Positions 1 through 28,682 of a stretch of DNA of 28,682 bases are shown piece after piece. The DNA comes from a virus. Its lineage: Duplodnaviria; Heunggongvirae; Uroviricota; Caudoviricetes. The number at the start of each line of letters is the position of its first letter. Position 1 is the first letter of the stretch. The translations under genes and the position numbers were made by a program. The notes beneath the pieces were generated by a model. That model did not search any database and was not told the DNA's origin. It saw nothing but the letters and a program-made list of their open reading frames with translations. Where the stretch lies: IMG/VR virus record IMGVR_UViG_2671180357_000002, positions 1-28,682 of that record, one strand, 5' to 3'.

Positions 1-394
1 GAAATATAGGGGCAAATCCAGGAACACCACCACCACTCTTAAAATCATGGAGTTGTTGTTGCATATTCATCAAAAAATGATAGCAATATCGTGGTAACAA
101 AATATTATGAGGTTTTACAGTAAATGCATCCGATACGAAAATTGGTTCCTCCCACCAACTAACGAATCCCGCATACGCACCAGAACCTGCGATAACAATT
201 GTTTGTCCGTCGCGATTACTAGTATTATGATAATAAGCTGGTGTGCGTCCGCCAGCGACTACGGGGATGGTTCCATCGATAACATCTTTTTTTGTAATTG
301 ATGTACCTCGCTTTAGTTCAGCTATACTGCCTAGAGTTTTCCACTCAACCTCAACCCCATCCAGCAATTTTTCCAGATAATTCAACTCGCTCAT
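1..394 (-). CDS. hsdS: Type I restriction-modification specificity subunit HsdS, N-terminal part (gene continues past the left window edge)
   Basis: Minus-strand ORF with ATG at 392-394 overlapping the hsdM stop (ATGA junction). Translation begins [22 protein letters not shown]..., which I recognise as the conserved N-terminus of type I HsdS proteins. Absent from the ORF track because it has no stop in-window. Confidence 0.75.
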
Positions 395-1953
395 TTCTGC
401 ACCTCGCAGCCTTCAATTTCAGCCACAATCGCATCAATATCTTTGCGCAACTGGTCTATTTTGCTGACCGTGGTTTTCAGCTCTGCATTCAACTCAGCAA
501 TATTGATTATTTCGCGGTTATCTTTCGCTTCCACATAGCTGCTCACTGACAGGTTATAGTCATTCGCTACAATGGTTTCAAACGCGACAGATTTTGCCAG
601 ATGAGCAACATCTTCCTTGCTGGCAAATACCTGCATAATCTGGTCGATATGGGCATCGGTCAGGATATTGTTGTTAGTCTCTTTTTTGAACAGTTCGCTG
701 GCGTCAATAAACTGAACGTTGGTATCCGTTTTATGTTTAGACAGAACCAGAATGTTTACGGCAATGGTGGTGCCAAAGAACAGGTTCGGAGCCAGTGAAA
801 TTACGGTTTCGACATAGTTATTGTCAACCAGATACTGACGGATTTTCTGCTCCGCGCCACCACGGTAAAAAATACCCGGGAAGCAAACAATCGCAGCACG
901 ACCTTTGGCAGAAAGATAGTTCAGCGCATGTAGTACAAAGGCGAAGTCAGCTTTTGATTTGGGGGCCAGAACGCCAGCCGGGGCAAAACGCTCATCGTTA
1001 ATCAGCGTCGGGTCATCGCTGCCAATCCATTTCACCGAATACGGCGGGTTAGAAACGATTGCATCAAACGGTTTTTCATCTCTGAAGTGCGGCTCAGTCA
1101 GTGTATTACCCAGCTTGATATCAAACTTGTCGTAGTTGATGTTGTGCAAAAACATGTTCATACGCGCCAGGTTATAGGTCGTATGGTTGATTTCCTGACC
1201 GAAAAAGCCTTCTTCGATGATGTGGTTATCAAACTGTTTTTTCGCCTGCAACAACAGTGAGCCGGAACCCGCTGCCGGGTCGTAGATTTTGTTAACGCTG
1301 GTCTGTCCGTGCATAGCCAGTTGTGCAATCAGCTTGGAGACGTGCTGCGGTGTAAAGAACTCACCGCCTGACTTACCGGCATTTGCCGCATAGTTAGAAA
1401 TCAGGAACTCATAGGCATCACCGAACAGGTCAATCTGATGTTCGTTGAAGTCACCAAGTTTTAACCCTTCAACCCCTTTCAGAACCGCAGCCAGGCGGGC
1501 ATTTTTATCTTTAACGGTGTTACCCAGGCGGTTACTGGTTGTATCGAAATCAGCAAACAAACCTTTGATGTCAGCTTCTGAAGGATAACCGTAAGCAGAA
1601 CTTTCGATAGCAACGAAGATGCTGTTTAAATCCGCATTCAGTCTGTCATTGGTATTTGCTTTCGCAGCTACGTTGCAGAAAAGCTGACTGGGGTAGATGA
1701 AGTAGCCTTTAGTTTTGATGGCATCGTCTTTAATGTCATCAGTAATTACGCTGTCATCCAGTTTCGCATAACAGATACTGTCATCACCGGCTTCAATATA
1801 GCTGGAAAAATTTTCGCTGATAAAACGGTAGAAAAGTGCGCCCAGAACGTATTGCTTAAAATCCCATCCATCGACTGAACCCCTGACATCGTTAGCAATT
1901 TGCCAGATCTGGCGATGAAGCTCTGCACGTTGTTGAATACTTGTCATTTTCAT
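391..1953 (-). CDS. hsdM: Type I restriction-modification DNA methyltransferase subunit HsdM (N6-adenine)
   Basis: 520 aa ORF. Gamma-class amino-MTase motifs in order: [20 protein letters not shown] (SAM binding), SNPPYSVKW (catalytic). Immediately followed by and overlapping hsdS. Confidence 0.9.
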
Positions 1954-2103
1954 CCACTTATTTCAGGTTTAAGTAATTGGAGGGGATTCTACAGCAACTT
2001 ATATGCATTAGCAGTTCGGAATTGAATGGTACGTGTACCTGCGAGATAAGTCTTAAGTAAACTTAAAAAACTTCATTGTCGACATCAGCCTGCACTTCTT
2101 TCT

Positions 2104-2156
2104 TTGTTACCTATTCTGTTTTGAGATAATAACACCAACAAAAAAACAATTTGTTT
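2104..2156 (+). promoter_or_regulatory. Sigma70-like promoter (-35 TTGTTA 2104-2109, -10 GATAAT 2125-2130) followed by conserved leader ACACCAACAA...AAACAATTTGTTT (palindrome 2144-2156)
   Basis: Hexamers read directly; same leader/palindrome recurs upstream of about ten other genes in the window. Confidence 0.5.
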
Positions 2157-2168
2157 AATGGTGCAATC

Positions 2169-3854
2169 ATGAATACAGCCCTTTCCATCATTGACTCTAT
2201 CACTCCAGACACCGGTATTGACTACCGGCAGGAAATGAATGTTATCCACGAAATTGTGGCCGAATGCGAGAAAGAGATTGCGTTCATGAATAAGGTTCAC
2301 GACTTCGTTTATGGCGACGAACGCCACAACATGATTAACCGTCTACTGCGACTTAACCACCGGCCGGACGACGAGCGCACACGCTTTAACAGAACCTGGC
2401 TGGACAAAGTCGACCTGGAATGGGTGAAACAAAATATCTGGGCCGAGTACTGGAAGAAGGTCACGGATATGACCAACGTTCTGCTGATCATGCCAGCATC
2501 CCGCCGCGACGAGTGGCGTGAACAGTTTATCGAGGGCAAGCAGGAAACGATCAAGACTGACAGAACTGGCTATCAAATGAAGGTTAAAGAGTTCGTTGGT
2601 GTACCTGAGTTCAAAGCAGAAACGGTCATACCAACGATGCTTAATTTGCTGAATGACAGGCACAAATATCTCTCTGAGCGCGTGTATGGCTTGTTTAAGG
2701 CGTTGAGTCCTGCTCACAAGACCAATAAGACGAACGGCTTCAGCGAGCGTCTGATCATCGCCGACTGCATTTCCGATTTCTGGCGGGACAGCGTCAGCGT
2801 TAACTACCGGAAAGAGGATTACATAGACGACCTGCGCGTCATGTTGCATTTCTTTGCACACAAAGAATTTATCACCATCAACCGCACGGCCGAGATGCTG
2901 TCAGCTGCGTATCGAGCAAATGACTGCCAGACCGGCGACTGGATGAATGTCGACGGAAACCTGATGCGTGTGAAGATGTTTAAGAACGGCAACGTTCACT
3001 TTGAAATACATCCTGACGTAGCCTGGAAGCTGAATGAGGTGCTGGCTTACAGTATGCCCGCTGCAATCCCGGCTCCATGTCGTACTGCGCCCAAAACACG
3101 GGCACCAAAACAGTTCGGGTTAATCCAGAAGACGATCTCCGAGCCGGTGCGTACTGCGCTTCGCGACGGGCGATCTGGCAATGACAAACGCGTATGGTAC
3201 TTCTCTGATTCCGGTCTTCAGAAGTCACAGGTGGAAGAGCTGGAGCGTACACTGAGCTTTATTGGCGGCGTGCAGGAGAACAAGCACTGGCAGTTCCCGT
3301 ATGAGATCGGCCATACGCTCAATACGATTGTGGCCACCGGCTTAATACCGGATACAAAATCACACCAGTTCTACCCTACCCCGCGTTTGATAGCGGAGTA
3401 CGTTGCCAGAGCCATCGAGCTGAAGCCAGGTGAGAAGCTGCTGGAGCCTGAAGCCGGGCGCGGAGATCTGCTGGCCTGCATCGACGCCAATCCGGAAGAC
3501 GTTACCTGCATAGAAGTCGCACCTCTCTTCGCTGATATCCTGCTTGGCAAGGGGTACACAAATACGGTCTGCTGCGACTTCATGAAGTGGTCTGAGGACA
3601 ACGCAGGTTATCAGTTCGACAAAATCGTCATGAACCCGCCCTACTCTCTTGGCCGTCACAGAGAGCACACGTTGGCCGCGCTGAGACATCTGAAAGTCGG
3701 TGGGCGTCTGGTAGCAGTGCTGCCGGGCGACGCGCCAATTCTAAACTGGATGACGCTGGATAATTACGTTTATGCCAAAGGGAAGTCGTTTACTAACGTG
3801 TTTGAAGACACCGGGATTACTGTCAGTGTATACGTTTTCAAACGCGTTAAATGA
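2169..3854 (+). CDS. Orphan N6-adenine DNA methyltransferase: ~390 aa unknown N-terminal domain fused to a short gamma-class MTase domain
   Basis: C-terminal region has QFYPTPRLIAEYV, then LEPEAGRGDLL (motif I), then VMNPPYSL (motif IV). ATG at 2169 preferred over the TTG at 2151 used by the ORF track. Divergent from hsdM. Confidence 0.7.
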   Translation: MNTALSIIDSITPDTGIDYRQEMNVIHEIVAECEKEIAFMNKVHDFVYGDERHNMINRLLRLNHRPDDERTRFNRTWLDKVDLEWVKQNIWAEYWKKVTDMTNVLLIMPASRRDEWREQFIEGKQETIKTDRTGYQMKVKEFVGVPEFKAETVIPTMLNLLNDRHKYLSERVYGLFKALSPAHKTNKTNGFSERLIIADCISDFWRDSVSVNYRKEDYIDDLRVMLHFFAHKEFITINRTAEMLSAAYRANDCQTGDWMNVDGNLMRVKMFKNGNVHFEIHPDVAWKLNEVLAYSMPAAIPAPCRTAPKTRAPKQFGLIQKTISEPVRTALRDGRSGNDKRVWYFSDSGLQKSQVEELERTLSFIGGVQENKHWQFPYEIGHTLNTIVATGLIPDTKSHQFYPTPRLIAEYVARAIELKPGEKLLEPEAGRGDLLACIDANPEDVTCIEVAPLFADILLGKGYTNTVCCDFMKWSEDNAGYQFDKIVMNPPYSLGRHREHTLAALRHLKVGGRLVAVLPGDAPILNWMTLDNYVYAKGKSFTNVFEDTGITVSVYVFKRVK

Positions 3855-3916
3855 TAGGTAAACACATACCTAATCTATGTAAGAATATAGTGACTATATG
3901 ATAAGAGAAAAAACAC

Positions 3917-4465
3917 ATGAGCAATCTTCCGTTAGAGCGTTTTAACGTCAAAAGCCATGCCGACTTTCCTTTCAAATTTGTAATGAGAGGTTATGCAGAG
4001 GAAGCAGTAGGCCAGATTATCATTGACAAAGGCATTGTTAAGTTTGAAGGGGATTATGATGAATCCGCGAAAACATTCATAGACTTCGTTGCTAAACGTT
4101 GGAGCGAGCAATGGAGAGACCAGGAAAAACGTGCTCGTGAATTTGATACATTCATGTCTGAAATTGATACAGCAAAAACGGCTCTGGCTGCGGGTACTCC
4201 GTTAGATTTGGAGTCTCTGTTTAAAGGTGAAATGGCCTCTGCGATGTTCGCAACCATGTTTCCCGGTGAGTTTGTTCGTAGCGGGCCAGAAACTACCACC
4301 TGCCTGATCAACCTGTTCTGGATGGTCATATCGAGATGGTCATTAACAGCCATGAGAAAGGCTGGGCCGCAATCGTTCCCTGCAAAATTACATACAAGTT
4401 GGCGAAAGAAGTTAAGGAGCTTCGAAAAGACAGTGCCGAATCGGAGTCTACCAAAGCCGCAATAA
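3917..4465 (+). CDS. Hypothetical protein, possibly frameshifted (true C-terminus may continue in the 4282-4545 frame)
   Basis: 182 aa ORF whose last ~50 residues are low-complexity R/K/S/P-rich, while the overlapping frame open from 4282 to 4545 reads protein-like (HEKGWAAIVPCKITYKLAKEVKELRKD...). Confidence 0.45.
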   Translation: MSNLPLERFNVKSHADFPFKFVMRGYAEEAVGQIIIDKGIVKFEGDYDESAKTFIDFVAKRWSEQWRDQEKRAREFDTFMSEIDTAKTALAAGTPLDLESLFKGEMASAMFATMFPGEFVRSGPETTTCLINLFWMVISRWSLTAMRKAGPQSFPAKLHTSWRKKLRSFEKTVPNRSLPKPQ

Positions 4466-4575
4466 ACACCCTTGTTCGCATGGGGTTCACATGGGACGGC
4501 GGAGCCTACTGGCAAGCACCTCAACCCATTTTATCCGGCAATTAGGCGCTACAAATCCCTCTGCATGAATAAATA

Positions 4576-4596
4576 AAGGCCATATGTTATGGCCTT
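4576..4596 (+). terminator. Hairpin AAGGCCA-tatgtta-TGGCCTT after the 3917-4545 coding region
   Basis: Perfect 7-bp inverted repeat; no strong T-run, so terminator function is tentative. Confidence 0.4.
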
Positions 4597-4603
4597 AAAT
4601 AAA

Positions 4604-4634
4604 TTGTTTTCTACCTTTTCTTATTTGTGAAAAT
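4604..4634 (+). promoter_or_regulatory. Sigma70-like promoter with extended -10 (TTGTTT - 18 nt - TGtGAAAAT)
   Basis: Near-identical ~35-bp promoter block recurs at 6424-6454 and 10317-10347. Confidence 0.5.
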
Positions 4635-5057
4635 AAGCAGCACTTAGCAGTGCAACAGAAACAGATCCTACGCATCAAAACTTTGTGGCGTTTCGTATGG
4701 AGTTCACACCAGCGGTGGCGCTGGCACTACTGGATGAAATTAAGCGTCTGGAGGACACAAATATTGATGCCATGTGACGAATTGCAGAGGTGAGAGGCTG
4801 GAGTGCCTGCCGCGCGGCTATGCTTCAGAACCAAGACAGTGACAACACAGTGACAATTAAGGTTGGTTGGATAAGCTGTAGCGACCGGCTGTCAGAAATT
4901 GGCGAACGAAACTGGAGAACAAGTTTTCCTTTGCTGGTTACGTGTGAGATTGGCGTTATCCCTGCTTACTACGGCTTTGTAAGCCCTGTTAATAGTTAGC
5001 ATCTTATTAACATCTTTTTTTAAGAGACAGAGTTCAAAAACATGTTGCTCCAGCATA

Positions 5058-5077
5058 TACTGTGTACATATACAGTA
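5058..5077 (+). promoter_or_regulatory. LexA (SOS) box TACTGTGTACATATACAGTA
   Basis: Matches the CTGT-N8-ACAG LexA operator consensus; lies 17-36 bp upstream of the umuD'-like start. Confidence 0.8.
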
Positions 5078-5093
5078 TTAAGGGGCGAGTATT

Positions 5094-5483
5094 ATGGGCT
5101 TCCCATCTCCTGCGGCGGATTATGCTGAAAGCCGCATTTCTCTTGATCAGCAAATAATCAGGCATCCTTCAGCGACCTACTTCATGAGGGCGGCTGACAG
5201 CCATCACCGTGAGGGAATATTGCAGGGGGCATTGCTGGTGGTCGATTCCTCACTCACTCCTGTTGATGGTTCTCTTCTTGTATGTGCTATTGATGGGGAA
5301 TATCGCGTAAAACGATACAGGAAGTATCCGCGTCAGCATCTGGAGGATTTAAGAACCAGCAAGAAGGAAGCATTGCCAAAGGATGACGATGGATGCACTG
5401 GCAGTACTGCCGTGTTTGGCGTGATCACTCACATCATCAACGACGCAAGAAGTGGCGAATTTGATGATTGTCCTGTGATGTAG
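5094..5483 (+). CDS. umuD: UmuD'-like protein (S24 peptidase-family accessory subunit of translesion polymerase), encoded already lacking the N-terminal arm
   Basis: [30 protein letters not shown]... aligns by eye with E. coli UmuD from Gly25 onward ([29 protein letters not shown]); conserved Ser (ADSH) and Lys (RVKR) positions retained. Confidence 0.85.
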   Translation: [129 protein letters not shown]

Positions 5484-5488
5484 ATAGA

Positions 5489-5512
5489 AAGCCCTCATTT
5501 GTATGAGGGCTT
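5489..5512. terminator. Bidirectional hairpin AAGCCCTCA-tttgta-TGAGGGCTT between convergent genes
   Basis: Perfect 9-bp stem located between the umuD'-like stop (5483) and the minus-strand gene stop (5528). Confidence 0.6.
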
Positions 5513-5527
5513 CTAGGTAAACACAAA

Positions 5528-6271
5528 TCACTGCATGTTGCCGAATTTTTTGTTAAGACTTTTTCGTATTGTCTCTATGGTTTTCTCCCTATCTGAATAT
5601 AGCTCGCTAACTACATAGTCCATAATCTCAAAAGCGCCTTCGATATCTTTGTCCCGAACTTCATCAAACGTATGGCTGCCTGCGTTCCCCAAGAACTTTA
5701 TCGCCAAAAGATTTTGGGCGAGTTTGCTGCCCTCTTCCGGGATTTTTTCGATACGATGGTGCAATGGGATTGTCTTACCTTTATCATTTTGCGTAGGTAT
5801 ACCCATAGAGGTAAGGATATTTTCTACAGCGATTCTGATTAGGTTTGCAGCGGCACCTTGCTGCATTAAAAAAATGGAAAAAGCAGCCTTCAAGGGGCCA
5901 CTTACTTCATCCGGGCAGTTCTCTGGAATTTGAAAAACATTCAAGGAAGGAACAAAGCAAAGAGGTTTGTACCATTGATAATATTCGTCCACCGCTTCCT
6001 CTGGTCGATATTCTCTGTCCCATCCGGCGTTTCCTATGCACGCAACCGCTTCGCCACATTTTGCTCGAGAACATTTGGCCATACAGCTGAAATAGGACTG
6101 AGACATATCGTAATCAAACCAATCTTCATTTTGTGCTTTCCTGGTATCTAAAGACTCCTCTTCAACAAAACTATCTTGCATGATTTCCAGAGTCTTTTGT
6201 CCGCAGACCGGACAAGGCCAGTCCACATGTTTATCGCGGTAAAATTGATGGGAAATTTTATGAATAGCCAT
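5528..6271 (-). CDS. Zn-ribbon protein with a DUF4145-like C-terminal domain (candidate defence or abortive-infection protein)
   Basis: 247 aa. N-terminal Cys clusters CPVCG and CMAKCSRAKCGEAVAC; C-terminal LLAIKFLGNAGSHTFDEV...DYVVSELYS resembles the R-x-GN-x-x-H signature I associate with DUF4145. SD GGAG 9 nt upstream of the ATG. Confidence 0.6.
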   Translation of the reverse strand: MAIHKISHQFYRDKHVDWPCPVCGQKTLEIMQDSFVEEESLDTRKAQNEDWFDYDMSQSYFSCMAKCSRAKCGEAVACIGNAGWDREYRPEEAVDEYYQWYKPLCFVPSLNVFQIPENCPDEVSGPLKAAFSIFLMQQGAAANLIRIAVENILTSMGIPTQNDKGKTIPLHHRIEKIPEEGSKLAQNLLAIKFLGNAGSHTFDEVRDKDIEGAFEIMDYVVSELYSDREKTIETIRKSLNKKFGNMQ

Positions 6272-6423
6272 TTATTTCGCTCCATGCATATTGGCCGAAA
6301 TGAGTTCAAACGATACCAATATGAATAATAGAAGCATTACTTTAAGGCACTGTGGATTAAATACAAACCATGGCTACCAACAGAAGTAACAAAAGATACT
6401 GGTTACAAATACCCGTAAATAAA

Positions 6424-6485
6424 TTGTTTTCTACCTTTTCTTGATTGTGATAATAAACCACACAAGAAAACAAATTGTTTAGGAG
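6424..6485 (+). promoter_or_regulatory. Promoter (-35 TTGTTT 6424-6429, TGtGATAAT 6446-6454) + leader palindrome AAACAAATTGTTT (6468-6480) + RBS AGGAG
   Basis: Read directly; member of the repeated cassette family. Confidence 0.55.
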
Positions 6486-6493
6486 TGGCAAAA

Positions 6494-6793
6494 ATGCTGA
6501 ACATTACCCAAGCCTACCAAGTGGCATTGATTAGTGCATCACATACATCAGAGGAAGATGCTCGCCGATTCATGATCGCAAGCAAGGAGCTGGATTGGAT
6601 TTCACAAATTGACTACGGTTGCATAGTTCACGCCGGGTTACAGGATGATGATTGGAAAGATGACTTGCGTCGATACGGTATATCCGAGGGCGCGATTGCG
6701 AACATTCAGAAGGTACTTGATGTAGGCTTTGACTCTGTGCATTTCGATTGTGGAGCACCGGTCGTTGAAGGGCTTGAGTGCTGGAAATGGTAA
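6494..6793 (+). CDS. Hypothetical small acidic early protein (99 aa)
   Basis: ATG 6494 sits 8 nt after AGGAG; by my count ~17 D+E vs ~8 K+R. Confidence 0.6.
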   Translation: MLNITQAYQVALISASHTSEEDARRFMIASKELDWISQIDYGCIVHAGLQDDDWKDDLRRYGISEGAIANIQKVLDVGFDSVHFDCGAPVVEGLECWKW

Positions 6794-6829
6794 TCCGGCA
6801 ATCGTTTCATACAAGATAACGGAGAATAT

Positions 6830-7015
6830 ATGCTTAAAGAGGATTCATATCTTTTAAAGACGCTTGAAATGCGTGGCGTTGAACCTACAGTGAAAAACGC
6901 TCACGATATCTACCTTCAGTTTTCACCGGAACTGAAACGGCTCATAAATAAATATGGAGTGAATGACTCCGGCGTCAAAGCCATGATAGATGATGAATTA
7001 GACCATCTCACCTAA
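6830..7015 (+). CDS. Hypothetical small protein (61 aa)
   Basis: ATG preceded by GGAG at 6821-6824; same strand and operon as the preceding gene. Confidence 0.5.
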   Translation: MLKEDSYLLKTLEMRGVEPTVKNAHDIYLQFSPELKRLINKYGVNDSGVKAMIDDELDHLT

Positions 7016-7353
7016 ATAAACCGTTGACATTGGCGGTCACAAATTGATTCTTTTCTATAAGAATCCGTTGATCGCCACTATTCCCCTTCTATACATTCAA
7101 TCACATCCTTAAATATCAACAGGTTATAGTTGTTTATACCAACAAGAAAACAACTAAATAACAGATCAACGAAACGTCAATGCTTTCCCCCGATTTGGTC
7201 TAAAAAATTGACGTTTTCACACATCACTTCTTATACCCGCAATCCTACGCAGCAGATAGCGCCACAGCGTTCAATTCTCACTACAGACGGACATACACAC
7301 CACCAATAAAAATACACGCCCAAAATCGCTCCCGCTGCGTTACATAACCATAT

Positions 7354-7397
7354 AAACAATTTGTTTTCAGGAATAACAAAACAACTAAATAACACAT
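7354..7397 (+). promoter_or_regulatory. Cassette-family leader (AAACAATTTGTTTT ... AACAAAACAACTAAATAACAC) with no convincing ORF downstream
   Basis: Same palindrome as other cassettes; downstream 7398-8510 encodes only low-complexity ORFs. Confidence 0.4.
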
Positions 7398-7415
7398 ATG
7401 CCATTCCCCAAAACA

Positions 7416-7507
7416 ACCCACCTCTTCCTGTCAGGCTACCGAAAAGACCCACCTCATTGCCCCAGGCTACAGACCACCCACCTAATATCCCCAGGCAACC
7501 GAGAACG
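7416..7507 (+). repeat. Three tandem ~30-bp direct repeats (ACCCACCT-N10-CAGGCWACMG), iteron-like
   Basis: Units begin at 7416, 7447 and 7476; a paralogous triple repeat lies at 11409-11496. Confidence 0.6.
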
Positions 7508-7533
7508 CGGCTCGCACGCGCAAACCCCGATAC

Positions 7534-7826
7534 GTCATTACCCAATACACGGAGAAGAACAGCCAGAACGAAACCCCGGACAAACCCAGACAAGAACAGG
7601 AGCCGTCACAATCTCGTTTACCCACCATTACCCCGAAAGAGAGCGCAAATTCCTGAATAGCAGGGAACGCCATTACTTCATATGCGGAGAACAACTAAAG
7701 CGCCCTACTGCCATTACCCACACTTCCATCAATTCACGTAAACGAAGAGAAAAGCGCACCTGCCATTATTCAATACACGGAGAAGAACACTCCCCAAAAC
7801 GACGAGAACAACCCAGAAAAGAACCA
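7534..7826 (+). repeat. Two ~65-bp direct repeats (7534-7600 and 7761-7826) plus dispersed GCCATTAY motifs in a CA-rich tract
   Basis: Both copies share CATTAYYCAATACACGGAGAAGAACA; the plus strand is strongly C+A rich across 7400-7900. Confidence 0.5.
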
Positions 7827-8064
7827 CCTCAAGAACAATGAAACCACATACGCCGGTAGAAAGAACAAACCACCCATTTCACCCACAGGAATAGTCGCCG
7901 TATTGAGCGTTATCAGAGAGAAGGTTTATGCCCACATAAGAGAGAAAATTTGTGGGAGGTATAAGTGGGAAGGGAAGGAGGGGTATCGCCACTTTCTTCG
8001 TATAAATTCAAGCCATAGTTTTCATCCCCCGTAACGTCCCTTTCCACCCCTTCGGTCAGCCTTC

Positions 8065-8260
8065 GGGCCATCCAGGGAAAAGGCCATGTCCCTTTTCAGG
8101 AACGGGAGCGTCGCCGCAGGGAAAAGGCTGGAGGTTTTCAGGGAAACGGTGGGAATCCCGCTGTACGAACCGGGAAAAGGCTGGCTGCCGGTCGGGAAAC
8201 GGGTACATCCCGGTACAGAGTGAGGGACGACTGCGGGAGCGGTGCGGGAAATCTTCGGGA
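8065..8260 (+). repeat. Array of at least six (C/G)GGGAAA(A/C)GG motifs at 20-30 bp spacing; begins with GGGCCATCCAG
   Basis: Motifs at ~8073, 8117, 8139, 8171, 8193 and 8243; a related module lies at 12106-12298. Confidence 0.55.
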
Positions 8261-8522
8261 GTGCGCCTTACTCTTCACTCGCCTGAAAATCGCGGGGGAG
8301 TGTCATTCCCTCTCGTGCAGCTACTGGACTCCAGTCTGCCAGACCATCATCGGGTCTCAAGCGATTTCAGTAGGTTTTCGGGGAGAAGAAAATTCTGCCC
8401 ACCAGCCCTGCGGCGCGCGTAGAGCAGAATATCGTAAATACTGGTTCCCGTGTCGTTCACGGATATTCACTGCCCAGCCTGGCTTTCACGACATAAAATC
8501 CTTTTTCGCCTTTGTCTTATTG

Positions 8523-8581
8523 CGATAATAACACCAACAAGTAAACAACATGTTTAGACGTTATATAAACGAAGTGAGGAT
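8523..8581 (+). promoter_or_regulatory. Cassette promoter/leader (-10 GATAAT 8523-8528, palindrome AAACAACATGTTTA 8543-8556, RBS GTGAGGA)
   Basis: Variant of the conserved cassette; palindrome core AACATGTT. Confidence 0.5.
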
Positions 8582-8587
8582 GAAGAG

Positions 8588-8806
8588 ATGATTAAGATGC
8601 CTGTGACGGTTGAGGTGTGGGGCGTGGATTCTCTGGCTGAGTGTCTGGATGCAGTGGGGCCGGAGTTGTACCGCAAGTTGTGGTCGTTCGTCCCGGCAGA
8701 AGGGGAATCGCCCAAAGGGAAGGATATCTGGCACCTGCTTAGTGAAGATGAAAAGCGGGAGCTGGTGGACGCGGTACACAGCGAGTTCCCGGACGACGAA
8801 GATTAA
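8588..8806 (+). CDS. Hypothetical small acidic early protein (72 aa)
   Basis: ATG 8588 after GTGAGGA; ~17 D+E vs ~7 K+R; ends in PDDED. Confidence 0.6.
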   Translation: MIKMPVTVEVWGVDSLAECLDAVGPELYRKLWSFVPAEGESPKGKDIWHLLSEDEKRELVDAVHSEFPDDED

Positions 8807-8919
8807 GAGTGAGACCACCAGCACGGTGGCTTTTGTCGCTATTAACCTCCGGGGCAGCGCAGCACCGTAACGATATACTTTGTGGCCGTTTTCTTGCTGG
8901 TATTGTTTACGCAATTCAG

Positions 8920-8938
8920 AAAACAACATGTTTAAGGA
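8920..8938 (+). promoter_or_regulatory. Cassette leader palindrome AAAACAACATGTTTA + RBS AAGGA
   Basis: Same variant palindrome as at 8543-8556, directly upstream of ATG 8946. Confidence 0.45.
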
Positions 8939-8945
8939 TTGCTTT

Positions 8946-9275
8946 ATGTTTGCAAATATCGACATCAACCAAATCAAGAAAATGACTCAAAAAGAGTTTG
9001 ACCAGTTTTATGAGTTAGAAGGTTGGTCTTCCACGCTGATCAATTCGCGCTGGGTGCTTGAGCTGATGACTCGTGATGATGCTCCTGCTTTGATTATTTG
9101 CGACATGGGTGAAGATGCTGACTTTATGGATATGAGCGAATTTTGTGTGGACACATACAACCGCAGCCAGAAGTACTACTTCACATGCGATAGCGAGAAT
9201 GACGTGATTTCTAAGCTCTATCTTCACCTTGTCCAGCATTGGGACGTGCAGGAATTCCTTGAGTTATTCGCGTAA
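8946..9275 (+). CDS. Hypothetical small, strongly acidic early protein (109 aa); DNA-mimic-like composition
   Basis: ATG 8946 lies 7 nt after AAGGA; ~21 D+E vs ~8 K+R by my count. Confidence 0.6.
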   Translation: MFANIDINQIKKMTQKEFDQFYELEGWSSTLINSRWVLELMTRDDAPALIICDMGEDADFMDMSEFCVDTYNRSQKYYFTCDSENDVISKLYLHLVQHWDVQEFLELFA

Positions 9276-9285
9276 GCCCAACCAA

Positions 9286-9306
9286 AGCCAGCACCGCCTG
9301 CTGGCT
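9286..9306 (+). terminator. Hairpin AGCCAGC-accgcct-GCTGGCT after the gene ending at 9275
   Basis: 7-bp perfect stem; followed by the conserved GCCGCAGGGAA motif. Confidence 0.5.
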
Positions 9307-9411
9307 TAACTTCTCTGTAGCCGCAGGGAAGAACCACCTTTAGATAATTCATGTGCCTGAGCAATATGCTTTGTAGCCGTTTTTACACTGGTATTATTTA
9401 CGCCATTGAGA

Positions 9412-9430
9412 AAACAATTTGTTTACGGAG
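9412..9430 (+). promoter_or_regulatory. Cassette leader palindrome AAACAATTTGTTTA + RBS CGGAG
   Basis: Directly upstream of ATG 9436. Confidence 0.5.
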
Positions 9431-9435
9431 TGGTG

Positions 9436-9747
9436 ATGAATACTTCATTGGCGCTGGGTCTTGCTGAAGGCCAGGAGAGAAAAGAAAAACCAACCTTAAT
9501 GGGGCATCTCACATTGCTGGATATCGTAGCGAATGGGACTTCTATCCGTCTGTTTCGTGAAAAAGCCATTACCTTCGACGCGGGCAATTTTACGCGCTAT
9601 GTGATGGTAGTTCGTCGCCAGCGTGGAAGAGGGTGGATGTCGGTCCAGAAAATGTGGCCAGAGGACCAGCTTGAACTGGCGCTGATGGAAGCCAACCGTG
9701 TCGCCCAACAAGAGATCCAACGAGCGTCTGTTCAGGCGGTAGCTTAA
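9436..9747 (+). CDS. Hypothetical small early protein (103 aa)
   Basis: ATG 9436 lies 5 nt after GGAG; preceded by cassette leader. Confidence 0.55.
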   Translation: MNTSLALGLAEGQERKEKPTLMGHLTLLDIVANGTSIRLFREKAITFDAGNFTRYVMVVRRQRGRGWMSVQKMWPEDQLELALMEANRVAQQEIQRASVQAVA

Positions 9748-9781
9748 ACATGTGCAAGCAGTAGTTAGTCGAATGTACGAC

Positions 9782-9809
9782 AGCCCCGCCAATCCTTCGG
9801 GGCTTTTTT
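9782..9809 (+). terminator. Intrinsic terminator AGCCCCG-loop-CGGGGCT + T6
   Basis: 7-bp GC-rich stem followed by TTTTTT. Confidence 0.8.
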
Positions 9810-9836
9810 GTATTGTAAGTACTTACTTATGATAAT
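9808..9836 (+). promoter_or_regulatory. Sigma70-like promoter (-35 TTGTAT, -10 GATAAT, 17-nt spacer) whose spacer contains palindrome GTAAGTACTTAC (9815-9826)
   Basis: Hexamers and palindrome read directly; the same palindrome recurs at 22371-22386 and as variants at 16841-16852 and 25812-25831. Confidence 0.5.
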
Positions 9837-9868
9837 AAAATTAAAAATTAAACACTAAGGAGAGTGAA

Positions 9869-10264
9869 ATGACCGTTAAACGCGAAAATCTGACCCTGGA
9901 TATGTATTATGCATCAGAGACGGAAAATGGAGACAAAGTTGCAAAAATTACAATTGTGCTACGCGATAATGCCTCCGGCGAAGAAGTTCACACCAGTACC
10001 TTAACTCGCACCGGCGAGGCCACAAAGGGAAAATATTCGGTGCGTTACCAAAGCATCAGTAATGCTTCTGACCCTTTACTGATAAAACTGGAAACTCATT
10101 TCCGTGGCGCGGATCAGACGTTGTTTGAAAATTTGATGAAAAAGGTCGATGCGGTTTATACATCGAGTTTAAATACCAATAGTACCTGGATGGGACAACA
10201 CGGTCTGCGAATAATCTCCGGCGAAAAGATCGACACCATTGTCCCTGAAAGCGTATTCGCTTAA
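9869..10264 (+). CDS. Hypothetical protein (131 aa)
   Basis: Strong RBS AAGGAGAG 5 nt before the ATG; bounded by intrinsic terminators on both sides. Confidence 0.7.
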   Translation: MTVKRENLTLDMYYASETENGDKVAKITIVLRDNASGEEVHTSTLTRTGEATKGKYSVRYQSISNASDPLLIKLETHFRGADQTLFENLMKKVDAVYTSSLNTNSTWMGQHGLRIISGEKIDTIVPESVFA

Positions 10265-10273
10265 TCCTCTTTG

Positions 10274-10300
10274 AATGGCGCGTAAACCGCGCCATTTTCT
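10274..10300 (+). terminator. Intrinsic terminator AATGGCGCG-taaac-CGCGCCATT + T-run
   Basis: 9-bp perfect stem followed by TTTTCTT. Confidence 0.8.
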
Positions 10301-10310
10301 TATTCCCGAT

Positions 10311-10347
10311 AACAATTTGTTTTCTGCCTTATCTGATTTGTGAAAAT
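10311..10347 (+). promoter_or_regulatory. Promoter: palindrome AACAATTTGTTTT overlapping -35 TTGTTT, extended -10 TGtGAAAAT
   Basis: Same promoter block as at 4604-4634 and 6424-6454. Confidence 0.55.
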
Positions 10348-10381
10348 GATTTCACTGAAGCAACTTAATAAGGATACCATC

Positions 10382-10756
10382 ATGGGACTTGATATCTATA
10401 TCGAGACGCAGCCTAAAAACGATCTGAATAACGAGGCATCCAGAAAGCAGGTTGCTTACTTCCGTAAGTTCAATGCGCTCGTTGGGTGGATGGAGCGCAA
10501 CGTAGGTGAAGTCGAAAATTGTGAGCTTTTAGAATTAACGATGAATGACATTTGTTTTCTGAAGGCTCATTTGATGCACATAAACGAAAGTAATTGCGAA
10601 GTGTACTTACCTACCCGGGAAGGTTTTTTCTTCGGCAGTCAGGAGTACGATGAAGGTTACTGGCATGACGTGGATAAGCTGAAAAAACTTGTGGAAGACC
10701 TGATCAGGAACCACGACTTTCACAATAACAGACTGACGTTCCGTGCCTGGTGGTAA
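10382..10756 (+). CDS. Hypothetical small acidic early protein (124 aa)
   Basis: ATG 10382 lies 7 nt after AAGGA; upstream ATGs fall inside the promoter. Confidence 0.6.
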   Translation: MGLDIYIETQPKNDLNNEASRKQVAYFRKFNALVGWMERNVGEVENCELLELTMNDICFLKAHLMHINESNCEVYLPTREGFFFGSQEYDEGYWHDVDKLKKLVEDLIRNHDFHNNRLTFRAWW

Positions 10757-10758
10757 AT

Positions 10759-10902
10759 ATGGGCGATTTCAAGAAACGCCTGAAGGAGAGAGCCGAGATG
10801 GTCAGAAAGCGAAACGCCTCTTCTGTCATAAGATACGCAAGGCAGTTTAGTCGCAACAACAAATCAGTTGAGGAAAAGATCCTTAGCGTAATCGGGCGAT
10901 AA
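10759..10902 (+). CDS. Possible small basic protein (47 aa; alternative start ATG 10798 with SD AAGGAGAG)
   Basis: Found by manual translation (below the ORF-track size cutoff); start overlaps the upstream stop (TAAATATG); followed by a hairpin at 10908-10931. Confidence 0.3.
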   Translation: MGDFKKRLKERAEMVRKRNASSVIRYARQFSRNNKSVEEKILSVIGR

Positions 10903-10907
10903 TTATT

Positions 10908-10931
10908 AAGGCCACCAGCATTGGTGGTCTT
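10908..10931 (+). terminator. Hairpin AAGGCCACCA-gcat-TGGTGGTCTT
   Basis: 10-bp stem with one mismatch; near-identical to the hairpin at 11379-11402. Confidence 0.5.
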
Positions 10932-11040
10932 AAATGACTTTTAATAACCGAAGGTTAGTTTGAAACCTGGCTATCAACTTCCAGAACCTTTCTTGTGTAT
11001 TCAGCCTGTATTAACTTCTTTTATGCCTTATCTACACTGC

Positions 11041-11084
11041 GATAATTACACCAACAAGAAAACAATATGTTTACGCAGTGAGGA
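11041..11084 (+). promoter_or_regulatory. Cassette promoter/leader (-10 GATAAT 11041-11046, AAAACAATATGTTTA 11059-11073, RBS GTGAGGA)
   Basis: Variant of the conserved cassette. Confidence 0.5.
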
Positions 11085-11091
11085 TATGCTC

Positions 11092-11373
11092 ATGACTGAT
11101 TTCACCATTACCCCTAAAGCACAAAATGTATTCCTTGAATCATGGCTGGACTTGCCGGAAACAGAACAGCAAGAAATGGATCATGTGGAATATGACGAGC
11201 AGGTAAGCACGCGATTCTTCCACTTTGAGGGCTGCGTTTACGACATTGCCGACTTCATGCGAGATGACCGCTTCCCTGAATGGCACGCAAGCTATCCACT
11301 AAACGCCTTCGCCATGCTGATGATCCGTGTGGATGATTCAGGGGATACCATCGACATCGGTCTGCTCCACTAA
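11092..11373 (+). CDS. Hypothetical small, strongly acidic early protein (93 aa); DNA-mimic-like composition
   Basis: ATG 11092 lies 7 nt after GAGGA; ~20 D+E vs ~5 K+R by my count. Confidence 0.6.
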   Translation: MTDFTITPKAQNVFLESWLDLPETEQQEMDHVEYDEQVSTRFFHFEGCVYDIADFMRDDRFPEWHASYPLNAFAMLMIRVDDSGDTIDIGLLH

Positions 11374-11378
11374 AGAGT

Positions 11379-11402
11379 AAGGCCACCAATGCTGGTGGCC
11401 TT
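11379..11402 (+). terminator. Hairpin AAGGCCACCA-atgc-TGGTGGCCTT
   Basis: Perfect 10-bp stem immediately after the stop at 11373. Confidence 0.55.
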
Positions 11403-11408
11403 GAATGA

Positions 11409-11496
11409 CCATCCTGTTTCCCGCAGGCTAAAAACACCAACCTCTTACCTCCAGGCAACCGACAAACCCACCTGTTCCCGTCCGGCTACCGCAACT
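11409..11496 (+). repeat. Second copy of the triple ~30-bp iteron-like direct repeat
   Basis: ACCAACCTCTTACCTCCAGGCAACCG and ACCCACCTGTTCCCGTCCGGCTACCG match the units at 7416-7507. Confidence 0.6.
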
Positions 11497-11502
11497 TTCC
11501 AC

Positions 11503-11570
11503 TTTGACGCCTTATTCGTACAACGATAATTAACACCAACAAGAAAACAATTTGTTATTTACGATAAGGA
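11503..11570 (+). promoter_or_regulatory. Cassette promoter/leader (-35 TTTGAC, -10 GATAAT 11525-11530, AAAACAATTTGTTA 11545-11557, RBS AAGGA)
   Basis: Best-formed example of the conserved cassette. Confidence 0.6.
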
Positions 11571-11577
11571 ATTAATC

Positions 11578-12060
11578 ATGAATTTTATCGCTACTGTAAA
11601 CGCACCCGCACATGGCAATATCGCTGTAACGTTCTCTGATATTGAAAAACGAGTACTTGGTGCATGGCGCGACAATGAGACGGTAGAACTGTCAGCACAA
11701 GAAAAATGCATTATTGCACGCGACATCATTTGCAAACGTCGTTACTCACGGGTAATTGAGAAAGCGTATGTCGCAAATTCTGGCTTCGGAACATTTGTCT
11801 TCCCGGTACGCTCCGGGCGATTCTGCCAGTCCAAGCTGATTGAGTTCGCTACGCAGATTTCTGTCTGGATTAAAACTCAATCGTCGTTCAAATTTTCCGA
11901 CGATGAAGCAGTATCGCAGGGGATGCGGATCGCCAACAATGCAATAAAATGCAAAAACATTACGTATGCCGCTGGCGTTGACACATGGAAACTGTTTTGC
12001 GCTAACTTTATGCTGAATGTATACGCAAGCAACCGCATCCACATCCTTGATGGCGTGTAA
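11578..12060 (+). CDS. Hypothetical protein (160 aa)
   Basis: ATG 8 nt after AAGGA; followed by an intrinsic terminator. Confidence 0.65.
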   Translation: MNFIATVNAPAHGNIAVTFSDIEKRVLGAWRDNETVELSAQEKCIIARDIICKRRYSRVIEKAYVANSGFGTFVFPVRSGRFCQSKLIEFATQISVWIKTQSSFKFSDDEAVSQGMRIANNAIKCKNITYAAGVDTWKLFCANFMLNVYASNRIHILDGV

Positions 12061-12068
12061 CTGAGAAG

Positions 12069-12090
12069 AGGGCCAGAAACGGCCCTTTCT
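12069..12090 (+). terminator. Intrinsic terminator AGGGCC-agaaac-GGCCCT + TTCT
   Basis: 6-bp GC stem directly after the stop at 12060. Confidence 0.7.
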
Positions 12091-12105
12091 CTATAGCCAC
12101 CAGCT

Positions 12106-12298
12106 GCCGCAGGGAAATTTTCAGAAACGGCGAGGAACGCATTCATGAGCCGACGGGAAACGGCCAGGATTTTTTCGGGAAACGGCGGGGGTCGCCTTTA
12201 TGTAGAAAACTGAGCGGGAGAAACCCGGAATCGCGCCAGAAATTGCGTAGCGGCGCTGGGGTAGCGCTGGTGGGGGTTTCAGCCCCTGGGCCATCCAG
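12106..12298 (+). repeat. Second GGGAAA(C)GG motif module, ending with GGGCCATCCAG
   Basis: Shares GCCGCAGGGAA and GGGCCATCCAG with the module at 8065-8260; no ORF. Confidence 0.5.
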
Positions 12299-12612
12299 AT
12301 AGCTTTCGCTATGTGATTATGTGAATCCGTGGGTAAATCACTGTAAGCGCGTACACGTTGCCCAACGTGGCAATCATATGCGAGCGGATACAAAACAACA
12401 CAAAGAGCCGATCCGCGCCGACAAATAAACGCGGATCACATAGCAAGACTAAAAGCCAATGATTAACCATACTCTATAGCGCAATATAACGCGTTTTAAG
12501 CGCGTTAATGTGTTAAGTAATGGGTATGTACTAACAAGGATATAAAAGCGCGTCTATGGCGTTATTTTGGTGCTTATTTTTATGTTGTTGAAGCGAGTTA
12601 AAGACAATAAAA

Positions 12613-12634
12613 AACGCGCCAATGATGGCGCGTT
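12613..12634. terminator. Hairpin AACGCGCCA-atga-TGGCGCGTT (A-run upstream)
   Basis: Perfect 9-bp stem; one of a cluster of GC hairpins in AT-rich DNA at 12380-12960. Confidence 0.5.
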
Positions 12635-12660
12635 ATGGTGGGAGTATTGGAAACGAAAAA

Positions 12661-12679
12661 AGCGCCCATAGTGGGCGCT
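12661..12679. terminator. Hairpin AGCGCCCA-tag-TGGGCGCT flanked by A-run and T-run; downstream of the minus-strand 76-aa gene
   Basis: Perfect palindrome; identical copy at 12934-12954. Confidence 0.55.
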
Positions 12680-12684
12680 CGATT

Positions 12685-12915
12685 TTATTTGTGTAAACTA
12701 ATTTTGAATCCCATTTCTACAAACGCTTTTAACATTAAAAATATATCAGCGTCATTCACGTCTGCTTTTTTTCGCTCCTGGTCGTTCAATAAGTCAATTT
12801 TGCGCGTTGTTTCATTTATAAACTCGACTGCGCGCCCAGCGATCCCAGCGATCCCAGCGATGCGATTAACATAATATTCATTATGGACGTTAACGCCAGC
12901 GATAAGAACAAACAT
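12685..12915 (-). CDS. Hypothetical small protein (76 aa) containing an (IAG)x3 repeat
   Basis: Strong SD AAGGAG 7 nt upstream of the ATG (minus strand); flanked by identical palindromes. Confidence 0.5.
   Translation of the reverse strand: MFVLIAGVNVHNEYYVNRIAGIAGIAGRAVEFINETTRKIDLLNDQERKKADVNDADIFLMLKAFVEMGFKISLHK
12835..12861 (-). repeat. Perfect 9-bp tandem repeat CCCAGCGAT x3 inside the 76-aa ORF
   Basis: Three exact contiguous units; in-frame, encoding IAG-IAG-IAG. Confidence 0.85.
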
Positions 12916-12933
12916 GATTAAGCTCCTTAAAAC

Positions 12934-12954
12934 TAGCGCCCATAGTGGGCGCTA
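12934..12954. terminator. Hairpin TAGCGCCCA-tag-TGGGCGCTA, second copy of the 12661-12679 palindrome
   Basis: Lies between the 216-aa gene stop (12966) and the 76-aa gene start (12915). Confidence 0.5.
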
Positions 12955-12965
12955 TATCCATCTAA

Positions 12966-13616
12966 TTACGCTTTGAAAGCATCAGCCAGATAGTTATAAA
13001 AATCATTTTTAACGAAGCGATATTGCTGTGATCCGTTTTTCGCTGCACCCATTCCTTTGATTTTTTCGACCAGTCCCAGACGTTCGCAAAGATTGATAAG
13101 CTGGTTGGCTTGAGTGTATCCTGCGTCTAATTTTATTTCGTTGGCTTTTTTCGCTTCATTCATTAAATCGAAAACAGCGCCATTGGTGAACGTGTCGATC
13201 TCGTCGTTAATCATATCGATTAAAGCGAATACACGAGATCCGGACATATCAGCGACGGAATAAACACACTTTCCAGCTTTAATAGATTTAACCAGATAAA
13301 CCAGTTTTTCGAGTGAATAGCTATTGGTCATAGCTTCACGGAAAAACGCTTCAGGTGCTTGTTTACTTGCTTTAATCGCGTAGTAAAAGACACCAGCTAA
13401 TTTCTCATCATTAACAGCGTTTAAAACGTTGTTGGTGAAGTATGCTAGTTTGGTAGACGCTGCAAGCATGTTGGCTTTATCCGCTTTTGTGTGCGTACCA
13501 TTCTGATAATGATTGTTATAAGTCTGAGTAGCGTTGTTGGCTGCAACTTGCAATTCATTAGCGATAACTACAGCAGCGTCGATGATGGATTTTTTAGAAA
13601 TGGTAACGTTAGACAT
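12966..13616 (-). CDS. Hypothetical protein (216 aa) in an AT-rich island
   Basis: ATG with SD AAGGA 9 nt upstream; preceded by a ~300-bp AT-rich intergenic region (13617-13936). Confidence 0.65.
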   Translation of the reverse strand: MSNVTISKKSIIDAAVVIANELQVAANNATQTYNNHYQNGTHTKADKANMLAASTKLAYFTNNVLNAVNDEKLAGVFYYAIKASKQAPEAFFREAMTNSYSLEKLVYLVKSIKAGKCVYSVADMSGSRVFALIDMINDEIDTFTNGAVFDLMNEAKKANEIKLDAGYTQANQLINLCERLGLVEKIKGMGAAKNGSQQYRFVKNDFYNYLADAFKA

Positions 13617-13900
13617 GATGTTAATCCTTATGTAATGTTGATAACTTAATTTGTTATTTATTTATCGTTAGCGCGTTCGCTTTCGATGTGATTAATTATC
13701 GACATACAGAAAATAAAATCAAGAGTTTTTTGTTCGGGAATGAAAAATTTTATTAAATAAAAATCAAAGCCTTAGAAATAAAATGCATTTTCTCGAAGGT
13801 GTTGCCTAAATAAATTCTCTATTCAGCCAATCACCCTTATATATTTAAATTGGAATCGAGTTTGTGGGAAATAAATATAACGGGAAGTGACGAATAAAAT

Positions 13901-13924
13901 AATAACCGGACTTAGCCGGTTATT
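13901..13924. terminator. Hairpin AATAACCGG-acttag-CCGGTTATT ending the leftward helicase operon
   Basis: Perfect 9-bp stem 13 bp downstream of the stop at 13937. Confidence 0.6.
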
Positions 13925-13936
13925 ACCCTTATAGAT

Positions 13937-14464
13937 TTAAAACGGTAAAATTCGTTCGACCCAATCGAACATGGCGACTGTCTTCCTACCGTCCCCCATG
14001 TTGAGTGTGACCTGACAAGCGTCAACGCCTCTTGACACCCCTTCTATTTCACGACCGTCCGCCATGTAGACCCTTATAGACTTCTGCATCTCATGGGCCT
14101 GGCGACAAATTTTGAAGAAATCACGGCGAGATGGCCGATTGTCCACATAGTCTGGGTGTATCGTTGTCCGACCCGTGAAGTCGTGTGCAATGCCTTCTGT
14201 CACACCTGATTCAATCGTGCTGATTCGCTCAAGTGGGAGCCTTATACGATTATCTTTGTCGAACGGGGCAGGGCAAAGATCGACCTTGTTGCGTGACGAC
14301 ATGAGACCCTGAACATACATGCAGAACACCTGACCATCTTCCATCGTGACCCTTACAGGAATAAGAGATTTGCGCCAGAACATCAGCGCTTTCTCCACGT
14401 TGGTGTAATCGCGCGGCCAGACTTCTGCAGGAATCCCGTAGGTGATGTCAGTAATATTCGTCAT
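13937..14464 (-). CDS. Hypothetical protein (175 aa) with two beta-barrel-like segments
   Basis: Start at ATG 14464 (4 nt after the lipoprotein stop) chosen over the longer overlapping ORF to 14575. Confidence 0.55.
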   Translation of the reverse strand: MTNITDITYGIPAEVWPRDYTNVEKALMFWRKSLIPVRVTMEDGQVFCMYVQGLMSSRNKVDLCPAPFDKDNRIRLPLERISTIESGVTEGIAHDFTGRTTIHPDYVDNRPSRRDFFKICRQAHEMQKSIRVYMADGREIEGVSRGVDACQVTLNMGDGRKTVAMFDWVERILPF

Positions 14465-14468
14465 ATCG

Positions 14469-14891
14469 TCACAGTGTCGTTGGTAAGATGTCGATGTCAC
14501 CAGCATTACTGGTGAACACCCGGAAGACTTTCGTCTCGCCAGCTTTGGTAATCGTCTCGCGTTCCTGACGAGCAAGATTCAGTGCGCACAGCCCAGCGCC
14601 TTCGAGTGAGGCGCCAACAATCCATTCTCCGGCATTCAGATGAAAAGTGACTTTTTCACCTGTTTCCAGTTTTGCAACGGTTTCGCCATTGATGAAGATC
14701 GATGCGTCGCAACCGGCGCCCACCATGCTTTTATCTCTCATAACCACCAGCGTCGATGCCGCCGGAGATTGGTATTTGAATATTCTGGCCTGCGGTGCTG
14801 GCTTTGCCTCAGAGACAGGAATAGGACGAGATTGACATGCAGTGATAAGTAACGCGGAGGCAGCAACCAGAGGAAGTAATACGTGTTTCAT
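14469..14891 (-). CDS. Putative lipoprotein (signal peptide with lipobox)
   Basis: From Met 14891: MKHVLLPLVAASALLITAC-QSRP, a canonical lipoprotein signal peptide with lipobox ITAC. The upstream ATG at 14927 would put the start inside a hairpin with no RBS. Confidence 0.65.
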   Translation of the reverse strand: MKHVLLPLVAASALLITACQSRPIPVSEAKPAPQARIFKYQSPAASTLVVMRDKSMVGAGCDASIFINGETVAKLETGEKVTFHLNAGEWIVGASLEGAGLCALNLARQERETITKAGETKVFRVFTSNAGDIDILPTTL

Positions 14892-14925
14892 TGTACCGAA
14901 CAAAATCCTTATCTTTACGAAAATC

Positions 14926-14945
14926 ATGGCGCCTCAAGGCGCCAT
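14926..14945 (-). other. Intercistronic hairpin ATGGCGCC-tcaa-GGCGCCAT within the operon
   Basis: Perfect 8-bp stem between the 92-aa gene and the lipoprotein gene. Confidence 0.45.
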
Positions 14946-14950
14946 AATGC

Positions 14951-15229
14951 TCAATCGAGGCGTTTTAGAATATCGGCCAGATCTTCTTTGGTCATACCCG
15001 AGTTTTCGTAAATCTTCATGACCTTTTCACGAGCCTTTGCAGTAGTCTCTAATGACGTAGCTATCTTATCAAAATCACCCATCGTCATATTGGACAGCAC
15101 CAGATTGATGATGTCTGCTTTTGACAGTTTTATGCTGCGTTCACGCAGTCGATTCTGAAAGGTCTCTAGTTTATCGTTTGCTTTTTCGGTTAACTTAACC
15201 TGGCAGTTAATAGCGCGTTTCTCGCTCAT
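14951..15229 (-). CDS. Hypothetical small protein (92 aa), translationally coupled to the helicase
   Basis: Start 2 nt after the helicase stop; K/E-rich; possibly a small DNA-binding protein (weak inference). Confidence 0.55.
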   Translation of the reverse strand: MSEKRAINCQVKLTEKANDKLETFQNRLRERSIKLSKADIINLVLSNMTMGDFDKIATSLETTAKAREKVMKIYENSGMTKEDLADILKRLD

Positions 15230-15231
15230 GC

Positions 15232-16791
15232 TTACTCTCTATCCAAAACAGTGAAATCGAATGTGCTGCCAACCGGCAAGACCCCCTCGGCAAACCCAGG
15301 CGTCGTGTCGATAATGTGTTTCCGCTCATATGAATGCGACATGAGGTATTTGTTGCTCACGTCGATGAAGTCGGTAATAAAGCACACGTTAGCCTGATTT
15401 TTCTTGGCTCGTAAGCCACGACCGACACGTTGTCTCATTTCAACTTCTGCTTTCCCGCCACCACCCAGAATCACCGCGCCTACGCTTGGAACGTCGACAC
15501 CAACATCCAGAATGGTTGAACCAATGAGAACATCTATCTTGCCTGCCGCCAGACTATTAAGTTTTGCTTGTCGGGTAGTCTGGTTTGATTCTCCGTAGAT
15601 GAAATCGACCTTGAGGCCACTCTCTTTCATCATTTCCATCAAGATCTGACCATGACGCTTCAGACGAACCAATGTCATACAGTTCAGACCGTGACTCTTG
15701 TACATTAGCGCTTCACGCACAATAGCTTCGTTGCGGCCCAGATTATAGACGATGCCTAACTGATAGGCTTTCTGGTAAGCCGTGCTCATTCCAACCCTAA
15801 AATTCAGGTGTTTTGAAGCAAGTTCGACTCTAATCCGCGCCTCATCTGGAGTGTACGCGATTTTATGATATAAAAAGTATGGTTTCGCTAAAATACCTCT
15901 GTCGATCAAATATTTCTCCGTTACTTTTATCTCGATGCGACCCGCAACGGCCATGAGACGCATATTTGCTTCAGTCGAATCCTTCATGAACGGCGTAGCT
16001 GTCAGCGCCAGACGGTAGTCGGCATTGGTACACAACCGGGCTATATCGTAGAAGTTTGAGCCGGATGATTCGTGCGCTTCTTCCAGAATCAGCAGAGAAA
16101 CGCTGGACAGGAAGCGCTTAACCAATTCCCGGCGTTTCAGGTGATACTGTTTTTTCTCTGGAGATGCGTCGCGCGACGGCTCTTCGAGAAAACTAACAAG
16201 GGTCTGAACCGTGGCAACGTTGATATGGCGCGATACCTGGAACTCACCAGATCCAATCACCCCAACTTTCTGACCTTTCAGCCACGGCTCGCCATTCTTC
16301 GCGCGGTAGTCGATGGATTTCTGGAAGTTCTCTGCCATCTGGAACATCAGAACCGATCGCGTGGTTAAAAACAGCGTCATACGACCAATGCGAGCAGCAG
16401 CCTTACACGCTACGTTCGATTTACCGCCACCCGTCGCAATCTGGGCAATCATCATCCCTTCGCGCACCAGTGTTTCCACTGTCTGATCCTGATACGCGTA
16501 GTCCGGGTTATACGGGAATGGGTTAACCACCGGATTCGGCTTACCCAGCGCGGGAGCTTTTTCCTTGCGAACATGCACGCATTTGATGCCAGCTTTCAGA
16601 AGATTGGTCGCAACTGGCTTCGCAAACCCAGCCGGGAACGCGTTTTTACTCCAGTTGAACATCGTGCTGGTCCCTTTCCAGTCACCAGCCTCCACTTCAT
16701 AGCTCAACATCTCCTGAACAAGCCGTTTCACGTTGTCATCAGCGCCAGAAATCAGCGCATTGACTGCATTTGATACAATCCGAACAGTCAT
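15232..16791 (-). CDS. Superfamily 2 DEAD/DEAH-type helicase with ~100-aa N-terminal extension
   Basis: Motif I IATGGGKS, motif II LILEEAHES, motif III LTATPF, motif VI QRVGRGLR; strong SD AAGGAAAGAGG upstream. Confidence 0.85.
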   Translation of the reverse strand: MTVRIVSNAVNALISGADDNVKRLVQEMLSYEVEAGDWKGTSTMFNWSKNAFPAGFAKPVATNLLKAGIKCVHVRKEKAPALGKPNPVVNPFPYNPDYAYQDQTVETLVREGMMIAQIATGGGKSNVACKAAARIGRMTLFLTTRSVLMFQMAENFQKSIDYRAKNGEPWLKGQKVGVIGSGEFQVSRHINVATVQTLVSFLEEPSRDASPEKKQYHLKRRELVKRFLSSVSLLILEEAHESSGSNFYDIARLCTNADYRLALTATPFMKDSTEANMRLMAVAGRIEIKVTEKYLIDRGILAKPYFLYHKIAYTPDEARIRVELASKHLNFRVGMSTAYQKAYQLGIVYNLGRNEAIVREALMYKSHGLNCMTLVRLKRHGQILMEMMKESGLKVDFIYGESNQTTRQAKLNSLAAGKIDVLIGSTILDVGVDVPSVGAVILGGGGKAEVEMRQRVGRGLRAKKNQANVCFITDFIDVSNKYLMSHSYERKHIIDTTPGFAEGVLPVGSTFDFTVLDRE

Positions 16792-16840
16792 AAACCTCTT
16801 TCCTTCGTGCCTTTTGTATGGTAATTGGCTATTATGTTAA

Positions 16841-16852
16841 GTAAGTGCTTAC
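16841..16852. promoter_or_regulatory. Palindrome GTAAGTGCTTAC in the divergent promoter region between the helicase operon and the late operon
   Basis: One-mismatch variant of GTAAGTACTTAC. Confidence 0.4.
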
Positions 16853-16855
16853 ACA

Positions 16856-17554
16856 ATGTATTGTATCAAAAATATGGGTGTGAAAATTACGATTCTACAG
16901 GTGGAAGTCGCGAACCTGCGTCCGAACCCCTGGAATACCAACTCCGTTGGGGCGCAAAACTTCGAAAAACTGAAAGGTTCCATCGAAAAGTTGGGCTTTT
17001 TTAAGCCAATTCTGGCGCGAGAGCTGGACGGCGGCATTTTTGAAATTCTCGGTGGCGAACATCGCTGGCGTGCCGCGATGGAGCAGGGCATTTCAACGGT
17101 TCCCGTCATCTCCGTGGGCAAAATTAACGACCTGGTGGCCAAACAGATGTCCCTCGTCGACAACGAGCGCTACGGCGAAGACGATCAGGTCGCTTTGCAG
17201 CGCTTAATCGAAGAAATCCAGTCTGAAATCGACTACCGGTTGTCCGATATCGCCCCGTATGACGACGAAATGGCGGCAACGCTCGCCAAAGCATCCGTTA
17301 TCGATCTTGAAGCGCTGGAAGCGCTCTCCCGCGGCGATGACGAGCCGATCGGTGAGGACAAACGCGAGAAAATCGAGCGAGTCGGTGCTGAACACCAGAC
17401 GATGCGCTTCAAAGTGACGTTCGATGCGTCAGATCGCGTCGCCGATACCATCAAAACCATCATCAAAGAGCAGGGAATCAATACCGGTAACGAAATGGAG
17501 AACGCCGGGGAAGCCTTGGTGTGGCTGGTCGACTACTACAAGGAGCGTATGTAA
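16856..17554 (+). CDS. ParB/Srx-fold (ParB N-terminal nuclease-like domain) protein 1
   Basis: LRPNPWN ... LKGSIEKLGFFKPILAR ... ILGGEHRWRAA match the ParB N-domain signature; start could be ATG 16874. Confidence 0.8.
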   Translation: MYCIKNMGVKITILQVEVANLRPNPWNTNSVGAQNFEKLKGSIEKLGFFKPILARELDGGIFEILGGEHRWRAAMEQGISTVPVISVGKINDLVAKQMSLVDNERYGEDDQVALQRLIEEIQSEIDYRLSDIAPYDDEMAATLAKASVIDLEALEALSRGDDEPIGEDKREKIERVGAEHQTMRFKVTFDASDRVADTIKTIIKEQGINTGNEMENAGEALVWLVDYYKERM

Positions 17555-18222
17555 TGACCAAGAACTTTGAAATCGTATATCGAAACCCGGCAGAACTTAT
17601 CCCGTATGAGATGAACGCCAAAAAACATGACGAACAGCAGATCCGCGACCTGGCGGCTGCCATCAAAAAGCGCGGTTTTGACCAGCCGATCACGGTCGAC
17701 AAGCACGACGTCATCATTACTGGTCACGGTCGTCGCGAGGCGGCACTTCTGGCTGGTCTGGAGCGTGTGCCTGTCATCGTTCGCGACGATCTGAGCGAAG
17801 AAGAAGTGAAGGCGAAGCGTCTTGAAGACAACCGCCTGGCCAGTATTGACTACGACGCCATCAAATTGCAGCAGGAACTGGAGTCCCTGGTGCTGGGTGA
17901 CGTTGAGGTCTTTGGTTTTGAAGAGCGAGAGCTGAACGTGCTTGTTGGCAGCATGACCGAAGAGATGGAAACAGGCTCTCTGGTGCTCGATCTGGGTGAA
18001 GAGACGGAACGCCAGAAAGAAGAGCACACCGAGATCAGTCGCGAAGTGGCCTCTGAAGAAGTCCGAGTCATCGACGTATTGGGCTTTAAAACGCTCCCTG
18101 CTGGCTCTGCCATTGTGGTTGGGGATTTGCTTGCCCACATGGAAGAAATTACGGGAGAAAGCGGGGTAGACGCTTTCGTGGCGTATGCGGAGAAAGTTTC
18201 CTCTGGGGAGCTGGCTGCATGA
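17554..18222 (+). CDS. ParB/Srx-fold (ParB N-terminal nuclease-like domain) protein 2
   Basis: NPAELIPYEMNAKKHDEQQI ... ITGHGRREAA; ATG overlaps the upstream stop (TAATG); SD AGGAG at 17541-17545. Confidence 0.8.
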   Translation: MTKNFEIVYRNPAELIPYEMNAKKHDEQQIRDLAAAIKKRGFDQPITVDKHDVIITGHGRREAALLAGLERVPVIVRDDLSEEEVKAKRLEDNRLASIDYDAIKLQQELESLVLGDVEVFGFEERELNVLVGSMTEEMETGSLVLDLGEETERQKEEHTEISREVASEEVRVIDVLGFKTLPAGSAIVVGDLLAHMEEITGESGVDAFVAYAEKVSSGELAA

Positions 18223-18857
18223 GCAAATACACCATCAATGTATCGTTTCAGACTCGCGTGAACAAAACCACGCGCACGCTGGAGATTGCCGAATCGTTCG
18301 GTCTTGGCCTGGACGAAAAAGAGTGGACGCTTTACGACAATCTGGAGCTGGAAGTGAAGCAGGGCGATGTGGTGTACATCACCGGCCAATCCGGTTCAGG
18401 TAAATCTGTTGTTCTGCGCGAGCTACAACGCCAGATGAAAGATGAAGGGCTTTCTGTGGCCTCCATCGATAATTTTAATTTCGACAATGAGGTTAACGTC
18501 ATCGACCAGCTGGGCAAAACCACCAGTGAAGCGCTGGGCTTGCTGTCTATGGCCGGATTGAATGACGCCTATCTTTTTGTGCGCAAGCCATCCGAGATGT
18601 CTGACGGCCAGAAATACCGTCTCAAGATCGCCAAGCTGATCGAGTCCGGCGCCAAAGTCTGGGCAGCAGACGAATTTGGTGCTGTTCTCGACCGGGTAAC
18701 CGCTCAGGTTGTGGCGTCAAACCTCCAACGTGCTGCTCGTAAGGTCGGCGCAACGGTAATGGTGGCGACGACCCACGAAGATCTGAAGAACGCGCTGCGC
18801 CCGGATATGCAGATCACCAAGCACTACAAAGAACGTGTGAAGGTGGAATATGCCTGA
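18219..18857 (+). CDS. Minimal ABC-type ATPase (nucleotide-binding domain only)
   Basis: Walker A GQSGSGKS, signature-like MSDGQKYR, Walker B VWAADEF, H-loop ATTHE; start overlaps the upstream stop (ATGA). Confidence 0.8.
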   Translation: MSKYTINVSFQTRVNKTTRTLEIAESFGLGLDEKEWTLYDNLELEVKQGDVVYITGQSGSGKSVVLRELQRQMKDEGLSVASIDNFNFDNEVNVIDQLGKTTSEALGLLSMAGLNDAYLFVRKPSEMSDGQKYRLKIAKLIESGAKVWAADEFGAVLDRVTAQVVASNLQRAARKVGATVMVATTHEDLKNALRPDMQITKHYKERVKVEYA

Positions 18858-19104
18858 TTTGAAGATCGTAGAGCTGAAGCCATCGAAAGAGACTGACAAC
18901 AACAACGTTGAAGTCATCCGCCTGCTGGAAGAAGCACTCCAGTACGCAAGAGAAGGCAAAAGTCAGAGCCTGGCTCTGCTGATGATCGACAACGACGGCA
19001 ATGTTATGGATTGCTGGCATAACGGTGGGCGTCCATACGTCATGGTTGGGGCGATGGAATCGCTTCGCCTGGACTTCATCAATGCCAATATCGAGCGCAG
19101 GTGA
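18850..19104 (+). CDS. Hypothetical small protein (84 aa)
   Basis: SD AAGGTGG; overlaps the ATPase stop; same-strand coupled operon. Confidence 0.55.
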   Translation: MPDLKIVELKPSKETDNNNVEVIRLLEEALQYAREGKSQSLALLMIDNDGNVMDCWHNGGRPYVMVGAMESLRLDFINANIERR

Positions 19105-19109
19105 TCGAC

Positions 19110-20000
19110 ATGACAGGCATCATCATCAAACGCTACCGCCCGGAAGAGTTCCCGCGTCATCTGGACTTTCTGGAGCGTATGACCGTTACCAAAGGCACGG
19201 TTGAAGACTGGCACGCGCTGAAGTCGCTGCACTACAAGACGGATGGTAAGCCGTTCGCGCCAACGTATTATCGCTGCGAACTGGACGACCGGCTGGTGGG
19301 CGTCGTGGTTATGGCTTACCCGAAACTGCTGCTGGCGCCTCGCCATCGCATGTTTCCTAAGCTGAAGCCAACCACCAATACCACCGTGGCCAACCAGTAT
19401 TGGGGCCGGTACGTGAACAACAACTTTGCCGTGATCAGCCGTTCCGTTGTTGACACTCAGTACCGCGGTGTCGGCGTCTCCTATCGAATGATTAACCTGG
19501 TTAGCAGGATGCACGACCGGCCAATCATCGAGATCCAGTCGTCGATGAGCAAATACAACCCGTTCGCCATGAAAGCAGGGTTCCAATTCATCCGTCCGGA
19601 GCGTCCGAAGAGCTATGAGAGTGCGTTGCGCGTCTTCCAGCGTCATTTCCGTTCTGACCCTGGCGACAACGAAGCGATCGTCAAAGAGCTGTTCGCCATG
19701 AGTGAGTCTCGCCGTCGTCGTGCGCTGCGTGATCTGGTCGCTGACTACCACAAGAACAGTTCCCTGGCCAAAGCCGGGCGTAATCGTGGCACGACGATTC
19801 AGGACATTGCCGACAGCCTGGTGGACGAGGCCAGCATCGTGAAGCTGCTCAAGGACATTCACAACCTGAGCTTCACGTCTCCGCTGTATGGCGTGTACCG
19901 AAACCCGGACTTTGGTCGTCAGCTGCCGGACACGCTGCCACTGCTGGCATTCGACAAACAGCCTTTGAATAAACCTCTTGAAATTGCATTACCGGCATAA
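19110..20000 (+). CDS. Hypothetical protein with GNAT-like acetyltransferase motif
   Basis: NNFAVISRSVVDTQYRGVGVSYRMINLV resembles GNAT motif A; ATG 19110 lies 5 nt after AGGTGA. Preferred over the 299-aa antisense ORF 18963-19862. Confidence 0.55.
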   Translation: MTGIIIKRYRPEEFPRHLDFLERMTVTKGTVEDWHALKSLHYKTDGKPFAPTYYRCELDDRLVGVVVMAYPKLLLAPRHRMFPKLKPTTNTTVANQYWGRYVNNNFAVISRSVVDTQYRGVGVSYRMINLVSRMHDRPIIEIQSSMSKYNPFAMKAGFQFIRPERPKSYESALRVFQRHFRSDPGDNEAIVKELFAMSESRRRRALRDLVADYHKNSSLAKAGRNRGTTIQDIADSLVDEASIVKLLKDIHNLSFTSPLYGVYRNPDFGRQLPDTLPLLAFDKQPLNKPLEIALPA

Positions 20001-20009
20001 GGATTTGCC

Positions 20010-20276
20010 ATGACGTTGACCGACAAACAAAAAGACATCATCAAAACCATCAATTTAGGCCATGAGCGTGGGCATCTGCTCGATCTGGACGAGCTGCTTG
20101 AAGTGCTGCCGTACAAAACGACCAAACAGAGTATGCAGTTCTCTATCCGCGCACTGGTGAAAAAGGGGCTGGTGGAGAAAGGAATGTGCCGCCAGCGCGG
20201 TGATTCCGGCTACCACCGTCGCACGCTGGGACTGACCACGTTAGGTCGTGCCAGAGCCAAATTACTGGTGATGTAA
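20010..20276 (+). CDS. Hypothetical small protein (88 aa), possible winged-helix DNA-binding protein
   Basis: SD AAGGA 6 nt upstream; helix-rich with basic C-terminus (weak inference). Confidence 0.5.
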   Translation: MTLTDKQKDIIKTINLGHERGHLLDLDELLEVLPYKTTKQSMQFSIRALVKKGLVEKGMCRQRGDSGYHRRTLGLTTLGRARAKLLVM

Positions 20277-20301
20277 GTCGGTCTGGGAGCCAGTTTGAGA
20301 G

Positions 20302-20356
20302 CCTGCTTCCGTATATATAAATACTAAGTGACTTATTAAATATATACGGAAGCAGG
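20302..20356. repeat. 16-bp perfect inverted repeat CCTGCTTCCGTATATA / TATATACGGAAGCAGG with 23-nt AT-rich loop
   Basis: Arms at 20302-20317 and 20341-20356; lies between the 88-aa gene and the small terminase gene; no T-run. Confidence 0.8.
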
Positions 20357-20393
20357 TTCTGAATACTCCCCAGCCCGGTTTTAAACACCCAGA

Positions 20394-20437
20394 AAACAAA
20401 TTGGTTAGGCACTGAATTAAACAAGTTGTTTAGGAGC
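20394..20437 (+). promoter_or_regulatory. Two cassette-type palindromes (AAACAAATTGGTT and AAACAAGTTGTTTA) + AGGAG upstream of the small terminase gene
   Basis: Same motif family as the early-gene cassettes. Confidence 0.45.
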
Positions 20438-20471
20438 GCAAGGATGCGCTCTGAGTGTTTTAGAGGGATCT

Positions 20472-21113
20472 ATGACTGTAGAAAAAGACGAGAGCAAAAC
20501 TCGCCTGACACCAGCTGAGTGGGCAGAAGCCGAAGCGAAGTGGACTTCCGGCGAATACACACTCTCCAGGCTGGAGGAAGAGTACGGCATTCGTCGTGAA
20601 ACGCTCTCCAGACATTTCAAAAAGCGTGGATTAGAGAAAGGCGCGGACTCCGTTGGGAAGATGGTGCGCGAGTCGCTCAAATCCGACGCAGAGCTGCGTG
20701 CGAAGGCGCGTGCAGAGAAAATCGAAGAGCGCCGGACTCGTTACGACGATTGGGCGTTCGCACTCGGTCGTATGGTGATGCATGAGGTGGCCACAGCCAA
20801 GAAGGACGGCAGGCCACTGGCAGCCATCGAAGATGACCTGAAGAGTCTCCAGCGTGCCAGCGGCACACTCGCTAAGTGCTTCGAAATATCGTCGAAAGCG
20901 CTCGGTATGGATCGCGTGGAGAACGAGGACGACGAAATCCCGAACCTGGTATTTGGCGAACTTACGCCTTCCCAGGTGGCGCAGCTGCGTAAGGAAGATG
21001 ATGAGCCGGATCTGATTGATGACGATCTGCTTGAGTCACTCGAAGAGGAAGCACTGAGCGAAGCTGAGGGCGATTCTGAAGCGTCTGGTGATGAAAGTGA
21101 TGGGAGCGTCTGA
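20472..21113 (+). CDS. terS: Terminase small subunit (putative)
   Basis: Immediately upstream of the large terminase; N-terminal HTH-like segment (YGIRRETLSRHFKKRG); highly acidic C-terminal tail. Confidence 0.6.
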   Translation: MTVEKDESKTRLTPAEWAEAEAKWTSGEYTLSRLEEEYGIRRETLSRHFKKRGLEKGADSVGKMVRESLKSDAELRAKARAEKIEERRTRYDDWAFALGRMVMHEVATAKKDGRPLAAIEDDLKSLQRASGTLAKCFEISSKALGMDRVENEDDEIPNLVFGELTPSQVAQLRKEDDEPDLIDDDLLESLEEEALSEAEGDSEASGDESDGSV

Positions 21114-21115
21114 CT

Positions 21116-22372
21116 ATGGCCATCCCGTCGTCTCTGAGTCTCGTACAGCTGCATTCTGGGCAGATGCAAGTCTTCCAGTCGCCACATCGTTTCAAAGTGG
21201 TGTGTGCGGGTCGACGCTGGGGTAAATCCCGGTTGTCGATCTCCACCATCATCCGCGCGGCAGCCAAAGAGAAGAAGCAACGTGTCTGGTATGTCGCACC
21301 GACTTACCAGATGGCTCGCCAGATCTTGTGGGATGACCTGCAGGAAGTTCTGCCGCGCAAATGGGTTCGTAAGAAAAACGACACCACGATGACCATCGTG
21401 CTGAAGAACGGCTCTGAAATCGCGCTGAAAGGTGCGGATAAGCCCGATACGCTTCGTGGTGTGGCACTGCACTTTGTGGTGCTCGATGAATTTCAGGATA
21501 TGAAGCCTGACACCTGGTACAAGGTACTGCGTCCGACACTGTCCTCCACCCGTGGCGGTGCGCTGATCATCGGTACGCCAAAAGGCTTCTCCGAGTTCCA
21601 CAAGCTGTGGACTATCGGTCAGAACAAAGATTTGCAACGCAAGGGGCAGTGGAAGAGCTGGCAGTTCGTTACGGCCGATTCTCCGTTCGTACCGAGCGCG
21701 GAAATCGAAGCAGCGAAGAACGATATGGACCCTAAATCGTTCGCACAGGAATACCTGGCCAGCTTCGAAAACATGTCCGGACGCGTTTACTACCCGTTCG
21801 ACCGCAATGTGCATGTGAAGCCACTCCAGTTCAATCCGAAACTGCCGATCTGGGTTGGTCAGGACTTCAACATCGACCCTATGTCATCGGTCATCCTGCA
21901 ACCGCAGCCAAATGGTGAACTGTGGGCTGTGGACGAATTGGTGTTGTTCTCTTCTAACACGGCTGAAGTGTGTGACGAGCTGGAGCGTCGATACTGGCGC
22001 TGGAAATCTCAGGTCACTATCTTTCCTGACCCGGCAGGTGCGTATCGCCAGCACGCACGCGGCGAATCTGACGTCGACATCTTCAAAGAGAAAGGTTTCC
22101 TTCGAGTCGATTATCCGAAGAAGCACCCGCCGATCGCAGACCGTGTTAACGCAGTGAACCGCATGTTGATGAGTGCCTCGGGCGAAACCCGGTTGTACAT
22201 CGATCCGAAGTGCAAACACCTCATCGACTCGCTGGAGAAGGTGATCTACAAGCCAGGCTCACGCGATATGGATAAGACTGGCGGCATCGAACACAGTGCG
22301 GATGCGTTGGGTTATCCGGTTCATCGTAGGTATCCGGTGAAAAATCGTGTTATTCTTGGTGGATCTAGATAG
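21116..22372 (+). CDS. terL: Terminase large subunit
   Basis: Walker A VVCAGRRWGKS, Walker B HFVVLDEF; followed by portal, scaffold and capsid genes. Confidence 0.8.
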   Translation: MAIPSSLSLVQLHSGQMQVFQSPHRFKVVCAGRRWGKSRLSISTIIRAAAKEKKQRVWYVAPTYQMARQILWDDLQEVLPRKWVRKKNDTTMTIVLKNGSEIALKGADKPDTLRGVALHFVVLDEFQDMKPDTWYKVLRPTLSSTRGGALIIGTPKGFSEFHKLWTIGQNKDLQRKGQWKSWQFVTADSPFVPSAEIEAAKNDMDPKSFAQEYLASFENMSGRVYYPFDRNVHVKPLQFNPKLPIWVGQDFNIDPMSSVILQPQPNGELWAVDELVLFSSNTAEVCDELERRYWRWKSQVTIFPDPAGAYRQHARGESDVDIFKEKGFLRVDYPKKHPPIADRVNAVNRMLMSASGETRLYIDPKCKHLIDSLEKVIYKPGSRDMDKTGGIEHSADALGYPVHRRYPVKNRVILGGSR

Positions 22373-22386
22373 GTAAGTACTTACCT
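22371..22386. promoter_or_regulatory. 16-bp perfect palindrome AGGTAAGTACTTACCT between terminase and portal genes
   Basis: Perfect palindrome; same core as the promoter-spacer palindrome at 9815-9826. Confidence 0.5.
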
Positions 22387-22405
22387 GATCGGAAAGGAAA
22401 ATCAA

Positions 22406-23980
22406 ATGGAATTGACTGACAAGCAAATCAAAGACCTTGTGGCACGACGCCACCCTGAATATGAGAAGAAAAAAGAACATTGGGACTTCCTCGCCAGCAC
22501 CTACGCTGGCGGGCGTGCCTGGTTCAACGACAATATCTTCCGTTACTTCAAAGAGGGCGATCAGGAGTTCAAAGAGCGCCTGGAACGCGCTTATCGCTTC
22601 AACCATACGCGCGAAGTGGTAAACCTCATCAACAAATACCTCTTCAAAGAGGTCATTCACCGCAACACTGATGAAGCACCGGAGCAGATCCGCAATTTCT
22701 GGAAGCGAGCCACGCGCCAGAACGCCTCCATCGATGCGTTTATGGCGGCTATCGATCTGCAATCATCCATTTATGGCCGTATCTGGGTTGTCGTGGATAG
22801 CACGATGAACGTCGATGTTGAGTCTGTTGCAGACGAGAAGAAAAATGATGCGCGTGCCTACGCTTACTGGATTTCGCCGCAGCAGCTGCTTGATGTTGCC
22901 TGGGATGAAGACGGCAATATGTTGTGGGCGCTGATTGTTGAAATCGCGCGCGACGACGAAGATCCGTTCACTTCAACCGGGCAGGAATACCAGCGTTACC
23001 GTCTGTGGACGCAAAACGAGTGGTATCTGTTCCGTGAAGAAGTGAAGAAGGGTTCCGGAAATAGCGGTCGCCGTCAGGCCAAAGTCGTTCTGGAGGATAG
23101 CGGCCAGCATAATCTGGGCGTGGTGCCGGTGTTCCCGGTGGATTGCATTGGTGAAAGCGAGTCTCCGTATTTTAGTCCGTCGTTGATTGACGATATTGCC
23201 TATCTTGATCGCGCCGTGGCCAACTACCTGTCGAACCTTGACGCGATTATTCAGGATCAGACATTCAGCCAGTTAGCGATTCCGGTTCAGTCCCTGCTGC
23301 CGGGCGATGAAAACCACACCAAAGTGCTCGAAATGGGGACAAAACGTGTCTTCACCTTCGATTCTGAGAGCGGTAATCAGCCATTCTATCTGTCTCCAGA
23401 CCCGAAACAGGCTCAGATGATCATCACCACGATTAAGACGGTGATTAATGAGATCTACCATTCCGTTGGTGTGGCTGGTGAGCGAACCAAGCAGGATAAC
23501 GCGCAGGGTATCGACAACTCTTCGGGGGCAGCGAAGATGTACGACTTCCAACGTATTAACAGTCTGCTGGTGACAAAAGCAGAGCGCCTCGAAAGGGCAG
23601 AACGCCAAATGATGGAGTTGGCTGCGAAATGGATGGGCATCGAATTGGATGAAGACCACTCTCTGATCGCTTACCCGGAGAGTTTCGATATTCGTGGTCT
23701 GACTGACGAATTTGCCGTCGCTGAGAAATTGTCGCTGTTACAGGCGCCTGATTCTGTACGTCGTCATCAGATGGAAATGCTCATAGAAAAGATCTTCCCG
23801 AATATTTCCGAAGCGATGCAAAAGGAATTTAAAAAAGATCTCTTGAAATTTCCTCTAAAAAATGCTCCTGATGCCCTTGAAAATAAGTTGGTATTTACTT
23901 ATGATCGCGATACAGTCCAAGAAAGCGGACAAGATCAACCCCGAGGGAATGGGGACTCATCTACTCAAGAGACCGAGTGA
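22406..23980 (+). CDS. Portal protein (putative, by position and size)
   Basis: 524 aa directly after the large terminase; strong SD GGAAAGGAAA. Confidence 0.55.
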   Translation: MELTDKQIKDLVARRHPEYEKKKEHWDFLASTYAGGRAWFNDNIFRYFKEGDQEFKERLERAYRFNHTREVVNLINKYLFKEVIHRNTDEAPEQIRNFWKRATRQNASIDAFMAAIDLQSSIYGRIWVVVDSTMNVDVESVADEKKNDARAYAYWISPQQLLDVAWDEDGNMLWALIVEIARDDEDPFTSTGQEYQRYRLWTQNEWYLFREEVKKGSGNSGRRQAKVVLEDSGQHNLGVVPVFPVDCIGESESPYFSPSLIDDIAYLDRAVANYLSNLDAIIQDQTFSQLAIPVQSLLPGDENHTKVLEMGTKRVFTFDSESGNQPFYLSPDPKQAQMIITTIKTVINEIYHSVGVAGERTKQDNAQGIDNSSGAAKMYDFQRINSLLVTKAERLERAERQMMELAAKWMGIELDEDHSLIAYPESFDIRGLTDEFAVAEKLSLLQAPDSVRRHQMEMLIEKIFPNISEAMQKEFKKDLLKFPLKNAPDALENKLVFTYDRDTVQESGQDQPRGNGDSSTQETE

Positions 23981-24002
23981 TAAGTAACGAAAAGGTATTT
24001 CT

Positions 24003-24899
24003 ATGAATCTGTGGCAAATGCTTATGGCCCGTCGTGGCCTGATGGATGTAGCCGAAGCGCATGAGCGCGGCGGCGCTGGTGGCGGTGCTCCTGCTGGAGA
24101 CAATGAGCAGAGCATTCAAGACCCAGGCAAACAGGGCGAGCAAAAAGAGCAACCGAAGGGTGACGACGACGAGTATGCCGGTATGACTCAGGAAGAGTTG
24201 CTGGCAGAACTGCGTAAGTCTAAGAAAGCCGGTGCTGATCTGTTGAAAGAGAATATGAAGCGCAAGGAGAAAGAGCGCACATTGGCCGATCAGCTGGCTC
24301 AGTACGGTGATATTGACCCGACGCGTGCTCGTCAGCTTCTCGAAGCTGAACAAGCCGCAGAAACCGCACGTCGGGAGGCGGAGCAGGCTGAACTGGAACG
24401 TCGTGGTGAGTTCGATGCTGTGAAAAAGCAGATGATCGAAGCACACCAGACTGAACTGGCACAGCGCGACGAACGCTACTCCGCTCTGGAGAGCGAGAAC
24501 GCCGCACTGAAGGCTCAACTGGTCGAAATGACTGTTGGTGTTTCCTTCAGCAGTTCTGCTTTCCTGCGTGACAAAGTTCTGATGACTCCGGCTAAGGCAC
24601 GCGTTATCTACGGCTCTCATTTCGAAGTGGGTGAAGACGGTAGTGTTGTGGGCTTTGATAAGCCAGCCGGTCAGAAAGAACGTGCAGTTCTGGTTGACGG
24701 TGAAGGCAAGCCGTTACCGTTCGAATCCGCGATTGAGCGCATTCTGCGTGCAGATCCGGAAGCTGACGCACTGTTGCGTAGCGAAGCCAAGCAGGGTGCT
24801 GGTTCCAATAGCAAACCGACCCACAAAGTAAGCCAGCCGAAGAGCAAGTCGACTATGGATAAGTTGACCTCCGGTCTGGGAAAAATCGGACTCAAGTAA
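24003..24899 (+). CDS. Scaffolding protein (putative)
   Basis: 298 aa, A/E/K/Q/R-rich with predicted coiled-coil character; between portal and major capsid genes. Confidence 0.5.
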   Translation: MNLWQMLMARRGLMDVAEAHERGGAGGGAPAGDNEQSIQDPGKQGEQKEQPKGDDDEYAGMTQEELLAELRKSKKAGADLLKENMKRKEKERTLADQLAQYGDIDPTRARQLLEAEQAAETARREAEQAELERRGEFDAVKKQMIEAHQTELAQRDERYSALESENAALKAQLVEMTVGVSFSSSAFLRDKVLMTPAKARVIYGSHFEVGEDGSVVGFDKPAGQKERAVLVDGEGKPLPFESAIERILRADPEADALLRSEAKQGAGSNSKPTHKVSQPKSKSTMDKLTSGLGKIGLK

Positions 24900-24925
24900 C
24901 ATCTTAAATCATAGGGAAATGAAAG

Positions 24926-25801
24926 ATGCCATTACTGCGTGATGAAGCTGAAAAGCTGTCTAATAACGAACTTGAGCAGGGTGTGATCGAGACCATCATC
25001 GATCGCGATGATCTGTTCGCTATTCTGCCTTTCATGAAGATTAATTCTAAGGCATACCTTTACAACCGCGAAGCTACCCTGAGCGAAGCTACCTTCATTG
25101 ATGTGAACGACACCATCACTGAAGGCGCAGCAACCTTCAGCGAACACGTTGCGAAGCTACGTATCCTGGCAGGCGACGTAGACGTCGACAAATTCCTGGC
25201 GACCACTATGTCCGACACCAACAACCAGCTGGCAATCCAGGTTCGTCAGAAGGTGAAAGGTCTGGCTCGCGCATTCCGCCGCAACCTGATTCTGGGCGAC
25301 TCCAGCACCAACACCAAAGCGTTCGACGGTATTCCGAAACTGATGCACGACGATCAGAAGATCGACATCGAAGGCGCTTCCATGACCTTCTCCATGTTCG
25401 ACGAACTGGTCGACGCGGTGAAAGATCTGGGTGCGGACTGCATCATGATGCGCTCCGAGCATCTGCGTGCTTATCGCGCTCTGCTGCGTACCGTTAATAT
25501 CGGCCCGTCCGAAATTATGATGGAAAACTTCGGTCGACCGATGTTGTGCCACAACGGTGTACCTTTCATCGTGAACGACTTCATCCCGACTGACGCGGGC
25601 AAAGCAAGCATCTATTGTCTGCACCTGTCCGAAGAGAACGGTGTGACCGGTCTGTATGGCGGTGAAAACGCTGGTATCGTTGTTGAGAACATCGGTACTG
25701 TTCAGAACAAAGACGCAACCCGTACCCGCGTTAAGTGGTACTGCTCTCTGGCGAACAAGCACGACAAAGCTATCGCCGCGCTGACCAATGTAAAAATTTG
25801 A
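24926..25801 (+). CDS. Major capsid protein (putative)
   Basis: 291 aa after the scaffold gene; SD GGGA 8 nt upstream; followed by a strong intrinsic terminator. Confidence 0.6.
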   Translation: MPLLRDEAEKLSNNELEQGVIETIIDRDDLFAILPFMKINSKAYLYNREATLSEATFIDVNDTITEGAATFSEHVAKLRILAGDVDVDKFLATTMSDTNNQLAIQVRQKVKGLARAFRRNLILGDSSTNTKAFDGIPKLMHDDQKIDIEGASMTFSMFDELVDAVKDLGADCIMMRSEHLRAYRALLRTVNIGPSEIMMENFGRPMLCHNGVPFIVNDFIPTDAGKASIYCLHLSEENGVTGLYGGENAGIVVENIGTVQNKDATRTRVKWYCSLANKHDKAIAALTNVKI

Positions 25802-25837
25802 TCAGAATACTAGGTAAGTAGTTATCTACTTAATATG

Positions 25838-25862
25838 GGTGGGCTATACGCCCACCTTTTTT
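25838..25862 (+). terminator. Intrinsic terminator GGTGGGC-tatac-GCCCACC + T6
   Basis: 7-bp GC stem followed by TTTTTT, directly after the capsid gene. Confidence 0.8.
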
Positions 25863-25875
25863 GTAGGAGCGATAA

Positions 25876-26304
25876 ATGCCAGAACAAAAGATGAAAATCA
25901 TGGAGGAGACGTTTGCGGATTTCACAGGGCATATGTGCCGTGCCGGATTCACCAACTCCGTCTCCAACGAGCCTCTGAGCGAGCGCCAGCAGAACCATCT
26001 TGCGGCTTGCTTCCGGACAGTTCCGTTCACGCAGTCTGTCAGCGTGGAGTCTGTTGCTCTGACTCCTGATTCTGTCTCTGTTGAGAAGGGGAAGTCAGTC
26101 AAATTGCGAGTTGATGTGCAACCGTCAAACGCAACCAATCAAAAAGTCACCTGGACTTCTCAAAATAGCGACAAAGCGACCGTGGATCAGAACGGTAACG
26201 TAGTTGGCGTAGCCGTTGGTACGGCAACCATTGAAGTGGCTTCACATGATGGCAGTCACAAAGCGACTGCGACCGTTGAAGTGACCGCAGCACCGGCTGC
26301 GTAA
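25876..26304 (+). CDS. Bacterial Ig-like (Big_2) domain protein, likely capsid decoration or accessory protein
   Basis: SVEKGKSVKLRVDVQPSNATNQKVTWTSQNSDKATVDQNGNVVGVAVGTATIEV matches the Big_2 pattern; SD AGGAG 6 nt upstream. Confidence 0.7.
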   Translation: MPEQKMKIMEETFADFTGHMCRAGFTNSVSNEPLSERQQNHLAACFRTVPFTQSVSVESVALTPDSVSVEKGKSVKLRVDVQPSNATNQKVTWTSQNSDKATVDQNGNVVGVAVGTATIEVASHDGSHKATATVEVTAAPAA

Positions 26305-26347
26305 CCAACATATGGGCAGCATAGCTGTCCATTAAGTGAGAAGAAAA

Positions 26348-26782
26348 ATGAAACCAGCAAAAATTCGTTTATTGGAGCCTCAATTTTTGGGGTACACGGG
26401 GATTCTCTGCGGTATCAAGTTTGTAGACGGTATCTCAGTTGCTGAACTGCCATTCGTCGATCAGCAGCGGATTTGTGCTTCCATGCGTGCGACTACCGTT
26501 GAAGGTAAAAATGTATCTCCTTCTGCCGCGTACAGTAGCCGCAATAACTTGACTGCGGAAGACATTGTCGAGACGCCAGCCCCGGATATTGTGCCAATGA
26601 AACGTGGTGCGGCTGAAACAAAGCCCAAACCGGTACAGCGCTTTACTCGTGAAGAACTGGAGTCGATTGCGGACTGTGAAGGTATTGCGGGTCTTCGTCA
26701 GATCGGCAACCAAATTGGCGTGAAAGCCAAAGGCATCGTTGAAATGATCGAGGGTATCCTGAAAGCACAGGGCGGTGAGTAA
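26348..26782 (+). CDS. Hypothetical head-module protein (145 aa)
   Basis: ATG 26348 preferred over GTG 26336; C-terminal REELESIADCEGIAGLRQIGNQIG resembles a HeH/SAP-like motif (weak). Confidence 0.5.
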   Translation: MKPAKIRLLEPQFLGYTGILCGIKFVDGISVAELPFVDQQRICASMRATTVEGKNVSPSAAYSSRNNLTAEDIVETPAPDIVPMKRGAAETKPKPVQRFTREELESIADCEGIAGLRQIGNQIGVKAKGIVEMIEGILKAQGGE

Positions 26783-27615
26783 TGGCACAGATCGACACGT
26801 ACCGTAGCGGGGAAGCCGTTTCCCTGTCGTTTGCATTTAACGTTCTGGATATTGAGTCGGCAACGTATACCGTCAGAGATGGCGCGGGTTCGATCATCGT
26901 TGATAACGAACCTCTCGATATTACTGAGGGGCAGATGTCCATTCCGGTTGTCGTGTCGGCCGAACACAACCTGCTTGCCGACAAAGAGCGCGATCTGCGT
27001 TACGTCCTCGTCAAAGCGGTGGCATCCGGTCTGACGCATGAAGAGCGCAAGATGTACGTTCTGCTAAATAGCTTCGAGCTGTCTATCCCAGGCCAGTCAT
27101 TCGCAACGGTCGCAGACGCCCAGATGCAAGCCATCGACATGCTGAACGGCGACACTCTGTTGGCTGATGGTGACGGGCTGATGCGCAAACGTCTCATTGA
27201 GGCCACCAGACGCGTCAAAACGCTGCCGTTTTCAATCCGCAAAGTCCTTCGTATCGATTTCGATCGGTACGACCGTCCACAAAACATGCTGAACGTATAT
27301 GACGTACCGTGGGGTGCTGACGGGGCATATCGTCACGATCTGATTGATTGGGAGAAGATGACGCAGGATAAATTCGACGAATTCCCTGACTACTTCAAAC
27401 AGACATTAATGCTGGCCGTGGTTAATGAAGCCTGCGAAATCGCTAACGGCAATGACGTAGCGGCAGCTCGCGAGGACGGCATCCTGTCTGAATCCATTGG
27501 TGAAACGACAAATATGTACCGCACCGGCAAAGCGGCAAATTTACATGTGGCTCGCAGTACCTGGAGACTGCTGGTCAGCTACATCAACAACCGCATGATT
27601 GTTCGCCGTGCGTAA
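26782..27615 (+). CDS. Hypothetical head-module protein (277 aa)
   Basis: Start overlaps the upstream stop (TAATG); position after the capsid gene. Confidence 0.55.
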   Translation: MAQIDTYRSGEAVSLSFAFNVLDIESATYTVRDGAGSIIVDNEPLDITEGQMSIPVVVSAEHNLLADKERDLRYVLVKAVASGLTHEERKMYVLLNSFELSIPGQSFATVADAQMQAIDMLNGDTLLADGDGLMRKRLIEATRRVKTLPFSIRKVLRIDFDRYDRPQNMLNVYDVPWGADGAYRHDLIDWEKMTQDKFDEFPDYFKQTLMLAVVNEACEIANGNDVAAAREDGILSESIGETTNMYRTGKAANLHVARSTWRLLVSYINNRMIVRRA

Positions 27616-27712
27616 CGCCAGTCGCATTATTTACTTCTGGTCGAAAGGCTCAAGACGCACAATCGCGCCTTCGCCTGGTAATGCGTGCGGATACCAACCA
27701 CAGGGAGAGTGC

Positions 27713-28057
27713 ATGAACATTTCATGGCAAGCAGAGATGGCGATTTACCGTCTGGGTTCGAAGAATGTCTACGGTGAAGCGCAATTGCAGTTCGTCAGGA
27801 AGACGAACGTCGGTGTCGTTAAGTTTGAACAAAGTAATGAAAAGTCATCGGTACGTGCGGACAGCTCCGGCAGTCGCGGAAAAGCCAATATGGAATTGTT
27901 CGATGCCGTTCTGGTGGTCCCACTTGAGGCCGCAGTGCAACTTGATGACGTTCTTATTCTTGAGGGGCTAAAGCTGAAGGTATCCAGTGTGCATCGTCGT
28001 TGGGGGTTACGTGGACGCCCTGGTCATCTGGAAGTAGGGGCAAACATATGGGCCTGA
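27713..28057 (+). CDS. Hypothetical head-completion or head-tail connector candidate (114 aa)
   Basis: ATG 27713 lies 5 nt after GGGAGAG; the ORF-track start at 27599 would overlap the previous gene. Confidence 0.5.
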   Translation: MNISWQAEMAIYRLGSKNVYGEAQLQFVRKTNVGVVKFEQSNEKSSVRADSSGSRGKANMELFDAVLVVPLEAAVQLDDVLILEGLKLKVSSVHRRWGLRGRPGHLEVGANIWA

Positions 28058-28521
28058 AGTATGACTCGCATCAGTTTAAGCGTGCTGGCGACAGACTCAA
28101 TAACAGCCAGAAAGCCTTTAAGCGTTATCTCATTCGTGACATGGAGAAGCTGGCGCGTCTGGTTGAGCGTCTGGCGCGGGCAATGGCTCCGCTGGAGACT
28201 GGCTCACTCGAAAGCGCGATTTTCGCGAGAGTGGTCAAAGAGGGTTATACCGGGCTGCGTATTGAGTTATCGGTATCCGGGGCCAAGCCACGCGAGGGGC
28301 ATCCGGGCGTTGAGGTTGGCGATTATGCGGAGTACATGGAGTTGGGTAAGTATCGTCTCGGCTATCTCTCTCGCATGAAGAGCGTCACCAACCCGCCAGT
28401 CGCTGGTGTGAAGCCACGAGTTGGGCCTTTGTTCCTTGAGAGAGCCGTACAGATCAGTGAGAAACAGTTCACTCAGACGATAGCTGAAGCGGCAAGGAAA
28501 GCAGGTTTTACGAGAGGTTGA
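28048..28521 (+). CDS. Hypothetical head-completion or tail-completion candidate (157 aa)
   Basis: ATG 28048 preceded by AGGGG; overlaps the previous stop by 10 nt. Confidence 0.5.
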   Translation: MGLKYDSHQFKRAGDRLNNSQKAFKRYLIRDMEKLARLVERLARAMAPLETGSLESAIFARVVKEGYTGLRIELSVSGAKPREGHPGVEVGDYAEYMELGKYRLGYLSRMKSVTNPPVAGVKPRVGPLFLERAVQISEKQFTQTIAEAARKAGFTRG

Positions 28522-28522
28522 T

Positions 28523-28682
28523 GTGTTTATTGAAGCATTTGCGAGCCTGATGCAGAAGGCGAAGATCGGTACACTCGGCACTGACATCTTTTGTCACTAC
28601 ATGCCAGCCAATGTGAAGTCCGGTGTTCTGTTGGTTAATCCCAATACGGGGATCGCTATTGACGGCACTGTTGCAAATAGTC
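28523..28682 (+). CDS. Partial ORF (53 codons, continues past the right window edge)
   Basis: GTG 28523 lies 5 nt after GAGAGG and 2 nt after the upstream stop; open to the window end. Confidence 0.3.
   Translation, partial: MFIEAFASLMQKAKIGTLGTDIFCHYMPANVKSGVLLVNPNTGIAIDGTVANS

Follow-up and report, generated by a model that had tools for sequence, protein, structure and literature searches.

The window, by which we mean the whole stretch of 28,682 nucleotides of DNA analysed here, carries a short gene, humD, whose product is a homologue of UmuD' already in its cut form, together with a compact control region upstream and, downstream, a hairpin and a convergent gene encoding a DUF4145 protein (Table 1). 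In E. coli, UmuD is converted to UmuD' by RecA*-stimulated self-cleavage at Cys24-Gly25, and it was immediately after this cleavage site that the original prediction had placed the start of the encoded protein.

Table 1. Coordinates of the features at the humD locus (positions are those of the window)
Feature	Position	Strand	Remarks
Regulatory segment, 109 bp	4985-5093	+	Promoter, LexA box, and ribosome-binding site; travels with humD in SSU5-type elements
Predicted sigma-70 promoter	5033-5061	+	-35 TTCAAA at 5033-5038, 17-nt spacer, -10 TATACT at 5056-5061
LexA (SOS) box TACTGTGTACATATACAGTA	5058-5077		Overlaps the predicted -10 hexamer; ends 16 nt before the ATG
Shine-Dalgarno-like AAGGGG	5080-5085	+	8 nt before the ATG, read from the sequence
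humD CDS	5094-5483	+	129 aa, pre-truncated UmuD' homologue with S24 peptidase fold
Conserved acidic C-terminal tail, aa 119-129	5448-5480	+	Ends EFDDCPVM; not in UmuD
Hairpin	5485-5515		Between the convergent humD and DUF4145 genes; dG -18.5 kcal/mol, z -4.4
DUF4145 gene	5528-6271	-	247 aa, convergent to humD, Pfam E 8e-15

According to the list of open reading frames, humD opens with an ATG at 5094 and closes with a TAG stop codon at 5481-5483, and an in-frame TAA at 5079-5081, five codons upstream of the ATG, excludes a longer N-terminus. Gly2 of the window HumD aligned with Gly25 of E. coli UmuD, being residue 1 of UmuD' in the match to structure 1umu_A (E 1.7e-23) and residue 25 of the full-length protein in 8gmt_B; the UmuD' structures 1umu and 1i4v both matched HumD unambiguously, at E 1e-23, and residues 25-139 of MG1655 UmuD matched the window in the same register at 42% identity (tblastn). 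The predicted start just past the cleavage site was thus borne out.

Pfam Peptidase_S24 (PF00717) was detected on HumD at 38.4 bits, against a cut-off of 23.3, and the Ser/Lys dyad is kept in the alignment (S36 and K73, equivalent to S60 and K97 of UmuD). The motif around the catalytic Ser, GDSM, is degraded to A-DSH, with a one-residue deletion, and the self-cleavage site (Ala-Gly or Cys-Gly) that serves as a criterion for Peptidase S24 is absent: HumD starts at the Gly of that site, so nothing is left to cleave, and although HumD has the S24 fold, it is no self-processing member of the family. Loss of catalytic residues on alignment with UmuD and P1 HumD had been named at the outset as an outcome that would count against the assignment; no such loss was found. 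Because a pre-cut protein needs no self-cleavage, however, loss of these residues would not decide its identity, and in the sister proteins of N15, phiKO2, HK140, and yong1 the Ser of the dyad is replaced. The window protein is identical to RefSeq WP_053292510.1 ('S24 family peptidase') of E. coli plasmid pGS04EC-1, and a PADLOC scan of HumD gave no match.

Compared with HumD of phage P1 (P1_gp103, YP_006569.1), the window protein is identical at 116 of 129 residues (90%), with no gaps (E 8e-90), and the two coding sequences share 85% nucleotide identity. The P1 protein had been put forward as a comparable homologue; judged by this identity, the relation is closer than that, the window gene being an orthologue of P1 HumD, and the locus is an ordinary, already catalogued humD copy, known and annotated in public records. 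The P1 RefSeq record states that HumD 'functionally complements E. coli UmuD''. A passage in PMC7092418, with reference to McLenigan et al. 1999, presents P1 HumD as a shorter form of UmuD that is already activated, and one in PMC9603915, referring to the same work, describes humD as a LexA-regulated SOS gene. In a CRISPRi screen, P1 humD was non-essential for lytic growth (PMC10695390), which tells against a clear-cut selective advantage.

Upstream of the gene, the perfect CTGT-N8-ACAG box lies exactly where the original prediction had put it, with CTGT at 5060-5063 and ACAG at 5072-5075 inside TACTGTGTACATATACAGTA; the stretch 5040-5100 reads ...ccagcatataCTGTgtacatatACAGtattaaggggcgagtattATGggc. 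A bare CTGT-N8-ACAG match was rejected as evidence, being expected 0.4 times per window and found at least once in 31 of 100 shuffles, and because this is not significant, it was replaced by a test of the full 20-mer and by conservation across loci. The LexA-type 20-mer agrees with the enterobacterial consensus TACTG(TA)5CAGTA at 18 of 20 positions (two mismatches) and is the sole site in the window within three mismatches of that consensus; none of 100 shuffles gave one. The box of E. coli umuDC, TACTGTATATAAAAACAGTA, lies 19 nt before the ATG.

The overlap with the promoter also agrees with the consensus scan, in which the first four bases of the box are covered by the predicted -10 hexamer TATACT. 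This promoter matches the consensus at 9 of 12 positions, a grade at which the scan gave two sites against 1.6 expected from shuffles, and its -35 and -10 hexamers are kept in most SSU5-type upstream variants; relatives have AAGAGG at the position of the window AAGGGG. A high-quality CTGT-N8-ACAG operator overlapping the predicted promoter, one criterion for counting a gene in the SOS regulon, is found here. From these features, we infer that LexA would bind at 5058-5077 and control the window humD, a view backed by the box in all 80 related loci (below) and by the sites annotated in phiKO2 and in P1, the record of which gives a 'LexA binding site in the regulatory region of lxr and humD', 19 nt before the humD ATG.

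Conservation of humD and its operator across loci

The related set comprised 80 IMG/VR loci encoding proteins 90-98% identical to the window HumD. The 129-codon reading frame is intact in every one of them (80/80), with 19 distinct proteins among the set, and the CTGT-N8-ACAG box is likewise found in 80/80, with 18-21 nt between its end and the ATG. Among the 80 loci, the 60-nt upstream sequence exists in 30 distinct versions, and the flanks fall into at least five families that are little alike outside the LexA box. Further afield, a LexA box also precedes the homologues in N15, BTP1, Hafnia phage yong1, phiKO2, and HK140, as well as the full-length umuDC-like operon of phage ENT39118 and E. 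coli umuDC. The dN/dS ratio computed between the window humD and P1 humD is 0.06. The gene is under purifying selection, and the conserved reading frame and operator, taken with this ratio, indicate that gene and operator alike are under selection and that the locus is no relic.

These data bear directly on a reading in which the locus is the decaying remnant of a umuDC operon that has lost umuC altogether, along with the 5' end of umuD, leaving the LexA box as a functionless leftover. The missing N-terminal 24 codons and the missing umuC would suit such a remnant, as would the degradation of GDSM to ADSH with its one-residue deletion, yet decay is hard to reconcile with so low a dN/dS against P1, or with frames of equal length in all 80 loci and their 19 distinct proteins. 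In a wider sample, made up of the best 150 representatives clustered at 50% identity, the M-G-F-P-S-P start is moreover kept in 42, and operator, ribosome-binding site, and start codon are kept across unrelated contexts. The remnant reading is contradicted by these conservation data to the point of being scarcely credible, and we treat it as in effect refuted. The sample also included representatives 250-300 aa long in which two UmuD-like S24 domains stand in tandem, and the query matched each such protein as two stretches. This architecture is unusual for the family, and these proteins are unrelated to the window locus.

The same comparisons address whether the box mainly serves a divergent gene on the minus strand, with the regulation of humD incidental. 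Precedents exist in that the P1 annotation assigns its site to lxr as well as to humD and that the phiKO2 site lies between the divergent genes gp22 (DinI-like) and gp23. At the window locus, however, the minus-strand ORF at 4892-5056 is broken by stops in 7/7 SSU5-type relatives examined, so that no divergent gene is present; a consensus scan found no minus-strand promoter in 4700-5700, the window holds no Lxr homologue, and the distance from box to humD ATG stays fixed at 18-21 nt whatever lies upstream. We consider service to a divergent gene very improbable and take humD to be the probable target of the operator.

Backbone of the element and its cargo

The original prediction had seen in the gene a hint of P1-like phage-plasmid ancestry, of which the phage-plasmid part stands and the P1-like part does not, the backbone being of SSU5 type instead. 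Within its first 25 kb, the window aligns over 48-75% with the SSU5-type phages CMS-2020a, PhiR41_1, Cyrano, and SSU5, and SSU5-type relatives from Klebsiella align with the window as well. It also aligns with non-mobilisable IncFIB plasmids of E. coli, 106-117 kb in size, among whose genes are those for terminase, portal, capsid, and tail, along with dnaE, a DnaB-like helicase gene, and repA. The nearest complete plasmid, pTB212 (NZ_CP033252.1), covers 98% of the window's first 25 kb at 98% identity, and 627 plasmid records match the humD region. Judging from these alignments, the element is an SSU5-like phage-plasmid of E. coli.

A P1 (Punavirus) backbone was rejected, as P1-type records match only humD and the type I restriction-modification genes at about 330-2023. 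Near humD, nucleotide similarity to P1 begins at the ATG and gives out shortly before the stop codon, the LexA box also being common to the two, and no homologues of Lxr, Hot, Phd, or Doc were found in the window. At the syntenic position in SSU5 itself, a humD homologue is absent and other cargo is found, after the DUF4942 methyltransferase gene.

The contexts in which humD occurs include hot-humD-phd-doc and lxr-humD-phd-doc in P1-type elements and, in the window, a methyltransferase region, humD, and the convergent DUF4145 gene. Similarity to other SSU5-type humD loci runs from 4985 up to the ATG at 84-91% identity, and this left boundary, 109 nt before the ATG, recurs in two further sequence comparisons. 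Given this 109-nt boundary and the several contexts, humD with its control region behaves as a compact cargo module.

On the downstream side, the hairpin folds better than all of 200 shuffles (0/200 fold as well), although it is without a canonical U-tract and was not flagged by the terminator scan; putative terminators are annotated in N15 and phiKO2 at the equivalent position after their homologues, and we regard the hairpin as a probable bidirectional terminator. The DUF4145 protein beyond it has a weak PADLOC match (E 3.9e-5) to the single-gene anti-phage defence protein PD-T7-4, and its linkage to humD is confined to a subset of SSU5-type plasmids.

Several other parts of the element were recorded alongside. 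The type I restriction-modification genes at 330-2023 (hsdM/hsdS, with a 520-aa ORF at 391-1953 on the minus strand) are 95-97% identical to those of the P1-like vB_EcoM-673R5 and phi456 and of Salmonella phage SJ1, and form a second module common to SSU5-like and P1-like elements. Between the DUF4942 methyltransferase gene and humD (3917-4545 and 4790-4999), the gene structure is unlike that of pGS04EC-1, with a 182-aa ORF in the window against CDSs of 234 aa and 126 aa in the plasmid. Within the same interval, 4901-4984 shares 90.5% identity with a portion of one hypothetical gene in the lambdoid phage HK140, which also has a humD-like gene, about 2 kb from that hypothetical gene. These stretches look like a patchwork of recombined cargo.

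Further along, at 7000-8940, lies a region of which about 1.6-1.9 kb is without an annotated CDS in close relatives. Over its first 900 bp, the plus strand has a strong A/C skew (GC skew of -0.31 to -0.43 and AT skew of +0.43 to +0.44 at 7300-7900), and the region holds several families of degenerate direct repeats, e.g., AAAACAACTAAATAAC and CATTACCCAATACACGGAGAAGAACA. Rfam and tRNA scans of the window found nothing, 7000-8940 being included in the Rfam scan. Outside the window, pTB212 has a single further strong LexA box, TACTGTATTTATAAACAGTA at 17241-17260 (two mismatches), with a site-specific integrase gene 29 nt downstream of it and a YafO-family toxin gene on its upstream side.

The partner of HumD and its C-terminal tail

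As predicted, no umuC partner accompanies the gene. A tblastn search with MG1655 UmuC found no UmuC-like sequence in the window (best E 0.71), the complete plasmid pTB212 contains no umuC either (best E 0.15 with the same query), and the 3-kb flanks of humD in the 80 loci gave no match to umuC. With no umuC borne by the element, any polymerase partner must be the host's, as is reported for P1, whose HumD is cited as acting together with host UmuC.

We put at about 85% the probability of a reading in which humD is repressed by LexA and released by the SOS response, and HumD joins host UmuC to give Pol V-like translesion synthesis without the wait for UmuD cleavage. In an undamaged lysogen, host LexA sitting on 5058-5077 would occlude the -10 region and keep humD off. 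Upon DNA damage, LexA would be cleaved and humD transcribed, and HumD dimers would then assemble with host-encoded UmuC into a Pol V-like translesion polymerase. The slow processing of UmuD to UmuD' would be skipped, and lesion bypass or SOS mutagenesis might thus set in earlier or reach a higher level for as long as the element resides in a damaged host. The orthology with P1 HumD and the lack of an element-borne umuC are shown by the sequences; partnership with UmuC in this host and a benefit to the element are inferred.

The protein nevertheless has one feature that UmuD' does not, the tail at its C-terminus. The sequence (R)SGEFDDCPV[MIL], or a close variant of it, occurs in all six of the pre-truncated phage homologues that were aligned, and those with the tail include P1, N15, phiKO2, HK140, and yong1; in the alignment it is found neither in E. 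coli UmuD nor in the full-length protein of ENT39118. Within the wider sample, 8 of 16 complete pre-truncated representatives carry an acidic tail of the E-F-D-[DE]-x-P type, versus 0 of 49 complete arm-bearing ones, counts that are not independent events, as the eight tail-bearing representatives probably belong to one lineage. In the literature that was searched, nothing on the tail was found. Because UmuD lacks it, HumD is not just a UmuD' and may have an additional or a different partner.

The tail invites one specific comparison, namely with the C-peptide of SSB, DFDDDIPF (PMC3936761), to which it bears a loose and short resemblance, with the Pro out of register by one position. On that resemblance, the tail could be a short linear motif mimicking the SSB tip, by which HumD would dock on, or compete for, the SSB-binding pockets of host replication and repair proteins. 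We hold such mimicry to be quite unlikely; if true, it would set HumD apart from host UmuD' by an additional activity and would account for truncation and tail occurring together.

A broader alternative is that the main role of HumD is to modulate the SOS and RecA machinery of the host, not to serve as a polymerase subunit. It could do so by binding RecA*, by forming heterodimers with uncleaved host UmuD, or by acting through its tail on proteins that bind the SSB C-terminus, so that prophage induction or replication would be tuned in damaged cells. Several observations are in keeping with this: few segments of the pre-truncated clade are as well conserved as E-F-D-[DE]-x-P with the one to three residues that follow it, mostly hydrophobic, at the extreme C-terminus, and none of the 49 arm-bearing representatives has this tail, the tail has its loose likeness to DFDDDIPF, humD is always an orphan without umuC, and SOS or replication accessory genes often adjoin it (hot and lxr in P1-type elements, a dinI homologue in phiKO2 and HK140). 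The likeness to the SSB tip is short, however, with its Pro one position off, and half of the complete pre-truncated representatives (8/16) are without the tail. Furthermore, P1 HumD reportedly replaces UmuD' in mutagenesis, according to the P1 record and the passage in PMC7092418, and that role would be sufficient. We therefore judge a mainly modulatory role unlikely and favour partnership of HumD with host UmuC.

By itself, the finding matters little, and only in the tail might the locus offer anything new. What the finding adds is confirmation that SSU5-like phage-plasmids of E. coli, which are common in poultry and livestock isolates, also carry the SOS-controlled, ready-activated UmuD' module known from P1. 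By analogy with P1, such elements may raise or accelerate damage-induced mutagenesis of their hosts, e.g., upon quinolone exposure. Together, the 109 bp of regulatory DNA and the CDS make a clear case of a self-contained cargo gene under SOS control that unrelated temperate elements exchange.

Comparison with known UmuD and UmuD'-like systems

The window HumD shares its S24 fold with E. coli UmuD/UmuD', the accessory subunit of Pol V (1umu, 1i4v, and 1ay9), and has the equivalents of Ser60 and Lys97; E. coli umuDC likewise has a LexA box of like type at a similar distance from its ATG. The differences are that the window protein is without the N-terminal arm of 24 residues, and therefore without a RecA*-dependent activation step and the functions borne by the arm, that no umuC is cotranscribed with its gene, and that it has a four-residue insertion (aa 100-103) and the 11-residue acidic C-terminal extension.

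Nearer to the window protein are N15 gp26, phiKO2 gp23, and HK140 gp28 (65-72% identity), which have the same pre-truncated M-G-F-P-S-P start and a tail of EFDD-x-P plus two residues, and which, as in the window, are orphans without umuC. A LexA box lies 16 nt before the ATG in N15, is annotated in phiKO2, and stands ahead of the preceding small gene in HK140. These three differ from the window in their catalytic Ser, which is replaced by Thr whereas the window retains it, and in their setting, being carried by linear plasmid-prophages or a lambdoid phage, with tail-fibre, partition, or dinI genes adjoining. In the column of UmuD Ser60, the window and P1 HumD have Ser and the homologue of Hafnia phage yong1 has Tyr, with Arg in place of Lys97; such Ser replacements in pre-cut homologues fit relaxed selection on the self-cleavage chemistry.

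Closest among these systems is P1. Its surroundings differ, P1 humD lying in the order hot-lxr-humD-phd-doc, whereas the window gene lies between a DUF4942 methyltransferase region and the convergent DUF4145 gene on an SSU5-like backbone; in pTB212, phd-doc is about 50 kb from humD. Outside the box, the promoter regions of the two are unrelated in sequence, and the spacer within the box is GTACATAT in the window versus ATAAATGA in P1. In the gene and its immediate control, the likeness is nonetheless close: a protein of 129 aa with the M-G-F-P-S-P start at the equivalent of UmuD Gly25, the same C-terminal tail, and the Ser/Lys dyad, encoded on an element without umuC and preceded by a LexA box just upstream, 19 nt before the ATG in P1 and 16 nt in the window.

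Follow-up and report, generated by a model that had tools for sequence, protein, structure and literature searches.

The repressor C1 of the phage-plasmid P1 acts at many dispersed, asymmetric operators of ~17 bp (ATTGCTCTAATAAATTT), which occur in either orientation, overlap promoters and are sometimes paired. The KorB/KorA system of RK2 is built on a 13-bp 6-1-6 palindrome, about a dozen copies of which lie near replication, partition and transfer promoters. T4 RegA is a phage repressor of many early mRNAs and acts at non-palindromic, A/U-rich sites that overlap the AUG. FljA has been reported to block translation of fliC mRNA (PMC2652032), and T4-type phages carry PeSL (promoter-early stem-loop) cassettes (Arbiol et al. 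2010, PMC2839356).

SSU5-like phage-plasmids, which carry resistance genes, are found widely in clinical Enterobacteriaceae, and we found no description in the literature of how they control lysogeny versus lytic growth. The window analysed here, a stretch of 28,682 nt, is an SSU5-like phage-plasmid. Its core motif AAACAA-N-TTGTTT gives 18 strand matches at 13 sites, every one of them intergenic. This count, obtained with AAACAAYWTGTTT at up to one mismatch, compares with 0.28 expected from 100 shuffles, of which the richest had two matches. The recurrent palindrome described in the first-pass annotation is real, and a copy of the motif is present at each of the places it had named. The repeat is an asymmetric 17-mer, AGAAAACAAnTTGTTTA, with the conserved 17-bp unit AGAAAACAA-N-TTGTTTA. 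Among the 34 sites of the window and SSU5, the AGA flank is retained in 30 (A), 28 (G) and 31 (A) cases and the 3' A in 29, around a 6-1-6 dyad with an unconstrained central base. The symmetric C and G of the arms are found in 34/34 and 31/34 of these sites, and in 38/39 and 36/39 of a 39-site set. Relatives from E. coli, Salmonella and Klebsiella have retained the arms but vary in the central base and in the distance to the ATG. All sites in the window, SSU5 and Cyrano are intergenic and lie at predicted promoters or leaders. A “second flavour” of the element had also been distinguished; it is present, but represents this core read from the opposite strand, with the reversed flank TTGTTTTCT in the main module.

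Nine copies are of the leader type (13-mer starts at 2144, 6468, 8543, 8921, 9412, 11060, 11545, 20394 and 20419) and four are reversed (4597, 6417, 7354 and 10310). Judged from sequence only, seven of the nine leader copies begin 22-23 nt past the TG of TGnGATAAT or TGGTATTRT, which places them at about +5 to +21 of extended -10 promoters with predicted start sites. Three of the four reversed copies stop 16 nt before TGTGAWAAT and span about -45 to -29 of the predicted promoter. Where one promoter has both orientations, the centres are always 51 bp apart in the three genomes. Leader copies keep one constant polarity relative to transcription. In roughly two thirds of the sites the 3' end of the motif adjoins the Shine-Dalgarno sequence (SD), 11-21 nt before the ATG, and some copies lie 84-150 nt from the annotated start. 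The dnaB copy is found 4 nt past the sole -10 candidate. A repeated intergenic sigma-70-like promoter consensus is present, as in PeSL cassettes; a generic promoter scan called none of the module promoters, which lack a good -35.

The first leader-type copy (AAAAAACAATTTGTTTA, 2141..2157, plus strand) follows TGAGATAAT at 2122, with 12 nt from its core to the ATG of a 567-aa ORF homologous to methyltransferases, and its orthologous site is SSU5 82468. The reversed copy at 4596..4612 (minus strand; reverse complement AGAAAACAATTTATTTA) comes immediately after a hairpin at 4576-4596, ends 16 nt before TGTGAAAAT (4626) and is conserved at Cyrano 85818 and SSU5 85602. A dual module at 6416..6481 (plus strand) comprises a reversed copy (6416-6432), TGTGATAAT at 6446 and a leader copy (6465-6481), 51 bp from centre to centre, upstream of genes at 6494-6793 (DUF5983) and 6830-7015. 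The same layout and 51-bp spacing recur at Cyrano 93114/93165 and at SSU5 88319/88370 and 93662/93713. A half copy with the 3' arm absent (ACCAACAAGAAAACAAC, 7130..7166, plus strand) is duplicated with 7361-7397 (repeat family D2), and a reversed copy at 7353..7369 (minus strand) heads a 1.5-kb non-coding repeat region.

All further modules are on the plus strand. The module at 8521..8556 (TGCGATAAT at 8521-8529, leader copy at 8540-8556) precedes a 72-aa gene at 8588-8806. Those at 8898..8934 (TGGTATTGT at 8898, leader copy at 8918-8934, ATG at 8946, 12 nt past the core) and 9389..9425 (TGGTATTAT at 9389, leader copy at 9409-9425, ATG at 9436) are paralogues, both of which align to SSU5 92689-92786. 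At 10309..10347, a reversed copy (10309-10325) and TGTGAAAAT (10339) lie past the terminator at 10273-10297 and ahead of the following transcription unit (10382-10902). Two leader modules complete the cluster, at 11038..11073 (TGCGATAAT at 11038, leader copy at 11057-11073, gene at 11092-11373) and at 11525..11558 (GATAAT at 11525, leader copy at 11542-11558 with the 3' arm TTGTTA, gene at 11578-12060). Two forward copies 25 bp apart (20391..20432) lie upstream of terS (20472), where no extended -10 was recognised. The second of these adjoins AGGAG and the ATG of a short uORF at 20443, and the double site is identical at SSU5 56/81 and Cyrano 82. Inside the cluster, the gene at 9869 has a different palindrome instead of the 17-mer, and a second palindrome family, GTAAGTACTTAC, was found.

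The earlier proposal that each copy drives one small gene holds in part, since the units also include the 567-aa ORF, two two-gene units, the terS operon and the 1.5-kb non-coding stretch. It had further been suggested that most genes end in a hairpin followed by a conserved block. Terminator-like hairpins are indeed enriched between 4400 and 12700 (24 versus 9.0 ± 3.0 expected), but the block GCCGCAGGGAA occurs exactly at only 8113, 9320 and 12106. Several hairpins adjoin modules (4576-4596, 10273-10297), and their sequences are not part of the conserved repeat. The view of the motif as a mark of the whole early set proved too narrow, as parA, dnaB, nrdB, cobT, ant, a DNA methyltransferase gene and terS are also preceded by it in SSU5 and Cyrano.

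The motif is family-wide, and a search of the window and related genomes recovered copies in SSU5, Cyrano, a Klebsiella element and a distant relative. Against 13 sites in the window there are about 21 in SSU5 and at least 11 exact ones in Cyrano, plus relatives with one mismatch. The Klebsiella element has eight sites in 24.5 kb (0.14 expected), and the distant relative, whose FljA homologue is 58% identical, has eight matches at two mismatches, three of them exact (1.73 expected). The exact 6-1-6 spacing is maintained across the non-homologous contexts of parA, dnaB, cobT, nrdB and terS and across genera. In Cyrano (95751-95883) the 8543 promoter is joined to the leader and gene of 8946, with the junction exactly at the motif, and at SSU5 93598-93794 a single dual module takes the place of two in the window, 10309-10347 and 11038-11073, which a two-gene insert separates. 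Because such cassette junctions fall inside the modules, the comparison of relatives supports the duplication and shuffling of cassettes proposed earlier, of the kind described for the PeSLs of T4, and shows how SSU5-like elements exchange accessory genes. Most copies are descendants of one ancestral module, so that their constant spacing is weak independent evidence.

A shared operator of one regulator, as first suggested, acting at either the DNA or the RNA level, is still the most economical interpretation: the sites greatly outnumber the chance expectation, are conserved and all lie at promoters or leaders. The form of it that we favour, to which we give somewhat less than an even chance, is that the 17-mer serves as a DNA operator lying within the footprint of RNA polymerase and bound by a repressor that the element itself encodes. 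The repeat would be the end that is conserved among a family of promoter/leader modules of the sigma-70 extended -10 type, with the 17-bp site as functional core and target of this one repressor. Bound repressor would collide with RNA polymerase at every copy: at about +5 to +21 in the standard layout, across the start site for dnaB and at about -45 to -29 for reversed copies. In the strongest modules the core promoter is flanked by two copies, one before and one after it, with five helical turns between them. About 20 transcription units, including accessory genes, parA, dnaB, nrdB, cobT, ant and terS, would then form one regulon, silent in the plasmid (lysogenic) state. Because they are repeated, the modules may double as homologous-recombination linkers for the gain and loss of gene cassettes. 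While the sites, how they are conserved and placed relative to promoters predicted from sequence, and where the cassettes join are observed directly, we infer transcription starts, protein binding, repression and repressor identity.

In favour of this reading, RNA from most of the motif genes does not rise above background in Cyrano lysogens (terS 7.1; genes 58, 85, 87, 101 and 110 at 5.7-7.5; median 9.8). dnaB has its own transcript (21, versus 6 for the gene upstream), and parA, which bears the motif, is nevertheless expressed (49.8), which counts against the repressor reading. Also against it, we could assign no DNA-binding protein: among about 30 candidate proteins, Pfam identified no HTH or RHH domain. 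A core 92-aa protein (14951..15229, minus strand), encoded between a helicase gene and a FljA-like gene, is a weak alternative candidate regulator; its fold prediction was uninformative, and in lysogens the orthologue in Cyrano is expressed at 11x background.

As the main rival, the motif might instead be read in RNA. The candidate is a FljA-family protein (13937..14464, minus strand) encoded in the operon of a UvsW-type helicase (15232-16791); the FljA-like protein would bind the 17-nt leader element beside the SD, block ribosomes and destabilise the mRNA. This would amount to a post-transcriptional regulon resembling that of T4 RegA, acting as Salmonella FljA does on fliC, and we regard it as possible but on balance doubtful. 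The product matches PF03614 over profile positions 1-170 of 170 (E 6.7e-95), and its gene is core to the group, as all 12 full-length matches in a phage collection are SSU5-likes. Homologues with 53-95% identity are mostly on contigs of ~100-115 kb with the same helicase operon, while chromosomal “phase 1 flagellin repressors” reach only 35-38%. The gene is never beside a flagellin gene and is retained in elements of Klebsiella, which is classically non-flagellated, so its target should differ from fliC. It is expressed at a low level in lysogens (18) and 8-16-fold higher in other conditions. Asymmetry of the element, the fixed sense polarity of leader copies and contact with the SD are all features that a symmetric DNA operator does not require. 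If the predicted starts are right, the leader copies do lie inside 5' leaders near the SD, but the four reversed copies do not, and these are conserved. At least the 10310 copy, which lies past the terminator hairpin upstream of it and before the promoter that follows, should be absent from sense mRNA. Some copies are also distant (84-150 nt) from the annotated start. Across 39 sites there were no compensatory changes (12 unpaired cells against one wobble, no excess over shuffles), the motif hairpin contributes just -0.7 kcal/mol, the folding of leaders does not surpass that of their shuffles, and Rfam gave no match in the window at the gathering threshold. Such a perfect dyad with zero compensatory change and negligible hairpin energy is unlike RNA structure. 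In the fliC leader of S. enterica arizonae/diarizonae, CAAGTTGT corresponds to the motif core 7 nt before the SD, but this match is weak (8/12 specified positions), the E. coli fliC leader lacks the core, and the GTAAGTACTTAC palindromes could equally be the protein's target. The FljA-family protein is predicted to be tandem Hfq/Sm-like, and in this form it may, though this is less likely than not, shut translation of ~20 leaders, with flagellar FljA a domesticated offshoot. Were it the reader, this would explain a core “flagellin repressor” in elements of non-flagellated hosts and add a tandem-Sm translational repressor to known phage expression controls.

Two further explanations dispense with an element-encoded regulator. 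It is improbable that the 17-mer is a cis part of the standard promoter/leader, homogenised by recent duplication and inter-module gene conversion, serving as an A/U-rich translational enhancer before the SD and supplying, when reversed, an A-tract and the TTG of a -35. Most copies do fall in a few homologous modules with documented recombination between them, the element is A/U-rich and immediately before the SD, where it resembles the T7 gene 10 leader AAATAATTTTGTTTAAC, and the reversed copies combine an invariant TTGTTT with a degenerate promoter-distal arm (AAATAA, TAACAA, AAACAT). A/U richness alone, however, would require neither the near-invariant C and G nor the exact 6-1-6 spacing, which persist across contexts and genera while neighbouring bases drift. 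We consider a host factor very improbable, whether Hfq on an (ARN)-like AAC-AAG-AAA tract and U-rich half or a host transcription factor. The leader ACCAACAAGAAAACAA-UUUGUUU joins an A-rich to a U-rich half, the types of sequence to which the two faces of Hfq bind, and the hosts cover several enterobacterial genera. Strict dyad symmetry, however, is foreign to Hfq sites, no known E. coli regulator consensus was matched by eye, and the 13-mer does not occur in a small sample of enterobacterial chromosome, about 830 kb.

One operator-like site outlines a concrete regulon of partition, replication, nucleotide-metabolism, anti-repressor, packaging and accessory genes, and yields a short list of candidate regulators and a handle on gene switching in the element. 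Compared with T4 RegA, one phage protein is likewise proposed, under the FljA-family reading, to silence many mRNAs via A/U-rich translation-start sites. RegA sites, however, overlap the AUG and are non-palindromic, the 17-mer is a dyad, and none of 20 window proteins scanned against Pfam matched the RegA family. FljA and fliC offer a FljA-family protein, a site in the leader near the SD and the shared CAAGTTGT, but the phage-plasmid clade is only ~35% identical to flagellar FljA, lacks linkage to flagellin genes, and its putative targets would number about 20 instead of one. PeSL cassettes share the repeated sigma-70-like promoter modules, nearby stem-loop terminators, small genes of unknown function and a plastic region, and the cassette junctions of related genomes fall within repeats, between the -10 and the SD. 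They differ in that PeSLs reside in a T4-like myovirus and have a G/C-rich stem-loop core, whereas the present element is a temperate siphovirus phage-plasmid with an A/T-rich 13-bp dyad past the -10, which also precedes core genes. With RK2 KorB/KorA the present element has in common a 13-bp 6-1-6 palindrome in about a dozen copies, at or near promoters of replication, partition and transfer or virion genes, and it encodes ParB-family proteins (16856-18222). The site sequences differ, and the ParB-like proteins matched only the ParB N-terminal domain in Pfam. The 17-mer has no similarity to the C1 operator of P1, and no C1 homologue was identified here, but both systems are phage-plasmids with scattered asymmetric sites of ~17 bp, in both orientations, at promoters and in some cases paired. 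The shared 17-bp signal looks like the operator of one undescribed regulator.

The motif is a real and conserved cis-regulatory element of the SSU5-type phage-plasmids. With at most one mismatch allowed, AAACAAYWTGTTT has 18 strand matches in the window against 0.28 expected, the maximum in 100 shuffles of the window being 2. A scan that included the flanks yielded 13 sites, all 13 intergenic; the first-pass annotation reported about twelve palindrome copies. When 34 sites from the window and SSU5 were oriented and tabulated, the conserved unit was found to be AGAAAACAA-N-TTGTTTA. Its 6-1-6 dyad (AAACAA-N-TTGTTT) is near-invariant, the central base is unconstrained (A 11, C 5, G 7, T 11), and the flanks are asymmetric, with AGA on one side and A on the other. 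In alignments of orthologous regions the arms are kept, and changes, some of them insertions or deletions, fall in the central base and in the sequence leading from the motif to the ATG.

Nine copies in the window are of the leader type, usually located just ahead of the Shine-Dalgarno sequence, and seven of these begin 22–23 nt past the TG of the extended -10 (TGnGATAAT or TGGTATTRT). If transcription starts, as inferred from sequence, ~7 nt past the -10, the 17-mer would span ~+5 to +21. The remaining four copies are reversed and hold the same core on the opposite strand, so that the two promoter “flavours” originally described as separate types are in fact one element in two orientations. 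Three of the four end 16 nt ahead of TGTGAWAAT and hence cover ~-45 to -29. In the window, Cyrano and SSU5 alike, promoters with both copies keep the two centres exactly 51 bp from each other; these spacing regularities are not independent, since most copies descend from a few ancestral modules. All copy positions would lie within the RNA polymerase contact region, apparently the sole property common to every copy with a recognisable promoter. The promoter core GCGATAAT(T/A) at 8521–8529 and 11038–11047 resembles the H-NS high-affinity motif tCGATAAATT, and H-NS silencing of the A/T-rich modules may be worth considering.

The window is matched at 82–91% identity by SSU5-like phage-plasmids, among them Escherichia phages CMS-2020a, PhiR41_1 and Cyrano, Salmonella phage SSU5 and several Klebsiella elements; these related genomes were analysed by script in part. 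Motif copies concentrate in a run of small genes, flanked on one side by a DUF4145 gene (5528–6271, minus strand) and on the other by a conserved block comprising a hypothetical gene, the FljA-like gene, a UvsW-type helicase, two ParB-like genes, ATPases and terS. Cyrano (108 kb) has 11 exact copies, located upstream of terS, parA, the DnaB-type helicase, CYRAN_58, a TciA-like gene, CYRAN_87 and the small-gene cluster. SSU5 has ~21 good sites, including those at terS, parA, dnaB, cobT, nrdB, ant and a DNA methyltransferase, and the copy at its minus-strand ydfZ gene is oriented with that gene. A Klebsiella element carries 8 sites in 24.5 kb (0.14 expected), and in a more distant relative the motif sequence is unchanged. 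The signal is therefore family-wide and not restricted to early small genes, and the proposal of an operator for the whole early set was too narrow, as core genes carry the motif as well. Scanning the whole collection with the 17-mer returned mostly single chance matches among the matches listed. We found no published description of the motif, or of an FljA link in phage-plasmids, in the literature; a 2026 heteroresistance preprint deals with another family.

Several further features surround the motif copies. A type I restriction-modification methylase region at 330–2023 is 95–97% identical to the P1-like phages vB_EcoM-673R5 and phi456 and absent in SSU5-like relatives; SSU5-like similarity starts at ~2110, at the first motif module, and the boundary is a mosaic joint. 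A perfect LexA-type box, CTGTgtacatatACAG, at 5060–5075 precedes an S24 peptidase-only (UmuD-like) gene (5094–5483), whose Cyrano orthologue, CYRAN_98, has high RNA in lysogens (148 versus a median of 9.8). A very basic 47-residue ORF (10759–10902) lies 3′ of the gene at 10382–10756. In lysogens its Cyrano orthologue, CYRAN_109, exceeds the background 6-fold with the gene immediately upstream at the floor, a pattern pointing to an internal promoter or to a stable small RNA. Directly 3′ of the terS-proximal motif copy, a short uORF (20443–20472) with a strong AGGAG-N7-ATG overlaps the start of terS in a different reading frame, and may serve translational coupling or encode a leader peptide. 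The segment 7020–8580, 1.5 kb without a credible ORF, is ~86% identical to SSU5 90404–92786, and its plus strand is strongly C/A-rich (GC skew -0.28, AT skew +0.29). It contains three tandem ~30-nt units, ACCCACCT-N8-CCCAGGCTACCGA, and four copies each of CATTACCCAATACACGGAGAAGAACA and CAGGGAAAAGGC, with related units at 11421–11490. No Rfam match was found for this segment, which may represent iterons, a centromere, a second origin or a long non-coding RNA.

A second palindrome family, (a)TAG-GTAAGTACTTAC-CTA(t), usually with a -10-like TATnAT 1 nt after it, has four matches in the window against 0.49 expected. These include 9815–9826, 16841–16852 and 22373–22384; members of the family cover the gene 9869 promoter and also occur in the 65-bp region between the divergent helicase and ParB genes and where terL meets the portal gene. 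SSU5 has ~17 such sites scattered through its late and DNA-metabolism regions, and the family seems to form a promoter or operator class of its own.

An RNA hairpin or riboswitch-like element was rejected as the main feature. The 17-mer hairpin amounts to -0.7 kcal/mol, complete leaders are no more stably folded than shuffles (z-scores +0.12 to -1.7), and an Rfam search of the window gave no match. No compensatory change was seen in the five stem pairs across 39 oriented sites, nor any excess over shuffles, with 12 unpaired cells against one wobble; it is therefore the sequence that is conserved, and not the pairing. At least the reversed copy at 10310 should be outside the sense transcript, since it is preceded by a terminator hairpin and followed by the next promoter. 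Across genera, reversed copies keep within one mismatch of the consensus, the promoter-distal arm being the weaker. The dnaB copy begins 4 nt past the only -10 candidate, and dnaB has its own transcript in published RNA-seq (21 versus 6 for the upstream gene). RNA of genes with the motif is at background in Cyrano lysogens (5.7–12.8; median 9.8), except for parA (49.8), dnaB (21) and CYRAN_111 (25.5). The background RNA levels are compatible with plasmid-state repression, at the level of either DNA or RNA.

One candidate reader is the product of the gene at 13937–14464 (minus strand), which matches the FljA family (PF03614, E = 6.7e-95) over its full length. All 12 full-length homologues in the phage collection belong to SSU5-likes. 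In a large protein collection, homologues at 53–95% identity lie mostly on ~100–115 kb contigs in the same helicase operon, and chromosomal phase-1 flagellin repressors reach only 35–38%. The phage-plasmid proteins form a large clade distinct from flagellar FljA (~35% identity). The family has no solved structure; the prediction is a tandem Hfq/Sm-like fold whose N-terminal arm (DITYGxPAEVWPRDY) is conserved and which includes an RRDFFxIC helix. Klebsiella is classically non-flagellated, and because this core “flagellin repressor” is kept in Klebsiella elements, it needs another target. The motif is unchanged in relatives whose FljA-like proteins are 58% and 83% identical, and co-variation gave no discriminating power, since all homologues of at least 53% identity with fetched context are in SSU5-like synteny. 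In lysogens, the gene for a 92-residue core protein, next to the FljA-like gene, exceeds the background 11-fold; the N-terminal pattern of this protein is reminiscent of ribbon-helix-helix proteins, a fold that structure prediction and fold search did not support. A scan of ~30 proteins revealed no other DNA-binding domain, and Pfam gave no clear one for other small SSU5/Cyrano proteins (ParA partner, Cra, “repressor-like”, Ant).

Our leading reading, held tentatively, is that the motif is a DNA operator for an element-encoded repressor, placed inside the polymerase footprint. FljA reportedly blocks translation of the fliC mRNA (PMC2652032), and it is possible, if on the unlikely side, that the motif is instead a leader-RNA operator read by the tandem-Sm protein. 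The fixed sense polarity of the leader copies, about two thirds of which abut the Shine-Dalgarno sequence, would suit such a reader. The fliC leader of two Salmonella subspecies (arizonae, diarizonae) also holds CAAGTTGT, the 8-mer motif core, with just 8 of 12 specified positions in agreement; the E. coli fliC leader lacks it. Against RNA recognition, however, stand the reversed copies and the strict dyad without covariation, and the second palindrome family could equally be the target of the FljA-like protein. Summed over DNA and RNA models, the chance that this protein is the reader is appreciable, yet short of even. We consider a purely cis-acting standard leader improbable, and a host-factor site very unlikely; by eye, we know of no fit to the IHF, Fis, LexA, PurR, NrdR or chromosomal parS consensus, or to N4-type hairpin promoters. 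Also considered for comparison were P1 C1, RK2 KorB, T4 RegA and the T7 gene 10 leader.

The modules, named here by the start of their 13-mer core, show signs of recombination. In Cyrano, which is without gene 8588–8806 and the 8898 promoter, the promoter of the window 8543 module and the leader of the window 8946 gene are fused, with the joint at the motif. A single dual module of SSU5 (93662/93713) corresponds to the window 10310 and 11060 modules, which are set apart by a two-gene insert flanked by a repeated GCCTTATC promoter segment. Modules 8921 and 9412 are paralogous to each other. The Cyrano and SSU5 junctions show recombination inside modules and support the modular shuffling proposed in the first-pass annotation. 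Its cassette of one small gene each describes some units, but several differ, and GCCGCAGGGAA, given for the conserved block said to follow most genes, is present in exact form at only three places in the window. The shuffling logic is that of the T4-type PeSLs (PMC2839356), although the element described here belongs to a different kind of phage and has a different conserved core.

Follow-up and report, generated by a model that had tools for sequence, protein, structure and literature searches.

What do the small, strongly acidic proteins encoded between positions 6494 and 11373 of this DNA do for the element that carries them, and are they DNA mimics directed against host defences, as an earlier note proposed? 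The window, by which we mean the whole stretch of 28,682 nucleotides analysed here, is an SSU5/pHCM2-type phage-plasmid of E. coli, and the plasmid pGS04EC-1 is a near-identical relative (98.7% identity to the window). Phage-plasmids of this type bring resistance genes with them and are frequent in E. coli, Salmonella Typhi, Shigella, Klebsiella and Yersinia. The small-gene array (Table 1) occupies a variable accessory region of the phage-plasmid and consists of about eight self-contained cassettes. Each of its genes has a Shine-Dalgarno sequence, all start codons agree with the RefSeq calls in pGS04EC-1, and the genes can be regarded as real because they are under purifying selection (dN/dS 0.07-0.21).

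Table 1. Genes of the array, their predicted signals and related features of the window; pal., palindrome AAACAAnnTGTTT.
Feature	Position (strand)	aa	D+E	K+R	pI	Net charge	PHROG	Promoter	pal.	Terminator/hairpin
g1	6494..6793 (+)	99	17	8	4.47	-9	phrog_5003	cassette 6417..6480 (+); TGtGATAAT (GATAAT 6449-6454)	6417-6429 (over -35 region); 6468-6480 (centred about +13)	
g2	6830..7015 (+)	61			5.2		phrog_11467			
Non-coding stretch, 1.57 kb	7016..8587							gene-less cassette copies 7130-7166, 7361-7397		
g3	8588..8806 (+)	72	18	7	4.33	-11	phrog_6757	GATAAT 8524-8529	8543-8555	8815-8829
g4	8946..9275 (+)	109	21	8	4.19	-13	phrog_7645	-10 TATTGT 8901-8906	8921-8933	about 9285-9307
g5	9436..9747 (+)	103			9.8			-10 TATTAT 9392-9397	9412-9424	classic, about 9782-9810
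g6	9869..10264 (+)	131			5.9			different type, 9813-9841		10273-10297
g7	10382-10756 (+)	124	21	14	5.17			-10 GAAAAT 10342-10347 (g7-g8)	10310-10322 (over -35 region)	
g8 (overlaps g7)	10750-10902 (+)	50			11.3					10906-10933 (g7-g8)
g9	11092..11373 (+)	93	20	5	4.13	-15	phrog_1845	GATAAT 11041-11046	11060-11072	11378-11403
g10	11578..12060 (+)	160			9.2			GATAAT 11525-11530	11545-11557	about 12063-12091
Cassette upstream of DUF4942 gene (2169-3854)	2110..2171 (+)									

The array is read as the transcription units g1-g2, g3, g4, g5, g6, g7-g8, g9 and g10, with transcription starts taken as predicted positions, and in each unit a GC-rich hairpin lies directly 3' of the stop codon. The description of every gene as individually promoted and terminated is correct for most units and fails for g1-g2 and g7-g8, which are two-gene units; g2 is probably co-transcribed with g1, because the gap between them is 36 nt and holds no hairpin. 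The layout is nearly universal: an extended -10 promoter (TGnGATAAT or TGgTATTrT) is followed by the palindrome AAACAAnnTGTTT and, after the coding part, by a terminator hairpin. The promoter would be of the sigma-70 type and would rely on its extended -10. The palindrome, 13 bp long, either follows the -10 at a constant distance of 13-14 nt, with its centre near +13, or covers the -35 region, and the motif of the cassette can be written as TGnGATAAT-N13/14-AAACAAnnTGTTT. A conserved non-coding stretch, which splits the array, holds two cassette copies without genes together with C/A-rich and GGGAAA(A/C)GG repeats; its indels relative to related elements are mostly not multiples of three.

Against an expectation of 0.97, the window holds 13 copies of the palindrome; the whole plasmid holds 19, which lie upstream of lytic operons and also of helicase, terminase and methyltransferase-like genes. 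Since the DUF4942 (methyltransferase-like) gene is preceded by the same promoter/operator cassette, it can be placed in the regulon of the array. The spacing between -10 and palindrome is fixed, the spacing between palindrome and ATG is variable and the corresponding RNA hairpins are weak, and for these reasons the palindrome is read as a DNA operator. Conservation of the cassette extends to SSU5, Cyrano and PhiR41_1. Regulators are encoded nearby: Rha in relatives and, in the window itself, an FljA-like repressor-family protein as well as an S24 peptidase.

Most likely, the palindrome is the operator of a dimeric phage-plasmid repressor, which is predicted to silence the array and the helicase, terminase, Rha and methyltransferase-like genes in the plasmid state, so that the cassettes would be switched on together upon infection of a cell or induction of the element. 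Such an operator would define the lytic regulon of the whole SSU5-type group. Early timing, which the earlier note assumed, is unsupported, and this operator stands in front of helicase and terminase genes too. In the relative Cyrano, genes at least 5-fold above background in lysogens have been listed (PMC9928086, Table 1); the orthologues of g1, g4, g7 and g9 (CYRAN_101, 105, 108, 110) are absent from that list, and CYRAN_109, the orthologue of g8, is listed at 6-fold above background, so repression may be leaky or partial. Taken together, the absent orthologues and the shared operator fit expression of the acidic genes as part of the lytic programme and not during lysogeny.

On recount, the numbers of acidic and basic residues given by the earlier note proved correct within one residue. 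Four of the five genes that it called acidic, g1, g3, g4 and g9, are strongly so (pI 4.1-4.5); the fifth, g7, is mildly acidic, and the remaining members of the array are neutral or basic. The acidic proteins carry a net charge of -0.09 to -0.16 per residue, a density that is similar in two large proteins elsewhere in the window, and they are not paralogues of one another. Among the 108 CDS of pGS04EC-1, six encode proteins with pI below 4.5, and four of these six lie inside the array. Among proteins of up to 160 aa, 4/9 in the array and 1/37 outside it fall below this threshold (one-sided Fisher test, p=0.0035; the test is post hoc, the cluster having been seen beforehand).

This clustering could be incidental, because small soluble phage proteins are often acidic and the region collects small ORFs. 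Such an accident would fit the non-acidic half of the array, the lack of kinship among the acidic proteins, the two large proteins of similar charge density and the post hoc nature of the enrichment test. The contrast with the small proteins of the same element argues against it, as does the recurrence of the pattern with different families in SSU5, where 7/15 small proteins of other lineage-specific cassettes in the same region have pI <=4.52; moreover, the g9 family keeps its acidic positions. We regard an incidental origin as unlikely.

The statement that none of the proteins matches a family has to be withdrawn. PHROG profiles, all of unknown function, match every array gene except g8, and g1 belongs to Pfam DUF5983 (PF19419, YeeW-like, C-terminal domain). 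It scores above the gathering threshold of this model (46.7 bits, the cut-off being 27; E=3.9e-12), its residues 12-99 aligning with positions 3-90 of the 90 in the model, and the same domain is precomputed for close homologues. DUF5983/YeeW-like proteins adjoin CbtA-CbeA toxin-antitoxin genes in E. coli CP4-type islands (PMC10790755; bioRxiv 10.64898/2026.06.09.728211), whereas near g1 there is no CbtA or CbeA gene. Orthologues of g1 (dN/dS 0.11) are 93% identical in E. coli phage-plasmids and 44% in SSU5/Klebsiella relatives. A match of g2 to T7 gp5.9 was rejected (E=0.029, 17 residues, below cut-off). The g3 protein is 75-97% identical across the SSU5 supergroup (dN/dS 0.13-0.18), with a weak homologue in one Pseudomonas phage, and g4 (dN/dS 0.07-0.09) is confined to E. 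coli SSU5-like elements.

The best candidate for an inhibitor of a defence system is g9, a member of phrog_1845 (E=4.2e-59 over 93/93 positions), because this family combines a conserved acidic patch and a wide spread among phages with the lack of a solved fold relative. All 56 of the 56 remote relatives of g9 obtained by exhaustive HMMER searches also match phrog_1845, which comprises at least 78 sequence clusters from temperate and virulent phages of Enterobacteria, Pseudomonas, Vibrio and Rhodococcus. The g9 protein is the only one of the array that could be modelled with confidence (pLDDT 95), as a compact beta-rich globular domain for which no solved structural neighbour was found. Its conserved acidic segment covers residues 20-39, and D/E is conserved in the family at positions 20, 25, 28, 30, 35, 54 and 85, so the charge is position-specific, although overall acidity varies (pI 4.05-6.7). 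No support was found for the RefSeq label "ABC transporter" of g9. If phrog_1845 proved to be an inhibitor, the result would extend to many unrelated phages.

According to the proposal of DNA mimicry, at least one acidic protein would block restriction-modification, BREX, CRISPR or RecBCD at DNA-binding sites. The searches did not bear this out: when the ten proteins were compared with Pfam at E up to 1, none matched Ocr (PF08684), sequence searches of the PDB with a limit of E=10, including one with the g9 family profile, matched no entry, Ocr chains included, and ArdA (PF07275) was matched in neither Pfam nor PDB. PADLOC profiles gave no acceptable match, the one hit, of g9 to Dsr1 (E=0.021, 10.5 bits), being at chance level, and NCBIfam profiles yielded no hit at E up to 0.1. 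Ocr and ArdA have elongated, largely helical structures (PDB 1S7Z, 2W82); Ocr is a dimer whose carboxylates mimic bent B-form DNA and has a net charge of about -0.24 per residue, and ArdA is a three-domain protein of about 165 aa. Like them, the array proteins are small, acidic, encoded by a mobile element and probably made on entry; they differ in being without sequence or fold similarity to these or other solved mimics, in their lower charge density than Ocr, in their shorter length than ArdA (72-124 aa for the acidic ones) and, for g9, in a model that is compact and beta-rich and shows no elongated helical charge ladder.

DNA mimics span many unrelated folds, and a compact g9 fold with a position-specific acidic patch is thus compatible with mimicry. 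Moreover, g3, g4 and g9 (-0.12 to -0.16 per residue) are inside the charge range of the small DNA mimics Ugi, AcrIIA4 and gp5.9, and the array is co-regulated with a methyltransferase-like gene. The only anti-defence gene recognised by DefenseFinder in the SSU5 group is Rad, in 16-22% (bioRxiv 10.1101/2025.09.12.675607), and with so few recognisable genes of this kind a counter-defence role may fall to uncharacterised ones. Few of the anti-defence proteins described so far are mimics, 11/268 in EVADES (bioRxiv 10.1101/2025.06.06.658234). On balance we consider DNA mimicry improbable as the explanation of the array; for its acidic proteins, anti-defence or DNA mimicry is a plausible candidate function.

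The acidic proteins might instead serve the element's own biology, in host takeover, as antirepressors or operator mimics, or in the exclusion of competing elements; RNA polymerase, nucleoid proteins, replication and division were considered as targets of takeover. The operator is common to replication and packaging genes, the regulators mentioned above (Rha in relatives, the S24 peptidase and the FljA-like protein in the window) adjoin, and the g9 family is also found in virulent phages of several genera. Both g3 and g9 are 75-97% conserved across the SSU5 supergroup under strong purifying selection and thus look more core-accessory than arms-race. Yet g9 is missing from PhiR41_1, whose recorded host is E. 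coli K-12 MG1655, and g4, g7 and g8 are missing from SSU5, so that none of these four is essential, and the support for such roles is no more direct than for anti-defence. A role in the element's own biology is possible, if doubtful.

The explanation that we favour, to which we give about an even chance, is that of repressor-controlled accessory cassettes in which the four acidic products act as stoichiometric inhibitors of host proteins; repressor control, expression timing and inhibitor function are all things that we infer. On this view the four proteins, which are unrelated, strongly acidic, cytoplasmic and 72-109 aa long, would bind to basic, nucleic-acid-handling proteins of the host in stoichiometric amounts and so block them, with defence systems as one plausible class of targets among several. 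The basic and neutral proteins of the array and the spread of pI in the g9 family were counted against this explanation. The narrower proposal that the array is a repressor-controlled counter-defence island, in which at least one acidic family is a new inhibitor of a defence system, is tentative and rather unlikely. The outcome is a testable set of four small acidic genes and one shared operator for work on counter-defence and host takeover: well-described candidates rather than the discovery of a function.

Three known systems resemble the array in organisation. Morons are defined by expression from a repressed prophage. The array cassettes are likewise autonomous promoter-gene-terminator units inserted between conserved genes, but they carry an operator shared with lytic genes, and the Cyrano orthologues of g1, g4, g7 and g9 are off the lysogen list, a comparison by orthology only (PMC9928086, Table 1).

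In the hyperplastic regions of T4-type phages, PeSL cassettes consist of small ORFs between a repeated promoter and a stem-loop terminator, and related genomes differ there by gain, loss and replacement of whole genes (PMC2839356, PMC4122927). The array ORFs, too, are small, of unknown function and flanked by a repeated promoter and stem-loop, and between relatives the genes are present or absent as whole units. The repeated promoter/leader and the hairpin cores, which are common to the sites after g3, g8 and g9, could by analogy act as recombination points; the idea fits the cassette-wise mosaic divergence, since dS against the same relative ranges from 0.04 to 2.7 between neighbouring cassettes (up to 60-fold). 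The array motif is not the T4-type early promoter consensus, and PeSL regions belong to T4-like myoviruses, whereas the array is carried by a phage-plasmid of the temperate siphovirus type; the array is thus an analogue of PeSL regions and not a member. Its cassettes further differ by the palindromic operator, found also at core lytic operons.

It is in this operator that the array approaches the C1 regulon of P1, a phage-plasmid in which dispersed operators, asymmetric 17-mers, are placed at many promoters including those of accessory genes. The array site is a 13-bp palindrome and has no sequence relationship to them, but here too one operator is scattered over many promoters, those of the array and of lytic genes, an arrangement that would give coordinated release on induction.

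Small acidic genes, uncharacterised and with a shared control element, form a cluster in the window that is real, well delimited and statistically supported. All start codons of the ten array genes (g1 to g10, see table) have ribosome-binding sites and coincide with the RefSeq calls in pGS04EC-1, a non-mobilizable IncFIB plasmid of E. coli, and dN/dS against the orthologues in Cyrano, PhiR41_1 and SSU5 is 0.07-0.21 for every gene; the array genes are therefore considered real and constrained. The earlier note had listed five strongly acidic products on hand counts; these counts are within one residue of our recount, but g7 is only mildly acidic. The other five genes (g2, g5, g6, g8 and g10) encode neutral or basic proteins.

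The four lowest pI values of the window all fall within the array. When the 108 annotated CDS of pGS04EC-1 were translated, a pI below 4.5 was found in six proteins, four of them in the array; among proteins of at most 160 aa the proportion was 4/9 in the array vs 1/37 elsewhere (Fisher one-sided p=0.0035, the test being post hoc). It seems unlikely that the acidity is incidental. In SSU5 the corresponding region encodes seven small proteins with pI values between 4.05 and 4.52, and several of these have no counterpart in the window. The acidic proteins are not paralogues; on comparison with one another, g1 and SSU5_105 were the sole matching pair. The acidic DUF1380 protein of SSU5 (SSU5_104) is followed by a DUF5983-like gene and then by an acidic 63-aa protein, so that in this relative other small acidic genes occupy the left end of the array. 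The most acidic product of pGS04EC-1 (net charge -0.24 per residue) is encoded outside the array and outside the window.

Coordinates of the array genes and of other features (window positions unless another record is named)
Feature	Position	Length	D+E/K+R	pI
g1	6494-6793 (+)	99 aa	17/8	4.47
g2	6830-7015 (+)			
g3	8588-8806 (+)	72 aa	18/7	4.33
g4	8946-9275 (+)	109 aa	21/8	4.19
g5	9436-9747 (+)			
g6	9869-10264 (+)			
g7	10382-10756 (+)	124 aa	21/14	5.17
g8	10750-10902 (+)			
g9	11092-11373 (+)	93 aa	20/5	4.13
g10	11578-12060 (+)			
Palindrome AAACAAnnTGTTT	2144, 4597, 6417, 6468, 7354, 8543, 8921, 9412, 10310, 11060, 11545, 20394, 20419			
Palindrome AAACAAnnTGTTT, further pGS04EC-1 record positions	13903, 31976, 34905, 85117, 86088			
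Non-coding stretch	7016-8587	1.57 kb		
Promoter cassette copies without gene	7130-7166, 7361-7397			
C/A-rich segment	7400-7880			
Three tandem 30-nt repeats	7415-7504			
Two further 30-nt repeats	11435-11494			
GGGAAA(A/C)GG, five copies	8075, 8119, 8141, 8172, 8194			
GGGAAA(A/C)GG, two copies	12155, 12177			
Repeat blocks	8050-8210, 12100-12300			
HsdM	391-1953 (-)			
DUF4942 protein	2169-3854 (+)	561 aa		
FljA-like protein	13937-14506 (-)			
Most acidic pGS04EC-1 protein	pGS04EC-1 record 88217-88393 (L010 1218-1394)	58 aa		4.05
SSU5_104	SSU5, L003 4396-4632			4.46

The array is organised in eight units (g1-g2; g3; g4; g5; g6; g7-g8; g9; g10), and the view of the earlier note that the small acidic genes are clustered in separate units holds both on recount and on this anatomy. 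A repeated element about 65 nt long is found in seven of the units, and the promoter of g6 differs. The element is composed, in order, of an extended -10 (TGnGATAAT or TGgTATTrT), ACACCAACAAG, the palindrome AAACAAnnTGTTT and a Shine-Dalgarno sequence; these promoters escaped a simple promoter scan because a good -35 is absent. Each unit has a GC-rich hairpin directly 3' of the stop codon. The hairpins of g5 and g6 are intrinsic terminators of the classic kind, and one core sequence is common to the hairpins that follow g3, g8 and g9.

The palindrome occurs 13 times in the window, vs 0.97 expected from shuffles, and 19 times in the whole plasmid. It is kept in SSU5, Cyrano and PhiR41_1 with constant arms and two variable central bases. 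Its spacing to the -10 is constant (13-14 nt), whereas its spacing to the ATG ranges between 11 and 32 nt, and the RNA hairpins that it could form are weak; for both reasons a role as mRNA hairpin was set aside and we infer a putative DNA operator of a dimeric regulator, centred near +13. At g7 the palindrome lies over the -35 region, as does a second copy at g1. The genes behind it are those for a DnaB-like helicase, an AAA ATPase, a cobT-like protein and Rha, the gene preceding that of the large terminase, the DUF4942 gene and the array, and the palindrome looks like the mark of a genome-wide regulon embracing helicase, ATPase, terminase operon, Rha, methyltransferase-like gene and accessory cassettes. 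A literature search on the operator sequence found no description of this palindrome.

The DUF4942 gene, whose product is annotated in SSU5 as a DNA methyltransferase, has the promoter-operator cassette of the acidic genes and adjoins the gene for HsdM, a type I R-M methyltransferase subunit (E=8.9e-121). The FljA-like protein matches Pfam Flag1_repress (FljA family, phase-1 flagellin repressor; E=8.7e-95) and carries the annotation of transcriptional regulator or repressor in relatives. This protein may bind the shared operator or leader; another candidate for binding the palindrome is the homologue of CYRAN_45, a putative repressor of Cyrano.

A 5-kb stretch of the window is 98.7% identical to pGS04EC-1 and about 89% identical to the phages CMS-2020a, PhiR41_1 and Cyrano; its match to Salmonella phage SSU5 is partial. 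Some 770 plasmids from Klebsiella, Escherichia, Enterobacter, Yersinia and Salmonella have parts of this stretch. Other products encoded in the window are terminase, portal, capsid, ParB-like, helicase, HsdM, DUF4942, S24-peptidase and FljA-like proteins. On these grounds the window is assigned to a phage-plasmid of the SSU5/pHCM2 type. It contains no tRNAs and no Rfam match at gathering thresholds.

Expression data are available for Cyrano in LF82 lysogens, where the genes of this neighbourhood found at least 5-fold above background are CYRAN_99, 102, 109 and 117, and CYRAN_101 (g1), 105 (g4), 108 (g7) and 110 (g9) are absent from the list (PMC9928086, Table 1). This absence, together with the shared operator, supports silence of the array genes in the plasmid state and their expression in the lytic programme. 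Host-takeover or regulatory roles of the acidic proteins are possible, although we lean against them.

Gene content is variable: g9 is absent from PhiR41_1, whose recorded host is E. coli K-12 MG1655; SSU5 has other genes in the places of g4, g7 and g8; and genes for a MinD-like protein and MetRS lie just upstream in Cyrano. g4 was found solely in E. coli elements; g3 and g9 keep 75-97% identity throughout the supergroup. Synonymous divergence from Cyrano is 0.04 for g9, 0.12-0.31 for g10, g7, g1 and g4, and it exceeds 2 for g5 and g6, which indicates different histories for neighbouring cassettes.

Between g2 and g3, a stretch with 73-84% conservation in Cyrano, PhiR41_1 and SSU5 holds no credible gene; it is regarded as non-coding because many indels relative to these are not multiples of three. 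ORFs annotated at its counterpart in relatives (pI 11) are improbable. It includes two promoter cassettes without a gene and a strongly C/A-rich, G-poor segment (GC skew -0.28) with three tandem 30-nt repeats and four copies of CATTACCCAATACACGGAGAAGAACA. The orphan promoters may drive a non-coding RNA from this stretch. Rfam gave only a chance microRNA match on 6900-8650, and, as RNA, 7880-8500 folds no more stably than shuffled sequence (z=-0.08). The 30-nt repeat (CACCnACCT...CCAGGCnACCG) occurs twice more in the gap that separates the g9 terminator from the g10 promoter. Iteron-like GGGAAA(A/C)GG copies, spaced by 22 nt twice in the first group and once in the second, belong to two repeat blocks that have further segments in common and enclose g3-g10; these blocks may serve as a secondary origin, in partition or as the binding site of a regulator.

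As regards function, all array genes but g8 match PHROGs without assigned function, a literature search on whose numbers gave nothing relevant, and g1 matches Pfam DUF5983 above threshold, a YeeW-like family that adjoins cbtA/cbeA in E. coli islands (PMC10790755; bioRxiv 10.64898/2026.06.09.728211). Several resemblances were rejected: g2 to the T7 gp5.9 RecBCD inhibitor (PF25708; E=0.029 over 17 residues, below cut-off and due to chance); g9 to PADLOC Dsr1 (E=0.021); and g4 to potato multicystatin (4lzi), where the whole-sequence E of 3.7e-5 arises from three repeats of the motif F.D...F.V..YN with individual E of 11-350 and a cystatin fold is discarded because too few residues follow the motif. 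RefSeq, like many other records, calls the 93-aa g9 'ABC transporter', but g9 has neither an ABC domain nor any Pfam match, and the name seems to be a misannotation that has been propagated.

When the g9 alignment was used in an exhaustive HMMER search, 78 representative clusters were recovered, made up of proteins about 90-100 aa long; members are present in Edwardsiella, Vibrio, Pseudomonas, Pectobacterium and Rhodococcus phages. All 56 aligned relatives match phrog_1845, essentially none matches Pfam, and pI is below 5 in 45 of them (range 4.05-6.7). Neighbourhoods in Pectobacterium and Edwardsiella phages consist of hypothetical proteins throughout, and the remote homologue P0059 lies on a contig of just 1.2 kb. 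An early AF2 model from a shallow alignment (pLDDT 66) gave no Foldseek match in the PDB and was replaced by a deep-alignment model (pLDDT 95). In this model, the one confident model obtained, g9 is compact and globular, unlike Ocr or ArdA, but has a conserved acidic patch. A BFVD fold search with g9 matched only uncharacterised members of its own family.

For the proposed DNA-mimic or anti-defence function there is no positive evidence. PADLOC, NCBIfam and PDB sequence searches of the array proteins gave no credible match. DNA mimics account for 11 of 268 catalogued anti-defence proteins (EVADES, bioRxiv 10.1101/2025.06.06.658234), and strict DNA mimicry by the acidic proteins is quite improbable. 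Hardly any anti-defence genes are recognised in SSU5-group elements (bioRxiv 10.1101/2025.09.12.675607), so uncharacterised ones may exist; that at least one acidic protein is an anti-defence factor is rather unlikely. The best account, which we hold with about even confidence, is that of lytic-programme accessory cassettes encoding protein-binding inhibitors. These judgements concern overlapping categories and are not intended to sum to one.

The closest architecture is that of PeSL cassettes in the hyperplastic regions of T4-type phages (PMC2839356, PMC4122927), together with morons. The array differs from PeSLs in motif, in phage group and in having an operator common to core lytic genes, and from morons in its inferred silence in lysogens. 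Its dispersed operator resembles the C1 regulon of P1.

Follow-up and report, generated by a model that had tools for sequence, protein, structure and literature searches.

A split ABC-GNAT enzyme with two ParB-like proteins beside the terminase genes of an SSU5-like phage-plasmid, and its possible role in DNA acylation

What could a set of tightly coupled genes, which combine ParB-like, ABC-type and acyltransferase proteins, be doing immediately upstream of the genes that package a phage genome? The locus belongs to an SSU5-like phage-plasmid, and the window (the whole stretch of 28,682 nucleotides that was analysed) holds six tightly coupled + strand open reading frames between 16856 and 20276, here g1 to g6, all at the coordinates given in an earlier note made from the sequence alone and with the junctions that it described. 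On one side lies a divergent gene for a UvsW/DEAD-type helicase (15232..16791, - strand; DEAD, ResIII and Helicase_C domains), which keeps this place beside the module across the lineage; on the other lie genes for a TerS-like DNA-binding protein (20472-21113, +) and the large terminase TerL (21116-22372, +), both assigned from matches among phrog_867, Terminase_6N and phrog_2 and from the SSU5 annotation, and then the portal gene (22406-23980). The g1 stop and g2 start share a TAATG (17552-17556), which sets the g2 start at ATG 17554, preceded by an AAGGAG Shine-Dalgarno sequence (17540-17545); g2 and g3 meet at an ATGA (18219-18222), g3 and g4 overlap by 8 nt (ATGCCTGA, 18850-18857), the g4 stop codon occupies 19102-19104, and 9 nt separate the g5 stop from the g6 ATG at 20010. 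An alternative g1 start, ATG 16877 instead of 16856, is possible, and g5 probably begins at ATG 19110 rather than GTG 19101, given a Shine-Dalgarno sequence (AGGTGA) and the agreement of homologue N-termini and the SSU5 annotation. All of the ~100 related loci that were compared keep the gene order, even where protein identity falls to 30-45%, and a chance assembly can be dismissed.

The most conserved of these genes is g3 (18219..18857, +, 212 aa), at 53-81% identity compared with 54-84% for TerL. It encodes an ABC-type ATPase domain (ABC_tran E 3.8e-13) in which the Walker A (G56-S63), signature (S128-DGQ131), Walker B (D151-E152) and H-loop (H186) motifs recognised in the earlier note can all be read from the translation; the ATP-sandwich motifs are complete, and the same positions are invariant across the family. 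Its PDB matches are transporter-class nucleotide-binding domains, which it resembles more than it does the DNA-clamping ABC classes (SMC, Rad50, UvrA, MutS), with ABC-F families among the weaker matches. As the note had also said, no transporter or coiled-coil partner accompanies it: g3 lacks a membrane domain, a coiled coil and a second nucleotide-binding domain, and we rejected a role in transport. Structure prediction bears out the GNAT-like call on g5 (19110..20000, +, 296 aa), placing a GNAT fold in residues ~1-165, with the acyl-CoA motif R119-x-x-G122-x-S124. A helical domain peculiar to the family follows (residues ~166-260), and the lineage-specific tail reads NPD-x-GR-x-LP...LPLLAFD-x-Q; this C-terminal domain found no structural match, and no DNA- or base-binding domain is recognisable in g5. 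Mom-type DNA-modifying GNATs are among its nearest viral and PDB neighbours.

The earlier note treated the ABC and GNAT proteins as separate players, and here we part from it. A g5 profile retrieves ~1,000 relatives, many of them 440-560 aa long with an ABC_tran domain N-terminal to a g5-like GNAT, and such single-chain homologues number more than 2,000 in tailed viruses of archaea and bacteria, usually adjoining the large terminase gene. As g3 aligns with the N-terminal halves of two fused proteins (P0157 and P0181) at 45-49% identity (E ~1e-65), and as the catalytic and cofactor motifs are common to g3/g5 and the fused forms, homology shows the two genes to encode the halves of one predicted ATP-dependent acyltransferase. 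Viruses as far apart as those of enterobacteria and archaea share an unchanged GNAT cofactor motif and several invariant polar residues, which argues that GNAT catalysis is under selection; variants in Streptococcus and Oenococcus have an ABC half with no detectable GNAT.

This kind of enzyme has been described before, if only computationally: DNA-nucleobase acylation was the function predicted for an ABC-ATPase-coupled GNAT (Iyer, Zhang, Burroughs & Aravind 2013, NAR 41:7635, as summarised in PMC7824862), and Iyer et al. 2021 (Viruses 13:63, PMC7824862) name Tenacibaculum phage pT24, which is also among our tblastn matches, as an example. IMG labels the enzyme 'ABC-type ATPase with predicted acetyltransferase domain'. 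The earlier note's statement that the combination matched no described system is therefore only partly right, although we found no experimental work on the module or the enzyme in the literature, nor a modified base shown for any SSU5-like phage or other carrier. The g3 and g5 proteins are orthologous to the two halves of the predicted enzyme, with the same ABC motifs, GNAT invariants and helical C-terminal domain. The present version differs in being spread over two genes that flank a hypervariable cargo slot, in its lineage-specific C-terminal tail, and in the addition of two ParB paralogues and a winged-helix gene; the split enzyme, the ParB pair and the winged-helix protein appear to be new with respect to the 2013 prediction as summarised in 2021.

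Both ParB assignments of the earlier note stand. The first protein, g1 (16856..17554, +, 232 aa; Pfam ParB_N E 8.7e-14; phrog_723 E 1e-84), is kept in all related loci and consists of an N-terminal ParB_N domain, an acidic linker and a conserved C-terminal segment of ~45 aa (MRFKV...NAGDALVWL), with PNPWNTN, GG-x-HR and DN-x-RYG-x-DD invariant in the family alignment. The second, g2 (17554..18222, +, 222 aa; ParB_N E 9e-9; phrog_930 E 3e-115), likewise passes from its N-domain through an acidic linker to a conserved C-terminal segment, and its alignment invariants are PY-x-x-N-x-K-x-H, G-H-G-R and R-x-x-D-N. These ParB/Srx-fold proteins share only 31% identity over the N-domain (BLASTP E 6e-8). 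A Pfam domain search detected no HTH_ParB domain in either, and g1 scores 39 bits against a cutoff of 58 for TIGR00180. While the best PDB sequence matches of g1 are Spo0J/Noc N-domains, the nearest ParB domains to both g1 and g2 are those fused to DNA methyltransferases, g2 being closest to ParB-methyltransferase fusion families (phrog_498, E 1.6e-32; PADLOC MTase_II, E 6.6e-18). In bacterial phages, at least five independent lineages from four phyla (SSU5/nickie, Sisko, Jace, LE4 and Streptococcus 315.4) have a ParB gene directly upstream of the ABC-GNAT enzyme, and since archaeal viruses carry the enzyme without ParB, this partner is not obligatory.

The module described earlier as a six-gene unit is better regarded as one of five genes. 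The 84-aa g4 (18850..19104, +), which matches phrog_796 only and has no Pfam match, is restricted to a subset of near-identical relatives and is absent from Cyrano and many others whose flanking genes are 84-99% identical; there the slot is reduced to 30 bp or holds a different ORF of ~183 aa, and in distant relatives it carries gp49/66-family, BTLCP protease, thioredoxin or HAD/PNKP phosphatase genes. The slot is hypervariable and g4 exchangeable cargo in it, outside the core of the module. By comparison, g6 (20010..20276, +, 88 aa; phrog_900) accompanies the module in most, not all, members of the lineage (tblastn of loci), and a profile of 19 homologues upholds the winged-helix call, matching the MarR-family protein ST1710 (2eb7) across recognition helix and wing (E 9e-4), with other winged-helix proteins next.

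Between g6 and the TerS-like gene is a gap of 195 bp containing a large inverted repeat (20298..20360), whose 21-nt arms are complementary at 20 of 21 positions and whose 21-nt AT-rich centre includes the palindrome TAAGTGACTTA (20325-20335). Given this gap, the earlier placing of the module at the head of the late operon can only be inferred, although its position upstream of terminase holds. Counted from feature coordinates, the point of linearisation of the SSU5 GenBank record falls within the centre of the repeat; distant relatives have, at the same position, long inverted repeats of different sequence, also with an AT-rich centre (19/19 in L006, 24/25 in L097, 11/11 in L005). A palindromic motif, TAAGTGCTTA (16842..16851), lies in the 64-bp divergent gap between helicase and g1, 5 nt before the g1 ATG at 16856, and related copies occur at 20325-20335 and in the TerL/portal gap at 22374-22383. 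The exact pattern is present twice in the window against 0.06 expected, a count reached by none of 100 shuffles, and its relaxed form also matches the TerL/portal gap. In an Acinetobacter relative (L106) the motif again occupies these three kinds of position, and palindromes at the starts of g1, TerS and portal genes would fit co-regulation of the module with packaging genes.

Elsewhere the enzyme keeps varied company. TerL is immediately upstream of it in at least 40 of 80 IMG/VR loci, and the enzyme is upstream of TerL in Firmicutes prophages, Gordonia Sisko and Leptospira LE4; of 80 viral contigs, 35 have it at the end of the genome or contig. In Nonlabens P12024S and one further locus (L114) it adjoins PolIII alpha, DnaB or primase, and its fusion partners include a family-B DNA polymerase (P0189) and a TFIIB repeat (P0154). 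Genes of acyl and amine chemistry recur beside it (Formyl_trans_N, PanD, and Amidoligase_2 with GGACT), as does ASCH, which has an N4-acylcytosine-hydrolase fold.

We propose, at about even odds (a probability of roughly 0.5), that the module is a late-expressed, ATP-dependent system for acyl modification of the phage's own DNA, with the ParB proteins as its activators. On binding ATP, g3 would dimerise like other ABC domains and clamp or open duplex DNA, giving two attached g5 subunits access to the exocyclic amine of a base, to which an acyl group, acetyl or perhaps a small aminoacyl-type group, would be moved from acyl-CoA; in some lineages a neighbouring formyltransferase, amidoligase/GGACT or PanD may elaborate this group. 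With an NTP-binding N-domain, acidic linker, small C-terminal domain and no HTH, g1 and g2 could be DNA-loading activator subunits that render duplex DNA accessible in the way that ParB176 serves the T-dioxygenase 5mYOX176 and DpdB serves DpdA, whilst g6 would regulate or target the system, for which the TAAG-N-CTTA palindromes at the starts of g1, TerS and portal are possible sites. As the module sits with packaging genes, marking of replicated DNA would precede or accompany packaging, and the marked genome could be protected after injection against restriction or other DNA-sensing defences in the next host. The fused homologues, the Mom-type neighbours of g5, the DNA-linked contexts in unrelated lineages, the ParB link, the neighbouring chemistry, the independent prediction, the TerL-like conservation of g3 and the shared palindromic motif all speak for DNA acylation; against it stand the transporter-like character of g3, the lack of a recognisable DNA-binding domain in g5, the archaeal viruses without ParB and the variants without GNAT.

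Known systems offer partial models. Mom of phage Mu is a GNAT-fold enzyme of adenine N6 modification, expressed late and active against restriction, and g5 differs from it in not being a member of that family at the sequence level; Mom also has no ATPase partner, ParB or helical C-terminal domain. TmcA/NAT10, an NTPase-coupled GNAT that makes N4-acetylcytidine in RNA, resembles the proposed system in concept, in coupling NTP hydrolysis to a GNAT that modifies a nucleic-acid base, but its ATPase is helicase-like rather than ABC and its substrate is RNA. Experiments have established that the ParB homologues of phage DNA-hypermodification clusters serve as activators (PMC13229309): the Fe/2OG T-dioxygenase 5mYOX needs an adjacent phage ParB for activity on dsDNA (O'Toole et al. 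2026, PNAS; PMC13229309), and that ParB has an NTP-binding N-domain, a linker, a small C-terminal domain and no HTH (PMC13229309). Compared by architecture, not homology, g1 and g2 share this organisation and the adjacency to an enzyme, although the partner there is a dioxygenase, not an ABC-GNAT, and a single ParB serves where two are found here. In Dpd and Dnd, too, a ParB-superfamily protein (DpdB, DndB) partners a DNA-modifying machine, DpdB being described, as cited in PMC12839542, as an aid to DpdA, and Dnd also has an ABC-superfamily ATPase, DndD. Their chemistry, however, is deazaguanine insertion and phosphorothioation, both serve cellular defence alongside restriction partners, the coiled-coil, SMC-like ABC of DndD contrasts with the compact transporter-like domain of g3, and homologues of TGT, DndA, DndC and DndE are absent here.

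Could the acyl group be destined for something other than DNA? The enzyme might act on a packaging-linked protein or small molecule (terminase, portal or capsid, a DNA-bound host nucleoid protein, or a polyamine), so that DNA is cleared or conditioned for encapsidation whilst the ParB and winged-helix proteins merely tether it to DNA. Adjacency to terminase is equally compatible with such a target, and the tight linkage to TerL in archaeal, Firmicutes, actinobacterial, spirochaete and proteobacterial viruses, the frequent terminal position and a g3 conservation equal to that of TerL, as a morphogenesis-linked function predicts, lend this reading some weight. Nevertheless, we think it unlikely, as some members are fused to DNA polymerase or lie among replication genes well away from terminase, the formyltransferase, amidoligase/GGACT, PanD and ASCH neighbours resemble a pathway of modification rather than morphogenesis, and the known enzyme partners of ParB-type accessory proteins modify DNA; tailed-phage packaging is not known to need acetylation, which we also count against it. 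An RNA target, with the enzyme acetylating tRNA or rRNA cytidines (ac4C) and thereby tuning late translation, would have its precedent in TmcA/NAT10, and would accord with ASCH neighbours that are experimentally ac4C erasers on tRNA or nucleosides and with ABC-F-type proteins, which act on ribosomes. Yet a Pfam domain search detected no TmcA domains in g3 or g5, and the associations with ParB, winged-helix, TFIIB, DNA polymerase and terminase point to DNA, making this a rather remote prospect.

DNA acylation must also be set against two further readings. The earlier note named DNA marking, packaging initiation and anti-defence as possible roles; the evidence favours DNA marking or anti-defence, and packaging initiation survives only as a rival: in an accessory complex for pac/cos recognition, the ParB/Srx proteins would nick or bind DNA, g6 would bind the inverted repeat just upstream of TerS, and the ABC ATPase would remodel DNA and hand it to terminase, with the GNAT regulatory or vestigial. 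The conserved repeat with terminase genes immediately downstream of the module, its coincidence with the linearisation point of the SSU5 record, and annotations of ParB-like 'nuclease' genes commonly adjoining phage terminase would suit this complex; the invariance of the GNAT residues across such distant viruses, the occurrence of the enzyme away from terminase and a canonical TerS-like gene already coupled to TerL in this lineage make it distinctly improbable. Plasmid partition, in which an ABC-type motor replaces ParA, is the least credible reading, and we rejected it. A database label ('ParB-like partition protein'), the ParB N-terminal fold with box II/III-like motifs, an element kept as a plasmid, and the presence of the module on 785 PLSDB plasmids might recommend it; however, g1 and g2 fall below the TIGR00180 cutoff and lack HTH_ParB, the partner is an acyltransferase and not ParA, and a separate ParA-like gene of SSU5, followed by a small ORF, lies ~70 kb away. 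This is not, then, an ordinary partition system, and its genes co-occur with strong conservation across related loci, two points on which the earlier note had made its interpretation depend. The module is also retained in chromosome-embedded elements (a 3.27-Mb contig and a 4.2-Mb Halomonas chromosome) and in Pseudomonas phage nickie and small Gordonia, Leptospira and Streptococcus phages. Among plasmids, hundreds of clinical enterobacterial ones carry it.

Pairwise and profile comparisons identify g3 and g5, the ABC ATPase and the GNAT-like protein in a run of six plus-strand ORFs (g1 to g6, 16856-20276), as two halves of one enzyme, orthologous to the fused ABC-GNAT family. In Pfam, g3 matches ABC_tran (E 3.8e-13), and all the motifs of an ATP sandwich (Walker A, signature, Walker B, D-loop and H-loop) can be read from its sequence, at positions that are invariant in the fused family (G56-S63, S128DGQ131, D151E152, L157D158 and H186); its relatives in the PDB are compact, transporter-class nucleotide-binding domains. 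Its partner, g5, has a GNAT fold with an acyl-CoA pyrophosphate-binding motif, and the counterpart of g5 in the fused family lies C-terminal to the ABC domain. Indeed, an exhaustive search with the g5 profile returned about 1,000 relatives, and those beyond the phage lineage are mostly proteins of 440-560 aa with the g5-like region at residues ~200-480, in which Pfam finds ABC_tran followed by GNAT domains. The N-terminal halves of two fused proteins (P0157 and P0181) are 45-49% identical to g3 (E ~1e-65), the C-terminal halves of fused proteins match the g5 profile with E-values of 1e-16 to 1e-28, and hhalign, as a test of orthology for the g5 half, gave an E-value of 1.6e-5 against gp2 of Gordonia phage Sisko. 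Fourteen g5 residues are invariant over the split and fused forms. While the ABC-GNAT family is defined by a single polypeptide, the enzyme is split throughout the SSU5/nickie lineage, the loci that also carry two ParB-like genes; judged from these alignments, the split is a variant architecture of the same enzyme.

The fused family counts >2,000 members, mostly in Bathyarchaeia, Nitrososphaeria and Methanocella, with some in Firmicutes; archaeal viruses hold the majority. Its name in IMG is 'ABC-type ATPase with predicted acetyltransferase domain', the record of phage Cyrano calls the enzyme 'MK0520', and we take a COG2401-type label to apply to it. Some members are larger: a family-B DNA polymerase stands N-terminal to the ABC-GNAT unit in P0189 (1260 aa), a TFIIB repeat C-terminal to it in P0154 (665 aa), and a LAGLIDADG intein within the ABC domain of P0166 (847 aa).

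All six ORFs are present and translationally coupled, as the earlier note had described them. To their left, a UvsW/DEAD-type helicase gene (15232-16791, minus strand) diverges from the module; to their right, a gap of 195 bp (20277-20471) is followed by the genes for a TerS-like protein (20472-21113), TerL (21116-22372) and portal (22406-23980). The junction of g1 and g2, the two ParB-like genes, is TAATG, which sets the start of g2 at ATG 17554, with an AAGGAG Shine-Dalgarno sequence ahead of it. The g2/g3 junction is ATGA, g3 overlaps g4 (84 aa) by 8 nt, the likeliest start of g5 is ATG 19110, 5 nt past the g4 stop, and g6, a small winged-helix gene, starts 9 nt past the g5 stop.

The proposal of a six-gene module has to be narrowed at g4. 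Where the flanking genes of relatives are 84-99% identical, g3 and g5 are separated by an empty 30 bp, by 256 bp holding g4, or by ~544 bp holding a different ORF of 183 aa, and across the SSU5/nickie lineage the cargo between the split halves varies from 15 to 1,200 bp. Among distant relatives the slot is occupied by genes for proteins of the gp49/66 family or with a RyR domain, for a thioredoxin, for a transglutaminase-like (BTLCP) protease or for a HAD/PNKP phosphatase. The junction between the enzyme halves (18857-19110, with its counterpart in L004-L107) is a hot spot for small cargo genes of unrelated kinds; a role for g4 as a core subunit is thus ruled out, and the core consists of g1, g2, g3, g5 and usually g6. 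The 96-aa proteins in the same slot of L005 and L006 are 21-25% identical to g4, so that distant kinship is possible by sequence. In some relatives the g1/g2 and g2/g3 junctions also hold variable inserts, of smaller size.

The domain assignments of the earlier note were otherwise borne out: ParB_N in g1 and g2, ABC_tran in g3, GNAT in g5 and a MarR-type winged helix in g6. The N-domains of g1 and g2 are 31% identical, making the two distant paralogues, and both proteins are built alike: the ParB/Srx N-domain is followed by a helical stretch and then an acidic linker, and the C-terminal segment is small and conserved. Box II reads GG-x-HR in g1 and G-H-G-R in g2, and box III (D-N-x-R) is kept in both; with these motifs, NTP binding by the two proteins is plausible. 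The highest scores of their N-domains are with families in which a ParB domain is joined to a DNA methyltransferase. A ribbon-helix-helix at the C-terminus of g1, considered as a further domain, finds no support in sequence comparison. For g6, the profile (A7) matches the MarR-type structure 2eb7 (E 9e-4) over helix 3, the recognition helix, and the wing, with further matches to MarR, Lrs14 and RosR winged-helix proteins; by profile, g6 is a MarR-type winged helix with detectable recognition helix and beta-hairpin wing. NCBIfam gave no match for g4, g5 or g6, and PADLOC returned only generic P-loop or ParB-MTase matches for the module and no defence-system membership.

The module region is 96.7% identical in DNA to the right end of Salmonella phage SSU5 and matches 785 plasmids in PLSDB (Klebsiella 316, Escherichia 220, Enterobacter 92, Yersinia 62, Salmonella 49), which together place the window in an SSU5-type phage-plasmid. 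Among the matches are Yersinia pestis plasmids of ~96 kb, and the g5 encoded on a 108-kb Y. pestis contig shows 100% identity; judging by size and host, we take these ~96-108-kb plasmids to be pMT1. In all deposited records the six genes bear generic names only ('ParB-like', 'ABC transporter', 'hypothetical'). More distant relatives of g5 (36-50% identity) occur in Ectothiorhodospira, Hyphomonas, Photobacterium, Novosphingobium, Paraburkholderia, Massilia, Acinetobacter, Halomonas and others, and every one of them keeps the order of minus-strand helicase, g1, g2, g3, variable slot, g5, g6 where present, gap, TerS-like gene, TerL and portal, as does Pseudomonas phage nickie from helicase to portal. 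In related loci g3 is conserved on a par with TerL (53-81% against 54-84% identity), and g5, g1, g2 and g6 diverge faster than g3. Cultured phages with the module or the enzyme include SSU5, Cyrano, nickie, RHEph10, Gordonia Sisko, Jace and Leptospira LE4. Some copies lie within chromosomes: one is at position 1.57 Mb in a contig of 3.27 Mb, another in a 4.2-Mb Halomonas chromosome.

Several of these loci carry peculiarities of their own. In Halomonas sulfidaeris (AP019514.1, 1.89-1.91 Mb; L108) the whole block is chromosomal and the helicase, g5, TerS, TerL and portal genes are all frameshifted, through either prophage decay or indel errors in the assembly. L087, L090 and L098 comprise contigs whose g5 is 91-100% identical to that of the enterobacterial phage-plasmid, filed as Bacillota bacterium and Candidatus Fimivivens MAGs, and a relative 44% identical filed under Candidatus Saccharibacteria; these assignments are probably binning contamination and not true hosts. 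In the distant relatives L004-L006, the region upstream of the helicase holds, a few genes away and on the strand opposite to the module, a dCMP deaminase gene, joined in one of them by a radical-SAM gene; a link to DNA base chemistry is possible.

Beyond this lineage, all sampled contexts of the enzyme are viral. Among 80 IMG/VR loci (L115-L194), contigs of archaeal and other tailed viruses with the fused gene, TerL (Terminase_6N) lies directly upstream of the enzyme gene in at least 40. In 35 the enzyme gene closes the contig, with <600 bp downstream, and in none does it come first; together these counts suggest that it has a set place at one end of the genome or provirus. In a Bathyarchaeal provirus the enzyme gene overlaps the TerL stop. 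In Heliorestis and Desulfofarcimen prophages (L111, L112) TerL and portal come a few genes downstream of it, and Amidoligase_2 and GGACT genes directly after it; its neighbours in a 98-kb phage and in Nonlabens phage P12024S are DnaB, RecJ, PolIII-alpha or primase genes. An early view that the ParB association is limited to the SSU5 lineage was overturned by the cultured phages. Gordonia phage Sisko (L196) begins with a ParB-like gp1, the fused ABC-GNAT gp2, a formyltransferase-fold gp3 (annotated 'tRNA-methyltransferase') and a terminase, gp4; phage Jace (L202) has a ParB-like gp85, ABC-GNAT gp86 and aspartate decarboxylase (PanD) gp87; and Leptospira LE4 has a ParB-like gp14, ABC-GNAT gp15, three small genes and TerL. 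A Porphyromonas phage (L198) has ABC-GNAT and then a formyltransferase at the end of its record. Streptococcus prophage 315.4 (L195) carries ParB_N and a g3-like ABC, then genes for a small ORF, an ASCH protein, a TerS-like protein and TerL, and Oenococcus phage Vinitor-27 (L199) is of the same variant: a g3-like ABC of ~225 aa preceded by a ParB_N (or 'methyltransferase') gene, with no GNAT detectable in either locus. In sum, at least five independent lineages from four bacterial phyla have a ParB gene directly ahead of the enzyme, and archaeal viruses usually lack it. What all these contexts share is DNA, be it through terminase, replication genes, fusions to polymerase or TFIIB, ParB or winged helix. 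The neighbours with amine or acyl chemistry (Amidoligase_2 with GGACT, the formyltransferase fold, PanD) hint at multi-step elaboration of the transferred group.

Short palindromes are placed in a way that fits joint regulation of the module and the packaging genes. The window holds two copies of TAAGTG(N0-1)CTTA, where 0.06 would be expected: one at 16842-16851, 5 nt upstream of the g1 ATG, and one at 20325-20335, before the TerS-like gene. The relaxed form TAAG-N(1-3)-CTTA is found in the TerL/portal gap (22374-22383) and also at 9816-9825, 12919-12929 and 2047-2055, and the Acinetobacter relative L106 has the palindrome at the same three kinds of position (before g1, TerS-like gene and portal). 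We consider it a candidate late-gene operator or activator site, and a candidate operator for g6; a simple promoter and terminator scan gave nothing above background. The second copy lies at the centre of an inverted repeat in the g6/TerS-like gap (20298-20318 / 20340-20360; 21-nt arms, 21-nt AT-rich centre). Distant relatives have long inverted repeats of other sequence at the same position (19-nt perfect arms in L006, 24/25 in L097, 11-nt in L005), and the SSU5 GenBank record is linearised inside the repeat centre, ending 62 nt past the g6 stop by our own count from its feature coordinates. The repeat could be a pac/cos-associated site, an operator or an operon boundary; that the module itself serves to recognise the packaging site strikes us as distinctly unlikely.

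What, then, does the module do? Its presence on plasmids and its ParB-like proteins recall partition, a reading to which we give next to no weight. ParABS has an adjacent deviant-Walker-A ParA, whereas the sole ATPase here is an ABC nucleotide-binding domain, and the ParA-like gene of SSU5 (30497-31162, with a small ORF downstream) lies ~70 kb from the module; a partition ParB has a central HTH and a partition-type score, whereas only ParB_N, and no HTH_ParB, was detected in g1 and g2, which reach 39 and 47 bits in TIGR00180 against a cutoff of 58. Nor is the module tied to a segregating replicon, being kept in the 3.27-Mb contig, the 4.2-Mb chromosome, nickie, Sisko, LE4 and 315.4, that is, in chromosomal prophages and other tailed phages. 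The gene module described in the earlier note is real, its order is conserved among relatives, and it is no ordinary partition system. An ABC transporter is likewise rejected: a permease is absent, no transmembrane or permease families were found by Pfam in g4, g5 or g6, and g5 is a GNAT protein, so the 'ABC transporter' names are annotation carry-over.

RNA acetylation would have its precedent in TmcA/NAT10, which also pairs an ATPase with a GNAT domain. That enzyme, however, combines a TmcA_N/helicase-type ATPase with GNAT_acetyltr_2 and a tRNA-binding domain, none of which occurs in g3 or g5, and the one faint TmcA_N match in the window falls on TerL; an RNA target is very improbable. The main rival is acetylation of a packaging-linked protein or of a polyamine, which accounts equally well for the linkage to terminase. 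It is a poorer fit where the enzyme is encoded in replication modules or has neighbours that resemble a pathway, and we regard it as unlikely.

Since all contexts are linked to DNA and the amine and acyl neighbours are typical of multi-step base hypermodification, we favour DNA as the target. From the identity of the enzyme, its split and its genomic linkages, which are what our comparisons establish, we infer the substrate, the acyl donor, the role of ParB and the timing, and give a probability of roughly 0.5 to the view that g3/g5, the ParB-like proteins and g6 are a DNA-base acyl-modification system expressed with the packaging genes. A g3(2)g5(2) complex would act as an ATP-driven acyltransferase on DNA bases, with g1 and g2 as loading or activator subunits and g6 as regulator, and expression with the packaging genes would leave the encapsidated DNA marked and protected. 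Iyer, Zhang, Burroughs and Aravind (2013), as cited in Iyer et al. 2021 (PMC7824862), predicted that ABC-GNAT acylates a DNA base, and a passage of the 2021 paper names Tenacibaculum phage pT24 as a carrier. Our literature search found no experimental study of the ABC-GNAT enzyme, and nothing specific on the COG2401 enzyme or the SSU5 ParB-ABC genes. The suggestion that the gene combination is not a described system accordingly stands in that no characterised system corresponds to it, and falls short in that its core enzyme had already been predicted computationally to modify DNA. The g5 protein shows no sequence membership in the Mom acyltransferase family. As for the ParB-like proteins, O'Toole et al. 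2026 (PMC13229309) report phage ParB homologues lacking a DNA-binding domain as required activators of a T-dioxygenase on dsDNA, and their occurrence in hypermodification clusters; these activators have an NTP-binding N-domain and a C-terminal domain without HTH, a build shared by g1 and g2, in which NTP binding is plausible. A 2025 survey (PMC12704722) found that the ParB-CTPase fold binds CTP, ATP or GTP and that phage ParB is often fused to methyltransferases, with one ParB-acetyltransferase fusion binding GTP, and the ParB-like ATPase DpdB is said to assist DpdA. Our comparison with such accessory ParBs draws on adjacency to ABC-GNAT in those five or more lineages, and on a substrate that is itself predicted.

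More tentatively, we posit that the split enzyme and its two ParB activators may install a chemically new, post-replicative acyl mark on an exocyclic base amine, at or just before packaging, in some lineages perhaps an aminoacyl group that is then formylated or amidoligated, and that this would be a widespread kind of viral DNA modification so far overlooked. The ASCH neighbours, of a protein type known as N4-acylcytosine amidohydrolases and ac4C erasers, hint at N4-acyl-cytosine as a candidate. Such a mark would span archaeal tailed viruses, phage-plasmids of Klebsiella, E. coli and Salmonella, and Y. pestis plasmids. Enzymatic DNA modification would gain a new chemical class with it, in which a GNAT carries out ATP-dependent acylation, and there would be a second independent case of ParB-fold proteins activating DNA-modifying enzymes, with effects on the passage of phage-plasmids across restriction and defence barriers between clinical strains, on sequencing-based base calling and on the toolbox of DNA-modifying enzymes. 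If the target is instead a protein, an ABC-driven acetyltransferase tied to terminase across three host domains would be a new player in virion assembly. The module is easy to work on, being present in cultured phages and very common on plasmids. Documented here are the split of the enzyme with its cargo slot, the cross-phyla linkage of ParB, enzyme and terminase, the ParB paralogue pair with its MarR-like partner in the SSU5/nickie lineage, and the very wide spread on clinical plasmids; part of this may already stand in Iyer et al. 2013.

Elsewhere in the window, the stretch at ~7100-7900 is A+C-rich and strongly strand-asymmetric (GC skew -0.28, AT skew +0.29), with a longest ORF of 147 aa. 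It could be a set of iterons, a binding-site array or a non-coding RNA region, and holds several families of imperfect direct repeats of 26-31 nt, among them three ACCCACCT...CAGGCTAC units at 7416-7502.
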